Origin: a virus
Virus record (IMG/VR): IMGVR_UViG_3300035670_000055
Span: 32,001 to 96,000 of that record
Length of the DNA: 64,000 nucleotides
Direction: 5' to 3' (one strand)
Shown in pieces: positions 1-64,000 of the stretch (position 1 is the stretch's first letter; each line of letters starts with the position of its first letter). The notes under the pieces are model-generated. The model had not been told where the DNA came from. It saw only the letters and a program-made list of their open reading frames with translations, and did not search any database. A program made the translations under genes and the position numbers.

Positions 1-1
1 A

Positions 2-3000
2 ATTAGAAGTATTCTTTATTCCATGGTGAATAAATCATTTATTTCTCCTAAGATGAATGGTGCTCCACACGTACAAGCTCCTTCTACAATGTTTGAACAA
101 GAAAATAGAATATTAGCAATTAAAGAAAATGGTGTGTACAGATTAATTGTAACACAAAAACAATATAATTCTTTAAGTGCTGCAGATAAGAAAAATGCCA
201 TTATTACTCCTGATACAGAAAAATATTTTAATGAATTGGGAGAAGAGCAAAAGAAAACTGCTGTTCTTACAGATAATACGCTGAAGTTCTACACTAAAGA
301 ACAACCTTGGTGTGAAATCATGTTACCTAATTGGTTCAAAAATAAACTAAAGAAAGGAAAATTAAAAAATGCTTCTGATGAAGATATTATCAACTATCTA
401 AATAATTCAAAAGAAGGACAAAGAATATTATCTGGAATGGCATTCCGTATTCCTACACAAGCACTTTCTTCTATTGAAAGATTTAAAGTGAAAGCTTTTC
501 TTCCTCAGTATATGGGACATGCAGTGATTGTACCTACAGAGATTACAAAAAAATCTGGATCTGACTTTGATATTGATAAATTGAACATTTATTTAAAATC
601 AATTTATGTAGATAATAGTGGTAATCCTAGAATTATTGAATACAAAGGTTCAGAAGAAGAAACAAAACAGTTTTATGCAGAAGTTTTTGAAAAAGGTTTT
701 GATAAAAAGATTTCTAATAAATCAGAATTGTTAGAAGCAATTGATATTGTTTTATATAATTTAGATGATCCAAAAGATCTTCTTTCTAAACATGGAGATT
801 ATATTATGTCTTTTAGAGATAAATTTTCTTCTCCTATGGATGTAAGAGATTATTTGGAAAATCAGTTAAAAAAAATAACTGAAGAAGAATATTACAATAA
901 GAGAAAAGAAGATTATGTAAATAGAATGTATAAGAGTGCTTTAGAAAATAGATATTACGAAGCATTAGAAAGATTATTCGAGCTACAACCTATTGAAAAA
1001 ATTCTTTCTCCTGTAGATGATGGAGGATTAGAAGATGTTTCTAAAAACCTAGATAAATTAAGAAACGATAATGAATCTGCAATAAAAGGAAGATTATTAA
1101 ATAGAAACTATATGTCTAATCTAAGACATGCATTTATCGTAGGAAAAGCATGGGTTGGTATTGCTGCTGTAAATATTACAGGATTATCATTAAGACAAAA
1201 ATCTAAAGTGTATCTAGATCCTAATAGAATTTCTTTGTTAGGAAAAAGAGAACAAGATTTTGTTAAAAACTTAGATATTGCTCTTCCACATAATACAATG
1301 GTATTAGAGAATGGACAAAAGGTAGTTTCTTTATCTGGATTAAAAACAGCAGATGGAACACAGTATCTATCTGATAGGTTCTCTGGATATGCTACAGCGT
1401 TTGTAGATATTGCAGCAAATCCATTCATTTCTAAGATTATTAAGAGTGATATTGTTATTTCTACATTTATGTTATTAGAAGCTGTAGGTGCTGGTAATAA
1501 AGGGGTGTATTTCTTAAATCAACCAATTATAGAAGAGTATTTAAAATTATTAGATAAAGAAGGAACTAAATCTGTAGTAAATGAAAATAACATTAAAAAA
1601 GTAAAAGAATTATTTCCTGCTAATGAAAAAGATATAAAATATGTAAAAATATCTCCAGAAGGATTAGAACAAAATATTGCAGACTATTATAAAAATGGTA
1701 AATTAAGACCTACAAAAAATGCAGAACAGCAAAAAATATTAGATGAATTTATTAAATATAAAATATTAGCAGACCAATTGTTTGAGTTTACACAAGCGAC
1801 AAACTATGACACTACTAGATTAACAGGTGTAGATTCTTTATATAAAAAAGAATTACTTACTAAAAAAGTAAGAGAAAGAAATATTATTGCTAATATAGAT
1901 GGTGTATTAAATGAAACTTTTATTGGTAATCTTACTAACTTGCTATCAAAATCTACACAAGCAATGGGAACTATCTTTAAATTAGATGAACCAAAAATCA
2001 GAGCTTATGTATTAGATACAGTGAAAAGATATGCAACTAAACCATTTATGTCTAATGATGATTATGAAAGAATAACTAATTTAATTAGAAGTTCTTTCTT
2101 AGATTATATTATTCAATCTCATTCTACATTAAATAAAGAAATTTCTGATTTATTATTAAATGAATCTACAAATATTGCTACACAATTAGAACTAATGAAA
2201 TCTAAATATCCAGGTATATCAATTCTACAAGATTTTGAAGTGGTATCTGGAAATAGAGAAAATAGTGCTAAGACAGTTAAGTTAAAAGTTAATTTAAAAG
2301 GAGATGTATTTGCTGAGAATCATTATATTGCTAAAATGAATGAGTTAAGAGATTATAATACGGAACTTAATGAATTCTACAATAATTTAATTAGAGTGGC
2401 TATATTACAAGGAAATTCACAATCTGCTATTTCTTTTAAAAATATTATTCCTGTACAAGATTATGCTAAAATTATTACACCAATTATAAATAATATAATG
2501 CCTGGTGCAAGATTGGATAATTTTACAAAATCAATGTTTGAAAGAAATAGTTTTACAAATGAAAATGTATTTGTTCCAGCTAAAATATTTTATGCTAAAG
2601 AAAGTCAAGGTGGTGGTTTATGGCTTCCTGCATTTGATTTTAGCAAATATAAATTTAATTCTGATGAAAGACAATTACTAAAACTTTCTGAGAAATTTAA
2701 TTTTACACAAGTTAGTTCTGATTTTGTAAAAGTTCCTAGAGTGTTCAAAACTAAGGTGGGAGTAGTTGATGAATTTGGAGATACAGACACACAAGAAAGG
2801 TACATAGATATATTATCTGGAAAAGTAATGAGACCAGAAGACTGGAAACAAGCTAAAGAAAAAGGAGACCAATCTTTAAATGACGTGTTTTATTACAAGA
2901 AAGTATATACAAATGAAGTAGACCAATTTGGAGAAAGAATTCCATTAAAAATATGGAATGGAGATGGAAAGGTACTAGCATTTGAACAAGTGTATAAACT

Positions 3001-3253
3001 AATGAATGTATATGGAGATAGTTTTAGAGCTGCTGAATATCCTTCTTCTAACGTAAGTTCTATATTTGATAATGGTTCTATTAAAACAAGAGAATTAACA
3101 GATGAAGAAATTGTAGATGCTATAAAAAATCCTGGTAAGAAAAAGGAAATTGTTACTGATTCTTTGAAAGATGAAGAAAATTCATTATCTTTACCAACAG
3201 AAGAAGATCTTGGACTAAATACAGATTTATCACAAGATGATTTTAAATGCTAA
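2..3253 (+). CDS. Virion-packaged RNA polymerase of crAss-like phages (C-terminal part; 5' end lies outside the window)
   Basis: Motifs RIPTQALSSI and GSDFDIDKL (DxDxD, nt 563-577) match the catalytic loop of crAss-like virion RNAPs (phi14:2 gp66 type). The frame is open from base 2 (IRSILYS-MVNK), so the ATG at 23 is internal. Confidence 0.88.
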   Translation: MRSILYSMVNKSFISPKMNGAPHVQAPSTMFEQENRILAIKENGVYRLIVTQKQYNSLSAADKKNAIITPDTEKYFNELGEEQKKTAVLTDNTLKFYTKEQPWCEIMLPNWFKNKLKKGKLKNASDEDIINYLNNSKEGQRILSGMAFRIPTQALSSIERFKVKAFLPQYMGHAVIVPTEITKKSGSDFDIDKLNIYLKSIYVDNSGNPRIIEYKGSEEETKQFYAEVFEKGFDKKISNKSELLEAIDIVLYNLDDPKDLLSKHGDYIMSFRDKFSSPMDVRDYLENQLKKITEEEYYNKRKEDYVNRMYKSALENRYYEALERLFELQPIEKILSPVDDGGLEDVSKNLDKLRNDNESAIKGRLLNRNYMSNLRHAFIVGKAWVGIAAVNITGLSLRQKSKVYLDPNRISLLGKREQDFVKNLDIALPHNTMVLENGQKVVSLSGLKTADGTQYLSDRFSGYATAFVDIAANPFISKIIKSDIVISTFMLLEAVGAGNKGVYFLNQPIIEEYLKLLDKEGTKSVVNENNIKKVKELFPANEKDIKYVKISPEGLEQNIADYYKNGKLRPTKNAEQQKILDEFIKYKILADQLFEFTQATNYDTTRLTGVDSLYKKELLTKKVRERNIIANIDGVLNETFIGNLTNLLSKSTQAMGTIFKLDEPKIRAYVLDTVKRYATKPFMSNDDYERITNLIRSSFLDYIIQSHSTLNKEISDLLLNESTNIATQLELMKSKYPGISILQDFEVVSGNRENSAKTVKLKVNLKGDVFAENHYIAKMNELRDYNTELNEFYNNLIRVAILQGNSQSAISFKNIIPVQDYAKIITPIINNIMPGARLDNFTKSMFERNSFTNENVFVPAKIFYAKESQGGGLWLPAFDFSKYKFNSDERQLLKLSEKFNFTQVSSDFVKVPRVFKTKVGVVDEFGDTDTQERYIDILSGKVMRPEDWKQAKEKGDQSLNDVFYYKKVYTNEVDQFGERIPLKIWNGDGKVLAFEQVYKLMNVYGDSFRAAEYPSSNVSSIFDNGSIKTRELTDEEIVDAIKNPGKKKEIVTDSLKDEENSLSLPTEEDLGLNTDLSQDDFKC

Positions 3254-3268
3254 AATAAATATTAAACT

Positions 3269-6200
3269 ATGGATTTTTGTAAAATTGGAATAGATAACGC
3301 AGTAAATAGAGCTATTAAAAATAATCCAGATTATTCTTATGATGAAAAAAGTGGAATTATTGAAATAAGTGATAATCCTAACAAAGATTTAAATCAATAC
3401 ACATCAATTAGATTTGCAAAAGGAATAGCTGCACAAATTAATAAATTTATAAACGATGGAGAAAAGGCAATTGGAAGAATTGCCTATTCTTCTTTTTATA
3501 AAGGAAGAGGAGTTGTAAGAATTGTTCCTACTAATTCACAATTAGAATTAATTAATTCTAATGAAGAAAAAAAATATATAGAATTAGAAGATAAAATACA
3601 AGAAGAATTATTACAAGAAGAATTTAGAAAACTTGCAGAAGAATCTAATACATATCTGGATGAAGAAAAAGAAGTAGTTTATGAAGATCCTTTATTACAA
3701 TTATCAGATGAAAATTTAAAACCTGTCTCTCCAAAAATGTTAAAATTTGTAAAAGAATTTATTAAACAGATTGGTGTAGATTATCAAAAGGTTGATAAAA
3801 TTGTTGTAAATGGAAAAGTTATAGATGCTAATGGTATTGCTCGAATGATGAGTAAACTTATTCAAGTGGTTGAAGGAAAAGAATCTGTAGCTCTTCCAGA
3901 AGAAGCTATGCACTTTGCTGTAGAGATTATAGAACAAACTAATCCAAAATTATTTGAACAAATGTTGAAAGATATAAATGGAGAGGAAATTTATAAAGAT
4001 GTATTAGAACAATATGGTAAAAATCCATATTATCAAAAAGATGGTAAACCAGATATAAGAAAATTAAAAAAAGAAGCTATTGGTAAATTACTAGTAGATA
4101 AAGTTTCCAGCATAAAAGCACAAACTTGGTGGGATAAAATTGTAAAATTCTTAAAAGAACTATTTAATAAACCACAGATGGATGGTGTAGATAGTCTTAC
4201 ACAATTTGCAGAAATGATTGTATCTGGAGAAGATTTTGGCACTGTAAATGATATTAAATCTTTAGAAGATTATTTCCAATTAAATGAACAAGATAAAGTA
4301 TTTAATAAATTAAAAGATTTAGATAATCAAATAACAAAAGAAGATGATGGTGTAAATGATGATGGAGATCCAAGACAAAGTTATTTTATAGGTGATAAAA
4401 AAATTAAATATAGAGTTACAGATTTTGTAAGTGATTGGTATTTAAAAATATTTGGTAATGAACAAACAGAATATCAAAAAAGACTAGCAGAATTAAAAGC
4501 AGAAGAAGGAACAAAAGGACATTATCATTTTGAAAAAGCATTTGATACATTTGTAGATTCTGATACAGGATTACTGAGAGAAGATTTTTTAGAAGATGAT
4601 GATCAATATTTATCTACTTTATCACAGGTAGATAAAGATGTGTATGCTACATTAAAAGAAAATTTAAGAGATAGATTATTATCTTTTCCTGAAGGAAGTA
4701 AGTTCTTAAAAGAAACAAAAATATATGATGGTAAAGAAACTGCTGGTACAGTGGATTTATTAATTGTAGAACCTTCTGGTAAAGTTAGTATTATTGACTG
4801 GAAATTTATAGACATAAATACTGATAAATATGAAGATGTTCCTTGGTATAAAGTTAAAGCTTGGAATCTTCAAATGGAAAAATATAGAGGTATTCTTACT
4901 AAGAATTATGGAGTAAAAGAAGAAGATTTTAAGCAAACAAGAATGATACCTATTCTTGCTATGTACACAGATGCTGATTATCAGGGACAAAATCTTCCTA
5001 AATTAAGAGGAATTAAAATAGGTTCTGTAAATGTTGATAATATTAATGAAGATTATTTACTATATGTAGGATTTAAAGAAAGAACAGGGGATGAAAAAAT
5101 TGATAATTTATTAGATAAAATGAATAGTGTTTATTCTAAAATATCTAATGAAAAAGTATCTCCACAAGATAGACCTTTAAAAAATGAACAACTAAACTCT
5201 TTATATAAGGCTATTAGACACTTAGAAATAAAAAAAGATATTATCCCTTTAATTAATCAAGGAAAGGTGCTAAATAAACAAGTTAGTAATTTTATTAAAA
5301 AATACAATGATAATATAAAAGATAAATCTAAAGAAGAATTAGAAAAAGAAACAATTAATGAGTTTGCTGGAATGATTAGAGTGCACATGGAAGCTCTACA
5401 ACCATATTTAGGTATAAGGCAATTAAAGTATTTATTAAATGAAACTAATCCTGAATTTAATGAAATAAAATCAAAATTAAGAGATACGATAGAAGATGTA
5501 CAGGATTATCTGGATCAACTAGAATCTATAGATAAAGAATTTGGTAAAAAGTTTGTAGGAGCTAGTTACACAGCAGAAAAAGTTGTAAAAGGTATTACTA
5601 GATGGTTTGGTAATGCTGCTACAATTCAATTAGAGAATTTACAAAGATTATTTACATTAGCTAATGAAGCAACAGCAATTTCTAATTTCGAAGTGAGCGA
5701 TGAAGTAAAAAAATTAGAAGAACTTAAAGAAAAATATATTAATTGGGCTAGGTCAAAAGGATTATCTACAAAAGATTATTTTAAAATGATAATAAAGAAT
5801 GACAAAAATGAGCTGATTAATCAATACGATTCTAATTTTTATAAAGAATTAAAAACTGCAGTTGCTAAAAAAGATTTTAGATGGATATTAGATAATGTGG
5901 ACAAAGTCGAAGTTATTAAAAAAATAAAAGAACAAGAAGAAAGAGAAATAGACGCAGCTTTAAACTATCCTGTTGTTGGTTCTGAGGAGCATGTAAAAGC
6001 AGAAATCAATAGAAAAATAGCCAAGATTAAAGATAAATATGATGTTTCTACATCTACATCTAAAGGTTGGTTACAAGAGCAATTTATAAAAATACCAACG
6101 GAGAAATGGGAATCTCAGGAATGGAAAACATTACATGAAAAAGATTCTTCTGGAAATTATGTAAATCAACCAGCTATAGATTTTTATAATTATATTGTAG

Positions 6201-8266
6201 AAAAAAATAAGTTATATAAAGAAATAGGATATTTAACAGGTAAATCAGCTAGAACATTTCTTCCTTGGATAAGAAAAGGATTTTTAGAAGGAGTAATATT
6301 AGATGGAAAACCACAAGGTTCTCTAGATCAGTTTTTAAGAAATATTTCTGTAGATGAAAATGAAACTGCTTATGGACAGATAGATCCTATTACAGGAAAA
6401 GTAATTGATACTATTCCTATTCATTTTGTAAATCAATTAGATGGAAAATATTCTACAGATTTATTTTCTACAATGTTTTTATATAATGAATTTGCAATTA
6501 AATATAAAAATCTTTCTCAAATAGAAGAACAAGCTAGATTATTGTTAAGGGCAGAACAAAATAAACAATCTATAATGACTTCTATGTTTGGAAACGTTAT
6601 AAAAAAGGGAGAAGGATTTGATTTTAATAATAATAATTTAGAAAATACAAAACTTTATGAATCATTCATGAAGTCTATTATTTATCAACAAAAATATATT
6701 AATGATTCTGAATTTGACATAATAATTGGTAAAATATCTGGATTTGGTAAAAAATTTAATGATAAATTAGGAATGAAAATATTTCCTGAAGCTATGGAAT
6801 CTAGATATTTAACAGTAAATAAAACATTAGATCAAATGAATAGAGCTTTCCAGTTACAGGCGTTAGGACTAAATGCTCTTTCTTCTATTTCTAACATGTT
6901 TGGTGGTACAGCTAATGCAATGATTAATGCTGGTAAATATTTTACTAAAGATGACTATTTAAAAACACAAGCTAAATTTCTTTGGGAAAAATTACAAGGA
7001 GATGAAAATGCTGGTAAAATATTAGCTGCTGTAGATTATTTTGCTCCATTTGTAGATAATTATAACAAAGAAGCTAAAAAGAAATTATCTCTTATGAAAT
7101 TAACTCCAGAAGGGATACAAGATTTTCTTATGGTTGGTCTTAGAAAAGGAGATGAAATGATTCAATATATGAATGCTTTTACGTTTATAAAGAATATGAT
7201 TGTTGTAGATGGACAGGTAAAAAATGTTAGAGAATATTTAAGAAGTACAGATGAGTACAAAGATTTTTATGCTGGTAATGCAGAGCAGAGAAAGGAAAGA
7301 AAAGAAAAATTTGAAGAAGATGTTAATAAGTTAATTGAAGAAAAAGGATTATTAAATGTCTCTAAACTATCAGAAAATGGCACATTAGAAATACCTGGTA
7401 TAGAAAGAAAATCTGATTCTATAATAGAACAAAGAAGAATCATACAACAGTTTACTTCTGATGCATTAGGTTCTTTAACAGAAGAAAATAGAAGATTGAT
7501 TAACATGAATGTATATGGTTCTTCTTTAATGGTATTTAAAAACTGGATTCCTAGATTGGTAGATGTTCGTGTAGGAGGATTAAAGTATAATGCTGCATAT
7601 CAAGCTTATGAATGGGGTAGATATAGAACATTTTATAGTATGCTTATTCCAGATATATTAAAGACTATTAAGAGCCTCACAGGAGCTGTAACTGGAAATA
7701 GTGATGTTTGGTTAGAACAAGTTAGATCAATGTTTGAAAAACAAAAAGAACAATATTTTAATAGTACAGGGAAAGAATTAAAAATGACAGAATCAGAATT
7801 TATTTCACTTGTAAATCAAAATATTAAAAACCAAGCATTAGATTTAATGATTTTAACAACATTATTAGCAATTGGTACAGTAGCAAAAGCTATGGCTCCA
7901 GATGATGATGAAGATGAAAATGTAAAAAATGTTTATAAATTTATGTTAAAAGCTACAGATAAAGTGACAGATGAGGTTTCTTATTTTTATAATCCTATGA
8001 CACCATTTAATTTAATTTCTACAAAAGGTGTGTTTCCTTCTGTAGGAATTTTAAATAATTATGCTAAATTCTTAAGAGATTTCGCTTTAGAAAATTATGG
8101 AATGATTATTAATGATGATGAAATTATAGATGATGCTAAACCAATTAAATATTTAATGAAATCTTTTCCTGTATCATCACAGGCTGCTTCTTATTTACCA
8201 ATGTTCTATCCAGAACTAGCAAAAGATCTTGGTATTAGAATGCAATCTACTTATGGTGTTAGATAA
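3269..8266 (+). CDS. Large virion cargo/ejection protein with zincin-like and PD-(D/E)xK nuclease-like domains
   Basis: 1665 aa, directly after the vRNAP. EEAMHFAVE...KEAIGK is zincin-like. GTKGH...E...AGTVDLL...IIDWK...LQMEKY is a PD-(D/E)xK signature. Hydrophobic segment LMILTTLLAIGTVA near the C-terminus. Confidence 0.7.
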   Translation: MDFCKIGIDNAVNRAIKNNPDYSYDEKSGIIEISDNPNKDLNQYTSIRFAKGIAAQINKFINDGEKAIGRIAYSSFYKGRGVVRIVPTNSQLELINSNEEKKYIELEDKIQEELLQEEFRKLAEESNTYLDEEKEVVYEDPLLQLSDENLKPVSPKMLKFVKEFIKQIGVDYQKVDKIVVNGKVIDANGIARMMSKLIQVVEGKESVALPEEAMHFAVEIIEQTNPKLFEQMLKDINGEEIYKDVLEQYGKNPYYQKDGKPDIRKLKKEAIGKLLVDKVSSIKAQTWWDKIVKFLKELFNKPQMDGVDSLTQFAEMIVSGEDFGTVNDIKSLEDYFQLNEQDKVFNKLKDLDNQITKEDDGVNDDGDPRQSYFIGDKKIKYRVTDFVSDWYLKIFGNEQTEYQKRLAELKAEEGTKGHYHFEKAFDTFVDSDTGLLREDFLEDDDQYLSTLSQVDKDVYATLKENLRDRLLSFPEGSKFLKETKIYDGKETAGTVDLLIVEPSGKVSIIDWKFIDINTDKYEDVPWYKVKAWNLQMEKYRGILTKNYGVKEEDFKQTRMIPILAMYTDADYQGQNLPKLRGIKIGSVNVDNINEDYLLYVGFKERTGDEKIDNLLDKMNSVYSKISNEKVSPQDRPLKNEQLNSLYKAIRHLEIKKDIIPLINQGKVLNKQVSNFIKKYNDNIKDKSKEELEKETINEFAGMIRVHMEALQPYLGIRQLKYLLNETNPEFNEIKSKLRDTIEDVQDYLDQLESIDKEFGKKFVGASYTAEKVVKGITRWFGNAATIQLENLQRLFTLANEATAISNFEVSDEVKKLEELKEKYINWARSKGLSTKDYFKMIIKNDKNELINQYDSNFYKELKTAVAKKDFRWILDNVDKVEVIKKIKEQEEREIDAALNYPVVGSEEHVKAEINRKIAKIKDKYDVSTSTSKGWLQEQFIKIPTEKWESQEWKTLHEKDSSGNYVNQPAIDFYNYIVEKNKLYKEIGYLTGKSARTFLPWIRKGFLEGVILDGKPQGSLDQFLRNISVDENETAYGQIDPITGKVIDTIPIHFVNQLDGKYSTDLFSTMFLYNEFAIKYKNLSQIEEQARLLLRAEQNKQSIMTSMFGNVIKKGEGFDFNNNNLENTKLYESFMKSIIYQQKYINDSEFDIIIGKISGFGKKFNDKLGMKIFPEAMESRYLTVNKTLDQMNRAFQLQALGLNALSSISNMFGGTANAMINAGKYFTKDDYLKTQAKFLWEKLQGDENAGKILAAVDYFAPFVDNYNKEAKKKLSLMKLTPEGIQDFLMVGLRKGDEMIQYMNAFTFIKNMIVVDGQVKNVREYLRSTDEYKDFYAGNAEQRKERKEKFEEDVNKLIEEKGLLNVSKLSENGTLEIPGIERKSDSIIEQRRIIQQFTSDALGSLTEENRRLINMNVYGSSLMVFKNWIPRLVDVRVGGLKYNAAYQAYEWGRYRTFYSMLIPDILKTIKSLTGAVTGNSDVWLEQVRSMFEKQKEQYFNSTGKELKMTESEFISLVNQNIKNQALDLMILTTLLAIGTVAKAMAPDDDEDENVKNVYKFMLKATDKVTDEVSYFYNPMTPFNLISTKGVFPSVGILNNYAKFLRDFALENYGMIINDDEIIDDAKPIKYLMKSFPVSSQAASYLPMFYPELAKDLGIRMQSTYGVR

Positions 8267-8289
8267 AAGATATTCATATGCTATATTAT

Positions 8290-8341
8290 ATAATCTATTT
8301 TGTAATTAATTTTTTAATTACAAATAGATTATGTAAATTTG
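8290..8341 (+). promoter_or_regulatory. AT-rich inverted repeat followed by a Bacteroidota-type -7 promoter box
   Basis: ataatctattt-tgtaatta...taattaca-aatagattat (8290-8332), then TAAATTTG (8334-8341) about 20 nt before the ATG at 8362. Confidence 0.6.
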
Positions 8342-8361
8342 TTAACCTATAGAAATAAAAA

Positions 8362-10785
8362 ATGAAACATTGTACAACAGATAAATGTCCACAAATATTA
8401 GACTCTTCATGTGTATTTTATGAAGGAACAAGCCTTATATTCTCTGGAATAAATACAAATGATTCTGTAGAAATAGTAATACAAAAATTAAATTTAAAAT
8501 TAGAATCTATTCCAGTATTTAATTCAAATAATTATTATACAAAAAATGAAACTTATTCTAAAATTGAAATTAATGAGTTACTAGATACAATAGAAGTAAC
8601 AAAAACACAATTAGATGTTTTAATTTCTGAAAATAAATTAGAGCCAAATAGGCTTTATAAAATTACAGGAGTTGAATCATGGTGTATTTCACAGCACTTA
8701 ATTAAAGCTATTTATCTTAAAGCAATTACTAACAACACTTTAGAATCAGAAGGTGTAGGTGAATTTTACACACCAAAATACAACAATTCAGATGATAATT
8801 TAGGTATTTGGAAAGGAGAGTTATTTACTAATGGAATGATTGATTCATTAAGTTATAATATTGGCGATAAAGTTATTTGGGGTAATTTGTTTTGGGAGAA
8901 TATAAGTGGGAGTATTGGAAATAATATTGGAAGTAAGGTTGGAAGTCTTGTTCAAGTAAAAGTAGAAAATCATTTATCTGAAACAGATTGGCAATTAATA
9001 ACTCCTAATAATAATGAAAATCTTTATAATATTCAATTTGATAGAATTAAATATGATATTGAAAATGACTATATTAATTTTAGAGCAGATGATTTTGGAA
9101 ATGTATATGAGCTTTCTTATAACACTCTTTTTAGTCTATTTCCTTTAGTTAATTCTGTTAATGTTTATTATGTAAATGGAATATCGTTGTTTCAATGGGG
9201 TATAAGTAATACATCAAGCAATACTATTAATGAATCATTAGTCTTTAATTGTAATCACAATTTAATTTCATTTAAAAATAACCATATTTTAAAAAAATCT
9301 ACAATTATTAGAAATAGTTTTTTAAATGTAAATATTGAAGGAAATACACTTAAAACATCTTATGTTACTAATAATTTTTTAAAAACTTATGGGGGAATAT
9401 TTTATAATAACTTAGACAATTCATATATTAGTTTAAATAAATATTATTTTGAAATAAGTTATAATAATTTGAAATATAACTCTAGAATCTATACCAATAA
9501 TGATAATAACATAATTGTTAATGATAAATATTCTATTATTAAAGGAAACGCCTTAGATAATAATAGTACAATATCTTATAATATCTTTGTAGAAGAGGGG
9601 GAAGAAGTAGATGGTAATATAAAATCTATTCAGGGAAATGAATTAATTAACAATTGTTCAATCAATAATAATACTATTAAGAATGGTTCAAAAATAAGTG
9701 ACCATCACTTATCATATTCCTCAACTATTAATAGAAATACATTAGATAGAGAGTCTAATATTTACAATAATCAAGTTACTCAGAGATCAAAAATTGATAA
9801 TAACATTCTAGCAGGACATAGTAGAATATATGCAAATCAATTAGATGATGCCTCTGAAATTACTTTATGTAAATTGAGAATATATCCAACAACTTCTTAC
9901 TCATCTGAAATACATAGTAGTAGATTATTTAAAGGAAAAATACAGAATATTGATTTTGGAAACATTGTAAATCCAGAGGGTACAAATCCTAATGACCCTA
10001 ATTTTCGTGGAAACACTTTGTCAGAATGTATTATTGAAAATTTATCAATAATTAAAGATTTAAAATTTCCTAACAGTGGTGGAAAATACATTCAATTTGT
10101 TAAAATGAATGGATTTAGTGAATTTAAAAATATTACTGTAAATGATTCAATTAGAAATGTAGATTTTATAAATACTATTTTTAATGAAGCATCAGATTAT
10201 TCTAAATTAATAGAAGGTAGTGGATACCAAACAAATGGTTTTACAAAAACTTATATTGATGGAATATTACTACAAGATAAATTTGATGGGAAACAAGATG
10301 TTTTAACAAACCCAGTAACAGGGACTGGTACTATTAACTATCTTACTAAATTCTCAGAAAATGGAAAAATTAGTGACTCTCAAATTTTTGAGGATGGAAC
10401 TAGTGTAGGAATAGGAAAAGATTCACCATCAGAAAAATTAGATATAAATGGAAACGTAAAAGCAACTGGTTTCTTATTAGGAACAGACAAAATATTACCA
10501 ACTAAACCAATTATAGTAACAGGAAATATTACATTAGATAACAGCCATAATTCAGCCGTATTAATTATAACCAATACGTGTACGATTACAATCCCTACTG
10601 GATTAGAGGCAGGCTTTAATCTTGTAGCAATTGTAGAAGGTTCTTTCATAGCAACATTTATACAAGGTAGCGGAACTACCGTAAATGCACCACAAGGTTT
10701 TTATTTAAAAACTAACTCTAAATGTTCTTTAATTAAGAAAAGTGGAGAAAATTATATATTAACAGGAGAATTAGCAACATCATGA
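8362..10785 (+). CDS. Tail fibre/spike-like protein with Asn-rich beta-helix region
   Basis: N-terminal CPQILDSSCVFYEG; long N/I/S-rich stretch with xNxLxxxSxI periodicity; VGIG...PSEKLDINGN fibre motif; located in the virion module. Confidence 0.65.
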   Translation: MKHCTTDKCPQILDSSCVFYEGTSLIFSGINTNDSVEIVIQKLNLKLESIPVFNSNNYYTKNETYSKIEINELLDTIEVTKTQLDVLISENKLEPNRLYKITGVESWCISQHLIKAIYLKAITNNTLESEGVGEFYTPKYNNSDDNLGIWKGELFTNGMIDSLSYNIGDKVIWGNLFWENISGSIGNNIGSKVGSLVQVKVENHLSETDWQLITPNNNENLYNIQFDRIKYDIENDYINFRADDFGNVYELSYNTLFSLFPLVNSVNVYYVNGISLFQWGISNTSSNTINESLVFNCNHNLISFKNNHILKKSTIIRNSFLNVNIEGNTLKTSYVTNNFLKTYGGIFYNNLDNSYISLNKYYFEISYNNLKYNSRIYTNNDNNIIVNDKYSIIKGNALDNNSTISYNIFVEEGEEVDGNIKSIQGNELINNCSINNNTIKNGSKISDHHLSYSSTINRNTLDRESNIYNNQVTQRSKIDNNILAGHSRIYANQLDDASEITLCKLRIYPTTSYSSEIHSSRLFKGKIQNIDFGNIVNPEGTNPNDPNFRGNTLSECIIENLSIIKDLKFPNSGGKYIQFVKMNGFSEFKNITVNDSIRNVDFINTIFNEASDYSKLIEGSGYQTNGFTKTYIDGILLQDKFDGKQDVLTNPVTGTGTINYLTKFSENGKISDSQIFEDGTSVGIGKDSPSEKLDINGNVKATGFLLGTDKILPTKPIIVTGNITLDNSHNSAVLIITNTCTITIPTGLEAGFNLVAIVEGSFIATFIQGSGTTVNAPQGFYLKTNSKCSLIKKSGENYILTGELATS

Positions 10786-12314
10786 TAAGTTTACATCACG
10801 AAATATTTGGAAGGCAGCTAAATGGATTATTTAAAATACCTTTTTTAAATTCAAATATGGTTAGTATTGGTATTAGTACACGTTATGGGGATATTATTGT
10901 AAAGCATTTAGATAACTCTATCATTAATTATACAACACTTAAATTTACAGACTTATCAAATCTAAGTAATTATAATACATTTAATCAAGTATATTCTAAC
11001 ATATATACAGGAGATTTAGAAGTAACAACATTAAATGGAAATTCAGATGTATATAGTATTGCTTTCTATTCAGATAATGGAGCAATAAATGAAAATAGAT
11101 ATAATATACAAGACATAGGGTTATTTTATGCGCAATTTCCAAGTTTGTATAGTATTAGATATTATATATTTTATGCTCAAGATGATACTAAAAGAGCTAC
11201 AATAAAAGGGAATATGTGTAAGATAGGCGCGTCTGTTGAAATAGTTAATATAGAAACGTTTGACGTTTTAAATAGAACTAACGATGTTTGGGGTAATATA
11301 GACGAAATGCCAATTAATTCACAATTAAAATACTGGAAAGACACAAATACAGCATGGGGGTTTAGATATTTTGGAAATTTAGCCAACTTGCCTATAAGTA
11401 TAAACTATTTTGCAATTTCGGGGTTAATTAATTCAAGTTTCACTTATACAGCAGGTAGAACATGGGCTTCCTCTTTCGATACTTTAGACTTAGGAAATGC
11501 AAGTTTATCACCAGCAGATACTGACAATCTACTCAATGATATGGCTAATTCTATTACTACTGCAATAGGTAGTAAAGTGATAAGATTAGCTAATTGTTAT
11601 AGAACACAAGCAAGTGACACAGCAGTTGCTTATTTGCAAAGTTTAGGGTTTACAATTACTGTTTTAGGTATTAGCTCTAAAATTTTAGATTTACCACTGC
11701 AAAATAATTTTACAGATACTACTGGCATTAACACAATGGTAGCAGGTGGTACTTCTAATTTACCAACTTTCACATTAGAAGGTGGAGAATATGCAGCGAC
11801 TTTTAACGGTTCGCAATCATTAAAAACGAACGCTAATTTTGTTATAAATAGTGATAAAATTTCTATAAGTTTTTGGATGAAAACAAGTCAGACAGGAATT
11901 GCTGTTTTGCAAGAGCTTTCTTCAAATTCTGATAATAAAAATGCATTTGCAACAGCTATTAATGTAGAGTATGCTAATAAATTTAGTATGCAAAACAAAA
12001 AAACATCAAACTCTGTTTATAATGCCGTCTATTCAACATCTACAATTAATCAAAATAGTTGGCATCACGTGTGCGTAGTTTCAGATAGATATTTAAACGG
12101 AAATAATGAAACTAAAATATATGTAGATAATGTTTTAGCTAATGTTGTTTTTAACAATTTTGATTCATCAGGAAATTATATTAATGATATTCTATATATA
12201 GGGCAAAGAGGTGGAAGTTCTTTAGGCTTCAATGGTCAAATGAAATTCTTAAAAATCTTTAATTATCCGCTTTCAACAACAGAAATAACAAATCTTTTTA
12301 ATAAAACAATGTAA
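10782..12314 (+). CDS. Putative adhesin/receptor-binding protein with C-terminal LamG/ConA-like domain
   Basis: ISISFWMK...SWHHVCVV...KIYVDN...LYIGQR...FNGQMKFLKIFNYPLS is a LamG signature. ATGA overlap with the upstream gene. Confidence 0.7.
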   Translation: MISLHHEIFGRQLNGLFKIPFLNSNMVSIGISTRYGDIIVKHLDNSIINYTTLKFTDLSNLSNYNTFNQVYSNIYTGDLEVTTLNGNSDVYSIAFYSDNGAINENRYNIQDIGLFYAQFPSLYSIRYYIFYAQDDTKRATIKGNMCKIGASVEIVNIETFDVLNRTNDVWGNIDEMPINSQLKYWKDTNTAWGFRYFGNLANLPISINYFAISGLINSSFTYTAGRTWASSFDTLDLGNASLSPADTDNLLNDMANSITTAIGSKVIRLANCYRTQASDTAVAYLQSLGFTITVLGISSKILDLPLQNNFTDTTGINTMVAGGTSNLPTFTLEGGEYAATFNGSQSLKTNANFVINSDKISISFWMKTSQTGIAVLQELSSNSDNKNAFATAINVEYANKFSMQNKKTSNSVYNAVYSTSTINQNSWHHVCVVSDRYLNGNNETKIYVDNVLANVVFNNFDSSGNYINDILYIGQRGGSSLGFNGQMKFLKIFNYPLSTTEITNLFNKTM

Positions 12315-12315
12315 T

Positions 12316-12801
12316 ATGAGCGAAATAGCAATTATAAGCACAAGAGAAGTCATTTATGAATCTTCTTTACAGAAATCAGGAAAAATAAAAGTTACTTTAA
12401 AAATATCTCAAAATTTTGGCACGTGGAATTTAGATGTCAAATATTTTGGGGTAGAAAAAGCAACAGGCACTAGAACTGCACTTGTAGAAACAGGCGTTAA
12501 TGAAGAAACTCTAGAGCCTATCTATGATACAGTAGAAGAAAGTTATGAGTATTTACAACAAAATTTAGTACTTGAAAAACAATTGAATAAATCTGATGCA
12601 GAAATAGACGGTTTATTCCAATTAGTTGGTAAATCTATTTTGCCTAATGAATTTTCAGATAAATTTTTTGAAATACAATGCGATGCTTTGCTAATGTATG
12701 TAAAAAACGACTTTATAAATCCAGAAGAACAAGACGAAAATAAGAAACTTTGCATTTTTGGATTAAAACCTAATGAATGGGAAATTTTTAATAACAATTA
12801 A
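12316..12801 (+). CDS. Hypothetical protein (possible fibre-associated)
   Basis: 161-aa ORF tightly packed after the LamG gene. Confidence 0.6.
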   Translation: MSEIAIISTREVIYESSLQKSGKIKVTLKISQNFGTWNLDVKYFGVEKATGTRTALVETGVNEETLEPIYDTVEESYEYLQQNLVLEKQLNKSDAEIDGLFQLVGKSILPNEFSDKFFEIQCDALLMYVKNDFINPEEQDENKKLCIFGLKPNEWEIFNNN

Positions 12802-12802
12802 T

Positions 12803-13141
12803 ATGAATTTACTTTTATTTATAATTGCGTGGGTTTTGATACCGCCTTTAACCGTTTGGAATTTAATAATTGTAAACCGAAAATATGGCAGTACAAAAGG
12901 CTACTTTAGAAGCACAGCATTATCCATTGATATTTGGGCTAATCGTGAGTTTCGTGCCTTTTGGAACGCACAGTTAAGAACAGAAGAAGGTTATGAATTT
13001 GGAGTAATTGGCGAAACTATTTCAAGCGCACTTGGGAAAAACCAAAGAGATTGAACGCTGACCAAAAAAGGAAAAACTTTAGTCGCAATCTTAGATTTTT
13101 TAGATAAAAATCATTGTATAAAATCAATCAAAGAAATATAA
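12803..13141 (+). pseudogene. Small membrane protein interrupted by an in-frame TGA
   Basis: MNLLLFIIAW...ETISSALGKNQRD, TGA at 13052-13054, then the same frame continues TLTKKGKTLVAILDFLDKNHCIKSIKEI to TAA at 13139-13141. This completes the ETISS.LG...LD..D.NHC..SI motif of a common phage membrane-protein family. Confidence 0.75.
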
Positions 13142-13279
13142 ACAACACGCACAAACGATAAACTAATTAATCAAAATCAAATTATATGGAGTTTTTAGAT
13201 TATTTTTACTAACAATAATTGGAATTGTTTTTGTTTCTTATTGCTTTATAAAAAATACATTAAATAAATACTAAAAATA

Positions 13280-13311
13280 TTTGCATAATTAAAATTTTAT
13301 TATTAAGTTTG
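13280..13311 (+). promoter_or_regulatory. Bacteroidota sigma-A consensus promoter upstream of the lysis genes
   Basis: TTTG (13280-13283), 20-nt spacer, TAAGTTTG (13304-13311). Confidence 0.8.
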
Positions 13312-13328
13312 TAGTTATTAACTAAATA

Positions 13329-13370
13329 GCACGTAATGATTCTTAAAATAAGAATAATTACGTGTTTTTT
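13329..13370 (+). terminator. Hairpin with T-tract in the leader of the lysis operon
   Basis: gcacgtaatgattctta-aaa-taagaataattacgtgt followed by tttttt. Confidence 0.55.
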
Positions 13371-13390
13371 GTATATACGTATAAACGACT

Positions 13391-13711
13391 ATGAACAATA
13401 ATATCTTTGAAGATCAGGTTAAAAAAGAATTAAAAAATATGGACCAACGTCTCTATGAGTTGGAGGAAAAAATGACCTCTATTGACACAAAACTAAGCCA
13501 AGTTGTAGATGCTATTTTAGGAAACCCATTAACTAAATCGGGAGGTTTTATAAAAGACATCGAAATAATGAAAGAAAAAATTCAAGAATTAGAAAACAAA
13601 ATACAATTTCAAGAAGAATTTAAAAAGAAAATTACATGGACTTTTGCCATTGTTGTTACTGTTGCTCTTATTTTAGAGTATTTTGTAAATATTTATTCAA
13701 GTATAACATAA
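13391..13711 (+). CDS. Coiled-coil protein with C-terminal TM helix (lysis-associated)
   Basis: Heptad-rich N-terminus; TM segment ITWTFAIVVTVALILEYF; first gene of the lysis cluster. Confidence 0.6.
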   Translation: MNNNIFEDQVKKELKNMDQRLYELEEKMTSIDTKLSQVVDAILGNPLTKSGGFIKDIEIMKEKIQELENKIQFQEEFKKKITWTFAIVVTVALILEYFVNIYSSIT

Positions 13712-14319
13712 TGAAAATAAATTTTAATAATATATTATCTATTGCTATTCTTATATTAGCTGTAATTATTATTCTACAAAGAATTAATTCTTCTCCTGAT
13801 ATAGTAGAAAAGTCTACTATTGTTCGAGATACTGTTTGGCAGAAAAAAAATAGTGTAATATATACTTCTCCTAAAGTAGTACAGACTATTCCTGTTAAAA
13901 TAGTTAGTGAAAAATATTTACCAGATCCAAATTATGATAAACTTGTTTTGCAATATCAGGAACTAGTAAAATTACATTTAGCTAAAAATGTTCAAAAAGA
14001 TAGTGTTCAAATAGATTCTATAGGCTTTGTAAAAGTGACAGACACTGTACAAAATAATATTGTCCAAAATAGAAAATGGGAATATAATATTAAATATCCT
14101 ATTATAAAAGAAACAATTATACAACCTCCTAAAAAAGTAAATCAATTATATATTGGTGGAGGATTACAAGGAAACCAATATAATATAATTAATTCTGTAA
14201 ATGGCGGAATATTATATAAAAATAAAAAAGATCAAATATATGGACTCTCTGTAGGTATAAACACAAATGGACAAATAGTTTATGGAGTGAGTTCTTATTG
14301 GAAAATAAAATTTAAATAA
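13711..14319 (+). CDS. Membrane-anchored protein, possible spanin-like
   Basis: Likely start is the TAATG overlap at 13711 (MKINFNNILSIAILILAVIIIL). N-terminal TM, VRDTV motif, beta-rich C-terminus ending YWKIKFK. Confidence 0.55.
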   Translation: MKINFNNILSIAILILAVIIILQRINSSPDIVEKSTIVRDTVWQKKNSVIYTSPKVVQTIPVKIVSEKYLPDPNYDKLVLQYQELVKLHLAKNVQKDSVQIDSIGFVKVTDTVQNNIVQNRKWEYNIKYPIIKETIIQPPKKVNQLYIGGGLQGNQYNIINSVNGGILYKNKKDQIYGLSVGINTNGQIVYGVSSYWKIKFK

Positions 14320-14538
14320 ATGAAAAAAGTAGATTTTGGATGGAAATATTATTTTCAACCTACACCAAAAAGATTAAGAGTTTTTGGAGATAGTCTTGCT
14401 GCTGCTGGTACATTAGGAGCGAGTATTGCTGTGTTAAATGGACATCCTATTGTAGGTACAGTAGTAATGGTTATTGCTGTAATAGGTAAATTTATTTCAA
14501 ATTTTTTCATAGAAGATAAAAAAGAAGAAAATGAATAG
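14320..14538 (+). CDS. Putative holin
   Basis: 72 aa, two hydrophobic helices, charged C-terminus, overlaps the endolysin start. Confidence 0.65.
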   Translation: MKKVDFGWKYYFQPTPKRLRVFGDSLAAAGTLGASIAVLNGHPIVGTVVMVIAVIGKFISNFFIEDKKEENE

Positions 14539-15067
14539 AAAAATTATTATAAGTGCAGGACATGGAGGAACTGATTCTGGAGCTGTAGCTAATGGATACA
14601 CAGAAAGAGATTTAACTATAGAATTTAGAGAATTGTTGGTAAAAGAATTGTTATTATTAGGTGTAAAACCTTTAATTGATGATAATAAAAACGCTTTAAA
14701 ACAAACTCTAGCATGGTTAGTAGGAAAATATTCTTCTAAAGATATACTATTAGATATTCACTGGAATGCTGCTATTCCTAAAGCTAGAGGTACAGAAGTA
14801 ATTGTTCCTGATAAGCCTTCTCTATTTGAAAGTTCTTTTGCAAAAGAAATTTTAGATGTTTTTGTATCTAATGGATTTACTAGTAGAGGAGTAAAAACAG
14901 AAAGTCAAACTGCTAGAAAAAGATTAGGATGGATGAGACCTGCAGCAGAAAACATATTAATTGAAATGGCATTTTTAACAAATACATTAGATTTAGAATT
15001 ATATAAAATGGTTAAATATAAATTAGCTAAAGAATTAGCAGTTGTAATAAAAAAATCACTAAATTAA
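14531..15067 (+). CDS. Endolysin, N-acetylmuramoyl-L-alanine amidase (Amidase_3)
   Basis: SAGHGG..D.GA...E, IHWNA and ILIE zinc-amidase motifs. Confidence 0.9.
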   Translation: MNRKIIISAGHGGTDSGAVANGYTERDLTIEFRELLVKELLLLGVKPLIDDNKNALKQTLAWLVGKYSSKDILLDIHWNAAIPKARGTEVIVPDKPSLFESSFAKEILDVFVSNGFTSRGVKTESQTARKRLGWMRPAAENILIEMAFLTNTLDLELYKMVKYKLAKELAVVIKKSLN

Positions 15068-15071
15068 TTAC

Positions 15072-15102
15072 AATTAATGTAATTGAATCAATTACATTAA
15101 TT
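15072..15102. repeat. Perfect 15-bp inverted repeat with 1-nt centre
   Basis: aattaatgtaattga-a-tcaattacattaatt right after the endolysin stop; a TAAATTTG promoter box follows at 15137-15144. Confidence 0.8.
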
Positions 15103-15165
15103 TATAAATAATTACCATAGATTTATAATTATTTTATAAATTTGTGTATAATAAAAATTCATATT

Positions 15166-15303
15166 ATGAGTATACCAGCAAGACCTACTGGACAAGATCC
15201 ACAATCACAATTACTATGGCATATATCTAAACAATTAGATACGCTTATTAAAATTGTAAGTAAAAGCCCTTCTACAACTACAACAACTACCACTACAGTA
15301 TAA
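15166..15303 (+). CDS. 45-aa micro-protein with poly-Thr tail (not in ORF track)
   Basis: MSIPARPTGQDPQSQLLWHISKQLDTLIKIVSKSPSTTTTTTTTV; promoter box at 15137-15144 just upstream. Confidence 0.75.
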   Translation: MSIPARPTGQDPQSQLLWHISKQLDTLIKIVSKSPSTTTTTTTTV

Positions 15304-15390
15304 TGAGAGATGTAAAATTTATTAAGTAATCAATCAAATAGTATGATATTTCAAATTTTTTATTGTATATTTGTTAAATAAATAATAGAT

Positions 15391-15933
15391 ATGAAAAAAG
15401 AAATTTGGAAACCAGTAAAAAATTATGAATCTTATTATGAAGTTAGTAATGAAGGAAATATCAGATCAATTGAAAGAATTGTTGAACTCCCAATACATCA
15501 ATATCTTAAAAAGCAAAAAATGATAAAACAATTTAAAGATCGTCGTGGGTATTTTCATGTAAAGTTGTATAATGGACTTGGAGAATGTAAATCATTAACA
15601 ACTCATAGAATAGTTGCTTTAACTTTCATAGACAATCCAGAAGGTTTAATAGAAGTTAATCATATTGATCATAATAAGCATAATAATCATGTTGATAATC
15701 TTGAATGGATTACTAGGAGTGATAATATAAAACATTCATATATTCATAGAGATCCTAAAACTTATAAAGGCAGTGGGAATAAAAATGCTAAGTTAACAGA
15801 AGAGCAAGTTAAAAATATTAGAAAAGAATATAAAAATAATAAAATTACATATAAAGAACTTGCTTATAAAAATAATGTTGGAGTAACATTAATAGGATAT
15901 ATTGTTAATAATAAAATATGGAAACATGTCTAA
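15391..15933 (+). CDS. NUMOD4-HNH homing endonuclease
   Basis: EIWKPV..YE..YEVSN.G (NUMOD4); HRIVA..F...VNHID.NK.NN...NLEW...N (HNH); C-terminal HTH; own TATATTTG box at 15366-15373. Confidence 0.9.
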   Translation: MKKEIWKPVKNYESYYEVSNEGNIRSIERIVELPIHQYLKKQKMIKQFKDRRGYFHVKLYNGLGECKSLTTHRIVALTFIDNPEGLIEVNHIDHNKHNNHVDNLEWITRSDNIKHSYIHRDPKTYKGSGNKNAKLTEEQVKNIRKEYKNNKITYKELAYKNNVGVTLIGYIVNNKIWKHV

Positions 15934-16942
15934 ACCAATTATAATTACAGCACAGCCCGATGATCAATACTTTATTTGGCAAAATCATTTGTACATTGAA
16001 TCATGTTTAAACCAAGGATTTACTCAAGATCAAATACATATATTATTATACAAACCTAAAAATAGACAATTTAATAATAATTGGAATAAATTAAAAGATA
16101 TATATCCAGATATAAATATATTTTTATACGAAGATAAAGGAGTTCAACAATTCTTGGGAGTTTATATTCCTATACTAAGACCTCATATTCTTTGGCAGCA
16201 TTTTGAAGTTTATCCAGAATTAAAGGATAAAACAATTATTTATACAGATAGTGATATTCTTTGGTTAGATACATTAAATATAAATCATCTCTTATTAGAT
16301 AATATAAACTATGTAAGTGATGCCAGTTCTTATTTAAATTATTCATATTTTGAAAATAAATATAAACAAGTTATTCCTGAGAAATTAGAAGAGGCTAAGT
16401 CGGTAGATTTTCTAAAAGAAGTATGTAATATAGTAGGAATAGATAAAAAAATTGTAATAGATAATAATAATAACACTGGTGGAGTACAATATATTTTAAA
16501 AAATATAGATGTTGATTTTTGGAAAAAAGTTGAAACTGATGTGCTTAAAATAAGATTGTATCTTCAACAAGTAAATAAAATATATTTTAAAAGTGAGAAT
16601 GATGGCATACAATCATGGTGCGCAGATCTTTGGGCAGTACAATTTAATTTATGGTTTAGAAATTTAGAAACTAAAGTGGTAAAAGAATTAGATTTTGCTT
16701 GGGCTACAGAACCTATAGAAAAATTAAATTCTTGTACAATATTACATAATGCTGGAGTTGGAAGTAAATTTATGAATAATATTCCATATTTTTATAAAGG
16801 AGCATATCATACTGGTAATAGTCCTTTTTTAGATGAACATCTAGAAACAGTTATCAACAATGAACAATCTAAAAAACATTGTACATGGTATTATACTAAT
16901 AAATTATTAGAGTTAAAAAATAAATATAATATAAATTATTAA
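15926..16942 (+). CDS. GT-A fold glycosyltransferase, resembling peptidyl-Ser/Hyp O-glycosyltransferases
   Basis: AQPDDQYFIWQ N-terminus; IIYTDSDILW DxD motif; GGVQYI; WCADLWAV (cf. the W..EM motif of SGT1/HPAT-like enzymes); ILHNAG. Likely start MSKPIII at 15926. Confidence 0.6.
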   Translation: MSKPIIITAQPDDQYFIWQNHLYIESCLNQGFTQDQIHILLYKPKNRQFNNNWNKLKDIYPDINIFLYEDKGVQQFLGVYIPILRPHILWQHFEVYPELKDKTIIYTDSDILWLDTLNINHLLLDNINYVSDASSYLNYSYFENKYKQVIPEKLEEAKSVDFLKEVCNIVGIDKKIVIDNNNNTGGVQYILKNIDVDFWKKVETDVLKIRLYLQQVNKIYFKSENDGIQSWCADLWAVQFNLWFRNLETKVVKELDFAWATEPIEKLNSCTILHNAGVGSKFMNNIPYFYKGAYHTGNSPFLDEHLETVINNEQSKKHCTWYYTNKLLELKNKYNINY

Positions 16943-17022
16943 TAAAGATGTATTTATAATGCATGTTCCTTATTTAAGGAAGAGTGAATTTCGCTAATTT
17001 AAAAATAATAAATTTAATTAAA

Positions 17023-17202
17023 ATGAGTAACAAAACATTAAAAGCATTTGTCAGATTAGATGGACAAAATAGAGTGATTGCATCAAGTCTTATTCTTAGA
17101 AAAAATAAACCTAAGGTAGGTAGATGGAGAGAAATTGTAGCAAATGAATGCTGTATAACAAGTACAACAAGTACAACAACTGCCACATCTACAGGTAGAT
17201 AA
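17023..17202 (+). CDS. Small basic protein with Cys-Cys and Thr/Ser-rich tail
   Basis: MSNKTLKAFVRLDG...ECCITSTTSTTTATSTGR; the ATG at 17023 is the likely start. Confidence 0.7.
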   Translation: MSNKTLKAFVRLDGQNRVIASSLILRKNKPKVGRWREIVANECCITSTTSTTTATSTGR

Positions 17203-17206
17203 TATT

Positions 17207-17623
17207 ATGGAATTATCAATATTTCCAGGTAGCATGAAACCTTCTAAAGTTTCTACAGAAGGACTAACATTAGAAACGATTGCTTCTAAGTTAACTTATT
17301 TTCAAGAACAAATACATTTACTTCATTGGCAAACTAATATGTATTCTGAACATAAAGCATTAGGTGTATTGTACGAATATATACAAGACTTTAAAGATGA
17401 ATTAATAGAAAAATTAATGGGATATACAGGAAAGAAACCTGCTATATATAAACTAGAACCACTTTCTACTTCTACATCTAATGTAGTAATAGATGAATTA
17501 CTTTCTTTTGCTAAATTATTAAAAGAATACGGAGAAATGAATTGTTACCAAGATGTATGTAATTTATCAGATTCATTATCTGGAGAAGCAGCTAAAGTAA
17601 AATATTTATTAACATTAACATAG
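17207..17623 (+). CDS. Ferritin/Dps-like four-helix bundle protein
   Basis: HLLHWQT...EHKALG..YE...D.L.E and terminal K.KYLLTL, typical of phage Dps-like proteins. Confidence 0.75.
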   Translation: MELSIFPGSMKPSKVSTEGLTLETIASKLTYFQEQIHLLHWQTNMYSEHKALGVLYEYIQDFKDELIEKLMGYTGKKPAIYKLEPLSTSTSNVVIDELLSFAKLLKEYGEMNCYQDVCNLSDSLSGEAAKVKYLLTLT

Positions 17624-17629
17624 ACAAAT

Positions 17630-18457
17630 ATGCCTACATTTATAAAAACAGGACTTTGGGAAACTAGTACAACAGCACAAGTACCAAAAGGATGGTTAAA
17701 TTTAACAAAATTAATTAAAGATAATTCTGGAGGAAGTTCAGGAAATTACGTGCCTGTTATAGAGGTAACTTATGATGAATTAGTTAATTTAAAAAATACT
17801 TCTTCGTTAAAAAAAGGTCAGAATTATCTATTAACCGATTATGAAACAACTTATATACAACCAGTAACAAATGTAAATAAGAGTAGTGGAGTAGTAGAAC
17901 CTTTAATAATTACAGCAACTGACGTAGATAAACTACACAATCAATGTAAATCTACATTATACCCTCAAGATATTGTATTTTATGAAATAACAGGAGATAC
18001 GGGAGAATGGTATGGAACAGAAGGTTTCACAAAAGGTAAAATTTACAGAAGAATAGACACTAAAAAAAATAATGACATAGGTACAGATTGGAGGCATGTA
18101 AAATATGATAGAAATGGTGTAGATAAATTATTATTTGAAGATTACGCTGACGTTTATAACAACAAAATAGAAACTTATTATTTGTTCAATAATGTAATAG
18201 GAAATGGTTTCTCAAATAATATAATAGGAGATTATTTCCAAAACAATACAATAGGAATTAGTTTCCAGAATAACGGAACTACCTCAATTCCTTTAGTTTC
18301 AGCACACACCGAGTTTAGAAATAGGCTAAGTAACGTTACAAGTTCTACTGAAATTAAAAACCAAAATATAGATGTAGTAGTTTTTAACTCACCTAATGGA
18401 ACACTAAAACAAAGATATTATGACGATTCAAATAATTTAGTAATAAATAATTTATAA
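17630..18457 (+). CDS. Fibre/decoration-like protein
   Basis: IEVTYDELVNLKNTSSLKKGQNYLLTD resembles a segment of the 8362 protein; NNxIGxxF beta-helix repeats. Confidence 0.55.
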   Translation: MPTFIKTGLWETSTTAQVPKGWLNLTKLIKDNSGGSSGNYVPVIEVTYDELVNLKNTSSLKKGQNYLLTDYETTYIQPVTNVNKSSGVVEPLIITATDVDKLHNQCKSTLYPQDIVFYEITGDTGEWYGTEGFTKGKIYRRIDTKKNNDIGTDWRHVKYDRNGVDKLLFEDYADVYNNKIETYYLFNNVIGNGFSNNIIGDYFQNNTIGISFQNNGTTSIPLVSAHTEFRNRLSNVTSSTEIKNQNIDVVVFNSPNGTLKQRYYDDSNNLVINNL

Positions 18458-18486
18458 TAAAATCAATATTAGGAATAGTATAATGT

Positions 18487-18771
18487 ATGGAAGTAGTAAA
18501 GAAATTTTTTCCTAAAATAATGTCTGAAAACGACACAAATTATTTTGCACATTTGGAAGGTGTAATATCTTCAATAGATGAATTAGCTAATGTACAAATT
18601 ACTAAGAATCCACATTCTTATCAATTTAGAATAGCTCCTTCTATTCCCAGATATTCACAGCCGCTATTGCAGGAAATATTAAAATTTCATAATTTATACA
18701 AAATAAAATTAAATCTTTCTAAGAGTATAAGAACTTCTTCTACAATATTTTTTGAGATAGAGTTAAAATAA
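18487..18771 (+). CDS. Hypothetical protein
   Basis: Clean 94-aa ORF, operon-packed. Confidence 0.6.
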   Translation: MEVVKKFFPKIMSENDTNYFAHLEGVISSIDELANVQITKNPHSYQFRIAPSIPRYSQPLLQEILKFHNLYKIKLNLSKSIRTSSTIFFEIELK

Positions 18772-18810
18772 TTTTGTACATTTGTAATATAATTTTAAAA
18801 CCAAAATAAT

Positions 18811-19029
18811 ATGGCAACTTATGACCCTAGTAAAAAGTACACATGGTCTCCAGAAGACAAATTTGAATTCTCTGGAGCAGAATTTGGATTAATTCTTAAT
18901 ACATTCAGAAAAATTTTAAGTACACCAGAAGCAGAAGTAATTCTATTGGCAAATCAAGCTAATATGATTATTGAAAAAAAGATTTCTGAAGCTGTAGAGA
19001 ACGATGTAGTGAAAGAATCACAAGAATAA
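18811..19029 (+). CDS. Hypothetical protein
   Basis: 72-aa ORF preceded by a TACATTTG box (18777-18784). Confidence 0.6.
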   Translation: MATYDPSKKYTWSPEDKFEFSGAEFGLILNTFRKILSTPEAEVILLANQANMIIEKKISEAVENDVVKESQE

Positions 19030-19030
19030 A

Positions 19031-19060
19031 AATAAAGCCCTCTTAATTGAGGGCTTATTT
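19031..19060. terminator. Bidirectional intrinsic terminator at the convergence of the two transcription blocks
   Basis: aagccctc-ttaatt-gagggctt stem, A-tract on the left and T-rich on the right; the coding strand switches here. Confidence 0.85.
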
Positions 19061-19724
19061 ATTTTATAAGAAAATTAGAAGTTGATATATTATTACCATG
19101 AATATTCCAGATAATATTATCCTTGTTAGTTGTTGGAAAATGTTTTAGTCCTTTTTTCTCCCAATAAATTCTCCATAACATATCATCATTCCACCCAACT
19201 TCTTCATCAGGAATATTTAAAATACATTCTAATCCTTTTTTATTAAAAGCAAAAGTCATAGGCATGTGATAATTACTGTTATTAGGATTACCTCCTAAAT
19301 TATCATAATTTCTATCTGTAAACATAAATATTCCATTCAGTTGTGTAGAAATTCTAGAAGAAGTGGTAGATATATCTGGATTATTTGTAAATGTTTCTAC
19401 GACATTTTTTACATAATCCTTTTTGTATATATCGTCATCATCCATCTTAATAAATATATCATACTGTTCATAATTTGGTACATTTTTTATAGCAAGTATT
19501 TCATTAAAGTGAATATACTTATTTCCTGATTTTGTTACTATTAATTTATCATCTAATAAATCATCGTATATAGGAGAGAAGTTTTGATCATTCCCTCCAT
19601 CTGATACAATGTTTACACTATGTACAATATTCTGATAAGACTGATTCTTTACATTAAGAATACATTGTCTTAACATATATGGTCTATTGTATGAGCATGT
19701 AAAAATTAAAACTTTCATTACCAA
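19059..19724 (-). CDS. Glycosyltransferase family 2-like
   Basis: IFTCSYNRP...CI..V.NQSY; FIKMDDDDIY; W.DD acceptor region. Confidence 0.8.
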   Translation of the reverse strand: MVMKVLIFTCSYNRPYMLRQCILNVKNQSYQNIVHSVNIVSDGGNDQNFSPIYDDLLDDKLIVTKSGNKYIHFNEILAIKNVPNYEQYDIFIKMDDDDIYKKDYVKNVVETFTNNPDISTTSSRISTQLNGIFMFTDRNYDNLGGNPNNSNYHMPMTFAFNKKGLECILNIPDEEVGWNDDMLWRIYWEKKGLKHFPTTNKDNIIWNIHGNNISTSNFLIK

Positions 19725-20449
19725 ATATGTGCTACATTACTAAAACATTCTTGATACCCATTAAATTTAATTAAAGGTTTATACTTTTTATCTTTATTCA
19801 TCTTTTTTAGTTTATTTTCTAGATTATATATTTTATTACAACTATCTTCTATAATTTTTATTATAGAATAATTATAAGGCATTTCTTTTTTAGATTTAAA
19901 TCTTTTTTCTATTGTTTGAAAAGTTCTTCCAATTTTATAAAATTCTTCAAAATCATTCCAACATTTTATAATATATATTTTATATGTATGAAAATTTTTT
20001 GATTCTTTAGCAGACTTTTCCCAGTTTTTTTCAGACCACCCTGTTGGATTATTAGAATGTAAAATAGAACTTTTTATATTTTTACATTTGGGACATCCTT
20101 TTTTATTTAAATGATCATTTGCTTCTTGTAAAAAATTACCATGAATTTTACAAGTTATTGTTATTTTATTATGTGCTGTTGTATAGTTAATAAAATCATA
20201 AGTATACTTAAAATTATGTATTAAATTAGCTTTATTAGAATAATATTCATTTTTATTTAGAGCAGTATTTATAGAAGGTATTACACCATTCATTAAATGT
20301 CCTTTTCTTATTTTACATAATCCTAAAGAAGTTTCAACTATAACATATAAATTATTAATTCCTACCTCTTCTAAAATAATAATAGAAGAGGTAGGGAATT
20401 TATTTTTATATTTTGTTATAAAAGAATCTAACATTTTATCACCACACAT
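19718..20449 (-). CDS. Putative homing endonuclease (Cys/His repeat plus GIY-YIG-like C-terminus)
   Basis: KITITCKIHGNF.Q...HL...GCPKC repeat; IYIIK...FYKIGRT...R...E...G..E.F catalytic pattern. Confidence 0.7.
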   Translation of the reverse strand: MCGDKMLDSFITKYKNKFPTSSIIILEEVGINNLYVIVETSLGLCKIRKGHLMNGVIPSINTALNKNEYYSNKANLIHNFKYTYDFINYTTAHNKITITCKIHGNFLQEANDHLNKKGCPKCKNIKSSILHSNNPTGWSEKNWEKSAKESKNFHTYKIYIIKCWNDFEEFYKIGRTFQTIEKRFKSKKEMPYNYSIIKIIEDSCNKIYNLENKLKKMNKDKKYKPLIKFNGYQECFSNVAHIW

Positions 20450-20729
20450 GCGCTACATCAAATACAGACACCATGATAACTTCTTTATCTTCCGATAAAG
20501 GAATTTTTACAACTCCTCTAGCAGCAGAACTAGGATCAATCATAACTTCATCTCCAGGAACAATATGTTCTACACCATTTCCTACAGCATATACTTTTAA
20601 TCTTCCATAAGTTCTAAGCTTTTCTTTTTCTAATTCTATTTTAGATGCTTCATCTAATACTAAATTACTTTTTGGTTCTTCTGGTAATTCCAGATAAATT
20701 CTAGTTCCTAATAATTTTTTAAATTCCAT
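20439..20729 (-). CDS. groES: Co-chaperonin GroES-like
   Basis: KLLGTRIYLE...KVYAVGNGV..I.PGDEV; 96 aa. Confidence 0.7.
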   Translation of the reverse strand: MEFKKLLGTRIYLELPEEPKSNLVLDEASKIELEKEKLRTYGRLKVYAVGNGVEHIVPGDEVMIDPSSAARGVVKIPLSEDKEVIMVSVFDVAHVW

Positions 20730-20733
20730 ATAA

Positions 20734-21243
20734 TTAATCTTTCCAAGTTAAATATTTTACTAAAGCCATTTGTGCAGAAACCAAAAGATTGAAAGCTTGA
20801 GTTCTTAAAACATTTCTTACCCAACTTGTATTTGCACTATCATTTGTAAGTTTAATATGAACTTTTTCAAGTAAATCTATTTGTTTAGCAGCTAACATTT
20901 TTGCTTCATAAACTTCATCACTTCCAGAAGGATTGAATGTAATTCCTACGGCTTTTTCACCAAATGTTTGTGGTCTTTCTGCATTTTCTATAACATCATA
21001 AGTTTTTTCAAAGACATCTGGTTTGCATGGATAAAATTCTCCATTAATACCTTTAATAATATAATCTCCTTTTGAAGCTTTCATATCTCCTTCTAAAGTA
21101 GGAATTTTTAACTCTAAAGGTTCTTTAAGTTCTGTATATACAGTATCTAGTTTTTTTTCAACGAAAGCTTCAATTTCTTTTTTATTTGCTCCATTGTATT
21201 CTACTGCTTGAACCACTACTGGTTTTTTTACATAATTTTTCAT
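20734..21243 (-). CDS. Two-domain protein: KKPV/TLEG/GEFYPCKPD domain plus Acb2/Tad1-like helical hairpin
   Basis: N-terminal YVKKPVVVQAV...IPTLEG...GDYIIKG..GEFYPCKPDVFEKTY; C-terminal TFGEKAVGITFNPSG...K...IDL...AQMALVK..TW. Confidence 0.55.
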   Translation of the reverse strand: MKNYVKKPVVVQAVEYNGANKKEIEAFVEKKLDTVYTELKEPLELKIPTLEGDMKASKGDYIIKGINGEFYPCKPDVFEKTYDVIENAERPQTFGEKAVGITFNPSGSDEVYEAKMLAAKQIDLLEKVHIKLTNDSANTSWVRNVLRTQAFNLLVSAQMALVKYLTWKD

Positions 21244-21248
21244 AATGT

Positions 21249-21545
21249 TTATTTATATAGGTTACAAATTAATTTAATATATTTAGAATCTTTTATAAAT
21301 CTAATATCATCTTGAAGTCCAAATTCTCCTTTTTTATAATAAAGTGAAATAAAATAATTAACAACTTCATCATGAGTTCTAAATTTCTTATATCTATACA
21401 GAAAACCTGTTATATGATATAATAGTTCTTCTCCAAATTGAAGTATATTTTTTATTAATCTCGCTTCATCATTATTATATTTTTTTAAAAGGTCTAAATA
21501 ATAATATTGTTTATAAAATATTTGATTTTTCTTAAGAGTGATCAT
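21249..21545 (-). CDS. Hypothetical protein
   Basis: 98-aa ORF in a co-directional block. Confidence 0.5.
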   Translation of the reverse strand: MITLKKNQIFYKQYYYLDLLKKYNNDEARLIKNILQFGEELLYHITGFLYRYKKFRTHDEVVNYFISLYYKKGEFGLQDDIRFIKDSKYIKLICNLYK

Positions 21546-21609
21546 ATAAATTATTTTAAATATTTTAATCTAGCTAATACTTTTTGTGACATATGTCCAT
21601 CAAATACTT

Positions 21610-21891
21610 TCATATATTTACTAATCTTGTTTGTTCATAAAATCTTTCTATATCTTCTCCAGATAAGTAGATTTCGCTTTGAAATACTTCTACTTGCTTT
21701 CTAACACCTGTAACTTTATTACTATGTGTGTTAATGTTTGGAACTTCTTTTACTCTTTCATGTAAATCATCTAATAATACTACTAATGTATTATCATCTG
21801 TTTGTACAGATCTAATTACTTTGTTGATATTAAAACTGTCTCTAAATGTTTTATCACCTTCTGTTCTGGTGAAAAAGAATTGGTTTCTCAT
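21610..21891 (-). CDS. Hypothetical protein
   Basis: 93-aa ORF with ATGA overlaps on both sides. Confidence 0.65.
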   Translation of the reverse strand: MRNQFFFTRTEGDKTFRDSFNINKVIRSVQTDDNTLVVLLDDLHERVKEVPNINTHSNKVTGVRKQVEVFQSEIYLSGEDIERFYEQTRLVNI

Positions 21892-22274
21892 AAATTATAT
21901 TTTAATTTTAAATATTTACGTCTATTATTAACTTCTTCATATCTATATATATCACTTTCTACTTGTTGGTGTTCTTCCCAGGTAAGCAGAATTATATTTT
22001 CTTCATCAAATGCTATATCGGGATATTTACTTTTTGGTAAGAGGTGATGAAAGAATGTTGTACGTGGTTCATTTCCTAAAAACTTTCCAGAAACTTCTGA
22101 GAAATGAGGTTTCTTTTTCCATATAGATAGAAAAAAATCTCTCATTTCATCAGTTTTAGTTTCCTTTTTATAACCTTTTAAAATTTTTTTTGTTTTAGGA
22201 ATTGCTTTTTTTGGTTTATGAATGAAACAATATTCTGATTCACTCTTTTTTCCACAAACTTTACAATTCATCAT
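21888..22274 (-). CDS. Small His-Me finger (HNH-like) nuclease
   Basis: N-terminal CxxC...C..H; HHLLPKSKYP...NI.LL..EEH. Confidence 0.6.
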   Translation of the reverse strand: MMNCKVCGKKSESEYCFIHKPKKAIPKTKKILKGYKKETKTDEMRDFFLSIWKKKPHFSEVSGKFLGNEPRTTFFHHLLPKSKYPDIAFDEENIILLTWEEHQQVESDIYRYEEVNNRRKYLKLKYNL

Positions 22275-22714
22275 TCTCCTGTACTGCCAAATCCTCCTGT
22301 ATTTCTTTCTGATTCTAAAAGTTCTTCTGCTTCTTCAAACTCAATTTGTGGATAAGGTAAAATTATAATTTGACCTATTCTATCTCCTATTTCATAACTA
22401 TAACCAAATCCGTAACTACCTTGCCATAAAGTAGATTTAAACTTAAACATAACTTCACCACGATAACCACTATCTAAAACCCCAACAGAATTGCTTAATA
22501 ATAAATCTTTTTTTGCATTACTACTTCTTGGAAATAATAATCCTACATATCCTTTAGGAATTTCAAAAGCTAATCCAGTTCCATATACTATATTTCCATT
22601 ATTATCATAATATTTTGATGCGGCTACTAAATCCATTCCAGCATCCCCATCCTTGCTATAAGTTGGTAAAACACTGTTTTTTGATAATTTTTTAATTTTA
22701 ATTTTTAAATTCAT
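22271..22714 (-). CDS. dut: dUTPase (trimeric)
   Basis: AGMDL, PRSS, GVLDSGYRGEV, RIGQII and R..GGFGSTG: all five motifs. Confidence 0.96.
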   Translation of the reverse strand: MNLKIKIKKLSKNSVLPTYSKDGDAGMDLVAASKYYDNNGNIVYGTGLAFEIPKGYVGLLFPRSSNAKKDLLLSNSVGVLDSGYRGEVMFKFKSTLWQGSYGFGYSYEIGDRIGQIIILPYPQIEFEEAEELLESERNTGGFGSTGE

Positions 22715-22715
22715 A

Positions 22716-23819
22716 TTATTCTTCTAATTTTTCTGGTTCACTAAATGCTTCATCTAATGTTTGTACAGGAAGAGATTTTTTTATTTCTGGTTGTTCTAGG
22801 ATTTCTTCAACTATTTCATCATTATCTTCTTCTTTAATCTTTTCAACAATTTTTTCTTTTAATTGTTCAAAGAATTCATCATTCCCATCAATAGATTGTT
22901 TAAATTCTTCAAGGTCATATTTTACTCCGTCAAATGTATATGTTTTGCCATACTTTTTACCTAATCCAAAATCATGAGCAAGATCCATAACTTCTCCAAT
23001 TTTATCAATTCCTTTTCCATATACAATTTCAAAAGAAGATTGTCTATATGGAGGAGACATTTTATTTTTTACTGCTTTTAATTTAGTAATATTACCATAA
23101 GTTACATCACCATCTTTTGCAAGACTCCTAGAAATTTCTACTCTAACATCAGAATAAAATTTAAGAGCATGACCACCTTGAGTTGTTGTAGGATTACCAA
23201 ACATTACTCCTATTTTCTCTCTATATTGGGAAATAACAATAACGCATACATTATGTGCAGAAAGTGCAGTTTTAAGTTTTGGATAAGCATTGCTATTTAA
23301 TAATGCTTTTCTACCAATTGCAGAATCACCTACATCACCATCTAATACTTTTTTAGGAATTAATGATGAATCTGAATCAATAATAACAAGATCAATTTCT
23401 CCTGTATTAATCATTTCCATAGCAATGTTAAAACCTTCTTCACCGCTAGACGGTTGAGCAATTAATAATTTAGTTGTATCAACTCCTAAAGATTTAAAAT
23501 AGCTTTTATCAACAGCATGTTCGCCATCAATATATAATACTGTTCCTCCGTTTTTTTGACAATTTGCAGTTGTATGCCCACATATTGTAGATTTACCAGT
23601 ACCTTCCCAACCCATTAATTCATAAAGTTTACCTTTTACAAATCCTCCTACACCTAGTGTTATATAATCTAATCCGATAGAACCTGATGAAATTACGTCA
23701 TAATCACTATTTGTTTTTGAATCTAATGATAATATTGTTCCTTCACCATAACTTTTATTAAGCTTATCTAAAGCTTCTTGAAATTTACTTTTTGTTTCTG
23801 TTTGTTTTTGTTTTGCCAT
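22716..23819 (-). CDS. recA: RecA recombinase
   Basis: GWEGTGKS Walker A; YIDGEHA; IIDS; Q.REKIGVMFGNPTTTQGGHALKFYS; KNKMSPPY. Confidence 0.96.
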   Translation of the reverse strand: MAKQKQTETKSKFQEALDKLNKSYGEGTILSLDSKTNSDYDVISSGSIGLDYITLGVGGFVKGKLYELMGWEGTGKSTICGHTTANCQKNGGTVLYIDGEHAVDKSYFKSLGVDTTKLLIAQPSSGEEGFNIAMEMINTGEIDLVIIDSDSSLIPKKVLDGDVGDSAIGRKALLNSNAYPKLKTALSAHNVCVIVISQYREKIGVMFGNPTTTQGGHALKFYSDVRVEISRSLAKDGDVTYGNITKLKAVKNKMSPPYRQSSFEIVYGKGIDKIGEVMDLAHDFGLGKKYGKTYTFDGVKYDLEEFKQSIDGNDEFFEQLKEKIVEKIKEEDNDEIVEEILEQPEIKKSLPVQTLDEAFSEPEKLEE

Positions 23820-23838
23820 TTTATTGTTGATTTGTTTA

Positions 23839-23913
23839 CAAATTTACAAAAATAATTCGTTTTTTCCTATTGTTAAAAAAGAAAAAGTCTTAAATTTTCA
23901 TTAAGACTTTTTC
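23839..23913 (-). promoter_or_regulatory. Terminator after nrdJ and -7 promoter box for recA
   Basis: 13-bp stem gaaaaagtcttaa/ttaagactttttc (23881-23913); TAAATTTG on the - strand at 23839-23846. Confidence 0.7.
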
Positions 23914-23975
23914 ACATTAACAATAAAACAAAACGAATTATATTACATTTTTACTTTTTATTTATTTATTCCAAA

Positions 23976-26900
23976 CTACCCACATTTACTAGATCCACAA
24001 TCTAAACATTTATTACACCCTTCTTCAAATATTACATTTTCAGAACCGCAATCATTACACTTCACCGTAGACTTTGCGCCATCAGGAATATATTTCTTTA
24101 AAACTCTTACAAGTCCTTTTGTAAAAGAAAATAAATCTCCATTACATTTATTTATCTGTTCTACAATAAACTTAATATCTGCGCCATGTCTTAATGAAAC
24201 AGAGACTAGTCTAGTAATAGCAGCTTGTTCGTCAGTCATTTCAGAAGTAACACTTTCTGAATAAGTCTCCCCATCTTTTATTAAATCATACCTACCTTTA
24301 TTAATTTTCTTCAAAATTAATTCTTGTTCATGTGTAAAGTATTCTGTCACAAATACTTCGTAAGGTTTATTATTAAGTAATCCTACAATAACGTTATATT
24401 TTTTACCATTTGCATTGGTAGTATGGATTTTACATTTAAGTTCTTTAGGTCTTTTGGGAGCATCTACGTAATTAAATTCATCTCTTCCTTTATTTTCTGT
24501 AGTAGAGACTAGAACGCCACTTCTTGAACCATCCCTATAAACCGTAATACCTTTTAATCCTTTATTCCAAGATTCAAAATAAATTTTAGAAACTTCCTCT
24601 TCTGATACATTATTTGGTAAATTAATAGTTGAAGAAATACTATGAGTAGTATATTTTTGTATAATACTCTGCATTTCGACTCTTTTAATCCAATCTATAT
24701 CATTAGCTGTAGAACCATCCCAAGGAGTAGTATGATTATCCAAAAATTCTTTCGTGATTTTAACTAATTCTTCCTGTTCTTCTTTAGTATTAACATCTAG
24801 AGATATATTGATATTGAATAATTTCATATAATCAATTAATTTTGGATGAATTACAGCATATTCTTGCCAACTATCCCCAGACTCGTCCACAAAATCCACT
24901 CGTACATTTTTATCATTAGGATTGATTTTTTTTCTCCTAATATATGGATGTAATGAAAAGATTGGTTCAATTCCAGATGTAGTTTGAGTTAATAAACTTA
25001 CAGTACCAGTAGGGGCTACAGTATTCCAAGATACATTTCTTCTTCCATGTTCAATCATTCTTTTAGCTTGATTAGGATAATTATTACTTATAAAATTATA
25101 AAAAGAATTCTCTCCACCTAATAAATTAAAATCTCCTGGAAATAAAGATTTCCAATCAAATTCTAAAGAACTATTCCAACCTTCAAATGGACCTCTAAGT
25201 ATAGCTAAGTCAATAGTACAATCTAATTCAGCTTCCATTTTAATATGCATTATTTGTTCTACAAATAATAAAGCTTCATCTGAATCATATTTATATCCTA
25301 AAGCAGCTAATGTATCTCCTAAAGCAGTAAAACCAAGTCCTGTTCTTCTGGAAGCTTGTGCTGTCTGTTTAATTTTATTCCATAGTTCAATTTCTGTCCA
25401 TTTAACTTCATTTGATTCTGAGTCTGAATTAAGTTTGTTTAAAATTCTATTAATATGCTCAACTTCTAAATCAATAAGATCATCTGATAACCTCATTGCT
25501 TCATATGTAATTCTATAGAATTTTTCAGAATCAAATTCTACATCTTTTGTAAATGGATTCTTAACAAAGGAATAAAGATTTAATGCTATTAATCTACAAG
25601 CATCATACGGTTGCATAAAAATTTCTCCGCAATTATGAGCTATAACTCCTTGAATAACACCCCAATGAGTATCATCATTTAAACTAAAATCATAAACTGG
25701 TTTAACTTCTGTAATTTTTGCAGATAAAATTTTTGGAGCTTTTGTTAAAATAAGTTCTTTTAAAGAATCTTGTTTATAATTATGAACAAATCCAATATTC
25801 TCTGCAAATTTTAATACTGCCCTATATTTTGAAATATTTAAATCATAAGATTCTTTGCACAAATAAATTCCATTAGAAAATTCAACTTCTTTAGCTTTAT
25901 TTGTAGTAAAATAATTATCAATTCCAAATTCTTGTAATACATTAGATAATTCTAAAATTAATTCTTTACAAGTAGATTTAAAAGATATTCTATGTCCTTT
26001 TATAATACTTCCATTAGCTGACCATAATCCTTTTAAAAACATTAATTTATTATCAGGACTCCAATTATAAAAAGTTGTAGGTAAAGTCCTATTTGGTAAA
26101 ATAGAAGAATCAAATCCTAATTCTTTTAAAATCTCATTAAATCCTCCTAGATAAATTTTTCCAGTAGTCTTTACATTAAATAGCTTAGCAATGTCTTCAT
26201 CTTTTTCACCAATATTAACTTCTATACCTAAATGAGCAGTTGAATCTAGTCTTCCTGTACAACCATCTCCTTGTATAAATCCGTATTTAACAAACTCATT
26301 AATTTTGTCATTTATAATAAAGAAAGGCATTAGTCTATCCTCTTTAGTTATAAATTGAGCTTGTTTTTCTGAACCATCTGTTAACATAAATCTATGATCA
26401 ATTGTGGTTACAATTGTTTCTTTATTACTTAAATTTAATGTGTAAGTAGCTTTCTCTCCTGATTTAAATACTGTTCCAGATACAATTTTTCCATCTTTAT
26501 TTACAAAATCAATATCTTGACCTTCTAAATCTCCAATTTTCTCATACCCATGAGCTGTTAGTATTTTAGTTTCATAGCTAAAACATGGATTAGTTGTTAC
26601 CCCTTTGAATTGAGGATAAACTCCATCAGGTGAATAGTTATGATGATTATCTACAAATATAATTCCTGGTTCTGCGTATCCATGAGCTGATTTAATAACT
26701 TCTTCCCAATATTCTTTAGCTTTAATTTTTTTTGTATAAACAACATCTCTACTTTTTATATGAGAGCATCTATACAATGTATTATATTCTATAGTTTCAT
26801 CTGGGTATAATAATTCTTCTGTACTTGAATTACATGGAAATTTAAGAATGTAATCTTCATCATTTTCTACAGCTTTCATGAATTCATTATTAATTTTAAT

Positions 26901-27536
26901 AGAAATGTTGGCTCCTGTTACAGAAGTACCATCTCTTTTAATTTTAATGAAATCCATTACATCAGGATGGTTAATATCTATTGACAACATTAATGCTCCT
27001 CTTCTTCCATTTTGAGCCACTTCTCTGGTAGTGTTGCTAAATCTATGCATGAATGATACAGCTCCTGTAGTAGTTTTTGCAGCGTTTGAAACAGAAGTAT
27101 TTTTAGGTCTAAGAGTAGATATATCTAATCCTACTCCACCTCTTCTTTTCATTAATTGAGCCATTTCTTCATCTTTTTGAAATATTCCACCATAAGAATC
27201 TTCTGGTGTACCTATTACAAAACAATTAGATAATGAACCTATTGATTTTGCACCTAATTGAGACATAATAGAACCTTGAGGAATTATGTACTTAAAGTCT
27301 TTAAAAAGATTATAAATACTATTTTCTGTCATAAAACCTCTACTTTTACCATAAGTAGATAATAGTCTTAAGTCAGATTCTTTTTTCTGGTATTCATAAT
27401 CTATTCTAAAAAACTCCTTTGCCATTCTTTTATGCATATCATCAGGAATTTCTTCTTCTTCTTGTGCATATTTTCCTAACCATACTGATGATGCTAAATC
27501 ATCTCCATTAAAATAACTTAATAATTTGTCTTGCAT
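23976..27536 (-). CDS. nrdJ: Class II (B12-dependent) ribonucleotide reductase with intein
   Basis: SLSNCFV, RRGGVG, RRGALM, TNP|CGE, ACRL, VAPTGT, KGITVYRDGSR; C-terminal RPKEL domain and Zn ribbon; no nrdB nearby. Confidence 0.93.
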   Translation of the reverse strand: MQDKLLSYFNGDDLASSVWLGKYAQEEEEIPDDMHKRMAKEFFRIDYEYQKKESDLRLLSTYGKSRGFMTENSIYNLFKDFKYIIPQGSIMSQLGAKSIGSLSNCFVIGTPEDSYGGIFQKDEEMAQLMKRRGGVGLDISTLRPKNTSVSNAAKTTTGAVSFMHRFSNTTREVAQNGRRGALMLSIDINHPDVMDFIKIKRDGTSVTGANISIKINNEFMKAVENDEDYILKFPCNSSTEELLYPDETIEYNTLYRCSHIKSRDVVYTKKIKAKEYWEEVIKSAHGYAEPGIIFVDNHHNYSPDGVYPQFKGVTTNPCFSYETKILTAHGYEKIGDLEGQDIDFVNKDGKIVSGTVFKSGEKATYTLNLSNKETIVTTIDHRFMLTDGSEKQAQFITKEDRLMPFFIINDKINEFVKYGFIQGDGCTGRLDSTAHLGIEVNIGEKDEDIAKLFNVKTTGKIYLGGFNEILKELGFDSSILPNRTLPTTFYNWSPDNKLMFLKGLWSANGSIIKGHRISFKSTCKELILELSNVLQEFGIDNYFTTNKAKEVEFSNGIYLCKESYDLNISKYRAVLKFAENIGFVHNYKQDSLKELILTKAPKILSAKITEVKPVYDFSLNDDTHWGVIQGVIAHNCGEIFMQPYDACRLIALNLYSFVKNPFTKDVEFDSEKFYRITYEAMRLSDDLIDLEVEHINRILNKLNSDSESNEVKWTEIELWNKIKQTAQASRRTGLGFTALGDTLAALGYKYDSDEALLFVEQIMHIKMEAELDCTIDLAILRGPFEGWNSSLEFDWKSLFPGDFNLLGGENSFYNFISNNYPNQAKRMIEHGRRNVSWNTVAPTGTVSLLTQTTSGIEPIFSLHPYIRRKKINPNDKNVRVDFVDESGDSWQEYAVIHPKLIDYMKLFNINISLDVNTKEEQEELVKITKEFLDNHTTPWDGSTANDIDWIKRVEMQSIIQKYTTHSISSTINLPNNVSEEEVSKIYFESWNKGLKGITVYRDGSRSGVLVSTTENKGRDEFNYVDAPKRPKELKCKIHTTNANGKKYNVIVGLLNNKPYEVFVTEYFTHEQELILKKINKGRYDLIKDGETYSESVTSEMTDEQAAITRLVSVSLRHGADIKFIVEQINKCNGDLFSFTKGLVRVLKKYIPDGAKSTVKCNDCGSENVIFEEGCNKCLDCGSSKCG
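25632..26585 (-). mobile_element. Intein (318 aa) with LAGLIDADG homing endonuclease
   Basis: Starts CFSYETKI after TTNP and ends IAHN before CGE; block B TxDH; motifs YGFIQGDG and FLKGLWSANG. Confidence 0.93.
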
Positions 27537-27584
27537 TTTTATTTAATTTTTTGAGAGCGTGAATTTACAATTTTAATATCAATT

Positions 27585-28442
27585 TTACAAAATCTCATCT
27601 GTTAAAGTTTTATCTTTTTCTAATTGTTCTAATTTATTATTTAGAATTTTTGTAGCTCCTATTATTCCAGATAATTCAGCTTCTTTTCTTGTTTTGTGTC
27701 TTGTGGGTTTTTCATCCTCCATATAAGAAAAGAATAAATTGTTATCTGGAATAATTTTTATAAATATTTTATTTTCATCAAATACATCAAACATCATTCT
27801 AGGATTAATATTAATTAATTCTACAAATGTTTTTTCTGCTAATGTATCTTCTATATATTGTTCTATTTGTTCTTTTGTTAATTCTGTTCCCTGGAAAGAA
27901 TTTAACATCTGTTGTTTAAACCAATTTAATATAACTGGTTTTGCAAATTGTGATTCGTTTAATAATTCTACTGTATACATGCTATTTAATTTTTTTAATT
28001 CCATTGTCATCTAATGTTTCTAATAATTTACTACATTGTAATAATGTATCAATATGTTCTGAGTTGTTACTTTCTTCATCATTAAATTGGTCATCTTCAG
28101 ATAATCTTTCTATTACCCATTGTAATTTACAAAATAACACCTCAGGAACTTCCCAATATTTTCCTGTTTCTTCATCCTTCCAATTATCCCAAGATATTTC
28201 CTGAGATATTTCTTCTATTGCTTTTTTATAAAGATTCATTATATTACTTCTTTTGTTAATTCTTTATATTTATTTTTCCACCAAGCATATTCATATTCAT
28301 ATTCGTTAGCTTCATTTGGAAATTTTTTATTAAAATCGTTCATTAATAATTGATTTTTATGAGTTTCCATTCTCACATATTTAATTGCATCTTCTATTCC
28401 GAATTTTGCAATAATTTCATCTAAGATAAATTGATTAAACAT
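27585..28442 (-). CDS. Three small hypothetical genes (27585-28010, 27982-28239, 28239-28442)
   Basis: Overlapping, co-directional ORFs with no recognisable motifs. Confidence 0.55.
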
Positions 28443-28978
28443 ATTATTTTATTATTTAAGGTTTCTGATTCTTCTTTAAATTTATACAAAAGTTCATATT
28501 CTTCTTTAAACTGTACATCTAATATTTCTTCCCAATATTTTAATAAATCTTCTGTTTTATTGAATATTCTATATTGTAAAGAAACTTCTTCTTTGTTATA
28601 ACCTTTTATAGATATAATAAGTTTTTCAGGAAATAATTTTTGAAATTCTTTAGATGTTTTTGAATATTTTCCTTGTTTAATTAATTCAAAATCATTTTTA
28701 AAATTGTTATCTAATTGATATACTAAAACTATGTGTTTATTATCATAATTATAATCATCAATTAATTCTTGTGTTCTTTCATATTCTGAATCTACAAACT
28801 CTCTAAATATATCAATATTTTCAGGTTTAAATAAAAGATATACAGCATTTTCATACTGTACATCTCTATTTAAATCCTTTATATAACCATTTATAAAATT
28901 ATTTTTTTCTAATTGTTCTTTAGGAATCTTCAATGTAGGAACCATAAATATGGAAGTAATTGTCTTCTCTAATTTCAT
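28421..28978 (-). CDS. Hypothetical protein downstream of the exonuclease
   Basis: 185 aa, ATGA-coupled; F.LIKQGKYSK.S motif. Confidence 0.65.
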   Translation of the reverse strand: MKLEKTITSIFMVPTLKIPKEQLEKNNFINGYIKDLNRDVQYENAVYLLFKPENIDIFREFVDSEYERTQELIDDYNYDNKHIVLVYQLDNNFKNDFELIKQGKYSKTSKEFQKLFPEKLIISIKGYNKEEVSLQYRIFNKTEDLLKYWEEILDVQFKEEYELLYKFKEESETLNNKIICLINLS

Positions 28979-30042
28979 ACAGATTTAATATTTACTATTC
29001 CTTTTTTTAAATAATTACTTTTTGATATATTCCAGATATTCATGTCCATAGCCCATTTTAATTCATCAATTAAATATTTTACACCTGGATAAGTTTTTCC
29101 TTTATGAACAAACCCTTCATAAGCATCTTTCATATCTTCATCAGAAAGTGTATATACCAATGGATTATAATAATTTGTGCTATCACAAACAATAAATTGT
29201 AAAGGCTTCACTGTATATCCATATAATTCACTATTTTCATCTAACGTTAAATGTTTTGTAGCATAATAATATAGATAAGCTTGGATATATGCTCTTCTAT
29301 ATAAATAGTATTCTTCATAGAAATTTTCTACAGACCATGTACATTTTAAATCATAAGGTTGAATTATTTTTTCTTGATGGTCTACAATTACTTTATCCAT
29401 CATTGACTTAAATAAATGACCATCAACTTCATATGCTTCCACTTGAAGCTGATCATATACACTATATCTGGAACTATTTACAAGATTAACAATATCTTTT
29501 GTGGCAAAATTATTTCTTAATTCTGATACAATATTTTCAGCATGTGTTACATCTTGAGAAGTTACAACAGTGAGATTATTTGCTCTCACCTTTCTAATTT
29601 CATTATAATAAATTTCTGCATCAGAACCTATGAACTTTTTTATTATATTTTCATAACTTCCATTTCCTTTTCCACTATATCCACAATCTGCAAAAGCAGC
29701 TTTAGAAATTTCTTCAAATGTTTTTGTAACATTCCCAAATTCATCTGTAGCATCTATAGTTTCTCTATATAAATTTTCTACAAAAGTTACCATATTTCCT
29801 GTAGGAGAAGTAGCACAAGCAGACATGTAAAATCTTTTATCAAATTCATCTTCTTCCATTAATATAGTTTCTACAAGTCTTCCCATAATAGCAGCTTGAG
29901 AATCTTTATCTTCTACATTCTTTCCTAAATAATATTTATTATAATATTTCTTCCTGTCCATTGAAAATTCTTTCAATGAACTAGAACTGTCTAATAATAT
30001 TGCTCTATAAACAGCTTCTGTTTTTGCTTGTCCTTTAATCAT
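28975..30042 (-). CDS. PD-(D/E)xK exonuclease (RecE/ExoVIII-like)
   Basis: SSSSLKEF; MGRLVET; KSMMDKV...PYDLK; Y.QAYLY. Confidence 0.75.
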   Translation of the reverse strand: MIKGQAKTEAVYRAILLDSSSSLKEFSMDRKKYYNKYYLGKNVEDKDSQAAIMGRLVETILMEEDEFDKRFYMSACATSPTGNMVTFVENLYRETIDATDEFGNVTKTFEEISKAAFADCGYSGKGNGSYENIIKKFIGSDAEIYYNEIRKVRANNLTVVTSQDVTHAENIVSELRNNFATKDIVNLVNSSRYSVYDQLQVEAYEVDGHLFKSMMDKVIVDHQEKIIQPYDLKCTWSVENFYEEYYLYRRAYIQAYLYYYATKHLTLDENSELYGYTVKPLQFIVCDSTNYYNPLVYTLSDEDMKDAYEGFVHKGKTYPGVKYLIDELKWAMDMNIWNISKSNYLKKGIVNIKSV

Positions 30043-30165
30043 TTTTATTATATTTAATTAACACATTTTCTGAAATTGCTAAATTAACTAAATTTTTAAT
30101 AATTTTAAATACTCCTTCTACATAAAGATTTTTATCAACCAACTCTTGTTTACAATCTTGTTCTA

Positions 30166-31125
30166 TTATTTTTTTATTATTAAAAATAAAAAATCAAGAT
30201 TGTCCCAAAAACAAAATTCTTTATTTGATACATTAACACTTGTTATCTCAATATATCCAATATTATCATTAGAGTTTGAAAAATCATCTAAATCTACTGA
30301 TAACTTTATGTTTATATTTTCAATATCTACATCATAAACTTTACTTCTATATATTTTCATAATCTTTAATATTATAATTTAATTAAAAGTTGAAAAATCG
30401 TTTGTGAATAATAATTGATCTTCTTTACCACAAATTTCTTCTCTTATAGAAACATAAAATGGTTCTGTTGAAGTATCATTATCTTCATAGATTTTTATAT
30501 CTTTTTTGTCCCACTCACTTTCAGGAATTTCTTCAATTTTATAATCATTGAAAACTCCTATTTCTTCAGATAAAAATGTAATAGCATCTTCTATGTTTTC
30601 AGCATAAATTGCATAAAAATAATTTTCAATTGTAATTTTAAATACTTTCATAATTTCTAATATTTATTAATTTACCATCCCAAGGAATATTATTTAAATA
30701 TAATTGTCCTTTCTTAGTTCCTAACCTAACTTCAGTTAAACCATTTAATCTGTTTCTAGTAGTTACACTATTCCAGCCTGCTGTAGTGATAAATAACTCA
30801 TTAACTTCATCTAACGTTGCGATTACATTATTAAATAATTTTAGATAAGTTTTTCCTTCTTTATTTTCTACAATCATATTAGATTTTTTAAAAGGCTTCC
30901 TATTATAGAAAGCCTTTATTGATTCTTTTGTTATTTTTCTCATTATTCTATTTTAAGATTTAATTTATCTACAATCATATAATGACAATCTGAATGGAGA
31001 ATTAAATTTCCATCTCCATCTGTCATATCTTCTGCACAATCCCAAATATTTTCATCATAATCTTTTATTAACACTTCTCCTGTAGAATAATATAAAATAA
31101 TTATTTTTTTAATATTTTCGTTCAT
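30166..31125 (-). CDS. Four small hypothetical genes (30166-30360, 30379-30651, 30638-30943, 30943-31125)
   Basis: Packed co-directional ORFs. 30638-30943 has a TAGW...TT..RLN motif common in phage proteins; the last gene probably starts at MNENIKK (31125). Confidence 0.55.
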
Positions 31126-31129
31126 AATT

Positions 31130-32248
31130 TTATAATTCAATTTTGTTATCAATAAAATACCTGTAAGGAATGAATCCTTTAAAATTGTTACACCATCCTT
31201 TTTCCCCACTGTCATCTTCAATAAACCAATATTGATTCTCTGTATTGTCCATCAATGTAACTTCATGTTTACCTTTTCTAAAAGATTCATATTCTTCATC
31301 ACTCATAGCTCTTGCACAATGTTCCATAGGTGAAGAGTGAGGTGGATCATAAGCAATTAATTTATCATGCAATTCAATCCATTTTTCATAAGATTTTACT
31401 GCTTCTCCACCAACAATAGTATAAGAAGTATGTGCTGACATTGCTGTAGAAATTTTTATAAATTCATCAACAGGTATTTCTGTCTCAGGAACATACCCCT
31501 TATTTTTAATATATAAATTTATTATTTCAATTGCAAAAGGAATATGCCATTCTCCAGGTTTTAACTGTATAGGTGTACTTTCATTCATAGCATCATAAAT
31601 CTCTTCAGCAAGAGCCATCATGTGAATTTCTGCTTGACCTTTGTTTATTTGTAACCATTTTAAATCTAATTCTTTCTTTGGAAGACCTGTTAATTTTCTT
31701 TCGTTAAAAGAATCTATAAATTCTTTCCTGCTTTTATATGATATATTTTCTTGTGTTATATCTATATATTGAGGACATCTCAAATGAAAAAAATTATTCC
31801 ATCCTTCTTTACTACCTGTAATTAACATAGTAGTCCACATGAAAGGTTCAAGAAGTCTATTTGCTAATTGTTTAGTTATTAAAGAATCTTCATATAAATG
31901 TTTAGCTTGTTCCACAGCAAAATCTCTCGCTCTTAACCAATTTCTTTCTGCTCTGGCTTTATAATTTATATCTCCAACATTACCTTCTCCTGTATGGTAT
32001 TCGTTTCCTTGCATTCCTGAATGATGTTTTTGCCAAGCAATAGGAATAAAAGGATTGTTTTGTACAGCTTCTACCATTTTTTTAAATGGAATTGCTCTTG
32101 ATGATGAAGTATTTTTAGAAAGCATTCTATGAGTATTAATTTCTGCAAGGATAATTCTTGGGAAAGTAATAAGTAAAGAAGTAAGTCTATTACCTCTTGA
32201 ATCTAAGGAATCTGCTACTACTTCTGCAGATATTTTGGTTTTATTCAT
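31130..32248 (-). CDS. thyX: FAD-dependent thymidylate synthase
   Basis: FPRIILAEINTHRMLSKNTSSSRAIP; KQLANRLLEPF; NFFHLR; H.SP.EH. Confidence 0.85.
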   Translation of the reverse strand: MNKTKISAEVVADSLDSRGNRLTSLLITFPRIILAEINTHRMLSKNTSSSRAIPFKKMVEAVQNNPFIPIAWQKHHSGMQGNEYHTGEGNVGDINYKARAERNWLRARDFAVEQAKHLYEDSLITKQLANRLLEPFMWTTMLITGSKEGWNNFFHLRCPQYIDITQENISYKSRKEFIDSFNERKLTGLPKKELDLKWLQINKGQAEIHMMALAEEIYDAMNESTPIQLKPGEWHIPFAIEIINLYIKNKGYVPETEIPVDEFIKISTAMSAHTSYTIVGGEAVKSYEKWIELHDKLIAYDPPHSSPMEHCARAMSDEEYESFRKGKHEVTLMDNTENQYWFIEDDSGEKGWCNNFKGFIPYRYFIDNKIEL

Positions 32249-32253
32249 TATTT

Positions 32254-32904
32254 TTAAATTTCTAATATGTTACCATTACTTGTTAATGTTTTTATTTTAT
32301 TAATTTTATCAATTTTTCTCTGTAACCCTACATTTAAAGAATTACCTAAAAAATTAATAAAAATATTACAATCTTTTTTTGACGACATTCTTAATACAGA
32401 ATAGGAATTAACAGAATTTACTTTTTTTATTTTATAATTTATATTTAAGCTATTAAATAAATTATCAATTCCAAAATAATTCTGATTAACTGATGAAGAT
32501 AAACTTATTTGTCTTATCGACCTTTTTTCATTTATATAATAACAACCATCTCCATCAAATAATCCTTTAATGAAAAAATTAATAGTTTTTTCATTAAAGT
32601 TAGATAGTATTTTATTAAATCCTTTTTCTTTCCTATTTAAAAAGTCATTTTCTATTAAAAATGAAATAAAATTTTTATCAGAATAACCAAAAGTAGCTTG
32701 TGGTTGTCTATTATTTCTTTGTCTTTTAGTTGAAAAAAGATGTATTCCTATATTATTGAATAAATAATATATTTCATTAAAATCTTTTTCAGTTATTTCA
32801 GTATTTACTCTTTCATGCTTCCCATCTCTACAATTTAAATATCCATCAGCCCATATAAAACCTAATACGTACGCTGTATTTGTACAATTTTTATTAAAAG
32901 TAAA
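32254..32904 (-). pseudogene. Free-standing double-motif LAGLIDADG endonuclease lacking a start codon (missed by ORF track)
   Basis: Uninterrupted 216-codon frame containing AYVLGFIWADG and FFIKGLFDGDG; in-frame TGA at 32905-32907 and no N-terminal ATG. Confidence 0.85.
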
Positions 32905-32974
32905 TCAGATTTTCTTATAGTTATTTTTTTAATTATGTAAAGGTACGAATAAAAATGAGAAACCCTAATTTAAA

Positions 32975-33673
32975 TCAATATATTTTAACATTTTGATTGT
33001 CATCAATTTCAAAAATATTTCCATTTGAATATAATTTTCCAAATTCTCCGTCTTTAACTACAGTTCCATTTGAAAAATAAATATTATTTTGATACAAAAC
33101 TCCATTATTTTGAATATCTTTGTTTGAATGAATATGACCGAAGCATACTAATTTTGGTTTTAATTCTTTCACCATATTTAATAAACTTTTATCGCCACAT
33201 TGGTCTATTTCTCTATTTCTATTATATGATTTGTCAAGAATACCTTTAGGTGGACCATGTGTAACAAGAATATCTGCATAAATTGGTTTTACTTCTCTCC
33301 AATATCTATTAAGCTTTTCTGGAGTTTTCATAAAAGCCCAATTACCATATTTAGGAACATAAGGATTTCCATAAATATATAATCCTTCTATTTCTACAAT
33401 ATCATCTTCCAGATATATAATTCCTGCTTCTTCAAAATCTTTTTTTGTGACAAGTCTTTTTTCTATTGATGTATCATGATTTCCTGCTACATAAATCTTA
33501 TATTTAACAGGAATATTCTTATACCATTCTATAAATTGTCTTACTTCATTTTCATTCAAATAAGGATTTATATTATTGCTACAATCTCCAGAATGAATAA
33601 TCATATCTATGCCTGGAGGAATTTCTAATTGTTCGTGATAACCATGTGTATCACTTATATGTAAAAATATCAT
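32975..33673 (-). CDS. Metallophosphoesterase (calcineurin-like)
   Basis: ISDTH, HSGD, AGNHD, VTHGPP, FGHIH. Confidence 0.92.
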   Translation of the reverse strand: MIFLHISDTHGYHEQLEIPPGIDMIIHSGDCSNNINPYLNENEVRQFIEWYKNIPVKYKIYVAGNHDTSIEKRLVTKKDFEEAGIIYLEDDIVEIEGLYIYGNPYVPKYGNWAFMKTPEKLNRYWREVKPIYADILVTHGPPKGILDKSYNRNREIDQCGDKSLLNMVKELKPKLVCFGHIHSNKDIQNNGVLYQNNIYFSNGTVVKDGEFGKLYSNGNIFEIDDNQNVKIY

Positions 33674-33674
33674 A

Positions 33675-34010
33675 TTAATTAAAAAATTTTTTTATAAATT
33701 CAAATTTAAAATCTACCACTTCATCTAAATCTTTAGACTGAAATATATGAATATTTCTATTTTTTATTATTAAAGTAAACATAAATGCTTTATCTCTTCT
33801 ATTTATACTTATTCCTTTTGGTAAAAACTGTGTATTTTTAGAAAAGAAATTAAAGTTTAATTCATTTATATAATTATCTGCTTCATTTTTTTCTTTGAAG
33901 TATTTTACATTTTCTTTTTCTTGAGTAAAAGGATTCCAAAAATAACAATAATATATATTTTGCTGTTTATTAAATGTTACTCCTCCATATTTTGTATTTT
34001 TTGTTTTCAT
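33675..34010 (-). CDS. Small protein with two AP2-like DNA-binding repeats
   Basis: KYGGVTFNKQ...YF.....A and LPKGISINRRDKAF...I. Confidence 0.45.
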   Translation of the reverse strand: MKTKNTKYGGVTFNKQQNIYYCYFWNPFTQEKENVKYFKEKNEADNYINELNFNFFSKNTQFLPKGISINRRDKAFMFTLIIKNRNIHIFQSKDLDEVVDFKFEFIKKFFN

Positions 34011-34813
34011 ATTAATTTTTCTTTAATTAAAATTTCTCTAACTTTTTTAATAAGTGATTCAATATCAGAATCATTGTCCACGACATAATCAAATTCTGAT
34101 TTATCAAGGGCAGTTTCTGAATAGTGCTCTCCTGATTTACTAACTGGACAACTCATTTTATGATAACCACTTCCTCCACATATATCACATGGTCTATTAA
34201 CTCTAATAGTAATACCACTTTTTTTCTTTACAGCTTCTAATTCATTAGGAAATCTCATATCTGTAATAATCCAATTAGGATATTTAGATTCTACTTCACA
34301 CATAGTTTTAAATCCTTCACTTTGTTTATGTGAGGTATTACATAAACAATTACCAATACCATTTACCCATGCTTGTGTATAATGTTCACATAAATTAGGT
34401 GAAGGTTTATACTCACTCATTAAACTATTAACCCAAATTTCAGGATGTAATTGATTTCTGAATAAATTTGTCCCAATAAATTGTAATAAAAACCTTGGTG
34501 TAGGTTTTATTAATTCTAATCCTTCATATGATTTTAATTCTTTTTTTGTAGTAGTTAAATAATCAAGAATAATTGGTGAATATCCTCCATCTCGTTCCAT
34601 ATACCAATACCACCATTCTTCTCCTAATTCTTTAGATTTAAAACTTTCGTTTTCTAATTGCTCTCTAGTACAACCTATAAGTATACAAATTATATCTTTT
34701 AATTTATCTGCAAAACATTTTTCTTCATATTTATTATTTGTTAATTGATTAATTATTTTTGCAATAGCATTTTTACCACTTTGTTTTTTCCCACTAATCG
34801 CCAGTATACTCAT
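34007..34813 (-). CDS. Deoxynucleoside monophosphate kinase
   Basis: ISGKKQSGK; FADKLK; PRFLLQFIGT; IITDMRFPNE; H.SE. Confidence 0.88.
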   Translation of the reverse strand: MSILAISGKKQSGKNAIAKIINQLTNNKYEEKCFADKLKDIICILIGCTREQLENESFKSKELGEEWWYWYMERDGGYSPIILDYLTTTKKELKSYEGLELIKPTPRFLLQFIGTNLFRNQLHPEIWVNSLMSEYKPSPNLCEHYTQAWVNGIGNCLCNTSHKQSEGFKTMCEVESKYPNWIITDMRFPNELEAVKKKSGITIRVNRPCDICGGSGYHKMSCPVSKSGEHYSETALDKSEFDYVVDNDSDIESLIKKVREILIKEKLI

Positions 34814-34815
34814 AT

Positions 34816-35127
34816 TTATTCTGCATTATCTATTAACCATTGTAAAGCTTTTTTCCAATCTTTTTGATGAAATACTTCTATTTTCCATCCTAAATCCAAG
34901 TAACGTTCTACGACACTTTTAATTGATTTAAAACTATTATAACTATTACTTTGTGTAAATAAATCATTTATTGAAGTAAATTTAAAATTTCGTGTATCAA
35001 ATTTTTCATTTGTTAATATAATAGGTTTTTTTCTATAGTTATGTCCTACTATTAAATGTTTATTAGTTATTTTATTAGTTAAAATAACATTTCTATCATT
35101 GTCTGTTTTTTCAAAAACTGGTTTCAT
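34816..35127 (-). CDS. Hypothetical protein
   Basis: 103-aa ORF in the operon. Confidence 0.55.
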   Translation of the reverse strand: MKPVFEKTDNDRNVILTNKITNKHLIVGHNYRKKPIILTNEKFDTRNFKFTSINDLFTQSNSYNSFKSIKSVVERYLDLGWKIEVFHQKDWKKALQWLIDNAE

Positions 35128-35484
35128 ATTTAATTTATTTTTATTCTTTTACTAAATTTATTTGTTGCAACATATTCATTAAAATAACAATCTGTCCAAT
35201 AATATAATAATTCTTTTTTTATTGGATCATATATTACTATTCCAGATTTAACCATTGTTAATCTACTTATTATATTTTTTATCATCAATTATAAATTTTA
35301 TGTACAACTCTTAATAATTTTCTTGTTTTCTTTCTACCAAACTTTTTTACTAAACATTTTATTGATATTGTTGTATTATCAATATAATCTTTTAATAATT
35401 CTGTTTCTTCTTTATTTAATATCACCATTTCTTTTTATTTTTAATTGTTCTTTTTCTTGTTTAGTTTATAAATTTAAAATTTAA

Positions 35485-36078
35485 TTATTCTTTAGAACGT
35501 ATTTTTTGAGCAAGAGTACATCTTCTTAATCCAAAATGACTAGCTGCTTTTGTAATAGATTTAAAAATCTCGTTAGAAGGAATATGTAAAACTTTTAGTG
35601 GTTTATTATCATGATTTTTTCCTAAGTTCTTTCCTGTTTTAGAAGCACTAATTTTTAATCCAACTTCTTTAGGTACAACTTTACCTAATTGAGCTAAACT
35701 TATTTTCTTTTTAGTTTCTTCTGAATGTTTTTTACCTTTCATAAATTCTGACTGTTTTAACTTTGCCTCTTCTGTTTGTTTATAACCAAATGTTCCTTCT
35801 CCACCGTCTGTAATATTAGCAAGACATCCTGTCTTATTTTTAATCTTACCATAATGTGCTATTAATTCTATTTCTTTTTCTTTTATAAAGTTAATATCTT
35901 GAGACTCATAAAGAATTTCATATTTGAAAGGTGTTTTTGAGACAATATTTTTCCATATAGAATTTCTTTTGTCTTTTTGAGCAGCTCTTTTGTATTTATG
36001 TTTTTTATTATGTCTAGATATTCCTATATAAAATACAGAATTTGTATCTAATCTGATATGTTGATAAATGTAGTACAT
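35485..36078 (-). CDS. GIY-YIG homing endonuclease with NUMOD3 repeats
   Basis: YIYQH.......FYIG; E.ELI..Y; LANITDGGEG; GKKHSEETKKKIS. Own promoter TACTTTTA (36100-36107) plus TTTG (36128-36131), 20-nt spacer. Confidence 0.88.
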   Translation of the reverse strand: MYYIYQHIRLDTNSVFYIGISRHNKKHKYKRAAQKDKRNSIWKNIVSKTPFKYEILYESQDINFIKEKEIELIAHYGKIKNKTGCLANITDGGEGTFGYKQTEEAKLKQSEFMKGKKHSEETKKKISLAQLGKVVPKEVGLKISASKTGKNLGKNHDNKPLKVLHIPSNEIFKSITKAASHFGLRRCTLAQKIRSKE

Positions 36079-36131
36079 AGATAATAATTTTATTTGTTGT
36101 AAAAGTAGATCATATTTATCTAAATACCAAA

Positions 36132-36533
36132 TTATTTTAATATTTTTCTGTTAGAATTTTCTATTTTTGTTTTACTATTATGACAACCAGTGCAAAGACA
36201 TTGTAAATTATCAACTTCACAAAATAAGTTTTCTACAAATGTTGATAAATCTGCTGCACAAGTAAGAGTCCCAACGGGCTTCACATGATCAACATTGATT
36301 TGCTTATCTGGAAACCATTTTTTACATTTATTACATTGATATTCAAATTTTTGTCTTTTATTAGCTCCTTTATAAGGTCTTTTAGCGTTTTGTTTACATT
36401 GTGTAATAGGTTTCCACCATCTACTTTTTTGTCTTAATGTACTTCGTATAAATGCCCAAAATGCAGATTCTGACATAGTTCCTGCATTTCTAGTTTTAAT
36501 AACTTTAGACTTTCTAACGGATCTTTCTTTCAT
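36132..36533 (-). CDS. HNH endonuclease
   Basis: YQCNKC...VDHVKP...NLQCLCTGCH..KT. Confidence 0.8.
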   Translation of the reverse strand: MKERSVRKSKVIKTRNAGTMSESAFWAFIRSTLRQKSRWWKPITQCKQNAKRPYKGANKRQKFEYQCNKCKKWFPDKQINVDHVKPVGTLTCAADLSTFVENLFCEVDNLQCLCTGCHNSKTKIENSNRKILK

Positions 36534-36966
36534 TATATTCTAATTTATATTTACCATAAACTTTTTTCCATATTTTAGCTTTTCCTTTTTCAAATTTTTT
36601 TCTTTTTTCAGGAATATTAAAAAATATTTCTTGTAAAACCTCTTTAAATTTTTCTGCAGAAAAATCAGTTTCTATAGGCTGTTTTCTAATACTATAACTA
36701 AAAATTCCTTCTCCAGGTAATATGTTAATGTGTTTTTCTTCTTTAGGATAAATTTCTTCATTTAATTTACCAATAAGAGCCTGATATTCATCATGAACTT
36801 GTTGAGGAATAGAATTATATTTGTTTTCCCAAGGAAAATATGTAGGATATTTTTTAATAGTGTTATTTATTCTATTATATTGTTCTAGTCCACAATAAAA
36901 TGTTCCATAACCTGATGTAGCAATCATTGCTTCAATGACTTCAGGAGGTAAGTTCTTTAAATCCAT
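36514..36966 (-). CDS. Hypothetical protein
   Basis: 150-aa ORF. Confidence 0.55.
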   Translation of the reverse strand: MDLKNLPPEVIEAMIATSGYGTFYCGLEQYNRINNTIKKYPTYFPWENKYNSIPQQVHDEYQALIGKLNEEIYPKEEKHINILPGEGIFSYSIRKQPIETDFSAEKFKEVLQEIFFNIPEKRKKFEKGKAKIWKKVYGKYKLEYNERKIR

Positions 36967-36988
36967 AATTATTCAAAATTACTTAAAG

Positions 36989-37014
36989 TTCTCCCTATAT
37001 TTCTATAGGGAGAA
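36989..37014. terminator. Intrinsic terminator-like hairpin after rIIB
   Basis: ttctccctata-tttc-tatagggagaa. Confidence 0.7.
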
Positions 37015-37023
37015 ATATTAATA

Positions 37024-38403
37024 TTAATTTAAATCTACTACTCTGTTATTAATAACATTTGACATTTCTTCTAATGAATTTATAATTCTAGAAAGTTCTT
37101 TAGAAGATAATGTAGGTAATGTAAATGTATGACGTTTTACTTCCTCTGTAAAACCATTTTTTACATGTTCTTCAATGTCTTCAAAACATTTCTCATTATA
37201 TACATCTCCTAATTCTAATACATTAAAGTCTTCTTCATCAAGAATATATTTTTCATTCTCTGGTAATGTCATTGCAAAAAACCAACGAGAAGTTCTTAGT
37301 TTACTAACTTCATTAATTGGGGCGGCTAGCACATCCATAGGATTCACAATAGCTAATACAGGAACATCTCCAAATCCACTATAATCATATTCACTACTAC
37401 AAATATGTAATCCTTTTCCACAATTTACAGTATTATCATCATCTCCTTCATCTCTAGGAATACTAGCAATTTGCCCTACACGATAATCCATTTTTCCTGT
37501 ATGTGCATCTGTATATCTATTTTCTTGTATATTAGGAAGATTTAAATATAAATATTCTAAATCACCAAGACAAATGTATTCTGTATCTTCTACATTAAAA
37601 TCAGATTGCTTAAGCTCATATTTATTACTATCTGGAATAGTTATTACTCTAAATTTCTTAGGAGATTTTTTCCAAACAGCTTTGATTTTATTATAAGCAT
37701 TAGAAATAAAATCTACTAATTCTTTAGAATCATTTCCTACTGTTTTCACTCTTCTATAAGCATAAAAATTACCATGTCTATCAATCTTCATGTTATGTTT
37801 TTCTAAAAATCCATATAAATCTTCTGCGCTTTGAGCACTAGGATTTAAACAACACCACATAAAGAACTTTTTATGAGAAAGATATTCTTCATCCTTATTT
37901 AACTTTTCTTGTAAAGATTCTTCTGAAAATACTTTATCTACTCTTGTTATAATTTCAATAAATTTTTTAACTAATAAATCAGGAAGACTTCTATTTGTTC
38001 CAGATAAATACACTGTGTTTCCTTCTGTATAAAAATCATCCAAATATTTAAATAGTTCAAATCCTTCAGAATACATTTCTATATCTTCTCTGGTTAATTG
38101 TTCTGTTACTTTTTCTTCTTGAATATTTACATCTTTTACTATTCTTAAAATTTCACTTTCACTCGTAGCAAGTTTTATTTCTTGTACATCATTTTCTGTT
38201 GCATTAGATTTACTAATGATAGAGCCATCTTGTAATACAACAGTTAAATTATTATTTACTAAAGAAAGCATTTTATATAATTTTTTACTTTCTTTAAGTT
38301 GTAAATTTAATAATTCTAACTCTTTTTCTTTTTTTTCTAATTCTAATTTTTCTAATTTTTCTTGGTTATTACTTCTAAACCATTTTAAGCTAAATAAGTT
38401 CAT
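37024..38403 (-). CDS. rIIB: RIIB-like protein
   Basis: LNPS....EDLYGFL...G.F.AYR.V; TD.HT...G....PR...DD...C..GLH...VNP.DV; follows rIIA. Confidence 0.82.
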   Translation of the reverse strand: MNLFSLKWFRSNNQEKLEKLELEKKEKELELLNLQLKESKKLYKMLSLVNNNLTVVLQDGSIISKSNATENDVQEIKLATSESEILRIVKDVNIQEEKVTEQLTREDIEMYSEGFELFKYLDDFYTEGNTVYLSGTNRSLPDLLVKKFIEIITRVDKVFSEESLQEKLNKDEEYLSHKKFFMWCCLNPSAQSAEDLYGFLEKHNMKIDRHGNFYAYRRVKTVGNDSKELVDFISNAYNKIKAVWKKSPKKFRVITIPDSNKYELKQSDFNVEDTEYICLGDLEYLYLNLPNIQENRYTDAHTGKMDYRVGQIASIPRDEGDDDNTVNCGKGLHICSSEYDYSGFGDVPVLAIVNPMDVLAAPINEVSKLRTSRWFFAMTLPENEKYILDEEDFNVLELGDVYNEKCFEDIEEHVKNGFTEEVKRHTFTLPTLSSKELSRIINSLEEMSNVINNRVVDLN

Positions 38404-38440
38404 TGTTTTAATTTTTTATTGTTAATTTAATAGTAGAAAA

Positions 38441-38462
38441 GAAAGGGAAATTAATCCCTTTC
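38441..38462 (-). terminator. Hairpin between rIIA and rIIB
   Basis: gaaaggga-aattaa-tccctttc with a U-tract on the - strand. Confidence 0.55.
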
Positions 38463-40733
38463 TTAAATTAATTGTTCTAATGTTTCTTCTGTTATTTTTT
38501 CAGAATTGTATTGATTTAAATTTAATTTAATTTTATTATATTTAAATAAATCTCTAAATACAGAAATTAATTGCGAATTATCTCCATAAGTAAACTGTTT
38601 TGATAAATAATTAATGAATGTATGTTTTTCTAATAATTCATTCATTTTTACATATTTATTGTAAATAGAATAATCAAATAAATTATGTTCTTTTGCTACA
38701 GAATACATAGCATCTAATACTTCTGAACTTAAATATTGATAAATATTTTTTCTTCTATAATTTTGTAATTCATTTAATGTTTGTTGAAATTCAGTAGATA
38801 ATTCACTAAATTTATAACTATTATTAAACAAATTATTGTTTTTGCTAATTAATTGAGAAATTAAATTAGCTGTAATTATTCTTTTAAATGGTGCGTTATT
38901 TCCTTCCATAAATTTATCATAAGACATTAAATTGTGAATATTTAAAGTTTCTATTATTTGAAATTCTTTTTTTGAAAATGTAATTAATTTAATATTATTT
39001 TTTGAAGTTATTGGAAATAATTTATCTAATTTATGTCTATTTTCATATTCTTCATAAATAAATAGTCCTGGATTTTTGTAAACCTCATTTAATTTTAAAA
39101 TGAAAGGTTCAAATTTACAATTTTTTCCATATACATCTCTTAATAGATTAGTTGCAATTTTACAAGAAACTTCTCCTTCTAATTTATTTGCTCTAACAGA
39201 AACAACATTAGTTTTTACTCTTTGTTTTTTTCTTGCATCTAGCCATTCTTTAGGAATTTCTGGATTATAATAATCTTTTGAAATATATTCTTCTAATTTT
39301 TGTTTTAACAATTGAAATTCTTTAATATGAGTTCTCCAATCTTCTCTAGGAACACTTTTTAAATTTAAAATATTATAATAAGTATTTAATGTTCCAGAAA
39401 ATGTATTACTATATTCTCTATTAGGAAACAATTTAAAACTTTTTGTTTTCTTTATAAAATATATTTGTTTATAATTAGAAGAACTTTCTCTAATGTAATC
39501 TTTTAAATTTTTAGGAAAACTATCAATTACATACAATTGTTTACCAAACAATCTACTTAAATAAATAGTTTCATTATATTTAGATTGTGAAATTCTATTA
39601 TTATATAATGTATACTTAACTTCCCAATCTCTAAATAAAGAATCGTTTATAATTTTAAATAAATGTCTTAAATTAATGTTTTCAATTCCTTCTACAGATG
39701 GTTCTTTTACTTTTTCTTTAGAATAAATTATTAAGCCTTCTATTGAATATTTTGAACCATTTAATTCTATAGATTTATTATATCCTTGATAATAATCATA
39801 AATAAGCTTTAAATTATTCATTTCAGATATTTGAGAATTGTATAGCTTAATTATTTCTGTTGCTACTAATTCTATTTTATCTAAAATTATTTTTTTAGTC
39901 TCTTCAGTATATCTAATTGCTTCTCTATTTGGAGTTGGAAATAATCCATCAGATAATCCAAATCTTAATCCTATAGGAAAAGAAATTGATTTAATTCCTA
40001 ATTTAGCAAAATCAATAGGATAATACACATCATCTAAACAAATGTGTAAATAATTATCTGTAGAAATATTAGATAATTGATAATGCTCATTTCTAAGAAT
40101 TTTAAAAGAGTTATCTATATCAGGAACATTAAAGTACACATTTTGAAAATATGCTAATTGCTCTTTAATTTTATTTTTAAAACTATAATGATCAGAATAT
40201 TTAACAGGAACAATAACTTTAACACCATTTTCTTCTGTAGTTTCAGATTCATATAATAAATCTATAGTGTTTACATCTTCTCCTTCATACATCATATATT
40301 TTCTTTCAATTCCATTTTTTCTAGCTATAAAATAAAATGTAGAAGAATATGCTAATGGTGCTTTGAATCCTAAACCAAACATTCCCAATTCATTATTACT
40401 CATTCTTTTAGTAGATTTACCATATTTGGAAATAATATTCTCTACATCATCTGCATCTAAACCAAGACCAAAATCTTCAACAGAAAACTCATAATTTCCA
40501 TTTACATTTTCTAGAGACACAATAATTGGTTTATCTACTCCTGCTCTTCTATGAGAATCTAATGCGTTACTAGCAGTTTCTCTAATTGTAGAACCTATAG
40601 AATCTGAATAAAGATTTTTACTTAACATCTGCATTAAAATTTGTGCAGAATCTAAGTCTAGAGTCATTCCGATTGATTGTTGTGTTTCTCCTTCAAATAA
40701 TACATTTGCTTCTTTTTGTTTTTGTAATATCAT
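38463..40733 (-). CDS. rIIA: RIIA-like protein (N-terminal GHKL ATPase)
   Basis: LSKNLYS...IRE..SNALDSH; VEDFGLGL; YGKSTKR.SN..LG.FGLG.K. Confidence 0.88.
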   Translation of the reverse strand: MILQKQKEANVLFEGETQQSIGMTLDLDSAQILMQMLSKNLYSDSIGSTIRETASNALDSHRRAGVDKPIIVSLENVNGNYEFSVEDFGLGLDADDVENIISKYGKSTKRMSNNELGMFGLGFKAPLAYSSTFYFIARKNGIERKYMMYEGEDVNTIDLLYESETTEENGVKVIVPVKYSDHYSFKNKIKEQLAYFQNVYFNVPDIDNSFKILRNEHYQLSNISTDNYLHICLDDVYYPIDFAKLGIKSISFPIGLRFGLSDGLFPTPNREAIRYTEETKKIILDKIELVATEIIKLYNSQISEMNNLKLIYDYYQGYNKSIELNGSKYSIEGLIIYSKEKVKEPSVEGIENINLRHLFKIINDSLFRDWEVKYTLYNNRISQSKYNETIYLSRLFGKQLYVIDSFPKNLKDYIRESSSNYKQIYFIKKTKSFKLFPNREYSNTFSGTLNTYYNILNLKSVPREDWRTHIKEFQLLKQKLEEYISKDYYNPEIPKEWLDARKKQRVKTNVVSVRANKLEGEVSCKIATNLLRDVYGKNCKFEPFILKLNEVYKNPGLFIYEEYENRHKLDKLFPITSKNNIKLITFSKKEFQIIETLNIHNLMSYDKFMEGNNAPFKRIITANLISQLISKNNNLFNNSYKFSELSTEFQQTLNELQNYRRKNIYQYLSSEVLDAMYSVAKEHNLFDYSIYNKYVKMNELLEKHTFINYLSKQFTYGDNSQLISVFRDLFKYNKIKLNLNQYNSEKITEETLEQLI

Positions 40734-40744
40734 GTCTTCTAAGT

Positions 40745-41276
40745 TTAATAAAGTGATTCAATTAATTCTTCTTTTGTTGTAAATATTTGTTCTTCATAAA
40801 ATTTTGGACTGTTTCCATTATATCCATTTATAGTATACGCATCCTTGTATCTAAAACTTTTCCCTACTGAACCAGGAATAACTACATCAATAATACATTT
40901 TATAGGTTTATTATCAATCATTATCCATACAGTTTGTCCTGGATTAAATTTTGTTTCTATTTTCATAATATAAAATTTAATTATTTTCTCTTTTTACTAA
41001 TAATATATCTCTGTTATTTAAATCCTGATAAACAATTGAATCATGTTTAGTTACATCTGTTTCAAAAATATTTATATTCATTTTTTTGCCCCATTTAGAC
41101 ACATGATGTTCTTGTTTTATAGAACATTTTACATTTGTATAATAATTTCCCCAATTATTTGTTTTTACTTTAGGAAGTTTTATTACTTTTAAATATTTCA
41201 AATTAGAATAAGAGGAGATGATTATTTCATCTCCTATTTCTAATTCACTAACTTTAATTAATTTTAGTTCATTCAT
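40745..41276 (-). CDS. Two small hypothetical genes (40745-40966, 40977-41276)
   Basis: Packed ORFs; the first has the common MKIETKFN.G..VW...F.TKEEL..SL pattern. Confidence 0.6.
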
Positions 41277-41291
41277 AATTATTATTAATTA

Positions 41292-42014
41292 TTAAAATGG
41301 CATATCGTCATGCAGCCATTCAATTGTTACATTGTGATTTTCTTGTAATATTTTATCAATCTTTCCAAACACACCTTCTGTTTCCCATTCTGTATGTGTA
41401 TAACTGGCAGAAGCTGGATGAGGTAATTCAAAAGACCAATTAAATATAGGTAGATATTTTTTTAGCTTTGCTGCTTCTTTTCCTAAAAATATAATAGGTA
41501 CTCTTTCTACATCAAATATATTTTCAAATATATATTTCATAAATGGCTCCCATATATCCAAATGAGAGCCTGCTTTATTTATTTCTGTAGTAAGAGCAGC
41601 GTTAAGCATCAAAACTCCCTGTTTTGCCAAGTATGATACATCTGGATCAAGAATATGATATAAATCTTTACTTTCATAAAGTTCTTTATCTATACCATTA
41701 TAAAATTGTTCTAATGTAGGTTGTAATTTACCTGTTTTAGAACAACCCATAAGTAATCCATCTGCTATACATTCTTTATTAAAAGAAGCTGTGTGGTAAG
41801 GACACATTCCAATTAACACTACTTTCAAATCTGATAATTTTGTTTCTTTAAAACATCTAAATACATCAGAAGAATTAGGTGCAATTTTCTTTCCCCTAGC
41901 AGATTCTTTTTTTAAAAATGCATATATTTTATCACATTCTTCACTTTCTATAAATGGTTTTATTATATTATGCCAACTTTCATCAAATTGATGAGAAAAT
42001 TTATTCCAATCCAT
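41292..42014 (-). CDS. ung: Uracil-DNA glycosylase family 1-like
   Basis: KVVLIGMCPYH (variant of GQDPYH); ADGL; LAKQGVLMLNAALT; SH..IW; HPA. Confidence 0.85.
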   Translation of the reverse strand: MDWNKFSHQFDESWHNIIKPFIESEECDKIYAFLKKESARGKKIAPNSSDVFRCFKETKLSDLKVVLIGMCPYHTASFNKECIADGLLMGCSKTGKLQPTLEQFYNGIDKELYESKDLYHILDPDVSYLAKQGVLMLNAALTTEINKAGSHLDIWEPFMKYIFENIFDVERVPIIFLGKEAAKLKKYLPIFNWSFELPHPASASYTHTEWETEGVFGKIDKILQENHNVTIEWLHDDMPF

Positions 42015-42782
42015 TTAATCTACAAATAATTCTAATTGTTTATATTTTGCTCCCACTTCAATTTGTTTAGAAGGAAGAATAATTCCTGCTTGTTCTGTAA
42101 AGAATTTATGAACATTCATATGGTTTTCCATCCATAGTCTAGGATGAATTTCTTTCATAGAAAATGTTGTAAATTGATATAGTTCCCAAAGACTTCCTTC
42201 TGCTCCATAATTATGAGTAGGCTTTTTAAGTTCTCTTTGAATAATATTTAATTGGGTACTTTGAATTAATTCTTCTTCCATGTATAATCTACCAATAAGC
42301 TCAGAAATAACTCTTTTATCTACTTCAATTTGTTTCATAGCCTCTCTTTCTACCTGGATTCTTTTAAAAGCTTCTTCTGCAGATTTAATATAATCTGTAA
42401 TTGCTTGTGGTGTAAAAGTTTGAATTTCTCCTACATGTTTCTTTTTAAAAGCTCCAAAATCTCCTGATACCATTCCGTTCTGGCAGATTATTATTTGAGT
42501 TCCCAATGCAAATTTTAATGTAAGTTGTTTATTATAACTGTTTTGCCAACCAATTTGCAGTTTCATTTCACTATCTGCTACATTACTAATTGTATATCTA
42601 CCATTAGCAATATTACCTTCTTGTGCTGAACTATATAATTCAGTTTCTAATTTAAAACCAGATTTTTCAATTCCTGCCAATGTTAAATCAATTAGTTGTT
42701 CGTGAGAAATTGGTTTATAACTTCTTGTTTCTTGTGGTAAAGGAGTTGATAATAACAATTCCTTTGTATAATTTGTGTTCAT
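42015..42782 (-). CDS. DUF932-like protein
   Basis: YKPISH; NSYN...G....IC.NGM; KH; SLWELY...T. Confidence 0.65.
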   Translation of the reverse strand: MNTNYTKELLLSTPLPQETRSYKPISHEQLIDLTLAGIEKSGFKLETELYSSAQEGNIANGRYTISNVADSEMKLQIGWQNSYNKQLTLKFALGTQIIICQNGMVSGDFGAFKKKHVGEIQTFTPQAITDYIKSAEEAFKRIQVEREAMKQIEVDKRVISELIGRLYMEEELIQSTQLNIIQRELKKPTHNYGAEGSLWELYQFTTFSMKEIHPRLWMENHMNVHKFFTEQAGIILPSKQIEVGAKYKQLELFVD

Positions 42783-42786
42783 ATTA

Positions 42787-43005
42787 TTAATTTATATTAT
42801 ACTTTTTACTAAAATAATTAACTACTTCTGGTATATATTTTTTATAATAAGGTTGATTGTCTATACACCATTCTTTTAATTGTTTTTTATTTTCAAATTT
42901 TTTTATGTACGAATTGTTTTCCATAATCATTTTAATAGATGGTTCTAGTTCATTTACAAAATCTTGAACTGTCCATCCTTCCCATACATGTCTGTCTAGA
43001 TTCAT
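42787..43005 (-). CDS. Hypothetical protein
   Basis: 72-aa ORF, WEGWTV...W...NQPYY.K.IPEVV.YF. Confidence 0.6.
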   Translation of the reverse strand: MNLDRHVWEGWTVQDFVNELEPSIKMIMENNSYIKKFENKKQLKEWCIDNQPYYKKYIPEVVNYFSKKYNIN

Positions 43006-43021
43006 AATAATTCTTTTTGTT

Positions 43022-43753
43022 TTAAATAATTTTATTTCCTTTATTAATATTTCCGATATACTCTACTCCATCAATAACAGTTGTTACAGCAAATAAAGGT
43101 TGTAAGTTAGTATAATGAAAACATATTTTCTGTTGTTCTTCGTTTGTTAAATCAAATGAAGAACATGGTAATATATGGTCTACATGCCATAACTTACCAT
43201 AATTTTCCCAGGTCATTGTTGGAAGAAATTTAGATTCTAAGTAAGCCTTTAGTTCTTTAAAGGAACATCCTAATAATTTTGTAGTTTTTGTTGATTTTTT
43301 ACTGTTAGAATTTTTAATTGCGTATATTATTCGATGTCTCATATTATATGCTAATCTAAAATTAATATCATTTTTTAACCTACTTTTAATATAATATTGA
43401 TTGTATTTAGGATTATTTTTTCTAAATTCTTTAGAAGCTTGCTTATGTTTTTCTGGATTTTTCCAGTAGTAATTTTTATTATATTCAGGATTATTCTTAT
43501 AAAAATTATCTCTGTATTGTTTATGATACTCTGGATTTTTATTAATCCACTTTTCTTTTATTTTTTTCCTCTTCTCTGGATTTTGTAAATTCCATTGTTT
43601 TATTCTTTCATATGTTTTTTCTTTATTTTTTTGAACATATTTTTTAGAAAGAAGCTTGTGACAAGATTTACAACAATAAATAGGATTCCCTTTTTTAAAA
43701 TAATACTCAGAAATAGGCTTTGATTCCTTACATACATTGCATAATTTTTCCAT
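43022..43753 (-). CDS. Free-standing HNH-type endonuclease
   Basis: N-terminal CxxC...CxxC; NPE/K repeats; LLGCS...MTWENYG..WHVDHI.P...HYTNLQPL...N..K. Own promoter TATATTTA (43770-43777) plus TTTG (43798-43801), 20-nt spacer. Confidence 0.8.
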   Translation of the reverse strand: MEKLCNVCKESKPISEYYFKKGNPIYCCKSCHKLLSKKYVQKNKEKTYERIKQWNLQNPEKRKKIKEKWINKNPEYHKQYRDNFYKNNPEYNKNYYWKNPEKHKQASKEFRKNNPKYNQYYIKSRLKNDINFRLAYNMRHRIIYAIKNSNSKKSTKTTKLLGCSFKELKAYLESKFLPTMTWENYGKLWHVDHILPCSSFDLTNEEQQKICFHYTNLQPLFAVTTVIDGVEYIGNINKGNKII

Positions 43754-43783
43754 ATACTTATATTTTATATAAATATATGTAAA

Positions 43784-44797
43784 TTATTTGAAACTACCAA
43801 ATAATCTTTTTTTTATGAAATGACTTTCCAATTCTCGTAAACCCTTTTCTTTACCCCAGTCAGCAAAATCTTTTATATCTGGAAGCAAATCATCAGGAGG
43901 ATTAATATGTCTAAATCCAAAAGATTGTGTTATATCAAAACTTGCTTTTTTTCCAGGTTCATCAGAATCGCCTCCATAAAATACTTCTTTAGAGTTGTTT
44001 CTAATAAATTCTACAGTTTCATCACTTAATGCAGCAGTACTTTCATTTTGAATATGGCATACATACGGATAAACTTTTTTACATACCATATAATCTTTTA
44101 AAGATTTACAAATTAATGTATTTTTATTTGGTCTTAAATTCTCTAAACCTTTAACTGTAGTTAATGGTACATTTGATAGCCACTTGCCTCTTTTATTTGT
44201 ACTGTAAGGACGATAAATTTTCCAATGTCCATCATATAAATAACCAAAAGTTAATTCATAAGGATTAGTATAAAATAATTGTTTATTTAAATACACTTTA
44301 TCTACAGAATAAACATTTTCTTTCCTGAGATCTTCTATATCTATGTGATAACTATTCCAATATTCTAATTCTTGTTTTGTAAATTTTTTAGTTTTTACTT
44401 GAATTAATGAATATCTTTTTATAGACTCTTCTGGTTGTTTATATTGCTTTACAATTTCTTTGTATTTATTCACATTTTCTTTAGAAGATATACCAAGACC
44501 AAAATCATTATCAATTTTAACTAACACATCATTCATTGTAGAAAGATTAAATAAACATTTAACAAAATAAAAACAATCCCCTCTTAAAGAAGTTTCTGCA
44601 AAATCAATAAATGATATTTCTCCATATTTATTTCCAATAACAAAAGAAGGGTGATTTTCATTTCTAAAAGGAGAATATGTAACTGTATTTAATCTCCAAT
44701 CTTTTTCTGGCATATAAAATTTAAAAATATCAAATGCTGAAATTTTAGATAATATAGTTTCTGGAGTGAGTGCTGTTTTTTTAGATCCTTTTATCAT
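43784..44797 (-). CDS. DNA primase (crAss-type, TOPRIM)
   Basis: SPFR.E.HPSF; DF....GD; KSLKD.M; NES; DSDEPG; KDFAD. Confidence 0.8.
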   Translation of the reverse strand: MIKGSKKTALTPETILSKISAFDIFKFYMPEKDWRLNTVTYSPFRNENHPSFVIGNKYGEISFIDFAETSLRGDCFYFVKCLFNLSTMNDVLVKIDNDFGLGISSKENVNKYKEIVKQYKQPEESIKRYSLIQVKTKKFTKQELEYWNSYHIDIEDLRKENVYSVDKVYLNKQLFYTNPYELTFGYLYDGHWKIYRPYSTNKRGKWLSNVPLTTVKGLENLRPNKNTLICKSLKDYMVCKKVYPYVCHIQNESTAALSDETVEFIRNNSKEVFYGGDSDEPGKKASFDITQSFGFRHINPPDDLLPDIKDFADWGKEKGLRELESHFIKKRLFGSFK

Positions 44798-44810
44798 ACT
44801 TATAATAATA

Positions 44811-44834
44811 AAAAATCCCTCATTCCTGAGGGAT
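44811..44834 (-). terminator. Intrinsic terminator
   Basis: atccctca-ttcc-tgagggat with a U-tract on the - strand. Confidence 0.7.
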
Positions 44835-44842
44835 ATTATTAA

Positions 44843-45712
44843 TTAATAATCATCACCATCACTTGATAATGGTTCATTTGAAGCAACAAGATTCATATCT
44901 GGATTATAATCTTGCAAATCTTTTAATAAGAAAAAGTCTTTACAACCATACTCTCCAGTGAGTTGTAAAACAAATTTTTCATGAGGTTTTAAATCTTTTG
45001 GTTTTTTAGCTTTTAGCTGTTCTAGCACTTCTTTATTATCATAATCTACTAGTCTAAAATTTTTAAGACTATATGCTGGTAAAAATGCTTTGTTATAAAT
45101 TCCTTGATATTCTTTAACTTCTCCATCTTTTTCTCTAGAAATAATTGTAGCAAGAGCAACAACATTTGTAGACCATTCTCCATTAATTTGTTCTGTTAAA
45201 TCTCTAAGATTACCTCTCATTAATTTTTTCCATTCTAATTGAAGAACAGTGTCTGCGTCTCTATAATCAAGATTACCTAACCACGTTCTTAAGAAATTAT
45301 AAAAATCTTCTTCTCCAACATAAGCCTCTCTATATTCTCTGGATTTAAACCAATCAGGAAGATTGTTTTCATCGTCTGCCCAAGAACAAACTCCTACATT
45401 ATTAATATATTGTTTTTTAGTTCCATCTTTATTTTCTCTAACTTTATCTTCTAGAAAAAATGTAGTTTTAAATCTATTTTCATCTTTTACATCTTCTAAC
45501 CAAATATCAACTCTCAAATAATCATTTCCATCATTATTTGTTCCTAAATATTCTGTAGCTTTACTATCTTCTTTTAATTCAATGTTTAATAAGTTTTTGT
45601 ATTGTTCTGCTGTTGGATTAATAGCAATCACCTTTGCTTCAAATAATCCTACTTTTTTTGAATAATCACTGTTTTCTGTGTTTTCACGTTTTTTACCTCC
45701 GATTGACGACAT
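44843..45712 (-). CDS. Putative single-stranded DNA-binding protein
   Basis: Between the AAA ATPase and the primase; beta-rich; acidic tail SSDGDDY. Confidence 0.5.
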   Translation of the reverse strand: MSSIGGKKRENTENSDYSKKVGLFEAKVIAINPTAEQYKNLLNIELKEDSKATEYLGTNNDGNDYLRVDIWLEDVKDENRFKTTFFLEDKVRENKDGTKKQYINNVGVCSWADDENNLPDWFKSREYREAYVGEEDFYNFLRTWLGNLDYRDADTVLQLEWKKLMRGNLRDLTEQINGEWSTNVVALATIISREKDGEVKEYQGIYNKAFLPAYSLKNFRLVDYDNKEVLEQLKAKKPKDLKPHEKFVLQLTGEYGCKDFFLLKDLQDYNPDMNLVASNEPLSSDGDDY

Positions 45713-45746
45713 AATAATTTTGGTTTTTAATTGTTAATTTTAATTT

Positions 45747-46049
45747 TTATTCTGTTAAAGTTACCCATTCATATGAAATTACTTCTTTTTTCTCTACTCT
45801 AATAAGTTCTGAAAATTCTTCTTCAAATCCATATTCACTATCCCACAAAACTTGATTTGTTTTCCATGTACCTAAATACTGCTCAAAGTCTTCTATATCA
45901 GGAAAATATTTTTTATGTTCTTCTTTGAATTCAATAATATCTTCTCTCCAGAAACCACTTCCTCTTCTGTGATCTTGTATACTATCTATTGCAAATTCAG
46001 TTATTTCATCAAATAGTAACGGTTCTTCTTTATAAGTTACTTTGTTCAT
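45747..46049 (-). CDS. Hypothetical acidic protein
   Basis: 100-aa ORF. Confidence 0.55.
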   Translation of the reverse strand: MNKVTYKEEPLLFDEITEFAIDSIQDHRRGSGFWREDIIEFKEEHKKYFPDIEDFEQYLGTWKTNQVLWDSEYGFEEEFSELIRVEKKEVISYEWVTLTE

Positions 46050-46082
46050 AATTTTAATTATAATATTCTTTAATTTTATTTA

Positions 46083-46907
46083 CTAATTGTATATTGATTC
46101 CCAATAAGTTTTTAATGTTTCATCTTTATTTGCTTTAGAAATAAGAATTCTTCCTTTTAATTTAGGACTTCTGCTTCCTGCAATAATACTATCATTTAAA
46201 ACATCGAAGTTTAAATATCTTTCATCTCCATCTGCTACAAGTTTACATAATGCAGTAACTTTTGATGCAAAAATAGTTTTTAATTTTCCAGTTAGTGATA
46301 TTTCACTTCCTACGACTTCCTCTTTTCCATTATCTTTAATATATTTATCAGCTACGTGAGCAGCATAAATTCTATAAGGACTAATTTGTCTAAAGAATTC
46401 TATTTGTTGTAAAAACCATTGTCTTGTATGCATATATCCTGCACCATCTGGAAGAGTTAACACAGATTTCCATAAAGGATCTGTAGGCAGATAAGGTTCT
46501 TTACTTGGATCTGAATTAGGTCTATTAAATTTTTTCCCTAATATACTTTTTTGATAAGCAATTGTTCCTCCAATTTCAGAAAGATCATCTAAATCAGAAA
46601 GTCCATCAATAATTAAATAATCATATTTCCCAGAATTTTCTAATAATAATTTTCTAATTTTTAAATAATTTTGATAACTTTCCCATCTTGTTGTATTTTG
46701 GAATTCATAAGTAGAAATTTTTCTTGCAGGAATATATTCATATCCTCCTTTTTCTAAATCTAAAATTAAAGCATTATATTTTTTAGTAAATTCTCCTAAT
46801 ATAGTACCTTTTCCAATTTTTGGTTGTCCAATAATTACTAAATCTCTAGGAGGAGCTTGTTTTTCTACCTGAACTATATCTTCAGGCAATTTAAATTCTT
46901 CTGTCAT
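46083..46907 (-). CDS. AAA_24/Sak4-like ATPase
   Basis: GQPKIGKG; LDLEKG; LIIDG; LPDGAGY; AH..DK. Confidence 0.78.
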   Translation of the reverse strand: MTEEFKLPEDIVQVEKQAPPRDLVIIGQPKIGKGTILGEFTKKYNALILDLEKGGYEYIPARKISTYEFQNTTRWESYQNYLKIRKLLLENSGKYDYLIIDGLSDLDDLSEIGGTIAYQKSILGKKFNRPNSDPSKEPYLPTDPLWKSVLTLPDGAGYMHTRQWFLQQIEFFRQISPYRIYAAHVADKYIKDNGKEEVVGSEISLTGKLKTIFASKVTALCKLVADGDERYLNFDVLNDSIIAGSRSPKLKGRILISKANKDETLKTYWESIYN

Positions 46908-46909
46908 GT

Positions 46910-47185
46910 TTATAAATATTCTTTTTTAAATTCTTTTAATGTTGTTATTTTTATTTCTTGTCCTTCGTTTAATGCTTCCCAGGCTTCTAATGACATTGTT
47001 AAATGTGCTACATGATTTTTTCCTATTCCTATGTTAATACTAATTGATTCTGTTCCATATACAATAGAATAGTTTTCTTTATTTACACTAACATAAGTTT
47101 TAGGACTAATTTTAATTTCTTTTCCTAATTTTTTAAATTTTAGAATTTCTTGAGAAATCACTTTTTTTGGAGATAAATTTTCCAT
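46910..47185 (-). CDS. Hypothetical protein
   Basis: 91-aa ORF just after a promoter. Confidence 0.55.
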   Translation of the reverse strand: MENLSPKKVISQEILKFKKLGKEIKISPKTYVSVNKENYSIVYGTESISINIGIGKNHVAHLTMSLEAWEALNEGQEIKITTLKEFKKEYL

Positions 47186-47213
47186 AAATTTTTACTTTTT
47201 ATAATTAATTCTC

Positions 47214-47245
47214 CAAATTTACAAAAATCTTTTCATTTTTACAAA
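47214..47245 (-). promoter_or_regulatory. Bacteroidota sigma-A consensus promoter
   Basis: On the - strand: TTTG (47245-47242), 20 nt, TAAATTTG (47221-47214). Confidence 0.8.
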
Positions 47246-47566
47246 TTAATTTTTATTATTATAAATTTCGTTTGCTTTTAATATCGCTGCTTCAGTAGCT
47301 TCTTTTCTATCAAAAAACACATCGTTATCCTTACAAACGTAATTCACTGTACTTTCTCTTTCTTGATAAATACTTGCATCAAAACCTCTATTGTAATTTC
47401 CCATAGTGTCAAATTCAACTGAAATCATAATATAAATTCCGACTGAATCAAACCACTCAATTATTTGAGCAATTTGACATACTTCGCTATAATTTCTTTT
47501 AAAATATATTTCGTGACATCCGCTAAATTCAAGGAAGTCATCTTTTGTTTTTTCTGTTAGTATCAT
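47246..47566 (-). CDS. Hypothetical protein
   Basis: EWFDSVGIYI...R.EA..AAI.KANEIYN pattern. Confidence 0.6.
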   Translation of the reverse strand: MILTEKTKDDFLEFSGCHEIYFKRNYSEVCQIAQIIEWFDSVGIYIMISVEFDTMGNYNRGFDASIYQERESTVNYVCKDNDVFFDRKEATEAAILKANEIYNNKN

Positions 47567-48654
47567 GTGTATTTAATTTTATTTTTAGGTATTAATTCTA
47601 ATGATTTATTGAGCCATTTGTTTTGAAAATCTTCTGTAGAAACAAATATATGTATATGTGAATGATCTGTGTCGTCAAGTAATGAACGTCCTATCATTTG
47701 CTCAAGATTTTCTCCATTACTATTAATTGCTGTAATAAGAATATTTTGTAAATTAGGAAATGTTACGCCAGCAGAGGCTTTTTTCAATAAACATAATTGA
47801 TTTATCTTACCAGATTGAAAATCTTTTAATACAGAATCATCTTTACTTTTACTATTAAACATTGGTAGATTATATTTAAGTCCTGTTTTTTCATCAGAAG
47901 AAAATAAAATAAATCTTTCATTTTTATTTTGAGAAATCCATTTATTAACTTTTTCTATTAATGAATTACAAGAGTTAATAAATCTCATTCTTTCCAGAGA
48001 AGCAAACATTTTCTGTTGTCCTAAGAGCTTTAATATTCTGTTTCCTAATCTATTACATTCTTTCTTTTCTGTAGAATTCCATTTTTTTACTTTTCCAAAT
48101 TGTATTATTTTAGAATTATCTAAATTATATCTATGAACATAAACAGTAAAATCACTAACTATACCATCTTTAATAGCTTCAGAAGTTGGATAATTTACAA
48201 TTAAATTTAATTTTGTATAAAATTTTATATCTGATAAAGTATCTTTATTATATGTTCCAGATGCAAATATGATATGTTTTGTATCTTGTGCTAGTTTCCC
48301 TGCTAAGGGTAGTTGATTTTCTTCTCCCAATAAATGAGCTTCATCTACAATTATATAACCCCATTCATTTTTTTCATCTGGAAAATAATTTAAAATCTTT
48401 ACCATTGATGCAAATGTACAATATGTAATATTAGGATGATAATCTATTATGTCACATTCTTTTTCCCAGGATGATTTAATATCTATATTTGGATAAAGAA
48501 CTAACACTTTAGGATTTTTATTTTTAAAATATCTCTCAATTGTTTTTAATAATATTCTTGTCTTTCCACTTCTAACACTAGATAATACAATTCCTCTACA
48601 ATTATTTTCTATAATTGTATTAATTATTTTTTCTTGTATTTCTGTTTTTGTCAT
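47563..48654 (-). CDS. SF2 (DEAH) helicase
   Basis: VRSGKT; IIVDEAH; SGT; GVTFPNL; EQMIGR. Confidence 0.85.
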   Translation of the reverse strand: MTKTEIQEKIINTIIENNCRGIVLSSVRSGKTRILLKTIERYFKNKNPKVLVLYPNIDIKSSWEKECDIIDYHPNITYCTFASMVKILNYFPDEKNEWGYIIVDEAHLLGEENQLPLAGKLAQDTKHIIFASGTYNKDTLSDIKFYTKLNLIVNYPTSEAIKDGIVSDFTVYVHRYNLDNSKIIQFGKVKKWNSTEKKECNRLGNRILKLLGQQKMFASLERMRFINSCNSLIEKVNKWISQNKNERFILFSSDEKTGLKYNLPMFNSKSKDDSVLKDFQSGKINQLCLLKKASAGVTFPNLQNILITAINSNGENLEQMIGRSLLDDTDHSHIHIFVSTEDFQNKWLNKSLELIPKNKIKYT

Positions 48655-49434
48655 ATTATATTTTCTAAAGGATAGGCATTTAAAATAGACTCCATGTCTA
48701 CTTGAGGGTTAATATCTGAGCTAAATTTAGGTTTGTTATAGGCTTGAGCTTTTTCACTAGCTTGTTTTAAAGCTTCTTGTACATGTATTTTTGCAAATTC
48801 TATCATCATTTCAAATATTTCTGGAGATTCTTCAATTTCCATATAATATTCTTCATTATTTTTTAAAAATTCTTCTGCTGTTATCATAATAAATGTATAT
48901 ATTTTTTAATAAAATTAGAATAAGCTATTTTAAATGTACATTCTGGAAGAATGAAAATTGCTCCCATTAATAATATTGTCGCTATATATTTTCTAAATTC
49001 TTTTATCATAATTATAAAATTTTAAATTGATGATCTAATAGTTTAATTTCTTCTTCAATTTCTTTAATTCTTTTAGATTTTATAAATTCTATTTCATCTA
49101 TTGATAAAGTAATAGAAGTTAACCAAGCATTCTCTGTTCCTGCTTTAAAGGAGTCAAATTTGGAAGAATCTTTTAATAAATTAAGTTTTTGCTTAAGAAT
49201 ATTAATTTTATCCCTTAAAATTATACCTTTTTCTAATTTTATTAAATCCATATTTATAAAAAATTATAAATTATTAAATAATCCAGCTTTATAAAGTAAA
49301 AGCAATTCTACTATAGCAGAAAATAAAGAAATAAAAAAATTATAATTTTCTGTTCTTTTTTGTCCATGTCTTGCTAAAACAATACCTAATGAAAGTATTG
49401 TTAATCCTAGGTAAATTAATATGTAAGTATTCAT
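48651..49434 (-). CDS. Small hypothetical genes (48651-48887, 49012-49251, and a 56-aa membrane ORF 49264-49434 absent from the track)
   Basis: Packed ORFs; 49264-49434 reads MNTYILIYLGLTILSLGIVLARHGQKR...LLYKAGLFNNL. Confidence 0.55.
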
Positions 49435-49435
49435 T

Positions 49436-49798
49436 TTATTTTTGTTTTTCGTAATTTTTGTATATTTTATAAACTTGTTCTATAATCCAGGTAAGTAGAT
49501 AATTTTGAGGTTCGTCATTATCTGCATCTGGATATGCTCCTATTCTTTTAAATAACATATTAGTTACATGAAATGATTCATGACTAATTGTACCAATTAA
49601 ATCAATATCATCTTTTAAATATTTTCTATTTAAAATTATCAAATATTCATTTCCTAATCTAGAAGTATTTCCACGAAAATCTTCTCTCTCTGGTCTCCAA
49701 TCATAATCATATTTTTCTTTATCTTTTGAATAATCTTCTGTAATAGATACATATAAAGTTTGTTCATAAATTGGAATTTTAATTTTCTTTATTATCAT
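49436..49798 (-). CDS. Small zincin-like metalloprotein
   Basis: TISHESFH (HExxH) plus downstream DEPQNYL. Confidence 0.6.
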   Translation of the reverse strand: MIIKKIKIPIYEQTLYVSITEDYSKDKEKYDYDWRPEREDFRGNTSRLGNEYLIILNRKYLKDDIDLIGTISHESFHVTNMLFKRIGAYPDADNDEPQNYLLTWIIEQVYKIYKNYEKQK

Positions 49799-49809
49799 GT
49801 TTTTACTTT

Positions 49810-50871
49810 TTATTTATTTAAAAAGAATGTTTTATTTACAACAGATTGATAATCTGAATCTGTAATATCTTTTCTTTTAGGAAGCTCTTTAAACATTCCG
49901 ACTTGCCCTAAGAAACCTAATCCAATTCTAATATCATCTTCACCGTAAGAATTTTTAATTAATCTTACACTTCTAAAATACTTTGCACCAAATTCATCTT
50001 TTAATTTATTAAGATCATAACCTGATGGATCTGCTACTTTATATCTCATAGGATCAAATAAAGCAAGAATTACGTCTGCATCATCTTGTGTCTGAGAACT
50101 TTCTTTAAAGTCCTCTAATTGAGGTTCTACATCACCATTTTTAATTCTTATAGGATTAGATATATCTCTATTAAATTGACTTACAACAACAGGTGAATAC
50201 CCAAAAAAATCTCTAGCATATCTAAGTTCATCAGACATTTTATCAATCACTTGTTTTTTAGTAGATAAATCTTTCGTGGTTTTTAATAAACCGATATGGT
50301 CTATTATAACTAATGTAATTACATTTTCATCATTTGGAATATATATCTTATTATGTGTATCAAGTTGTTCTATTCTACCGTTTTGTAAAGCATATTCTTT
50401 TAACTCTTTTGCAATACCTACAGGATTTTCAGGTCCGTCAATGATTGTAATAACTTCTTCCATTTTTTCCATATAATCTTTATATGTTAAAAATATATCG
50501 TGTTCATCTTTAGTCATTTTATCTGTCCAACCTAACATTTTGCCTACAGGAATAATTATTCCATAATCATAAAATATTTTTCTAGAAATCCATTTAGCAA
50601 ATTTATACGTTCTGCTTCTTTCCATAGAACGATATATTATTTTTAGTTTTACTTTTGGATTGTCTTGAGAAATAAACCAATCAAATGGATTAAGAACATA
50701 AGCATCATCTACAAAAGAAGTTTTTCCTGAACCTGTTAAACCGCCTACAAGCGTATATATTCTTTTTCTAATTCCAATATATCTATTTAATCTATTAAAT
50801 CCCATAGGAATACCAGCATTTCTACCATCTAATCCTGCTTGTATTTCTTCTTTTAGTAATTCAAAATTCAT
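49810..50871 (-). CDS. dnaB: Replicative DnaB-like helicase
   Basis: GGLTGSGKTS; SME; VIIDHIGL; VSQFNR; DFKES...DAD; IKN.YG. Confidence 0.88.
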   Translation of the reverse strand: MNFELLKEEIQAGLDGRNAGIPMGFNRLNRYIGIRKRIYTLVGGLTGSGKTSFVDDAYVLNPFDWFISQDNPKVKLKIIYRSMERSRTYKFAKWISRKIFYDYGIIIPVGKMLGWTDKMTKDEHDIFLTYKDYMEKMEEVITIIDGPENPVGIAKELKEYALQNGRIEQLDTHNKIYIPNDENVITLVIIDHIGLLKTTKDLSTKKQVIDKMSDELRYARDFFGYSPVVVSQFNRDISNPIRIKNGDVEPQLEDFKESSQTQDDADVILALFDPMRYKVADPSGYDLNKLKDEFGAKYFRSVRLIKNSYGEDDIRIGLGFLGQVGMFKELPKRKDITDSDYQSVVNKTFFLNK

Positions 50872-51206
50872 AATTTTTCATTTAATATATTAAATAATTG
50901 CTTGAATATTTTTTTAGAAGAATAAAATTTATTTAAAGAAATTCCACAAGATAATTTAAAATATTTTACATCATATTCTTTTTTAAATCTTTTTCTTCTA
51001 TAATTTATTATATGTCCAGGTATAAAAAGTTGATATGTTACTTCTCCTGTTCCATTACAATTTTCACATTCTTTATATGTGTAACATCCTCCACAACATT
51101 CAGAAACAGGCTTTGTACAGATTAATTTTTCTATTTTACCTGTTCCCAAACATTCTAAACATTGTTCAACTTTATCATATGTCTGTGCTACCTGCATAAT
51201 AATCAT
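50868..51206 (-). CDS. Protein with DnaJ-like CxxCxGxG zinc finger
   Basis: CLECLGTG...CCGGC...CENCNGTG. Confidence 0.6.
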   Translation of the reverse strand: MIIMQVAQTYDKVEQCLECLGTGKIEKLICTKPVSECCGGCYTYKECENCNGTGEVTYQLFIPGHIINYRRKRFKKEYDVKYFKLSCGISLNKFYSSKKIFKQLFNILNEKL

Positions 51207-51801
51207 TATTTTTTATTTCTTTTCCTTCTTTTATAATTTCTATAAAAGGTTCAAAAGTTTTTTTGTTTAAATATGTTAATGAATTTTGCATAAAAGTTAA
51301 GTTATTAGTTCCTGTGGATATAGAATTGTTCTTTTTGGATTGTACATCATATTTCAATGCTTCTACTAGTTGTTCTGATGTATAAACTCCTTCTAATAAT
51401 ATTTTATTAAATTTTGTTCTACATTCATCTTTATTAACACTCAATGCTCTTGTAGCAGGAAAAGATTTTCCTTTATACTCAAATTTATCTGTACCTGGAT
51501 AAGCTTCCCACCAAGAATCAAAACCATCATTACCAAATTTCTTTTTTTTAAATTTAATAGATGATTTTGATTCTATAAATTCTAATAATTCAGTTCCTAA
51601 TATTGTAAGTTTATCTTCTGTCTCTGTAATCAATCCTTTTCTAATTAATGTATTATATAAAACATTAATTTTTACATTTTCTTTACATAATTCAGAAATA
51701 TCATAATTCTGTTCAATTAATTTTAATAAATAAATAATATCTAAAGAATAAGATTTTTTAATAATCTCTAGAAATTTCTCTGGATGTATTGTTAGTTTCA
51801 T
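51175..51801 (-). CDS. Putative replication-associated protein (wHTH N-terminus)
   Basis: L.RKGLI...LT..G; FD.WWEAYP; FMQNS.TYLN; next to the helicase. Confidence 0.5.
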   Translation of the reverse strand: MKLTIHPEKFLEIIKKSYSLDIIYLLKLIEQNYDISELCKENVKINVLYNTLIRKGLITETEDKLTILGTELLEFIESKSSIKFKKKKFGNDGFDSWWEAYPGTDKFEYKGKSFPATRALSVNKDECRTKFNKILLEGVYTSEQLVEALKYDVQSKKNNSISTGTNNLTFMQNSLTYLNKKTFEPFIEIIKEGKEIKNNDYYAGSTDI

Positions 51802-53566
51802 TTTCTATATTTATTTGTAAAATTATTTTAGCTGGAGATTTTAATTTTTCTTGTTCTTCTTCCCATTGTCTCCATTCATTTTCTAATTGATTTTGTTTCT
51901 CATACATTATATGATATTTTTCTTTCTCATATAATTCTTCTAATTGATTATATATTTCTGGATGTTCCATAATTTTTATTTTATTTTTGTTCATTATTTC
52001 AAACATAATTAATTATTCTGAATGAAATAGCAAACATTTTTAAATTAATATCAATGCTTCTTGTAATTCTTTTTCCATAATTAATCTTCAAAATTTGGAT
52101 AGTTTTCTCCACACGATTTACATTGGTCTCTAAAAGTTGGGTCGTTTGTATAATACCCTTTTAAATGTAAACAACCTCTCATATTTCCTTTTCCATAAAT
52201 ACGATAAGGACAAGGCTTTATGTAGTAAGTAAACCAACTATCTCTGTTTTTATTTCTTTCTTCATCTGGAGTATAACAATACAATGTATCTTTTGGAATT
52301 AAATCTACATTTGTAATTGTTTCTCTTTGCAATTTTAAGAATTTCTTTTTATTCATAGTAAGGGAAAGTTATTTTTTAAATTGTTTATCAATCCATGCTT
52401 GCCATTCTTCAATATCTCTATGTGCAATAACTTCATTATATTTACTAAACATTTTTCTAACCTCTTCCTCACTATACATGTTTTTAATTTGTTCTTGTTG
52501 CCATTTAGCACCAGCTATAAAAGAATCTCTAACTAATTTAGGAGAGCATATTAAATCTGTAGTTTTAGGTGGATAAAATTTTTCAGCAGCTTTTTCAATG
52601 ATTTCTTTATTTTTCATAATTTTTAATTTATATGTATTATTATTTATAATAAATCGGAAAATTTTCGATTATTTATTTAATTTTTAACATTTAATCCATA
52701 TTGTAATAAGAACCAATCAAATGTATTTTCTGCTTTGCTTTTATTAAATTTAAATACTTTTTTTAATAAAGGAATAGCATAACTTCTAAATAATTTGTGT
52801 TGTTTTTCTGTTATTGTTAATTTATTATAATCTTTTATATCAGATAATTTCTCTATACCAATTAAATTTAATTGATATTCTATTAAATGATCTGATATAT
52901 TCATTCTGTTTACAGATATTCCTGATATAGAAATAAATTTATTTAATTTAATCTGTTCCTCGAAATCTTGCTTACTCCAAACTTCTATATATGGATCAGA
53001 AAGAATATATGAGAGCTTAATAATATCAGCTCTCATATAAACTATAAAACACATCTGCCCAATATAATTTTTAAATTTTTGTCCTTTAGATAAAATCATC
53101 TCTCTAAAGTTTGAAATGCTTCTAATGCCCAATCTGGATAATTTCCTTCAAATGGTTCGTAGTTATCAAAAACAGAACCATATCTATTTCCATCACATTG
53201 ATATGTACATCCATGTTTTGCATCATAAAACTTTAAAATTCTAGAATGTGTATCATTGTTATCCCAACACCAAACTAATTGGCCGTCAAAAAATCCTGTT
53301 TTTTTACAAACGTCTAATCGTTGCCAAGAATTAGTATCTGTATGTGCTATCCAAACATTTTTATTTATTTCTGTATTATAATATTTATTATTAACAACAA
53401 CTTCTCCTTCATTTAATAAATTAAATTTTATTACTAAAGAAGAAGATTTATCTTTATAATAAATAGGATATTTAACCTCTTCTTTCTTTAAATCTTGTTT
53501 TTTAAGAATCTCAATTTCTTTTCCTAATTCTAAATATTTCTGTTCTAATTCTTTTAAGTTTTTCAT
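51758..53566 (-). CDS. Five hypothetical genes (51758-52006, 52081-52356, 52369-52617, 52677-53132, 53096-53566)
   Basis: Co-directional small ORFs; 52369 has the common F.AGAKWQQE..YSEEEV pattern. Confidence 0.55.
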
Positions 53567-53605
53567 AATTTTATTTTTTAAAAATCAAATGATAATTGAT
53601 TTGAA

Positions 53606-55909
53606 TTAATGTACCCAGAATTTTCCTATCTCTGGATTAGAGGTCATAATTTTTGGAGTTAAAAATTCGTTTGCTCCTTTTACCATTAATTCTGCTAGTA
53701 AATTTGCATCCTCTTGAGCATTTTTTGGTTGATTAGTAGATTCAATTAATATTTCATCGTGTACAGAGTTTATTAATTTTAAATGTTTATTTTTTTCAAT
53801 AAAATTTTTTCTAATCATAATTAATGCATTTTTTGTTTGATCTGCAGCAGTTCCTTGTATAAGATAATTTGTACTTTTTCTTTGAATTCTTCCTTTTATT
53901 CCAAAAAATCCTCTCCAATATTCTTTTATCTCAGGATATAAAGAATTTAACTCTTCTTTTAATAAAGCTTTTTTTTCTTTAGACATTTTATTTGTAAAAT
54001 ATTCTTCTGGGAAAAAAGATGAAGCTTTTTTTCTAAATTCTTCCATTTCTTCAAAAAGATTAGAAAACCATCTTCTATCTGTAATTGAATTAATTAAAAT
54101 GTAATTATTTTTAAATGTTTTTTTAGCTTGTTCTTCCATTAATAATTGTAACTTAGGATATGCTTTAAAATAATTTTTAATAAATTCTTCTGCATCAATT
54201 AATTCCATTCCAAAATCTTGTGCAAATCCTTTAGCCTCTTTTCCATATAAAATACCAAAATTTACAATTTTAGCTCTATCTCTTTGCTTTTTTATATTAT
54301 TAGTAAACTCTTTATCTCCTTTTTTAGGTAAATAATCAGCACCTGGATGTAATGCTTTATTCATAGCATCTGCTGTAGCCATGTGTAAATCATCTTCATA
54401 AATTTTATGTCCTTTTGTAAATACTTCTAACATAACATTTTCTCCTGATATACAAGCTGCTGTTCTCATTTCTTGATTGCCAAAATCTGAAGATATAACA
54501 GATCCTTTATCTAAAGCAAAAGCATCTCTATAAACTCCTTGAGGTAAATTTTGAATATTAGGATTATTACTAGCCATTCTACCAGAGTTTAAAATTTGTC
54601 TAAAATTACTATGAATTCTTCCTGTAACTGGATGTACATATTTTAACCATTCTAACCCAAAAGTTGTAACTGCTTGTTCACTTCTTTTCATAAGTAAATA
54701 AGCTAATATTAATTTACTATGATCTTCAATATATAATCCATTTTTATCTAATTCAAACCCTATCCATTGTTGATTATTATAAGCATCTTTAAGTTCATTT
54801 GGAATAGATTTTAATAGTGCTACTGCTCCAACAGTCCAATCTAATTTTTTAGTTTGTTTAGAAAATTCTTTAGGACAAATATCTAAATATCTAAATAGCT
54901 CTATTACTTGTTTAGAAGATCCCCATTCTATAATACATCTTCTATGAAAATTAAATAAATTAGGTTCTTCTACAAATTTTGGGTATAATTGTTCTATATA
55001 ACTATTTAATATATTTAGCCTTTCTAAATATTCTTTATGTTTTTTATTTTCAATATCTTTCCAAATTTCTTCTTTAAAAGGCATTCCATTTAACTCCATA
55101 TCAGCATTAACTAAAACCATTTTATTTTCTAATTCAAACAGTTTTGTAGGTTTGTATATTTCTTTGTTTGATAGAATTCTACCTAATTCTTGCCTTTCTG
55201 AAATTAGTAAAGGATATAAAATATCATCAGAACCATATAATATTTGCTTTTCTGTAAAAGGTTTATCATACAAAGTAACAAATTCCATTCTAGTTCCTTT
55301 ATCTATTATTTCTTCATCTGCTACCTCAAAAGGTGTTAATAAGTAATCGTTATTTAATAACATTTCATCATCTAAAGTAGATTTAGCTTCTAAATCAAAA
55401 AGAGAGAAATCATTTACACCCTTAACTCCTAAATACTCCTTAGCCATTCCAGCTAAAGAGTATGAACGAGTTAATCCATTATATAAACACATTTCTTGAA
55501 TCATTATATCTTTTACTTTATAGAAATCTATTCCATAATTAAACTTTAAATGTTTTTGCTCAAATTTTAAATTTTGCCCAATTAAAGTTAAATCTTTATT
55601 ATAATTTAATAAATTAATTAAAGGATTTAATTCTTTTTTAGAAAAACATCTTACGTCAATTACAAATATTTTTTTAAAGTCTCCTAATTGTAACATTACA
55701 ATTTTAGTTAAATAAGGATCTAATCCAGGTCTAAATTGTTTATTTCTTCTAAACTCTTTAAATATCTCTGGACTTTTTGCAGAGGTTTCTATATCTATTC
55801 CAATAATAGTTTTAGTTTTTAAATAATTATAACAATCTTCAACTGTTGCATAATTATTTATTCCTTCCACTTTGTAATTTGAAACAAAATATATTGTTGG
55901 TTTTTCCAT
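53606..55909 (-). CDS. polA: DNA polymerase, family A, with 3'-5' exonuclease
   Basis: Exo DIET, QNLKFE, Y..DD; SGRMAS.NPN.QN; motif A SDFGNQEMR; motif B RAKIVNFGILYG; N..IQGTAAD; motif C VHDE. Confidence 0.95.
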   Translation of the reverse strand: MEKPTIYFVSNYKVEGINNYATVEDCYNYLKTKTIIGIDIETSAKSPEIFKEFRRNKQFRPGLDPYLTKIVMLQLGDFKKIFVIDVRCFSKKELNPLINLLNYNKDLTLIGQNLKFEQKHLKFNYGIDFYKVKDIMIQEMCLYNGLTRSYSLAGMAKEYLGVKGVNDFSLFDLEAKSTLDDEMLLNNDYLLTPFEVADEEIIDKGTRMEFVTLYDKPFTEKQILYGSDDILYPLLISERQELGRILSNKEIYKPTKLFELENKMVLVNADMELNGMPFKEEIWKDIENKKHKEYLERLNILNSYIEQLYPKFVEEPNLFNFHRRCIIEWGSSKQVIELFRYLDICPKEFSKQTKKLDWTVGAVALLKSIPNELKDAYNNQQWIGFELDKNGLYIEDHSKLILAYLLMKRSEQAVTTFGLEWLKYVHPVTGRIHSNFRQILNSGRMASNNPNIQNLPQGVYRDAFALDKGSVISSDFGNQEMRTAACISGENVMLEVFTKGHKIYEDDLHMATADAMNKALHPGADYLPKKGDKEFTNNIKKQRDRAKIVNFGILYGKEAKGFAQDFGMELIDAEEFIKNYFKAYPKLQLLMEEQAKKTFKNNYILINSITDRRWFSNLFEEMEEFRKKASSFFPEEYFTNKMSKEKKALLKEELNSLYPEIKEYWRGFFGIKGRIQRKSTNYLIQGTAADQTKNALIMIRKNFIEKNKHLKLINSVHDEILIESTNQPKNAQEDANLLAELMVKGANEFLTPKIMTSNPEIGKFWVH

Positions 55910-55926
55910 AAATATTATATTTTCTT

Positions 55927-55934
55927 CAAATTTA
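55927..55934 (-). promoter_or_regulatory. -7 promoter box for polA
   Basis: TAAATTTG on the - strand, 17 nt upstream of the ATG. Confidence 0.6.
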
Positions 55935-55979
55935 AGAAAATTTTTGTAATTTTGAAATAATAAATTAATTTATTATTTA

Positions 55980-57573
55980 TTAATATTCATTTAATAATTG
56001 AACAATTGTATCTTTTATATTATATATTTCTTCTAATTCTTCTTTCATTTTATTTGTAATATAATTACAATATAACATAATAGATTTTATTTGTTGTTCG
56101 TTAAATTTTTTATTTTCCTGATATGTAAATGTTGCTGCATCTGGATTAAATGTAACAATTAGTCTTTCTTTAGATTTTCTATCCATAAAAACTAATTCAT
56201 AAGTATCATACACTTCTTCTATTTCTTCAATAGGATTTAACTCTTCATCAACAATGTTGTTAATGTCTAATTTTCTTAAAATTGTTTCTGTTTTCATTTT
56301 TAATATATTTTTTAATTATTTGTTTATATTTTTATTGAAAATTATTATCTATTTATAATAATCATTCCGTATTTTGGATGATATTGAATAGCACATTTAT
56401 ATTCATTAGCCAACTGATAAAATTTCTCAAGAAATTCTTTATGATTTTGATTAGTTATGTTATTATTTAATTCAATTTTTTGTCCTTCTAAACTTGCTTT
56501 TCGTAAGTCTATTTCAATTCCATGCTTTATCCCTCTATCCCAAGTTTCTCTCATCTCTTGTTTAGAATACTTATTGTTTCCAAATAATAAATTTAATGTA
56601 CTATCTTTTTCTTGAAAAGATGTATCATCTTTCATTTCTTCTTTAAAAATATGTTCAACTCTTAAATTCATTTTTGATTTTATTTAATATAATTTGTTTT
56701 GCTTTTTTGTATTCTTCTGTATTTTCTTTAACTTCCATTACAACATCTTTTGGTGTGGTGAAATCCATTTCTATATCAGGATATTCTAACAGTCCTAATA
56801 TATAATCATTCTCTAATTCTTCTAATACCAAATATACATTTGGATCTTCATCTTTAAAATATACAAGTTTCATAATTTTTATTGCTTATTGCGATATGCT
56901 ATATTTTGCATTTAAAAAACGTAATGCTTTTTATTTAATCTTGTAAATCAATAATAACCATCTTATAAACACTGATTTTAGCAATCAAAGGTAATGCTTG
57001 TTGTGCTGTCATTGTTTTAATTTTATTTTCCATATTACTGATGTAACGCTTATATTTTTCAATTAATTCATTATTGTTTTTCATAATTTATTTCTTTACA
57101 AAAATTAAAGGATTACGGAATGTTTTTTCTTCGGCTTCTTGCCATACTTTTTTTATCCCATTTGACTTAAAAGTATCACCCACACTTTCATAACTTATTA
57201 CTCTTTCAAGAGATATAGGGTTTTCCAACCAATAAAACCCTTTTGATTCAATAGCTGATTTGAATGATTTTAAGGCTTCATATAAAACTTCATCATCGTA
57301 TTTAGCCCTATAATCTCTATACATTATACTCTCTTCTAAATTTGAATAGGATTCTTCTACCAACTCACTTGCAATTTCTTCTGTGAGTTCTGAGCCTTTG
57401 CAGATAACCTCAAATTTGTCTAAAGTTGAAGCGTTAAGTTTAATTTCTTCATTTCCTATTTTTAGATACTTGCATTCTTTATTGATAAATTCATAATCTG
57501 CTAATCTTGGAATTTTAACAATAAGCACGTCTTTTTTTAATTTTAGTTCTAATATTTTCATATTTTTATCCAC
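55980..57573 (-). CDS. Hypothetical genes (55980-56297, 56345-56671, 56655-56873, 57088-57573)
   Basis: Co-directional small ORFs with no recognisable catalytic motifs. Confidence 0.55.
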
Positions 57574-57576
57574 TTT

Positions 57577-57819
57577 CTACAAGTGGGAAGTTTTAAGGTT
57601 AAAAAGGACAATATTTTTTTTAGGTATTTTCTCTAATTTAGATTTTAGGCTTTTTAATGAGTGAAATTTACCTTTTATGTTATATCCAATGCTTCCATTA
57701 TTATAAACTTGTTTTATTTCACGATTTGTTTTAGAGTTAAAACATTTATCATCAGAAAACACATAATTTTTAGCAAAATTTAATCTATATTTACATAGAT
57801 ACTTTACTGTTATAATCAT
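57577..57819 (-). CDS. 80-aa basic protein adjacent to the attI-like end of the cassette array
   Basis: MIITVKY...CFNSKTNREIKQV.NNGSIGYNIKGKF.SL..L...LEKIP; starts 35 nt from the first GTT core. Confidence 0.7.
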   Translation of the reverse strand: MIITVKYLCKYRLNFAKNYVFSDDKCFNSKTNREIKQVYNNGSIGYNIKGKFHSLKSLKSKLEKIPKKNIVLFNLKTSHL

Positions 57820-57829
57820 TGTTTTAGCC

Positions 57830-57864
57830 TTTGTGTTGTTTCGTCTATATTTGTGTTGGCAGCA
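57830..57864 (+). other. Putative attI-like site (array boundary)
   Basis: Core GTTGGCAGCA (57855-57864) with no hairpin upstream; 9-nt direct repeat tttgtgttg at 57830-57838 and 57850-57858. Confidence 0.45.
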
Positions 57865-57867
57865 AGT

Positions 57868-58131
57868 TTATTGAACCCACCACTCAACGACTTTACCAGT
57901 AACTCGGTCAACAATACAAGCCTTTGCAACTGTATCATCAACCAATGCTTTATATTCTTGTGCTTCTTTCAATGTTTTGACAGGTTCGGCAATGTTTTCA
58001 ACTTTCTTAAATCCGACTTCTGCAAAGCCTTTAAAAGAAATATTTACGACATAACGAAAACCTGCTGCCAACACCTGCTTTACAATAGCAGGGCTGACAT
58101 CTACATTTTGAGCATTTGTAATTCTATTCAT
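57868..58131 (-). CDS. Cassette 1 gene, hypothetical; starts inside the attC loop
   Basis: 87 aa; stop lies 3 nt from the core site at 57855-57864. Confidence 0.65.
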   Translation of the reverse strand: MNRITNAQNVDVSPAIVKQVLAAGFRYVVNISFKGFAEVGFKKVENIAEPVKTLKEAQEYKALVDDTVAKACIVDRVTGKVVEWWVQ

Positions 58132-58197
58132 CTTCTGTACTTATTTGAAAGTTAGTAATTCTAATCCCTGCCATCGTAAAGCATTATACCGTTGTAG
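58066..58197 (+). repeat. attC-like site 1 (132 nt)
   Basis: TGCCAAC-acc-tgctttacaatagcaggg ... ccctgccatcgtaaagca-ttatacc-GTTGTAG; 18-bp arms with 2 mismatches. Confidence 0.85.
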
Positions 58198-58203
58198 GAA
58201 ATG

Positions 58204-58530
58204 CTACAACTCTACAGCATAGCGTTCTTTTTCTTTTTTATAAAGATTTTTAAAGCTACCATTGGAAATAACTTTATTAAAACTATCCTTTTTTAATAAA
58301 ATTTCAGCATTTAATAAAGCGTTTCCTGCCATTCTTTTAATCTCAAAAACACCACCACTTAAACTTAATTTTATTGATTTTTTTTGATTATTATTTTCTC
58401 CATTTCCAATAAATGCAGTCCACATTGTAATTCCATTTTCTCGATGTTCAACAGTTATAAAATCTGCACTTTCAATATTAGCAGACATTGGAGCATCTAT
58501 TATTTTTAAAACTTTATAATTTATTTTCAT
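58204..58530 (-). CDS. Cassette 2 gene, hypothetical
   Basis: 108 aa, bounded by GTTGTAGGAA (58191-58200) and TTCCTACAAC (58576-58585). Confidence 0.7.
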   Translation of the reverse strand: MKINYKVLKIIDAPMSANIESADFITVEHRENGITMWTAFIGNGENNNQKKSIKLSLSGGVFEIKRMAGNALLNAEILLKKDSFNKVISNGSFKNLYKKEKERYAVEL

Positions 58531-58578
58531 TTTTATAATTTTTAGTTGTTAATATTTTTGTTTCCTTTCCCGCACTTC

Positions 58579-58658
58579 CTACAACACTATATTTGCAAAA
58601 ACGGCTCTGAAAAAACTTTGTGGATATCGCCGTATTCGCAAATACAAAACCGTTATCT
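58579..58658 (+). repeat. attC-like site 2 (80 nt)
   Basis: CTACAAC-acta-tatttgcaaaaacggc ... gccgtattcgcaaata-caaaacc-GTTATCT; 16-bp arms with 2 mismatches. Confidence 0.85.
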
Positions 58659-58695
58659 GTAATAGAGCCAAAGCTTTATTTTTTACTACTATTCG

Positions 58696-59019
58696 TTAAT
58701 AAAGATTATGTTTTTTAAGTATCTTTTTTAACTTTTCGTTTTCTTCATATAGCACATTAAATCTTGTCATTGCACTATCCAAAATTTTTAGTAAAGCATA
58801 ATTATCTATTAAGATTGGTTTATTTGCTAAACCTCTATATTTTACCATATTCAAAATATTTATTGAATTTTTAAATTCTTTTGTTTCGCTTTCATTTCCT
58901 ACGATAACATAACAATCATTTTTTTCTGAAATCTCTTTTATTAATGTTGAAGTTCCAGAACTTCTGTGTCTAATCATAAAATCATAAACACTCTTAATTA
59001 TTTCTTCGTTTTTTGACAT
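58696..59019 (-). CDS. Cassette 3 gene, minimal P-loop-like protein
   Basis: RHRSSGTSTL (Walker A-like), YVIV, PILIDN (Walker B-like). Confidence 0.55.
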   Translation of the reverse strand: MSKNEEIIKSVYDFMIRHRSSGTSTLIKEISEKNDCYVIVGNESETKEFKNSINILNMVKYRGLANKPILIDNYALLKILDSAMTRFNVLYEENEKLKKILKKHNLY

Positions 59020-59089
59020 TATTATATTTTTTATTAATTATTTAAAGTTCGCTTTCAGCTCTCATTTGCCATTGCTAAAAAACTTCTTC

Positions 59090-59170
59090 GCATAACATCG
59101 GTTTGGTTCTATGGCGTGGAAAACACCTTGCGCATACACGCCACAGAAACCAAGCCTTTTAACGTTAAAA
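59090..59170 (+). repeat. attC-like site 3 (81 nt)
   Basis: GCATAAC-atc-ggtttggttctatggcgtg ... cacgccacagaaaccaagcc-ttttaac-GTTAAAA; arms pair with one extra base and 2 mismatches. Confidence 0.85.
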
Positions 59171-59407
59171 ACGTTCATCGTCATCTTTTAATTTATTTGT
59201 TGAAAAGACTACTCTCAAAATAGCCGTAATTAATAAAAAAGGTAAAATAAAAGAAATTGATGCTGTTGGTGAATTGTTACAGCAACCGTCACCATCCCAA
59301 TGCCCGTTTCCTCCGTGTGCAATTGAAATTAAATGCCCTGGAGGACAATTATTTGGATGTTGTTTTGGAGGTCTTGGTATTTCTGAATTTATAAATATAT
59401 CACTCAT
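59165..59407 (-). CDS. Small Pro/Gly/Cys-rich protein with C-terminal TM helix
   Basis: 80 aa; the TAA stop lies inside the core site of attC-like site 3. Confidence 0.6.
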   Translation of the reverse strand: MSDIFINSEIPRPPKQHPNNCPPGHLISIAHGGNGHWDGDGCCNNSPTASISFILPFLLITAILRVVFSTNKLKDDDERF

Positions 59408-59435
59408 TGTTTTTAATTTTTTTATTTGTTATTAG

Positions 59436-59573
59436 TTCCTGTGACAGGATTCGAACCTGTATGTTATCTTCAACTTTTTTGTTGTCTAATAGTTTGACAA
59501 TCTGATTTGTATAAGACTTGCAAATCTAATACTCATTTGATAACCATGTGTCTACCAATTCCACCACACAGGA
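59436..59573 (-). ncRNA. tRNA-like RNA (Leu-type D arm) with a 70-nt insertion replacing the anticodon loop
   Basis: Acceptor TCCTGTG/CACAGGA+A; D arm TGGTGGAATTGGTAGACAC; T arm ACAGG-TTCGAAT-CCTGT; stem GTTATC/GATAAC enclosing 59469-59538; no encoded CCA. Confidence 0.75.
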
Positions 59574-59610
59574 AAATAAAAAAGGCTGTTTAAATTAATA
59601 AACAGCTTTT
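59574..59610 (-). terminator. Intrinsic terminator abutting the 5' end of the tRNA-like RNA
   Basis: aaaggctgttta-aattaa-taaacagctttt with a U-tract on the - strand. Confidence 0.65.
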
Positions 59611-59623
59611 ATAAATTTTAAAA

Positions 59624-60061
59624 TTATAATAATTGCTGTTTTTTATAAGCAATCATTTCTAATTTTTCTTCATACAATTCAATTTGTTTTTTTGTATGAT
59701 ACTTTTGAGCTTGAATTTCTTCTTCTTTTTGTTTTCTAGCTCTAATTCCTTTATTAAATTGTTCATCTAATTGAAAAACATAAGATTCTCTTAGTTCTAC
59801 TGTAGCAATTTTATCTACATTAATTTCAATAAAAGCTTGTTCTTCTTGTTCTTTAATTTCTTCAAGTTTTTCTTTTGAAATTTCCAGATAATCTTCTAGA
59901 TCTCTTTTTAATTTTTCAATTTGTGCATTACATTTTCTTTCTTCATCTTTATAATATCTTTCCATACGTTTTTTCATTGAAGAAACTTTTGCTTCTTCTG
60001 TAACGTTTAAAAATGATAATACTCTTTCTACCCATGACTCTTTTTTAGCTTGTGTGCTCAT
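59624..60061 (-). CDS. Coiled-coil hypothetical protein
   Basis: 145 aa, E/K-rich heptads. Confidence 0.65.
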   Translation of the reverse strand: MSTQAKKESWVERVLSFLNVTEEAKVSSMKKRMERYYKDEERKCNAQIEKLKRDLEDYLEISKEKLEEIKEQEEQAFIEINVDKIATVELRESYVFQLDEQFNKGIRARKQKEEEIQAQKYHTKKQIELYEEKLEMIAYKKQQLL

Positions 60062-60110
60062 AATAAATAAATGTTTAATAATTAATAATTTTTTAAATTT
60101 TTTTTGTTTG

Positions 60111-62063
60111 TTATTCTATATCTGGAGTTGGTCCATATATATCAAATTCTTTTTCTACAAATATAGAAACATTTTTCCAATAATCAGAAAATGTTGATGG
60201 ATATTGTCCTACTTCATCATGAATATATATATTTCCAAGCCTTTCTTCATAAGGATCATATCCCATTATATATCTTGAAGATACCTTTTCAGGAATTCCT
60301 AACCAAGTTTTCTGTTGTTCATAAGCTTCTTTTGTGGAAGGTTTCCATCTATACTTTATTAAATTTACATAAAGATTATCATATTCGTTAAAATTAACTA
60401 AATCATTACAATTTAATACTGCAAAAGTTAAATCATTAGAATTTTTAACTTTATATATTTTTCCTTGAATAAAATAATCAGAAAAAGAATCAATTGCTTC
60501 TATATATTCAGGAACTTCTGTAATACTTTCTTCTGGTAAAGAAATTAATTCTGCCCATTTTCCATTTTGAAATAAGAATCCTCCTCTTATGTGTGCCCAA
60601 ATACTGTTTCCAAAAATTCTATAAGTATCAGAACCATCTTTTAAGACATATGTCATTCCATTAATAGAAATATATGTACAACCAATAGGAAATCTTTTCT
60701 TACATTCTTCTTGAATTTCTTCCATAGATAATTCTTTTTTCTGTAATTCTGTTACGTCATAAGGTTTACCTCTTCTTTCATACTCGTCTATTTCTTCTTG
60801 TGTAGCATATTTCCAGTTTGGATATTCTGGTTTATATTTTACCCAACCATTAGTTATGGAATCTAAAGAATCATATTCAGGTTGTAAATAAGTTGAATCT
60901 TTTCTTTGTTTATAAATATGATTAGATACGAAGTCTTTACTATAACTATCAAATTTATCTGTAATAACAATATATTCTCCTTTTTTAAATTCATTAGATT
61001 GTATTTTATCTGGATTATTGCTAAACCCTGTTCCATTACAATCTGGACAAGTATCTATTACTTCTGTATGTCCAGAAGGATATAATTTAGCTATCATAGT
61101 TTCTCCTTCACCATTACAAGTTTCACAAAATTTATCTGGATGATCCAGAGGAAGAAATTCTTGTACTTCTTCTGCAGATATTTCTTGTATTTGTTCAACT
61201 TTTGATTTATCAAAAGTTCCTGAATAATTATAATCAGTACAGCCAAGTATCCAAGGAGACATAACAAGAGTATCTGTATATATATCTATACCATTAACTT
61301 TACCATAATGATAACTTCCATGATTTTTTTGATACCATTTATACCATTTTCCAAATTCAAATTTCTGATTAATAATTTTATCAGAATGTCCATCAGGTAA
61401 GTATTCTTGAATTTCTGATAAATCTTCTACTAACTTAATTCTTGTTAAATCTCCACTTGAACCAGTTTCACATCTATAACCACTATTTCCAATTAATTCT
61501 GAATAAGATAATTTATTTTCTACAGGAATTTTGGAACATTTTCTATAGGCATTTTCACAATTAATTAGTTTATACCATTTACCAGGAATAAATTCTATAT
61601 TAGGCTCTTTAACCTCTTGTTCTGGAGAATAATCTTCTGGTAATAATTCGTATCTTATTCCTAAAGTTCCTTCTGATAAAGCGTTGCTACAAGAGTAGTT
61701 TTTAGAATTTGGAAAATCTACTTTACTTGAAGAAAATATTTTACCAACATCTCCTTTTTTTACTCCACTTCCTAAATGAGGATTGTCTACTAAAGCTCTA
61801 ATATATCTACCAATATGTTGTGATAAATCATCAAAATATTCTTGTTGTTTTTTTATTACATAATCTGTATTTAGAAACAGCCAACCATCATATTTAAATT
61901 CTTCATTTTTATCACAATATACAGTGTATTCATCAGGAACATCTATCCCTAAATAGTTATTCATTTCTCCATCAGAATTCCACTTATCTGGACAATTATA
62001 TTCTTCATCCCATAATCCATCTCGAATAAATTCTTTTTTTGTTTTAAATCTGTATTTACTCAT
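60111..62063 (-). CDS. Mosaic multi-module protein with internal repeats and a Zn-finger insert
   Basis: Repeated F..GKWYK / F.KGEYI / FIQGKIYK and E.QE.LP..H.DK modules; CETCNGEG...CPDCNGTG. Confidence 0.7.
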   Translation of the reverse strand: MSKYRFKTKKEFIRDGLWDEEYNCPDKWNSDGEMNNYLGIDVPDEYTVYCDKNEEFKYDGWLFLNTDYVIKKQQEYFDDLSQHIGRYIRALVDNPHLGSGVKKGDVGKIFSSSKVDFPNSKNYSCSNALSEGTLGIRYELLPEDYSPEQEVKEPNIEFIPGKWYKLINCENAYRKCSKIPVENKLSYSELIGNSGYRCETGSSGDLTRIKLVEDLSEIQEYLPDGHSDKIINQKFEFGKWYKWYQKNHGSYHYGKVNGIDIYTDTLVMSPWILGCTDYNYSGTFDKSKVEQIQEISAEEVQEFLPLDHPDKFCETCNGEGETMIAKLYPSGHTEVIDTCPDCNGTGFSNNPDKIQSNEFKKGEYIVITDKFDSYSKDFVSNHIYKQRKDSTYLQPEYDSLDSITNGWVKYKPEYPNWKYATQEEIDEYERRGKPYDVTELQKKELSMEEIQEECKKRFPIGCTYISINGMTYVLKDGSDTYRIFGNSIWAHIRGGFLFQNGKWAELISLPEESITEVPEYIEAIDSFSDYFIQGKIYKVKNSNDLTFAVLNCNDLVNFNEYDNLYVNLIKYRWKPSTKEAYEQQKTWLGIPEKVSSRYIMGYDPYEERLGNIYIHDEVGQYPSTFSDYWKNVSIFVEKEFDIYGPTPDIE

Positions 62064-62068
62064 TTTTG

Positions 62069-62425
62069 TTATTCTTTTTTAATTATTTCTATTTTTACAC
62101 TTATAGAACCTCCATATTTTTTAGGTGCTATTTCAAAAAAAGCTGATTTTGATAAATCTAAATCTCTTCCTTTTATAAATGGACCTCTATCATTAATTCT
62201 AACAATTACAGATTTATCTGTTTCTAAACTTGTCACTTTTAACATTGTTCCAAATTTTAAATATTTATGTGCTGCTGTATATTTGTACATGTTAAATATT
62301 TCTCCAGAGGCAGTTTTTCTTCCATGATGACCTTCACCATAATAAGAAGCTTTTCCTGTTATTATATCATTTTCAAATGAATACATTGTAAATAGACATA
62401 ATAACATAGTCATTACTTTTCTCAT
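62069..62425 (-). CDS. RlpA-like double-psi beta-barrel protein (lytic transglycosylase family)
   Basis: [21 protein letters not shown]...TAAH...FGT..KVT...[14 protein letters not shown]. The likely start MRKVM at 62425 lies downstream of a TATATTTG box (62448-62455) and a terminator (62466-62491). Confidence 0.9.
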
Positions 62426-62529
62426 AATTTTAAATTTTAATAATCTGCAAATATACAAAAAATAAAAATGGCAGAATTTCTTCTGCCATTTCATAAAAAA
62501 CAAATATATGTATATTAAAAATGAGTGTA

Positions 62530-62790
62530 TTATTTTTCTTCTAATTGTTTTAAAAGTTCATCAGCATGAAATACAGCTTGTTCTACTATTGTCATCGCAT
62601 CATTAGGTACATTATCAGGACATGCCCATCTTCCTGCTATTAATCCTTGCATTGCTAATCCTGCGAAATATTATCGTTTTGTAAGTCCTAATAATGATTT
62701 AGTTTGAAATAAATAATTTTCATCTGCTTCATCTGCTAATGAGTTATCTTTAGCATAAATAGGATTAATTGGTTTATCTGCGTTTTTCAT
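62530..62790 (-). pseudogene. GLTKREYFA-family small protein with an internal TAA
   Basis: MKNADKPINP...GLTKR*YFAGLAMQGL...[11 protein letters not shown]; TAA at 62671-62673 where GAA (Glu) is expected. Confidence 0.8.
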
Positions 62791-63675
62791 AGTTCTGTTG
62801 CTTCTTTGATTAATTGTTTTACTTCATTTGATAGACCTAACAATTCATAGGTGTTAACTAATTTATCTAACATCTCAAGCATTTCTGTATATTTTGATTT
62901 TTCTAATGCTTCTAATGCACCTACTGCATAAGCGTTCAAGTCAATAGTATTGTTTTCTTTTGCTTTTTTATCAACTAAAGAATTTACTATTTGTTGTATA
63001 TTTTCCATAACTAAAACATTGTTAAATTATTAGTAAATTTAGACTTGTATTTATTTTTTAGTCTATTTCTTTGACTTTGAAGTTTTCTTACTTCAAGACA
63101 TGTAAACGGTTCATTTATATAATGAACTAATAGATTAATGATTGCATCATTAGAACTATTTACTTTTAAATTTAATTCTTTGTTTTGTTTTCTATCATAA
63201 ATAATCCATTGATTATTTTCTACTTTCCAGAAAAATCTGTTTTTTAGTTTTTTAAGAAGTTTTGTTTTCATAATTATTCTTTTTTAACATAAACAAACAA
63301 CTCACCAATCATATTTTTCTTATCTGGAGATTCATTCCAGATAACATATTTAGAAATATAATTTTGCATAAATTCATTTAGTCTTTCTTGTTTATGATTT
63401 TCATAATAGAATTTAGAAATTTCTAATTTTAAATTTATTCCTTCAAATTCATTTATAATAAATTCATTAGAATTAATTATTCTATTTGCTTCTTGTAATT
63501 CTGTATTAACTGATTTTAATTCAGAAACTAATTCTTTAATATTCTTTTCTAAATCTTCAATAATTTCATCTTTTTCATAATTAGTTTTAATTAATTTACT
63601 TAATATTATACTAAATACTAAATAAGTAATTAATAAAGAAAAAGAAAGAAAAATTATTATTAATATATCTTCCAT
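62787..63675 (-). CDS. Three hypothetical genes (62787-63008, 63011-63271, 63274-63675)
   Basis: Packed co-directional ORFs; the last has an N-terminal TM and a coiled coil. Confidence 0.55.
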
Positions 63676-64000
63676 AGTTTAATTATTATTTTTGTTAAAC
63701 TCTTTGAATATATTATTCCAAAAAATGATATTAATAATATAATTAATCCAGGTATGAAGAAATAATCTATTTCTGTTTCTGAATTTAAATAAATTCCTAA
63801 TAATAATATAAAGAAATATAAAAACCCAAAGAAATTAATTACATATCTTTCTAAATGAAAGAATATTCTTTTTTCAATAAATTCTTTATAATCATTATAT
63901 TTATAAATATTACTTATATTTAAAGATCCTAAATTTCTTAATTCAATAGAAATTGAGTCTAGTTCTTCAGAAGATATTAAATTTTTTTCTTTTAAACTAA

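What the first reader, a model, noticed from the sequence alone, without database searches (positions are those of the whole stretch)
57577..57864. attI-like end of the array, with an 80-aa non-integrase gene in the intI position
Seen: the leftmost core (GTTGGCA, 57855) has no attC hairpin upstream. It has a 9-nt direct repeat (tttgtgttg, 20-nt period) around GTTTCGTCTATAT, and an 80-aa basic ORF starts 35 nt away and reads away from the array. Established: attI sites are non-palindromic, attI1 carries direct repeats, and intI usually lies next to attI reading away from the cassettes. Inference: this may be a minimal phage platform in which a small DNA-binding protein sits where the integrase would be (for example recruiting or regulating a host recombinase). 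The protein is far too short and lacks the RHRY tetrad.
Basis: inference. Interest (0 to 1): 0.78.

Follow-up and report, generated by a model that had tools for sequence, protein, structure and literature searches.

The report
Docking end of phage gene-cassette array
The 35 bases and the small gene at 57577-57854 are the constant end of a row of swappable one-gene cassettes in a large phage. The same 74-residue DNA-binding-type gene sits in this exact place in more than 50 other viral contigs, which is where a bacterial integron would keep its integrase.

Summary
The features described are at the stated coordinates. GTTGGCA at 57855 is a true cassette boundary. An unrelated 44%-GC viral contig carries cassette 1 at 95% identity, and the similarity stops exactly there. 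The 9-nt direct repeat is real, but it is not beyond chance and is absent from the closest relatives.

The main prediction held. The 80-aa ORF belongs to a family of at least 246 clusters, nearly all 72-78 aa. In 55 non-redundant loci its ATG lies 25-35 nt (mode 31) after a cassette end of the form ATK-N5-YAAC. Hairpin sites lie upstream of it (51) and almost never downstream (4). It is almost the only gene these loci share.

The protein models confidently as a small beta domain, closest to the NUMOD4-type DNA-binding domain of HNH homing endonucleases. Rare relatives fuse it to GIY-YIG-type nucleases.

The 115-kb phage encodes no tyrosine or serine recombinase, so the enzyme is unknown and the protein's role is inferred.

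This scan has noted the same kind of array on other DNA, reportedly beside Xer-type recombinases; I did not test that. In print I found only one site of this type, called attC in Polaribacter phage P12002L, and that site failed the IntI1 assay.

The parts
57577..57819 (-). 80-aa ORF, a member of a 72-78-aa phage protein family and a stand-alone NUMOD4-like DNA-binding-type domain. This copy has a 7-aa C-terminal extension because the usual stop after ..PF is lost.
   Evidence: 246 clusters at 50% identity. AF2 pLDDT 83.7. VIA Z 5.8 to I-HmuI residues 1-63. BFVD and Atlas leads to HNH/NUMOD4. L017 shows the normal stop.
57820..57854 (-). 35-nt leader, the constant non-cassette side of the terminal junction (docking, attI-like position). 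It is homologous to the 35-nt leaders of L017, L023 and L071.
   Evidence: Relatives share the leader but carry different cassettes directly upstream.
57855..57866 (-). Terminal 12-nt box of cassette 1 (minus strand CTTGCTGCCAAC followed by the junction). It pairs with 58061-58072.
57830..57858 (+). The two TTTGTGTTG copies, 20 nt apart. The second copy spans the junction. The repeat is not conserved in relatives.
57855..58190 (-). Cassette 1, with the 87-aa ORF at 57868-58131. The ATG lies in the hairpin loop. Stem arms are at 58076-58093 and 58166-58183.
58191..58651 (-). Cassette 2, with the 108-aa ORF at 58204-58530. End boxes are at 58191-58204 and 58572-58585.
   Evidence: The similarity to L015 ends at the 58190/58191 junction.
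58652..59160 (-). Cassette 3, with the 107-aa ORF at 58696-59019. Its hairpin site is at 59093-59166. The end boxes pair only weakly.
   Evidence: The same hairpin is 92% identical in L017 but heads a different cassette there.
57565..57591 (-). 27-nt intergenic stem-loop element that supplies the TAG stop of this copy of the ORF.

Best explanation
Positions 57820-57854 plus the 80-aa gene form the constant end of an integron-like array of three mobile one-gene cassettes (57855-59160).

Read on the gene-sense strand, each cassette has this layout: a junction G, a 5-7 nt spacer, a 16-20 bp imperfect stem whose loop holds a promoter-like motif and often the ATG, a 3-4 nt spacer, a GTTR-N8 box, the ORF, and a final ATK-N5-YAAC box that pairs with the cassette's own GTTR box. 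Cassettes are exchanged at YAAC|, and the last junction lies 35 nt before the ATG of the 80-aa gene.

The gene encodes a stand-alone NUMOD4-like DNA-binding module of the homing-endonuclease type.

My reading, which is inference: the protein binds the leader and junction DNA and marks, guards or regulates that docking point. Strand exchange is done by an enzyme that this phage does not encode, such as a host or co-infecting-phage recombinase.

Shown here: the boundaries, the pairing rule, the fixed position of the gene family and the fold class. Inferred: DNA binding at the leader, any role in recombination and the identity of the enzyme.
For: Boundaries:
- L014 (44% GC) matches only window 57855-58183, at 95.4%.
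- L015 matches up to the 58190/58191 junction and then carries a different hairpin cassette.
- L009, L010 and L011 are 99.8% identical for 5.2 kb from the junction onward and unrelated upstream.

Pairing rule:
- In 59 non-redundant units, the GTTR box shows 2.78 mismatches against the end of its own unit over the 8 variable positions. It shows 5.27 against the same hairpin's 5' side, and 5.20 +/- 0.16 when unit ends are permuted (0 of 2000 permutations reached the observed value).

Sites:
- There are exactly 3 in the 115-kb genome, against about 0.1 in shuffles.

Gene family at array ends:
- Of 45 distinct leaders, 26 have YAAC exactly 31 nt before the ATG.
- The terminal 12-mer has its inverted copy upstream in 15 of 31 loci, against 1 of 164 control ORFs (p 4e-13).
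- There are 51 sense-strand sites upstream against 4 downstream.
- It is nearly the only gene shared between the loci.
- 23 metagenome contigs break within 400 nt upstream of the gene, against 6 downstream (p 0.002).

Fold:
- pLDDT is 83.7.
- The I-HmuI N-terminal domain scores Z 5.8, with the next hit at 2.7.
- The BFVD list is dominated by HNH and NUMOD4 proteins.
- Relatives fused to GIY-YIG or MUG113 domains exist.

No recombinase:
- The genome, rated 100% complete by CheckV, has no Phage_integrase, Resolvase or Y1_Tnp match.
Against: - There is no binding or recombination data.
- Polaribacter phage P12002L has arrays of the same type, with a leader-like sequence after the last junction, but no homologue of the gene. 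The protein is therefore not needed for an array to exist.
- Related loci share only the roughly 270-nt leader-plus-ORF module. Similarity stops at the stop codon as well as at the junction. This also fits a gene that moves on its own.
- Pfam NUMOD4 is not matched by sequence in any of 24 members, and Foldseek against the PDB gave nothing.
- The one published site of this hairpin type, P12002L_attC1, did not recombine with IntI1, so the chemistry is unknown.
Confidence: 0.5

Rival explanations
1. The leader alone is the docking site, and the 80-aa protein is a passenger with an unrelated job, such as an early regulator or counter-defence factor. On this reading cassettes pile up there only because the first roughly 15 nt of the leader resemble a recombination half-site.
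For: In P12002L the array ends in AAC followed by a leader-like A-rich ..ATAAAAC stretch, with no such gene. The leaders share a conserved A/T/A at positions +7 to +9 and a second AAC box.
Against: The gene is nearly the only one conserved across very different phage contexts, always at 25-35 nt from the junction. The leader is never seen without the ORF in the 55 loci. The fold is of a DNA-binding type.
Confidence: 0.25
2. The gene is a nuclease-less derivative of a free-standing homing endonuclease. It would be a selfish or 'immunity' DNA-binding module that lodges at array ends, and its neighbourhood varies because homing-type repair drags flanking DNA along.
For: It has a NUMOD4-like fold. 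Rare fusions to GIY-YIG or MUG113 domains exist. The module is mosaic, with sharp borders on both sides. A GIY-YIG endonuclease gene is itself a cassette in L077.
Against: Of 246 clusters, nearly all are 72-78 aa and well conserved with no nuclease domain, so the gene cannot home by itself. Homing does not explain the unit-specific end pairing or the hairpins. The variation lies on one side only.
Confidence: 0.15
3. There is no site-specific recombination. On this reading the hairpins are promoter/terminator or RNA-processing modules like the PeSLs of T4-type phages, and genes are shuffled by homologous recombination between similar hairpins.
For: The loops carry a shared promoter-like motif and the start codons. 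The hairpin of window site 3 is 92% identical to one in L017 that heads a different cassette. PeSL precedent is in PMC2839356 and PMC4122927.
Against: Unit-specific covarying end boxes with invariant YAAC and GTTR are not part of the PeSL model. Independent transfers break at exactly the same base. A transcript started in the loop cannot form the stem.
Confidence: 0.07
4. It is a classical integron end: an attI served by a bacterial IntI, with canonical attC sites.
For: The geometry and the cross-unit core pairing mimic integrons. HattCI called one such hairpin an attC in P12002L.
Against: There is no intI in the genome. Only YAAC and GTTR of the 7-nt cores are conserved. The stems are 16-20 bp. 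The ORFs are inverted. P12002L_attC1 failed with IntI1.
Confidence: 0.03

Closest known systems
Integron platform (intI, attI, attC cassette array)
   Same: There is a constant end without a hairpin, followed by one-gene cassettes. Each cassette's first bases pair with a box in its own folded site. Junctions fall at G|TT (AAC| on the other strand). A gene next to the constant end reads away from the array. The better-folding strand is the one equivalent to the attC bottom strand.
   Different: There is no tyrosine recombinase next to the array or anywhere in the phage. The neighbouring gene encodes a 74-80-aa beta-domain protein. Only YAAC and GTTR of the cores are kept. The paired end boxes are 12 nt and the stems 16-20 bp. 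Spacers are 7 against 3 nt. The ORFs point toward the constant end and start inside the site's loop, next to a promoter-like motif.
CALINs in virulent phages (Qi et al. 2023, PMC9892861), notably Polaribacter phage P12002L
   Same: P12002L carries the same architecture. Its published 'attC1' is the same hairpin as in locus L003. Cassettes often encode DNA methyltransferases.
   Different: The paper does not describe the cross-unit 12-nt pairing, the loop promoter and ATG, a constant end or any associated small gene. P12002L lacks the gene. attC1 was the one site that failed with IntI1.
PeSL promoter-stem-loop modules of T4-type phages (PMC2839356, PMC4122927)
   Same: Both are short structured promoter-bearing modules between small accessory genes in plastic regions of virulent phages, and both are linked to gene shuffling.
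   Different: PeSLs work through sequence homology between copies. They have no unit-specific paired ends, no invariant YAAC/GTTR junctions and no constant end gene.
Free-standing homing endonucleases with NUMOD4-type DNA-binding domains (I-HmuI, 1u3e; Seg-like GIY-YIG enzymes)
   Same: The fold of the 80-aa protein resembles the I-HmuI N-terminal DNA-binding domain. Rare relatives carry a GIY-YIG or MUG113 domain. The gene is a compact intergenic module scattered across otherwise unrelated phage contigs.
   Different: This protein, and nearly all of the family, have no nuclease domain. There is no sequence match to Pfam NUMOD4. Its position is tied to cassette-array ends.

Membership tests
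Integron | An integron integrase gene (tyrosine recombinase with the IntI-specific insert) beside the array | tested here: not met
   There is no PF00589 match in the whole 115-kb record, which CheckV rates 100% complete. My own HMM built from 10 tyrosine recombinases found none next to arrays in 55 loci.
Integron | attC sites: R''/R' cores RYYYAAC and GTTRRRY, short L boxes with extrahelical bases, and recognition by the attC covariance model | tested here: inconclusive
   Only YAAC and GTTR are conserved. The stems are 16-20 bp with one conserved mismatch. IntegronFinder and HattCI were not available. Published HattCI output called one family member an attC.
Integron | Each cassette's first bases are complementary to the R'' box of its own site, which is the signature of excision as circles | tested here: met
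   59 units show 2.78 mismatches, against 5.2 in controls; 0 of 2000 permutations reached the observed value.
Integron | A non-palindromic attI where cassettes join, next to a constant gene | tested here: met
   The leader is constant while the proximal cassettes differ in L009/L010/L011, L017/L023, L024-26, L038/42/44 and L057/61/64. Insertion at this site has not been shown.
CALIN (two or more attC sites, no intI nearby) | At least two attC sites by the IntegronFinder model and no integrase within 4 kb | tested here: inconclusive
   Three sites and no integrase were found, but membership of the attC model was not testable here.
NUMOD4 (PF07463) | Sequence match to the Pfam model | tested here: not met
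   None of 24 family members matched at E up to 1.
NUMOD4 (PF07463) | Fold of the N-terminal DNA-binding domain of HNH_3 homing endonucleases | tested here: inconclusive
   VIA gave Z 5.8, rmsd 2.4 A over 56 residues to 1u3e_M residues 1-63, with the next hit at Z 2.7. BFVD hits are HNH or NUMOD4 proteins at E 5e-3 to 0.3. The nearest named Atlas cluster has NUMOD4 in 10% of its members.
Free-standing homing endonuclease | A nuclease domain (HNH, GIY-YIG, LAGLIDADG or similar) | tested here: not met
   The protein is 80 aa with a single beta domain. Only 3 longer relatives were found, two of them with GIY-YIG-type domains.
PeSL | Homologous promoter plus stem-loop copies flanking the variable genes, with exchange by homology | tested here: inconclusive
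   A promoter-like loop motif is shared by some sites. However, the three window hairpins are unlike each other, and the junctions are base-precise.

The most novel reading that the evidence does not exclude
Phages of Bacteroidota run an integrase-free version of an integron. In it, a 74-residue DNA-binding protein of the homing-endonuclease type defines the docking site, playing the attI-side role of IntI. It would hand folded single-strand cassette sites to a recombinase or nickase supplied in trans. That would make it a new kind of site-selecting subunit for gene capture.
Probability: 0.3. Interest if true: 0.85.

Novelty: new variant of a known kind. Interest (0 to 1): 0.7.

Why it matters
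How virulent phages gain and swap small accessory genes, such as DNA methylases and other counter-defence genes, is largely unexplained. Here there is a base-precise cassette system with a recognisable constant end and a conserved, very small partner gene that recurs in dozens of unrelated viral contigs.

If the protein acts at the docking site, it would separate site choice from catalysis in an integron-like system. It would also give a simple handle for finding such arrays in viromes: search for the 74-aa family. Finally, it would explain why assemblies break at these loci.

If the protein turns out to be a passenger, the leader itself is still a defined docking sequence to test.

Tried and rejected
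- Pfam and PHROGs on the 80-aa ORF and the cassette ORFs gave nothing.
- blastn and tblastn against GenBank phages gave no match.
- A sequence profile against the PDB gave nothing significant, and Foldseek against the PDB gave nothing.
- hhalign of the family against the phage's own HNH_3 protein showed no relation.
Viral-contig scans for them brought only one unfused relative.
- I looked for a recombinase. The genome has no Phage_integrase, Resolvase or Y1_Tnp match. The only tyrosine recombinase near any family locus (L052) is an ordinary Arm-DNA-bind_5 lysogeny integrase. The integrases of the L015 and L077 phages lie far from the arrays.
- I considered HNH_3 endonucleases as the shared enzyme. 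They are the only proteins common to this phage and P12002L, but they are absent from one of two further complete array-bearing phages, so this remains a weak lead.
- I considered the leader as a decayed hairpin arm. It shares only a 7-9 nt resemblance (AAAGGCT) with the type-3 hairpin start and has no opposing arm, so I rejected this as unsupported.
- I considered the tRNA-like gene at 59436-59573 as the other array border. It was not followed up.
I did not verify this: the large ORFs have no PHROG match, and what did match were RNR, rIIA/B, thymidylate synthase, a helicase and PolA.

Full report
**Observation.**
The window is part of a single 115,492-bp viral record with 26.7% GC, rated 100% complete by CheckV. 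It encodes PolA, ribonucleotide reductase, rIIA/B and related functions. From 19 kb to the end of the window, all genes lie on the minus strand.

- two TTTGTGTTG copies, at 57830 and 57850;
- GTTGGCA at 57855;
- an 80-aa basic ORF at 57577-57819 (minus strand) whose ATG is 35 nt away (pI 10.0).

The 48-nt spacer has no hairpin. The three spacers to its right hold strong imperfect hairpins framed by AAC and GTT.

**The array.**
A structure-aware scan asked for AAC, a spacer, a stem of at least 10 bp, a loop, the returning stem, a spacer and GTTR. It finds exactly three such sites in the whole genome, all on the minus strand: 58069-58193, 58582-58654 and 59093-59166. First-order shuffles give about 0.1.

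The minus strand, which is the gene-sense strand, folds better because several pairs are G.T. The ORF of cassette 1 starts inside its hairpin loop.

**The boundary at 57855 is real.**
- The 87-aa protein of cassette 1 has a 97%-identical copy in an unrelated 44%-GC viral contig, L014. At DNA level L014 matches only window 57855-58183, at 95.4%, and diverges directly after ..YAAC on the sense strand.
- L015 matches cassette 2 up to the 58190/58191 junction and then continues with a different hairpin that heads a cytosine-methylase cassette.
- The 12 nt that end each unit pair with a GTTR-N8 box just after that unit's own hairpin, not with the box across the hairpin. Over 59 non-redundant units from many contigs, the 8 variable positions show 2.78 mismatches to the unit's own end. 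The comparison values are 5.27 for the same-hairpin partner and 5.20 +/- 0.16 for permuted ends, and none of 2000 permutations came close.
- No unit pairs perfectly, and 25 have exactly one mismatch. This points to one conserved non-Watson-Crick position.

This cross-unit pairing is the signature expected of cassettes that leave and enter as circles, as in integrons.

**The 80-aa gene family.**
Searches found 13 viral loci, 38 clusters at 90% identity, 246 clusters at 50% identity, 53 metagenome loci and 4 MAG contigs, including Bacteroidetes and Chitinophagaceae bins. Nearly all members are 72-78 aa and end in ..PF. The window copy has lost that stop and runs 7 codons further into a 27-nt stem-loop element.

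The family's position relative to arrays is very consistent:
- In 42 distinct leaders, the sequence [A/C]T[T/G]-N5-[T/C]AAC ends 31 nt before the ATG. The distance is 35, 28 or 25 nt in some lineages, and 35 nt here.
- That terminal 12-mer has a GTT-starting inverted copy with at most 1 mismatch within 1.6 kb upstream in 15 of 31 loci, against 1 of 164 control ORFs (Fisher p 4e-13). Allowing 2 mismatches gives 22 of 31 against 12 of 164.
- Hairpin sites on the sense strand number 51 in 94.8 kb upstream and 4 in 160 kb downstream.
- All-against-all BLASTP of neighbouring ORFs shows the family as the only gene common to the loci. The next most frequent family is DNA methyltransferases, which sit in the cassettes.
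- Close relatives keep the leader but differ in the adjacent cassette. L009, L010 and L011 are 99.8% identical downstream for 5.2 kb. The same holds for L017 against L023 and several other sets.
- Metagenome contigs end within 400 nt upstream of the gene four times as often as downstream (23 against 6, p 0.002). This fits population-level variation on the array side.

**What the direct repeat is.**
Its first copy consists of the last four bases of cassette 1 plus the first five of the leader. Relatives with other cassettes and slightly different leaders lack it, and such 9-mers are common in this AT-rich genome.

What recurs across lineages is an A/T-rich core at leader positions +7 to +9 and a second ..ATAAC/ATAAAC box 7-20 nt inside the leader. 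A similar stretch follows the last junction of the P12002L array.

**The protein.**
AlphaFold2 with the family alignment gives a confident all-beta domain with a short helix (pLDDT 83.7). Three lines of evidence point to the same fold class:
- An alignment against 48,161 PDB representatives puts the N-terminal DNA-binding domain of the HNH homing endonuclease I-HmuI first, at Z 5.8 and 2.4 A over 56 residues, with the next hit at Z 2.7.
- Foldseek against viral models returns weak hits that are mostly HNH endonucleases and NUMOD4 proteins.
- The nearest named cluster in the ESM Atlas carries NUMOD4 in 10% of its members.

Pfam NUMOD4 is not matched by sequence. Three longer relatives exist. 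P0040 has a GIY-YIG N-terminus, just under the Pfam cut-off, and P0041 has a MUG113/T5orf172 domain.

I therefore read the protein as a stand-alone DNA-binding module of the homing-endonuclease kind. That I-HmuI's N-terminal domain contacts DNA rests on my own knowledge of the 1u3e structure.

**Mechanism.**
Shown:
- base-precise cassette borders;
- covarying unit ends;
- a constant end whose neighbour is this gene.

Not shown:
- who cuts and joins the DNA;
- what the protein does.

The phage has no tyrosine recombinase, serine recombinase or Y1 transposase. Its one GIY-YIG gene and one HNH_3 gene lie far from the array.

My preferred reading is that the protein binds the leader or junction and marks, guards or regulates the docking point, while an enzyme supplied in trans does the strand exchange.

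Three observations weaken this reading:
- P12002L has the same arrays without the gene.
- Related loci share only the roughly 270-nt leader-plus-ORF module, with similarity ending at the stop codon. The gene could therefore be a mobile, nuclease-less homing-endonuclease derivative.
- The loops carry a shared promoter-like motif, which recalls PeSLs.

**Literature and earlier notes.**
Qi et al. 2023 (PMC9892861) reported attC clusters without an integrase in virulent phages. Their P12002L_attC1 oligonucleotide is a hairpin of this family, identical to the one in L003, and it was the only one of six sites that IntI1 failed to recombine. PeSL papers describe homology-driven shuffling in T4-type phages. 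I found no paper on crAss-like phages with attC sites, and none on a small gene at array ends.

Notes from this scan on other genomes describe the same array type in Bacteroidota phages. They report genes pointing toward a docking site that, in many contigs, lies just before a small Xer-type recombinase gene. I confirmed the orientation in my own loci. I could not test the recombinase claim, because none of my 55 loci has such a gene beside the array. If the claim holds, the 74-aa gene occupies the recombinase's slot.

**Verdict.**
The core and the geometry are real and significant, but the repeat is not. The array type is not new to this scan and was touched on in print. The conserved 74-aa partner gene at the docking end appears undescribed.

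Noticed in passing
window 59436-59573 (-): A tRNA-Leu(CAA)-like gene has an intact acceptor, D and T arms and an insert of about 51-80 nt at the anticodon region. Rfam tRNA scores 36.4 bits. ARAGORN finds it only in intron mode. It lies just beyond the far end of the array.
   Followed up: partly
window 57565-57591 (-); L015 3709-3748 and 3964-3991; L017 about 2879-2908: A 27-nt stem-loop element (..CCCACTT GTAGA AAGTGG..) lies about 10 nt before start codons. It is 100% identical in otherwise unrelated contigs. In the window it supplies the stop codon of the extended 80-aa ORF.
   Followed up: partly
window 57855-58183 and L014 3949-4277: Cassette 1 is 95% identical at DNA level in a 44%-GC viral contig, against 27% GC here. 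That contig otherwise looks like a transposable (Mu-like) phage by its ATPase-type ORFs (by eye). This suggests recent transfer between very different phages.
   Followed up: partly
window 58061-58093; L015 about 4440-4470; L017 1545-1575: Where the ATG lies in the loop, the 3' stem arm plus the GTTR box encode K-(P/Q)-V-L-x-A at the N-termini of three unrelated proteins: an 87-aa ORF, a cytosine methylase and an 84-aa ORF. The site doubles as coding sequence.
   Followed up: no
hairpin loops: window 58095-58165 (-); L009 about 520-580; L011 about 290-340: The loops share a motif, ..ATTAGAATTAC-AA...TTTCAAATAA.., 15-25 nt before the ATG. It resembles a Bacteroidota -7 promoter box (from my own knowledge), so the cassettes seem to bring their own promoter.
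   Followed up: no
L017 1050-1444 against window 58190-58585: An L017 unit has the same GTTR box plus 5' UTR (84% identity) and the same 3' end (91%) as window cassette 2, but an unrelated ORF and a different hairpin. The end boxes and the cargo can therefore be uncoupled.
   Followed up: partly
L017 2915-3416: In the closest relative, two extra small ORFs lie between the 73-aa gene and the homologue of the window's 161-aa ORF (57088-57573). This is an indel with no hairpin sites.
   Followed up: no
L077 (reverse strand) 6096-7216: One cassette in a 9-site array encodes a 308-aa GIY-YIG homing endonuclease. A TnpB-like ORF lies about 1 kb beyond the array.
   Followed up: no
window 59165-59407 (-): An 80-aa Cys/Gly/Pro-rich ORF sits in a local GC peak (49%), directly before the first hairpin. 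Its stop codon lies inside the ..TTTTTAAC junction box.
   Followed up: no
window 15391-15933 (+): An HNH_3 homing endonuclease is present. Endonucleases of this type are the only proteins shared at E < 1e-4 between this phage and Polaribacter phage P12002L, the other complete genome examined that carries such arrays.
   Followed up: partly

Follow-up and report, generated by a model that had tools for sequence, protein, structure and literature searches.

Organization of the cassette locus

The locus lies in the 115-kb genome of a virulent phage, and the 64,000-nucleotide stretch of this genome that was analysed is called the window. Between 57855 and 59166 the window holds an array of three units of 336, 461 and 512 bp, whose edges are set by GTT at 57855, 58191, 58652 and 59164, and each unit has a single small minus-strand ORF and a single attC-like site. 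The layout of all three sites is the same, with AAC followed by 3-4 nt, a stem, a loop, a stem, 7 nt and GTT. The features are as follows.

57855-58190, cassette 1: 336 bp, between G|TT (57855) and the G of position 58191
57855-57869, start of cassette 1, forming one arm of the R helix (repeat of 16/17, compensatory changes)
57868-58131, minus strand, cargo ORF of cassette 1: 87 aa, from the ORF list, antisense to site polarity
58061-58202, plus strand, site 1: attC-like by the R1 covariance model, HMM, inverted repeat and fold energy
58191-58651, cassette 2: 461 bp, from the homology break with contig L003 and the pairing of its start with 58572-58585
58204-58530, minus strand, cargo ORF of cassette 2: 108 aa, from the ORF list, antisense
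58574-58663, plus strand, site 2: short class, R1 55 bits, independent HMM E 2e-4
58652-59163, cassette 3: 512 bp, ends pairing at 5/7 only
58696-59019, minus strand, cargo ORF of cassette 3: 107 aa, from the ORF list, antisense
59085-59175, plus strand, site 3: short class, R1 53.5 bits, independent HMM E 9e-5

The unit sizes and the single small ORF in each unit had been given correctly in the original prediction, which was made from the sequence of the window. Its description of the phage as crAss-like is only loosely backed: over its full length, the DNA polymerase matches crAss-like phages best, with 24-26% identity. Cassette 1 has a GC content of 36-38% versus 25.6% for the window. Using blastn, no match to 56500-60500 was obtained in isolated phages, Rfam gave no relevant family for 55000-62000, and the 650-aa protein led to a single relative (L001), which has no sites in 21 kb.

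Exact ends of the cassettes

The cassettes are discrete units with exact ends. Unit 1 is homologous to at least nine contigs with GC contents of 27-56% (L002, L005-L011 and L019), which are unrelated to the phage outside this unit, and the homology stops exactly at 57855 on one side and at 58183-58193 on the other. For example, unit 1 is present with 100% identity over 339 bp in L005 and L006, whose GC content is 54-56%. Among the at least nine contexts of unit 1, conservation at the joint is limited to AAC and G, with the exception of L002, which is without AA at the left junction. For unit 2, the homology to L003 is confined to 58533-58190, and the flanking sequence of L003 is different directly past ...CTACAAC; as a further exception, the unit 2 gene in L003 is without a site of its own. 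Contigs from wastewater runs break at the border of units 2 and 3 (58651-58654), and both ends of unit 3 are common to L030 (94% over 58647-58682 and 82% over 59020-59167), with another ORF between them. Homology breaks at G|TT were found at 57855, 58190-58193 and 58651-58654, and those at 57855, 58183-58193 and 58190 bear out the earlier proposal that the units are bounded at G/TT and carry each its own folded site.

Viral contigs showed no empty site, in which the 57855 flank would be joined to the 59165 flank, and the assembled contigs aligned to the window showed none of the predicted circle junctions or excised forms. Joints that go back along the sequence (e.g., 58559 to 58224) were considered as an excision signal and rejected, as they lie off G|TT and have short sides.

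Pairing and covariation of the cassette ends

A cassette pairs by its start with R'' of the site that it carries. As originally noted, GTTGGCAGCA (57855-57864) is the reverse complement of TGCTGCCAAC (58063-58072) at 10/10, GTTGTAGGAA (58191-58200) is that of TTCCTACAAC (58576-58585) at 10/10, and GTTATCT (58652) matches GCATAAC (59090) at 5/7. The first two repeats are longer than had been seen, reaching 16/17 between 57853-57869 and 58058-58074 and 17/20 between 58185-58204 and 58572-58591. In unit 1, 57855-57869 pairs with 58058-58072 by 10 bp, one G.T wobble (minus strand) and 4 bp, and in unit 2 the cassette start GTTGTAGGAA-A-TGC pairs with 58572-58585 by 10 bp, a wobble and 3 bp. This rule (10 bp, A/G at position 11 and about 4 bp, between a cassette start and its own R''), here called the chain rule, is obeyed by units 1 and 2 and broken by unit 3. 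Because its ends pair at 5/7 only, cassette 3 is probably chimeric or decayed.

In the family of 87-aa cassettes, the terminus past the stop codon changes jointly with the interior site, as in CTTGCTGCCAAC with GTTGGCAGCAGG, CTTACCGCTAAC with GTTAGCGGTAGG and CTTGCCGATAAC with GTTATCGGCTGG, and compensatory changes are seen in L011 and in L012, L014, L016 and L017. A recombination site that is circularly permuted would be expected to covary in this way. In L030, the full pattern (10/10, A against G at position 11 and four pairs more) is present in 6 of 10 consecutive cassettes, while one of the remaining cassettes has the 10/10 run alone and three are less fully paired. The chain rule also applies in L032, L037, L038 and L039, and it is obeyed by Flavobacterium phage filifjonk9-1 and by chromosomal arrays. 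The earlier observation that the cores match across units and not within hairpins agrees with units 1 and 2 and with these long arrays elsewhere.

Structure and distribution of the site family

Site 1 is composed of AAC (58070-58072), an ACC spacer, L arms at 58076-58104 and 58155-58183, a TTATACC spacer and GTT (58191-58193). It scores 100 bits with the R1 covariance model, but it belonged to the R1 training set; its minus strand folds with an energy of -16.2 and its plus strand with -10.4. Site 2 is composed of AAC (58583-58585), an ACTA spacer, the stem TATTTGC...GCAAATA, a CAAAACC spacer and GTT (58652-58654), and site 3 of AAC (59094-59096), an ATC spacer, the stem GGTTTGGTTC...GAAACCAAGCC, a TTTTAAC spacer and GTT (59164-59166). 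Site 3 is 82% identical to site 5 of L030, and the spacers in the family are of 3-4 nt and 6-7 nt.

When the three hairpins of the original prediction were compared with shuffled sequence, hairpin 3 stood out strongly (fold z = -4.2 on the plus strand and -3.1 on the minus strand) and hairpin 2 moderately (z = -2.2 on the minus strand), and hairpin 1 was weak (z = -1.5 on the minus strand and +0.2 on the plus strand), being alone no stabler than shuffled sequence. The R helix favours the minus strand, on which its wobble is G.T (A.C on the plus strand). Contrary to this preference, the most frequent L stem carries T.G on the plus strand. For the bare geometry (AAC, spacer, 8-bp stem, spacer, GTT), there were 36 matches versus 13-40 in shuffles, and 15 versus 9-17 in a second run; because it was not enriched over shuffles, it was dropped as evidence.

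More specific evidence for membership in the family was given by an nhmmer profile of 52 sites, from which the window sites were left out. Using this profile, the whole 115-kb genome matches only at the three window sites (58062-58202, E 1e-11; 59086-59167, E 9e-5; 58575-58663, E 2e-4), and the next match has E 4.8. Across these 52 sites from outside the window, pairing reaches 92.8% over the 8 continuous pairs of the proximal L stem, compensatory changes are found in 7/8 pairs, and the covariation score is 0.424 versus 0.115 in shuffles (exceeded in 0/500). A distal L stem (helix 3) was rejected as a helix of fixed register, being only 32-38% paired.

A viral contig and lytic Flavobacterium phages contain arrays of 7-11 or more sites that obey the chain rule, and among 151 Flavobacteriaceae genomes, 109 have R1 matches. 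One of these (G142) has a single array of 52 co-oriented sites over 67 kb. In addition, P12002L_attC1 of Polaribacter phage P12002L is a member of the window's site family with the same polarity.

Cargo genes

An orientation antisense to the site is shared by all three window ORFs and by every ORF of L030 and L032, whereas the chromosomal cargo of G142 is sense in 31/32 dominant ORFs. Since the gene of a phage cassette is antisense, the site lies in front of the gene. In cassette 1, site 1 encloses the ribosome-binding site and the start codon, the latter in the loop.

Neither Pfam nor PHROGs matched any of the four small ORFs at the locus, the three cargo ORFs included. The 87-aa protein has 54 homologous protein clusters, none of which is named; its AlphaFold model (pLDDT 71) has no fold match with E below 0.1, and tblastn against phages gave no match. 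The 108-aa protein is 80% identical in amino acids to the gene in L003, and no relative of the 107-aa protein was found in viral contigs. The cargo probably consists of accessory or counter-defence genes. Other phages have cassettes of this kind that carry DNA methyltransferases.

A recombinase linked to chromosomal arrays

The window contains no tyrosine recombinase, as had been stated, and this extends to the whole 115-kb genome (no PF00589 match), where no serine recombinase or Y1 transposase was detected. In G142, a 401-aa recombinase is encoded at 151592-152794, which is 3 kb upstream of the array, and is co-oriented with it. Its best family is XerA (211 bits), and it scores 186.5 bits against IntI (TIGR02249, cut-off 265), with matches in two stretches. 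The IntI-model matches of this enzyme and of the Flavobacterium caeni genome skip model positions ~177-239, which we take to be the place of the IntI-specific domain, and nothing in the F. caeni genome reaches the IntI cut-off. When TIGR02249 was applied to the 151 genomes at E below 1e-40, neither they nor the controls gave a match, this threshold being too strict for split six-frame matches.

Homologues of the 401-aa recombinase are present in 76 of the 151 genomes and, among the sites listed, are found 0.7-12 kb 5' of the sites and co-oriented with them in 13 genomes. By its neighbourhood, this enzyme appears to be tied to the sites in chromosomal arrays. Because the array-head recombinase of ~400 aa is absent from the phage, the phage array can be regarded as an integrase-less member of the group. 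The enzyme acting on the cassettes is probably of the Xer type and not a classical integron integrase. The earlier suggestion of a host IntI acting in trans holds in so far as an Xer/IntI-like enzyme below the IntI cut-off adjoins arrays; its classical IntI part does not stand.

Proposed mechanism and alternative explanations

We consider it likely that window 57855-59166 is a three-cassette integron-like array of a kind native to Flavobacteriaceae (Bacteroidota) and their phages, which is served by a host Xer/IntI-like enzyme. The exact ends, the covariation and the long arrays elsewhere support the core of the original prediction, namely that the units end at G/TT, that each has a folded site of its own, and that the start of a cassette is complementary to the inner core of this site. 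In the proposed mechanism, a cassette would begin at TT past the G|TT crossover point, bear one small gene and end in a site folded from single-stranded DNA (R'' ...AAC, 3-4 nt, L stem, loop, L stem, 6-7 nt, G). In the circular cassette, the first 15 nt would pair with its own R'' side by 10 bp, one G.T wobble and 4 bp, and this pairing in the circle state would explain why the cores match across units and not within hairpins. Insertion and excision would most likely be carried out during infection by the ~400-aa Xer/IntI-like tyrosine recombinase of the host. The locus is not a classical integron, because the linked Xer/IntI-like recombinase is below the IntI cut-off and the phage is without a recombinase.

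A classical integron remnant (CALIN), with ordinary attC sites whose cassettes are moved by a canonical host IntI, is very unlikely. The sites do keep the overall plan of attC (R'', L'', L', R', the G|TT crossover and the longer spacer by R'), the family member P12002L_attC1 was called an attC site by HattCI, and IntI1 recombined other phage-borne attC sites having a 3-nt R''-L'' spacer (PMC9892861). However, P12002L_attC1 itself, alone among six phage sites, was not recombined by IntI1 (PMC9892861). The shortfall of the array-linked enzyme (186.5 bits versus 265), the skipped model positions ~177-239 and the F. caeni genome, in which the IntI cut-off is not reached, also argue against a canonical IntI, as do the antisense cargo and a proximal L stem without apparent extrahelical bases. 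Furthermore, integrons are almost absent from Bacteroidetes in IntegronFinder surveys, yet the sites are found in 109/151 Flavobacteriaceae genomes. It is highly improbable that the locus reflects ordinary phage mosaicism, in which the hairpins would be promoter, terminator or 5'-UTR elements and genes would be exchanged by homologous or illegitimate recombination at intergenic motifs, as at the PeSL elements of T4-type phages. Site sequences that are kept between phages (82-94% for the window versus L030), different ORFs within the same flanks, a ribosome-binding site and start codon inside site 1, and the mini-circles and modular shuffling for which PeSL elements are known (PMC2839356) would all suit such exchange, but it does not account for a one-nucleotide breakpoint in at least nine contexts whose far flanks have no homology and in part no site. 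Homologous exchange also does not predict covariation of the cassette start with R'' over 200-800 bp, and the same sites build one-directional chromosomal arrays of up to 67 kb adjoining a recombinase.

Other machinery (an unrecognised phage enzyme, host XerC/D or an HUH-type single-strand nuclease), or a 5'-3' panhandle of the mRNA to which mobility would be secondary, is an unlikely explanation of the pairing. In both the R helix and hairpin 1, the coding strand carries the G.T wobbles, as would be expected for RNA, the enzyme linkage covers chromosomal arrays with none tied to phage arrays, and identical cassettes occur in phages with 25% and 55% GC, the hosts of which may not share a recombinase. 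Against this, no Y1 transposase or serine recombinase is found in the genome, the recombinase adjoins arrays in 13 genomes, and the pairing rule is the same in chromosomal arrays despite their sense cargo, owing to which the same strand is not an mRNA 5' leader there. A single-strand transposon of the IS200/IS605 type was rejected, since the genome has no Y1 transposase and the chain rule does not fit such an element.

Going beyond the integron-like array itself, we tentatively propose that Bacteroidota phages may keep a pool of "antisense" cassettes of their own, in which the site serves as the leader of the gene, and may swap them during infection, as likely counter-defence genes, across unrelated phages and across hosts that differ widely in GC content, through a borrowed host Xer-like recombinase; we regard this as a real possibility that falls a little short of being probable. 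If true, a phage-level integron network would exist beside the chromosomal one, in a phylum thought to be nearly integron-free.

Relation to known systems

Compared with integrons, including sedentary chromosomal integrons and CALINs, the present system has several features in common. Cassettes of one gene form one-directional arrays, each has one folded imperfect-palindrome site (R'', L'', L', R') with a G|TT crossover, the start of the cassette is complementary to its own R'', and a tyrosine recombinase of the Xer/IntI branch heads the large chromosomal arrays. In contrast to integrons, the linked recombinase is under the IntI cut-off and co-oriented with the array, the spacers are of 3-4 nt and 6-7 nt instead of the canonical 5 nt and 5-6 nt, the R helix has 15 bp, one position of which is always G.T/A.C, and the proximal L stem of the sites here seems to be free of extrahelical bases. 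The phage cargo is also antisense, unlike the promoterless sense cargo of integrons with attC downstream.

Integrase-less attC clusters with small genes and DNA methyltransferases were described in virulent phages by Qi et al. 2023, at 2-4 sites per phage that were handled as classical attC, and Muminvirus arrays were not included (PMC9892861). Our array resembles these CALINs as an integrase-less cluster in a lytic phage, and P12002L_attC1 shares its family and polarity, whereas the flavobacterial site family, the chain rule, the chromosomal arrays and the Xer-like enzyme are not described there (PMC9892861). In PeSL of T4-type phages, conserved stem-loops flank small orphan genes of the plastic early regions, mini-circles have been proposed as intermediates, and promoter-terminator units recombine homologously at variable points (PMC2839356, PMC4122927). 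The window likewise has small orphan genes between conserved stem-loop elements in a plastic early region; in contrast to PeSL, the joint here is fixed at one position (at least nine contexts), the ends covary, and the elements also form recombinase-linked chromosomal arrays. Xer-dependent integrating elements (IMEX) are recombinase-less mobile elements that exploit a host Xer-type tyrosine recombinase and in this respect are like the cassettes here. They integrate singly at chromosomal dif, as double-stranded or folded single-stranded DNA, and they are not known to build cassette arrays with repeated sites of their own, unlike the cassettes here.

Implications

Integrons are the textbook device for the capture of single genes. 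Here, integron logic is followed by 109 of the 151 Flavobacteriaceae genomes sampled and by their lytic phages, with an apparently simpler Xer-type enzyme and differently built sites. Particularly, a 339-bp cassette that is identical in a 25%-GC phage and a 55%-GC contig, cut at the same base everywhere, is an unusually clean sign of recent movement. The system also bears on the evolution of IntI and attC recognition out of Xer recombination, and it can be a potential natural single-gene insertion system for Bacteroidota. If phages trade accessory genes via a host enzyme, this would explain in part why their early regions are so extremely plastic. As an example of plasticity that could be so explained, Muminvirus phages have 15 methyltransferase gene variants, which track host range (PMC7077304).

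Results

The window carries an integrase-less three-cassette array of a flavobacterial integron-like system. The integron-like array that the original prediction had placed at 57855-59170 of this phage is borne out by the ends of its units, by covariation and by matches to a profile HMM trained on 52 related sites, none of them from the window. The features are as follows.

57855, 58191, 58652 and 59164: GTT cores, giving units of 336, 461 and 512 bp
Minus strand: one ORF per unit, of 87, 108 and 107 aa in units 1, 2 and 3
58062-58202: match to the 52-site HMM, E 1e-11
58575-58663: match to the 52-site HMM, E 2e-4
59086-59167: match to the 52-site HMM, E 9e-5

The unit sizes and the single small ORF per unit agree with the prediction, and all of the core matches that it quoted were found in the sequence. 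Two of the inverted repeats are longer than reported (57853-57869 with 58058-58074, 16/17; 58185-58204 with 58572-58591, 17/20). Searches of Pfam and PHROG with the three ORFs gave no match. The predicted hairpins with shared core and spacer geometry are present, but compared with shuffled sequence, stability is clearly higher for hairpin 3, moderately higher for hairpin 2 and no higher for hairpin 1, and in a scan against shuffles the bare geometry (AAC-spacer-stem-spacer-GTT) was not enriched in this AT-rich genome. Therefore, the case for cassettes must rest on other evidence.

When the apical stem of hairpin 3 was used as query against viral contigs, we found L030, a 5.4-kb stretch in which 11 sites occur together with small ORFs on the minus strand. 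At least seven sites of the family also lie among methyltransferase genes of filifjonk9-1, a lytic Flavobacterium phage (Muminvirus). AACA and CGT are invariant in a 24-site alignment, and the T after CGT is almost invariant. Pairing in the proximal 8-bp L stem reaches 92.8% across the 52 sites from outside the window; seven of its eight pairs carry compensatory changes, and the covariation score is 0.424 against 0.115 in shuffles. The HMM of these sites matched the whole phage genome at the three listed places only. Site length from AAC to GTT falls mostly into three groups (about 72-74, 116-126 and 185-194 nt in the loci L030, L032, L037, L042 and L044), which suggests modular loop inserts.

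The 87-aa protein of unit 1 has 54 unnamed metagenome relatives, and scans led to 16 metagenome loci as well as L002 and L021, which are one phage-like contig of 39.7 kb from Flavobacterium caeni. In blastn of these loci, homology to the window stops at the single position 57855 in nine loci of 27-56% GC; two of them, L005 and L006, match the window with 100% identity over 58193-57855 although their contigs have 54-56% GC. Every copy of unit 1 ends on the coding strand in ...TAAACTTGCnGnnAAC, beyond which the flanks have nothing in common, and AAC precedes its 5' edge in ten contexts, L002 being the exception. In the locus L003, the match to unit 2 is limited to 58533-58190 and diverges immediately after ...CTACAAC. 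Judged from these alignments, unit 1 is a discrete mobile module, and the 3' end of unit 2 behaves like that of unit 1. The breaks at 57855 and 58190 in unrelated loci thus uphold the proposed boundaries at G/TT. Wastewater metagenomes contain parts of the region, and contigs from these runs also break at 57855-57858, 58183, 58192 and 58651-58654. Among assembled contigs aligned to the window, no circle or excision product was seen, nor any of the circular junctions that the prediction had expected in reads, and no empty site joining the array flanks was found in viral contigs.

In L005 (1248-1639) and L006 (119-510), the 38%-GC cassette 1 lies downstream of a C5 methyltransferase in a phage-like contig of 54-56% GC, and the site that comes after it is a GC-rich form (63% GC; 32.6 bits with R1, the covariance model of the family); therefore, the system also works in high-GC backgrounds.

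The predicted complementarity between a cassette start and the inner core of its own site was confirmed for units 1 and 2. In the cassette 1 family, the non-coding terminus and an interior site (codons 20-25) vary together, as CTTGCTGCCAAC / GTTGGCAGCAGG, CTTACCGCTAAC / GTTAGCGGTAGG and CTTGCCGATAAC / GTTATCGGCTGG, with three compensatory pairs in each variant and a conserved coding-strand G.T wobble. This is the pattern expected of a site split by circular permutation. In six of ten consecutive L030 cassettes, positions 1-10 are complementary, without mismatch, to the distal R'' of the same cassette, followed by A against G at position 11 and four further pairs; of the others, one shows just the 10/10 run, and pairing is less complete in three. 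Units 1 and 2 of the window follow this rule and unit 3 does not; unit 3 is probably chimeric or decayed.

The source record (IMG/VR) is 115,492 bp and complete by CheckV, and the window covers its bases 32001-96000. It comes from a subsurface metagenome study, and the phage has genes for a DNA polymerase, for RIIA/RIIB, for ribonucleotide reductase and for a DnaB-type helicase. The label crAss-like holds loosely: such phages give the best full-length polymerase matches, but at only 24-26% identity. All genes at 56-62 kb of the window are on the minus strand. The predicted lack of a tyrosine recombinase in the window was confirmed and extends to the whole 115-kb genome, where serine recombinases and Y1 transposases were also absent.

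Several minor features surround the array.

57570-57590, minus strand: motif CTTCCCACTTGTAGAAAGTGG, a small hairpin just upstream of a start codon, as at L003 5718-5734 and 5974-5990; it resembles R' of cassette 2, GTTGTAGGAAGTGC
57304-57705: region around this motif, where the summed depth of contigs from wastewater runs is very high
57832-57858: 9-nt direct repeat TTTGTGTTG, two copies starting 18 nt apart, the second spanning the G|TT at 57855, the array's first; a possible target site
59164-59419: candidate decayed fourth unit, GTTAAAAAC at 59164 matching GTTTTTAAT at 59411-59419 in 8/9; the AAC core is lost, no hairpin follows, and a chance match is possible in AT-rich DNA
59165-59407, minus strand: 80-aa Cys-rich ORF, starting just downstream of GTTTTTAAT
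59436-59573, minus strand: tRNA-like gene (Rfam tRNA 36.4 bits, E 6e-5) in which the acceptor, D and T arms are intact and about 80 nt lie around the anticodon against 15 expected; ARAGORN called no tRNA gene across the window
60111-62063, minus strand: 650-aa protein whose residues 311-347 form a CxxCxGxG zinc finger of the DnaJ type and also weakly match phage Q-like antiterminator families

R1 matched 109 of 151 sampled Flavobacteriaceae genomes. One of them, G142, has a 67-kb array of 52 sites on a single strand (L046-L049, G142:C1:81189-152794), in which all but one of 32 dominant ORFs (31 of 32) run in the sense direction of the site; a VWA plus NOV_C protein is among its cargo. A co-oriented 401-aa tyrosine recombinase lies 3 kb beyond the array head, with an IS3 transposase gene between it and the first site. 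Among protein families, it scores highest against XerA, with 211 bits, and IntI, with 186.5 bits in two stretches, and its nearest solved relatives are XerA, then IntI4. Homologues occur in 76 of the 151 genomes, and among the matches listed they lie 0.7-12 kb 5' of R1 sites, co-oriented, in 13 genomes.

Discussion

Clusters of attC sites without integrase were reported in virulent phages, and one of these sites, P12002L_attC1, is a member of the window's family with identical polarity; it was the sole site of six that was not recombined by IntI1 (Qi et al. 2023, PMC9892861). Integrons are almost absent from Bacteroidetes according to IntegronFinder 2.0, and our literature searches turned up no description of the flavobacterial system. 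The nearest phage analogue is the PeSL elements of T4-type phages (PMC2839356), which, unlike the window array, exchange by homology at variable points.

The simplest reading would be that a host enzyme acts in trans on the phage cassettes, as the original prediction proposed, and the phage genome has no recombinase of its own. However, the enzyme that was named, a host IntI, fits less well, since the array-linked recombinase scores below the IntI family cut-off of 265 bits. We infer the host of the phage solely from the site family.

The wobble pairs would point to different strands as the one that folds: in the R helix, G.T falls on the minus strand and A.C on the plus strand, whereas T.G falls on the plus strand in the commonest L stem; by analogy, these fixed asymmetries may serve as extrahelical bases do in attC sites. 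Cargo is antisense to the site in phage cassettes, whereas it is sense in chromosomal ones, and thus the site stands in front of the gene in phage cassettes. The site of cassette 1 has the start codon of the gene in its loop.
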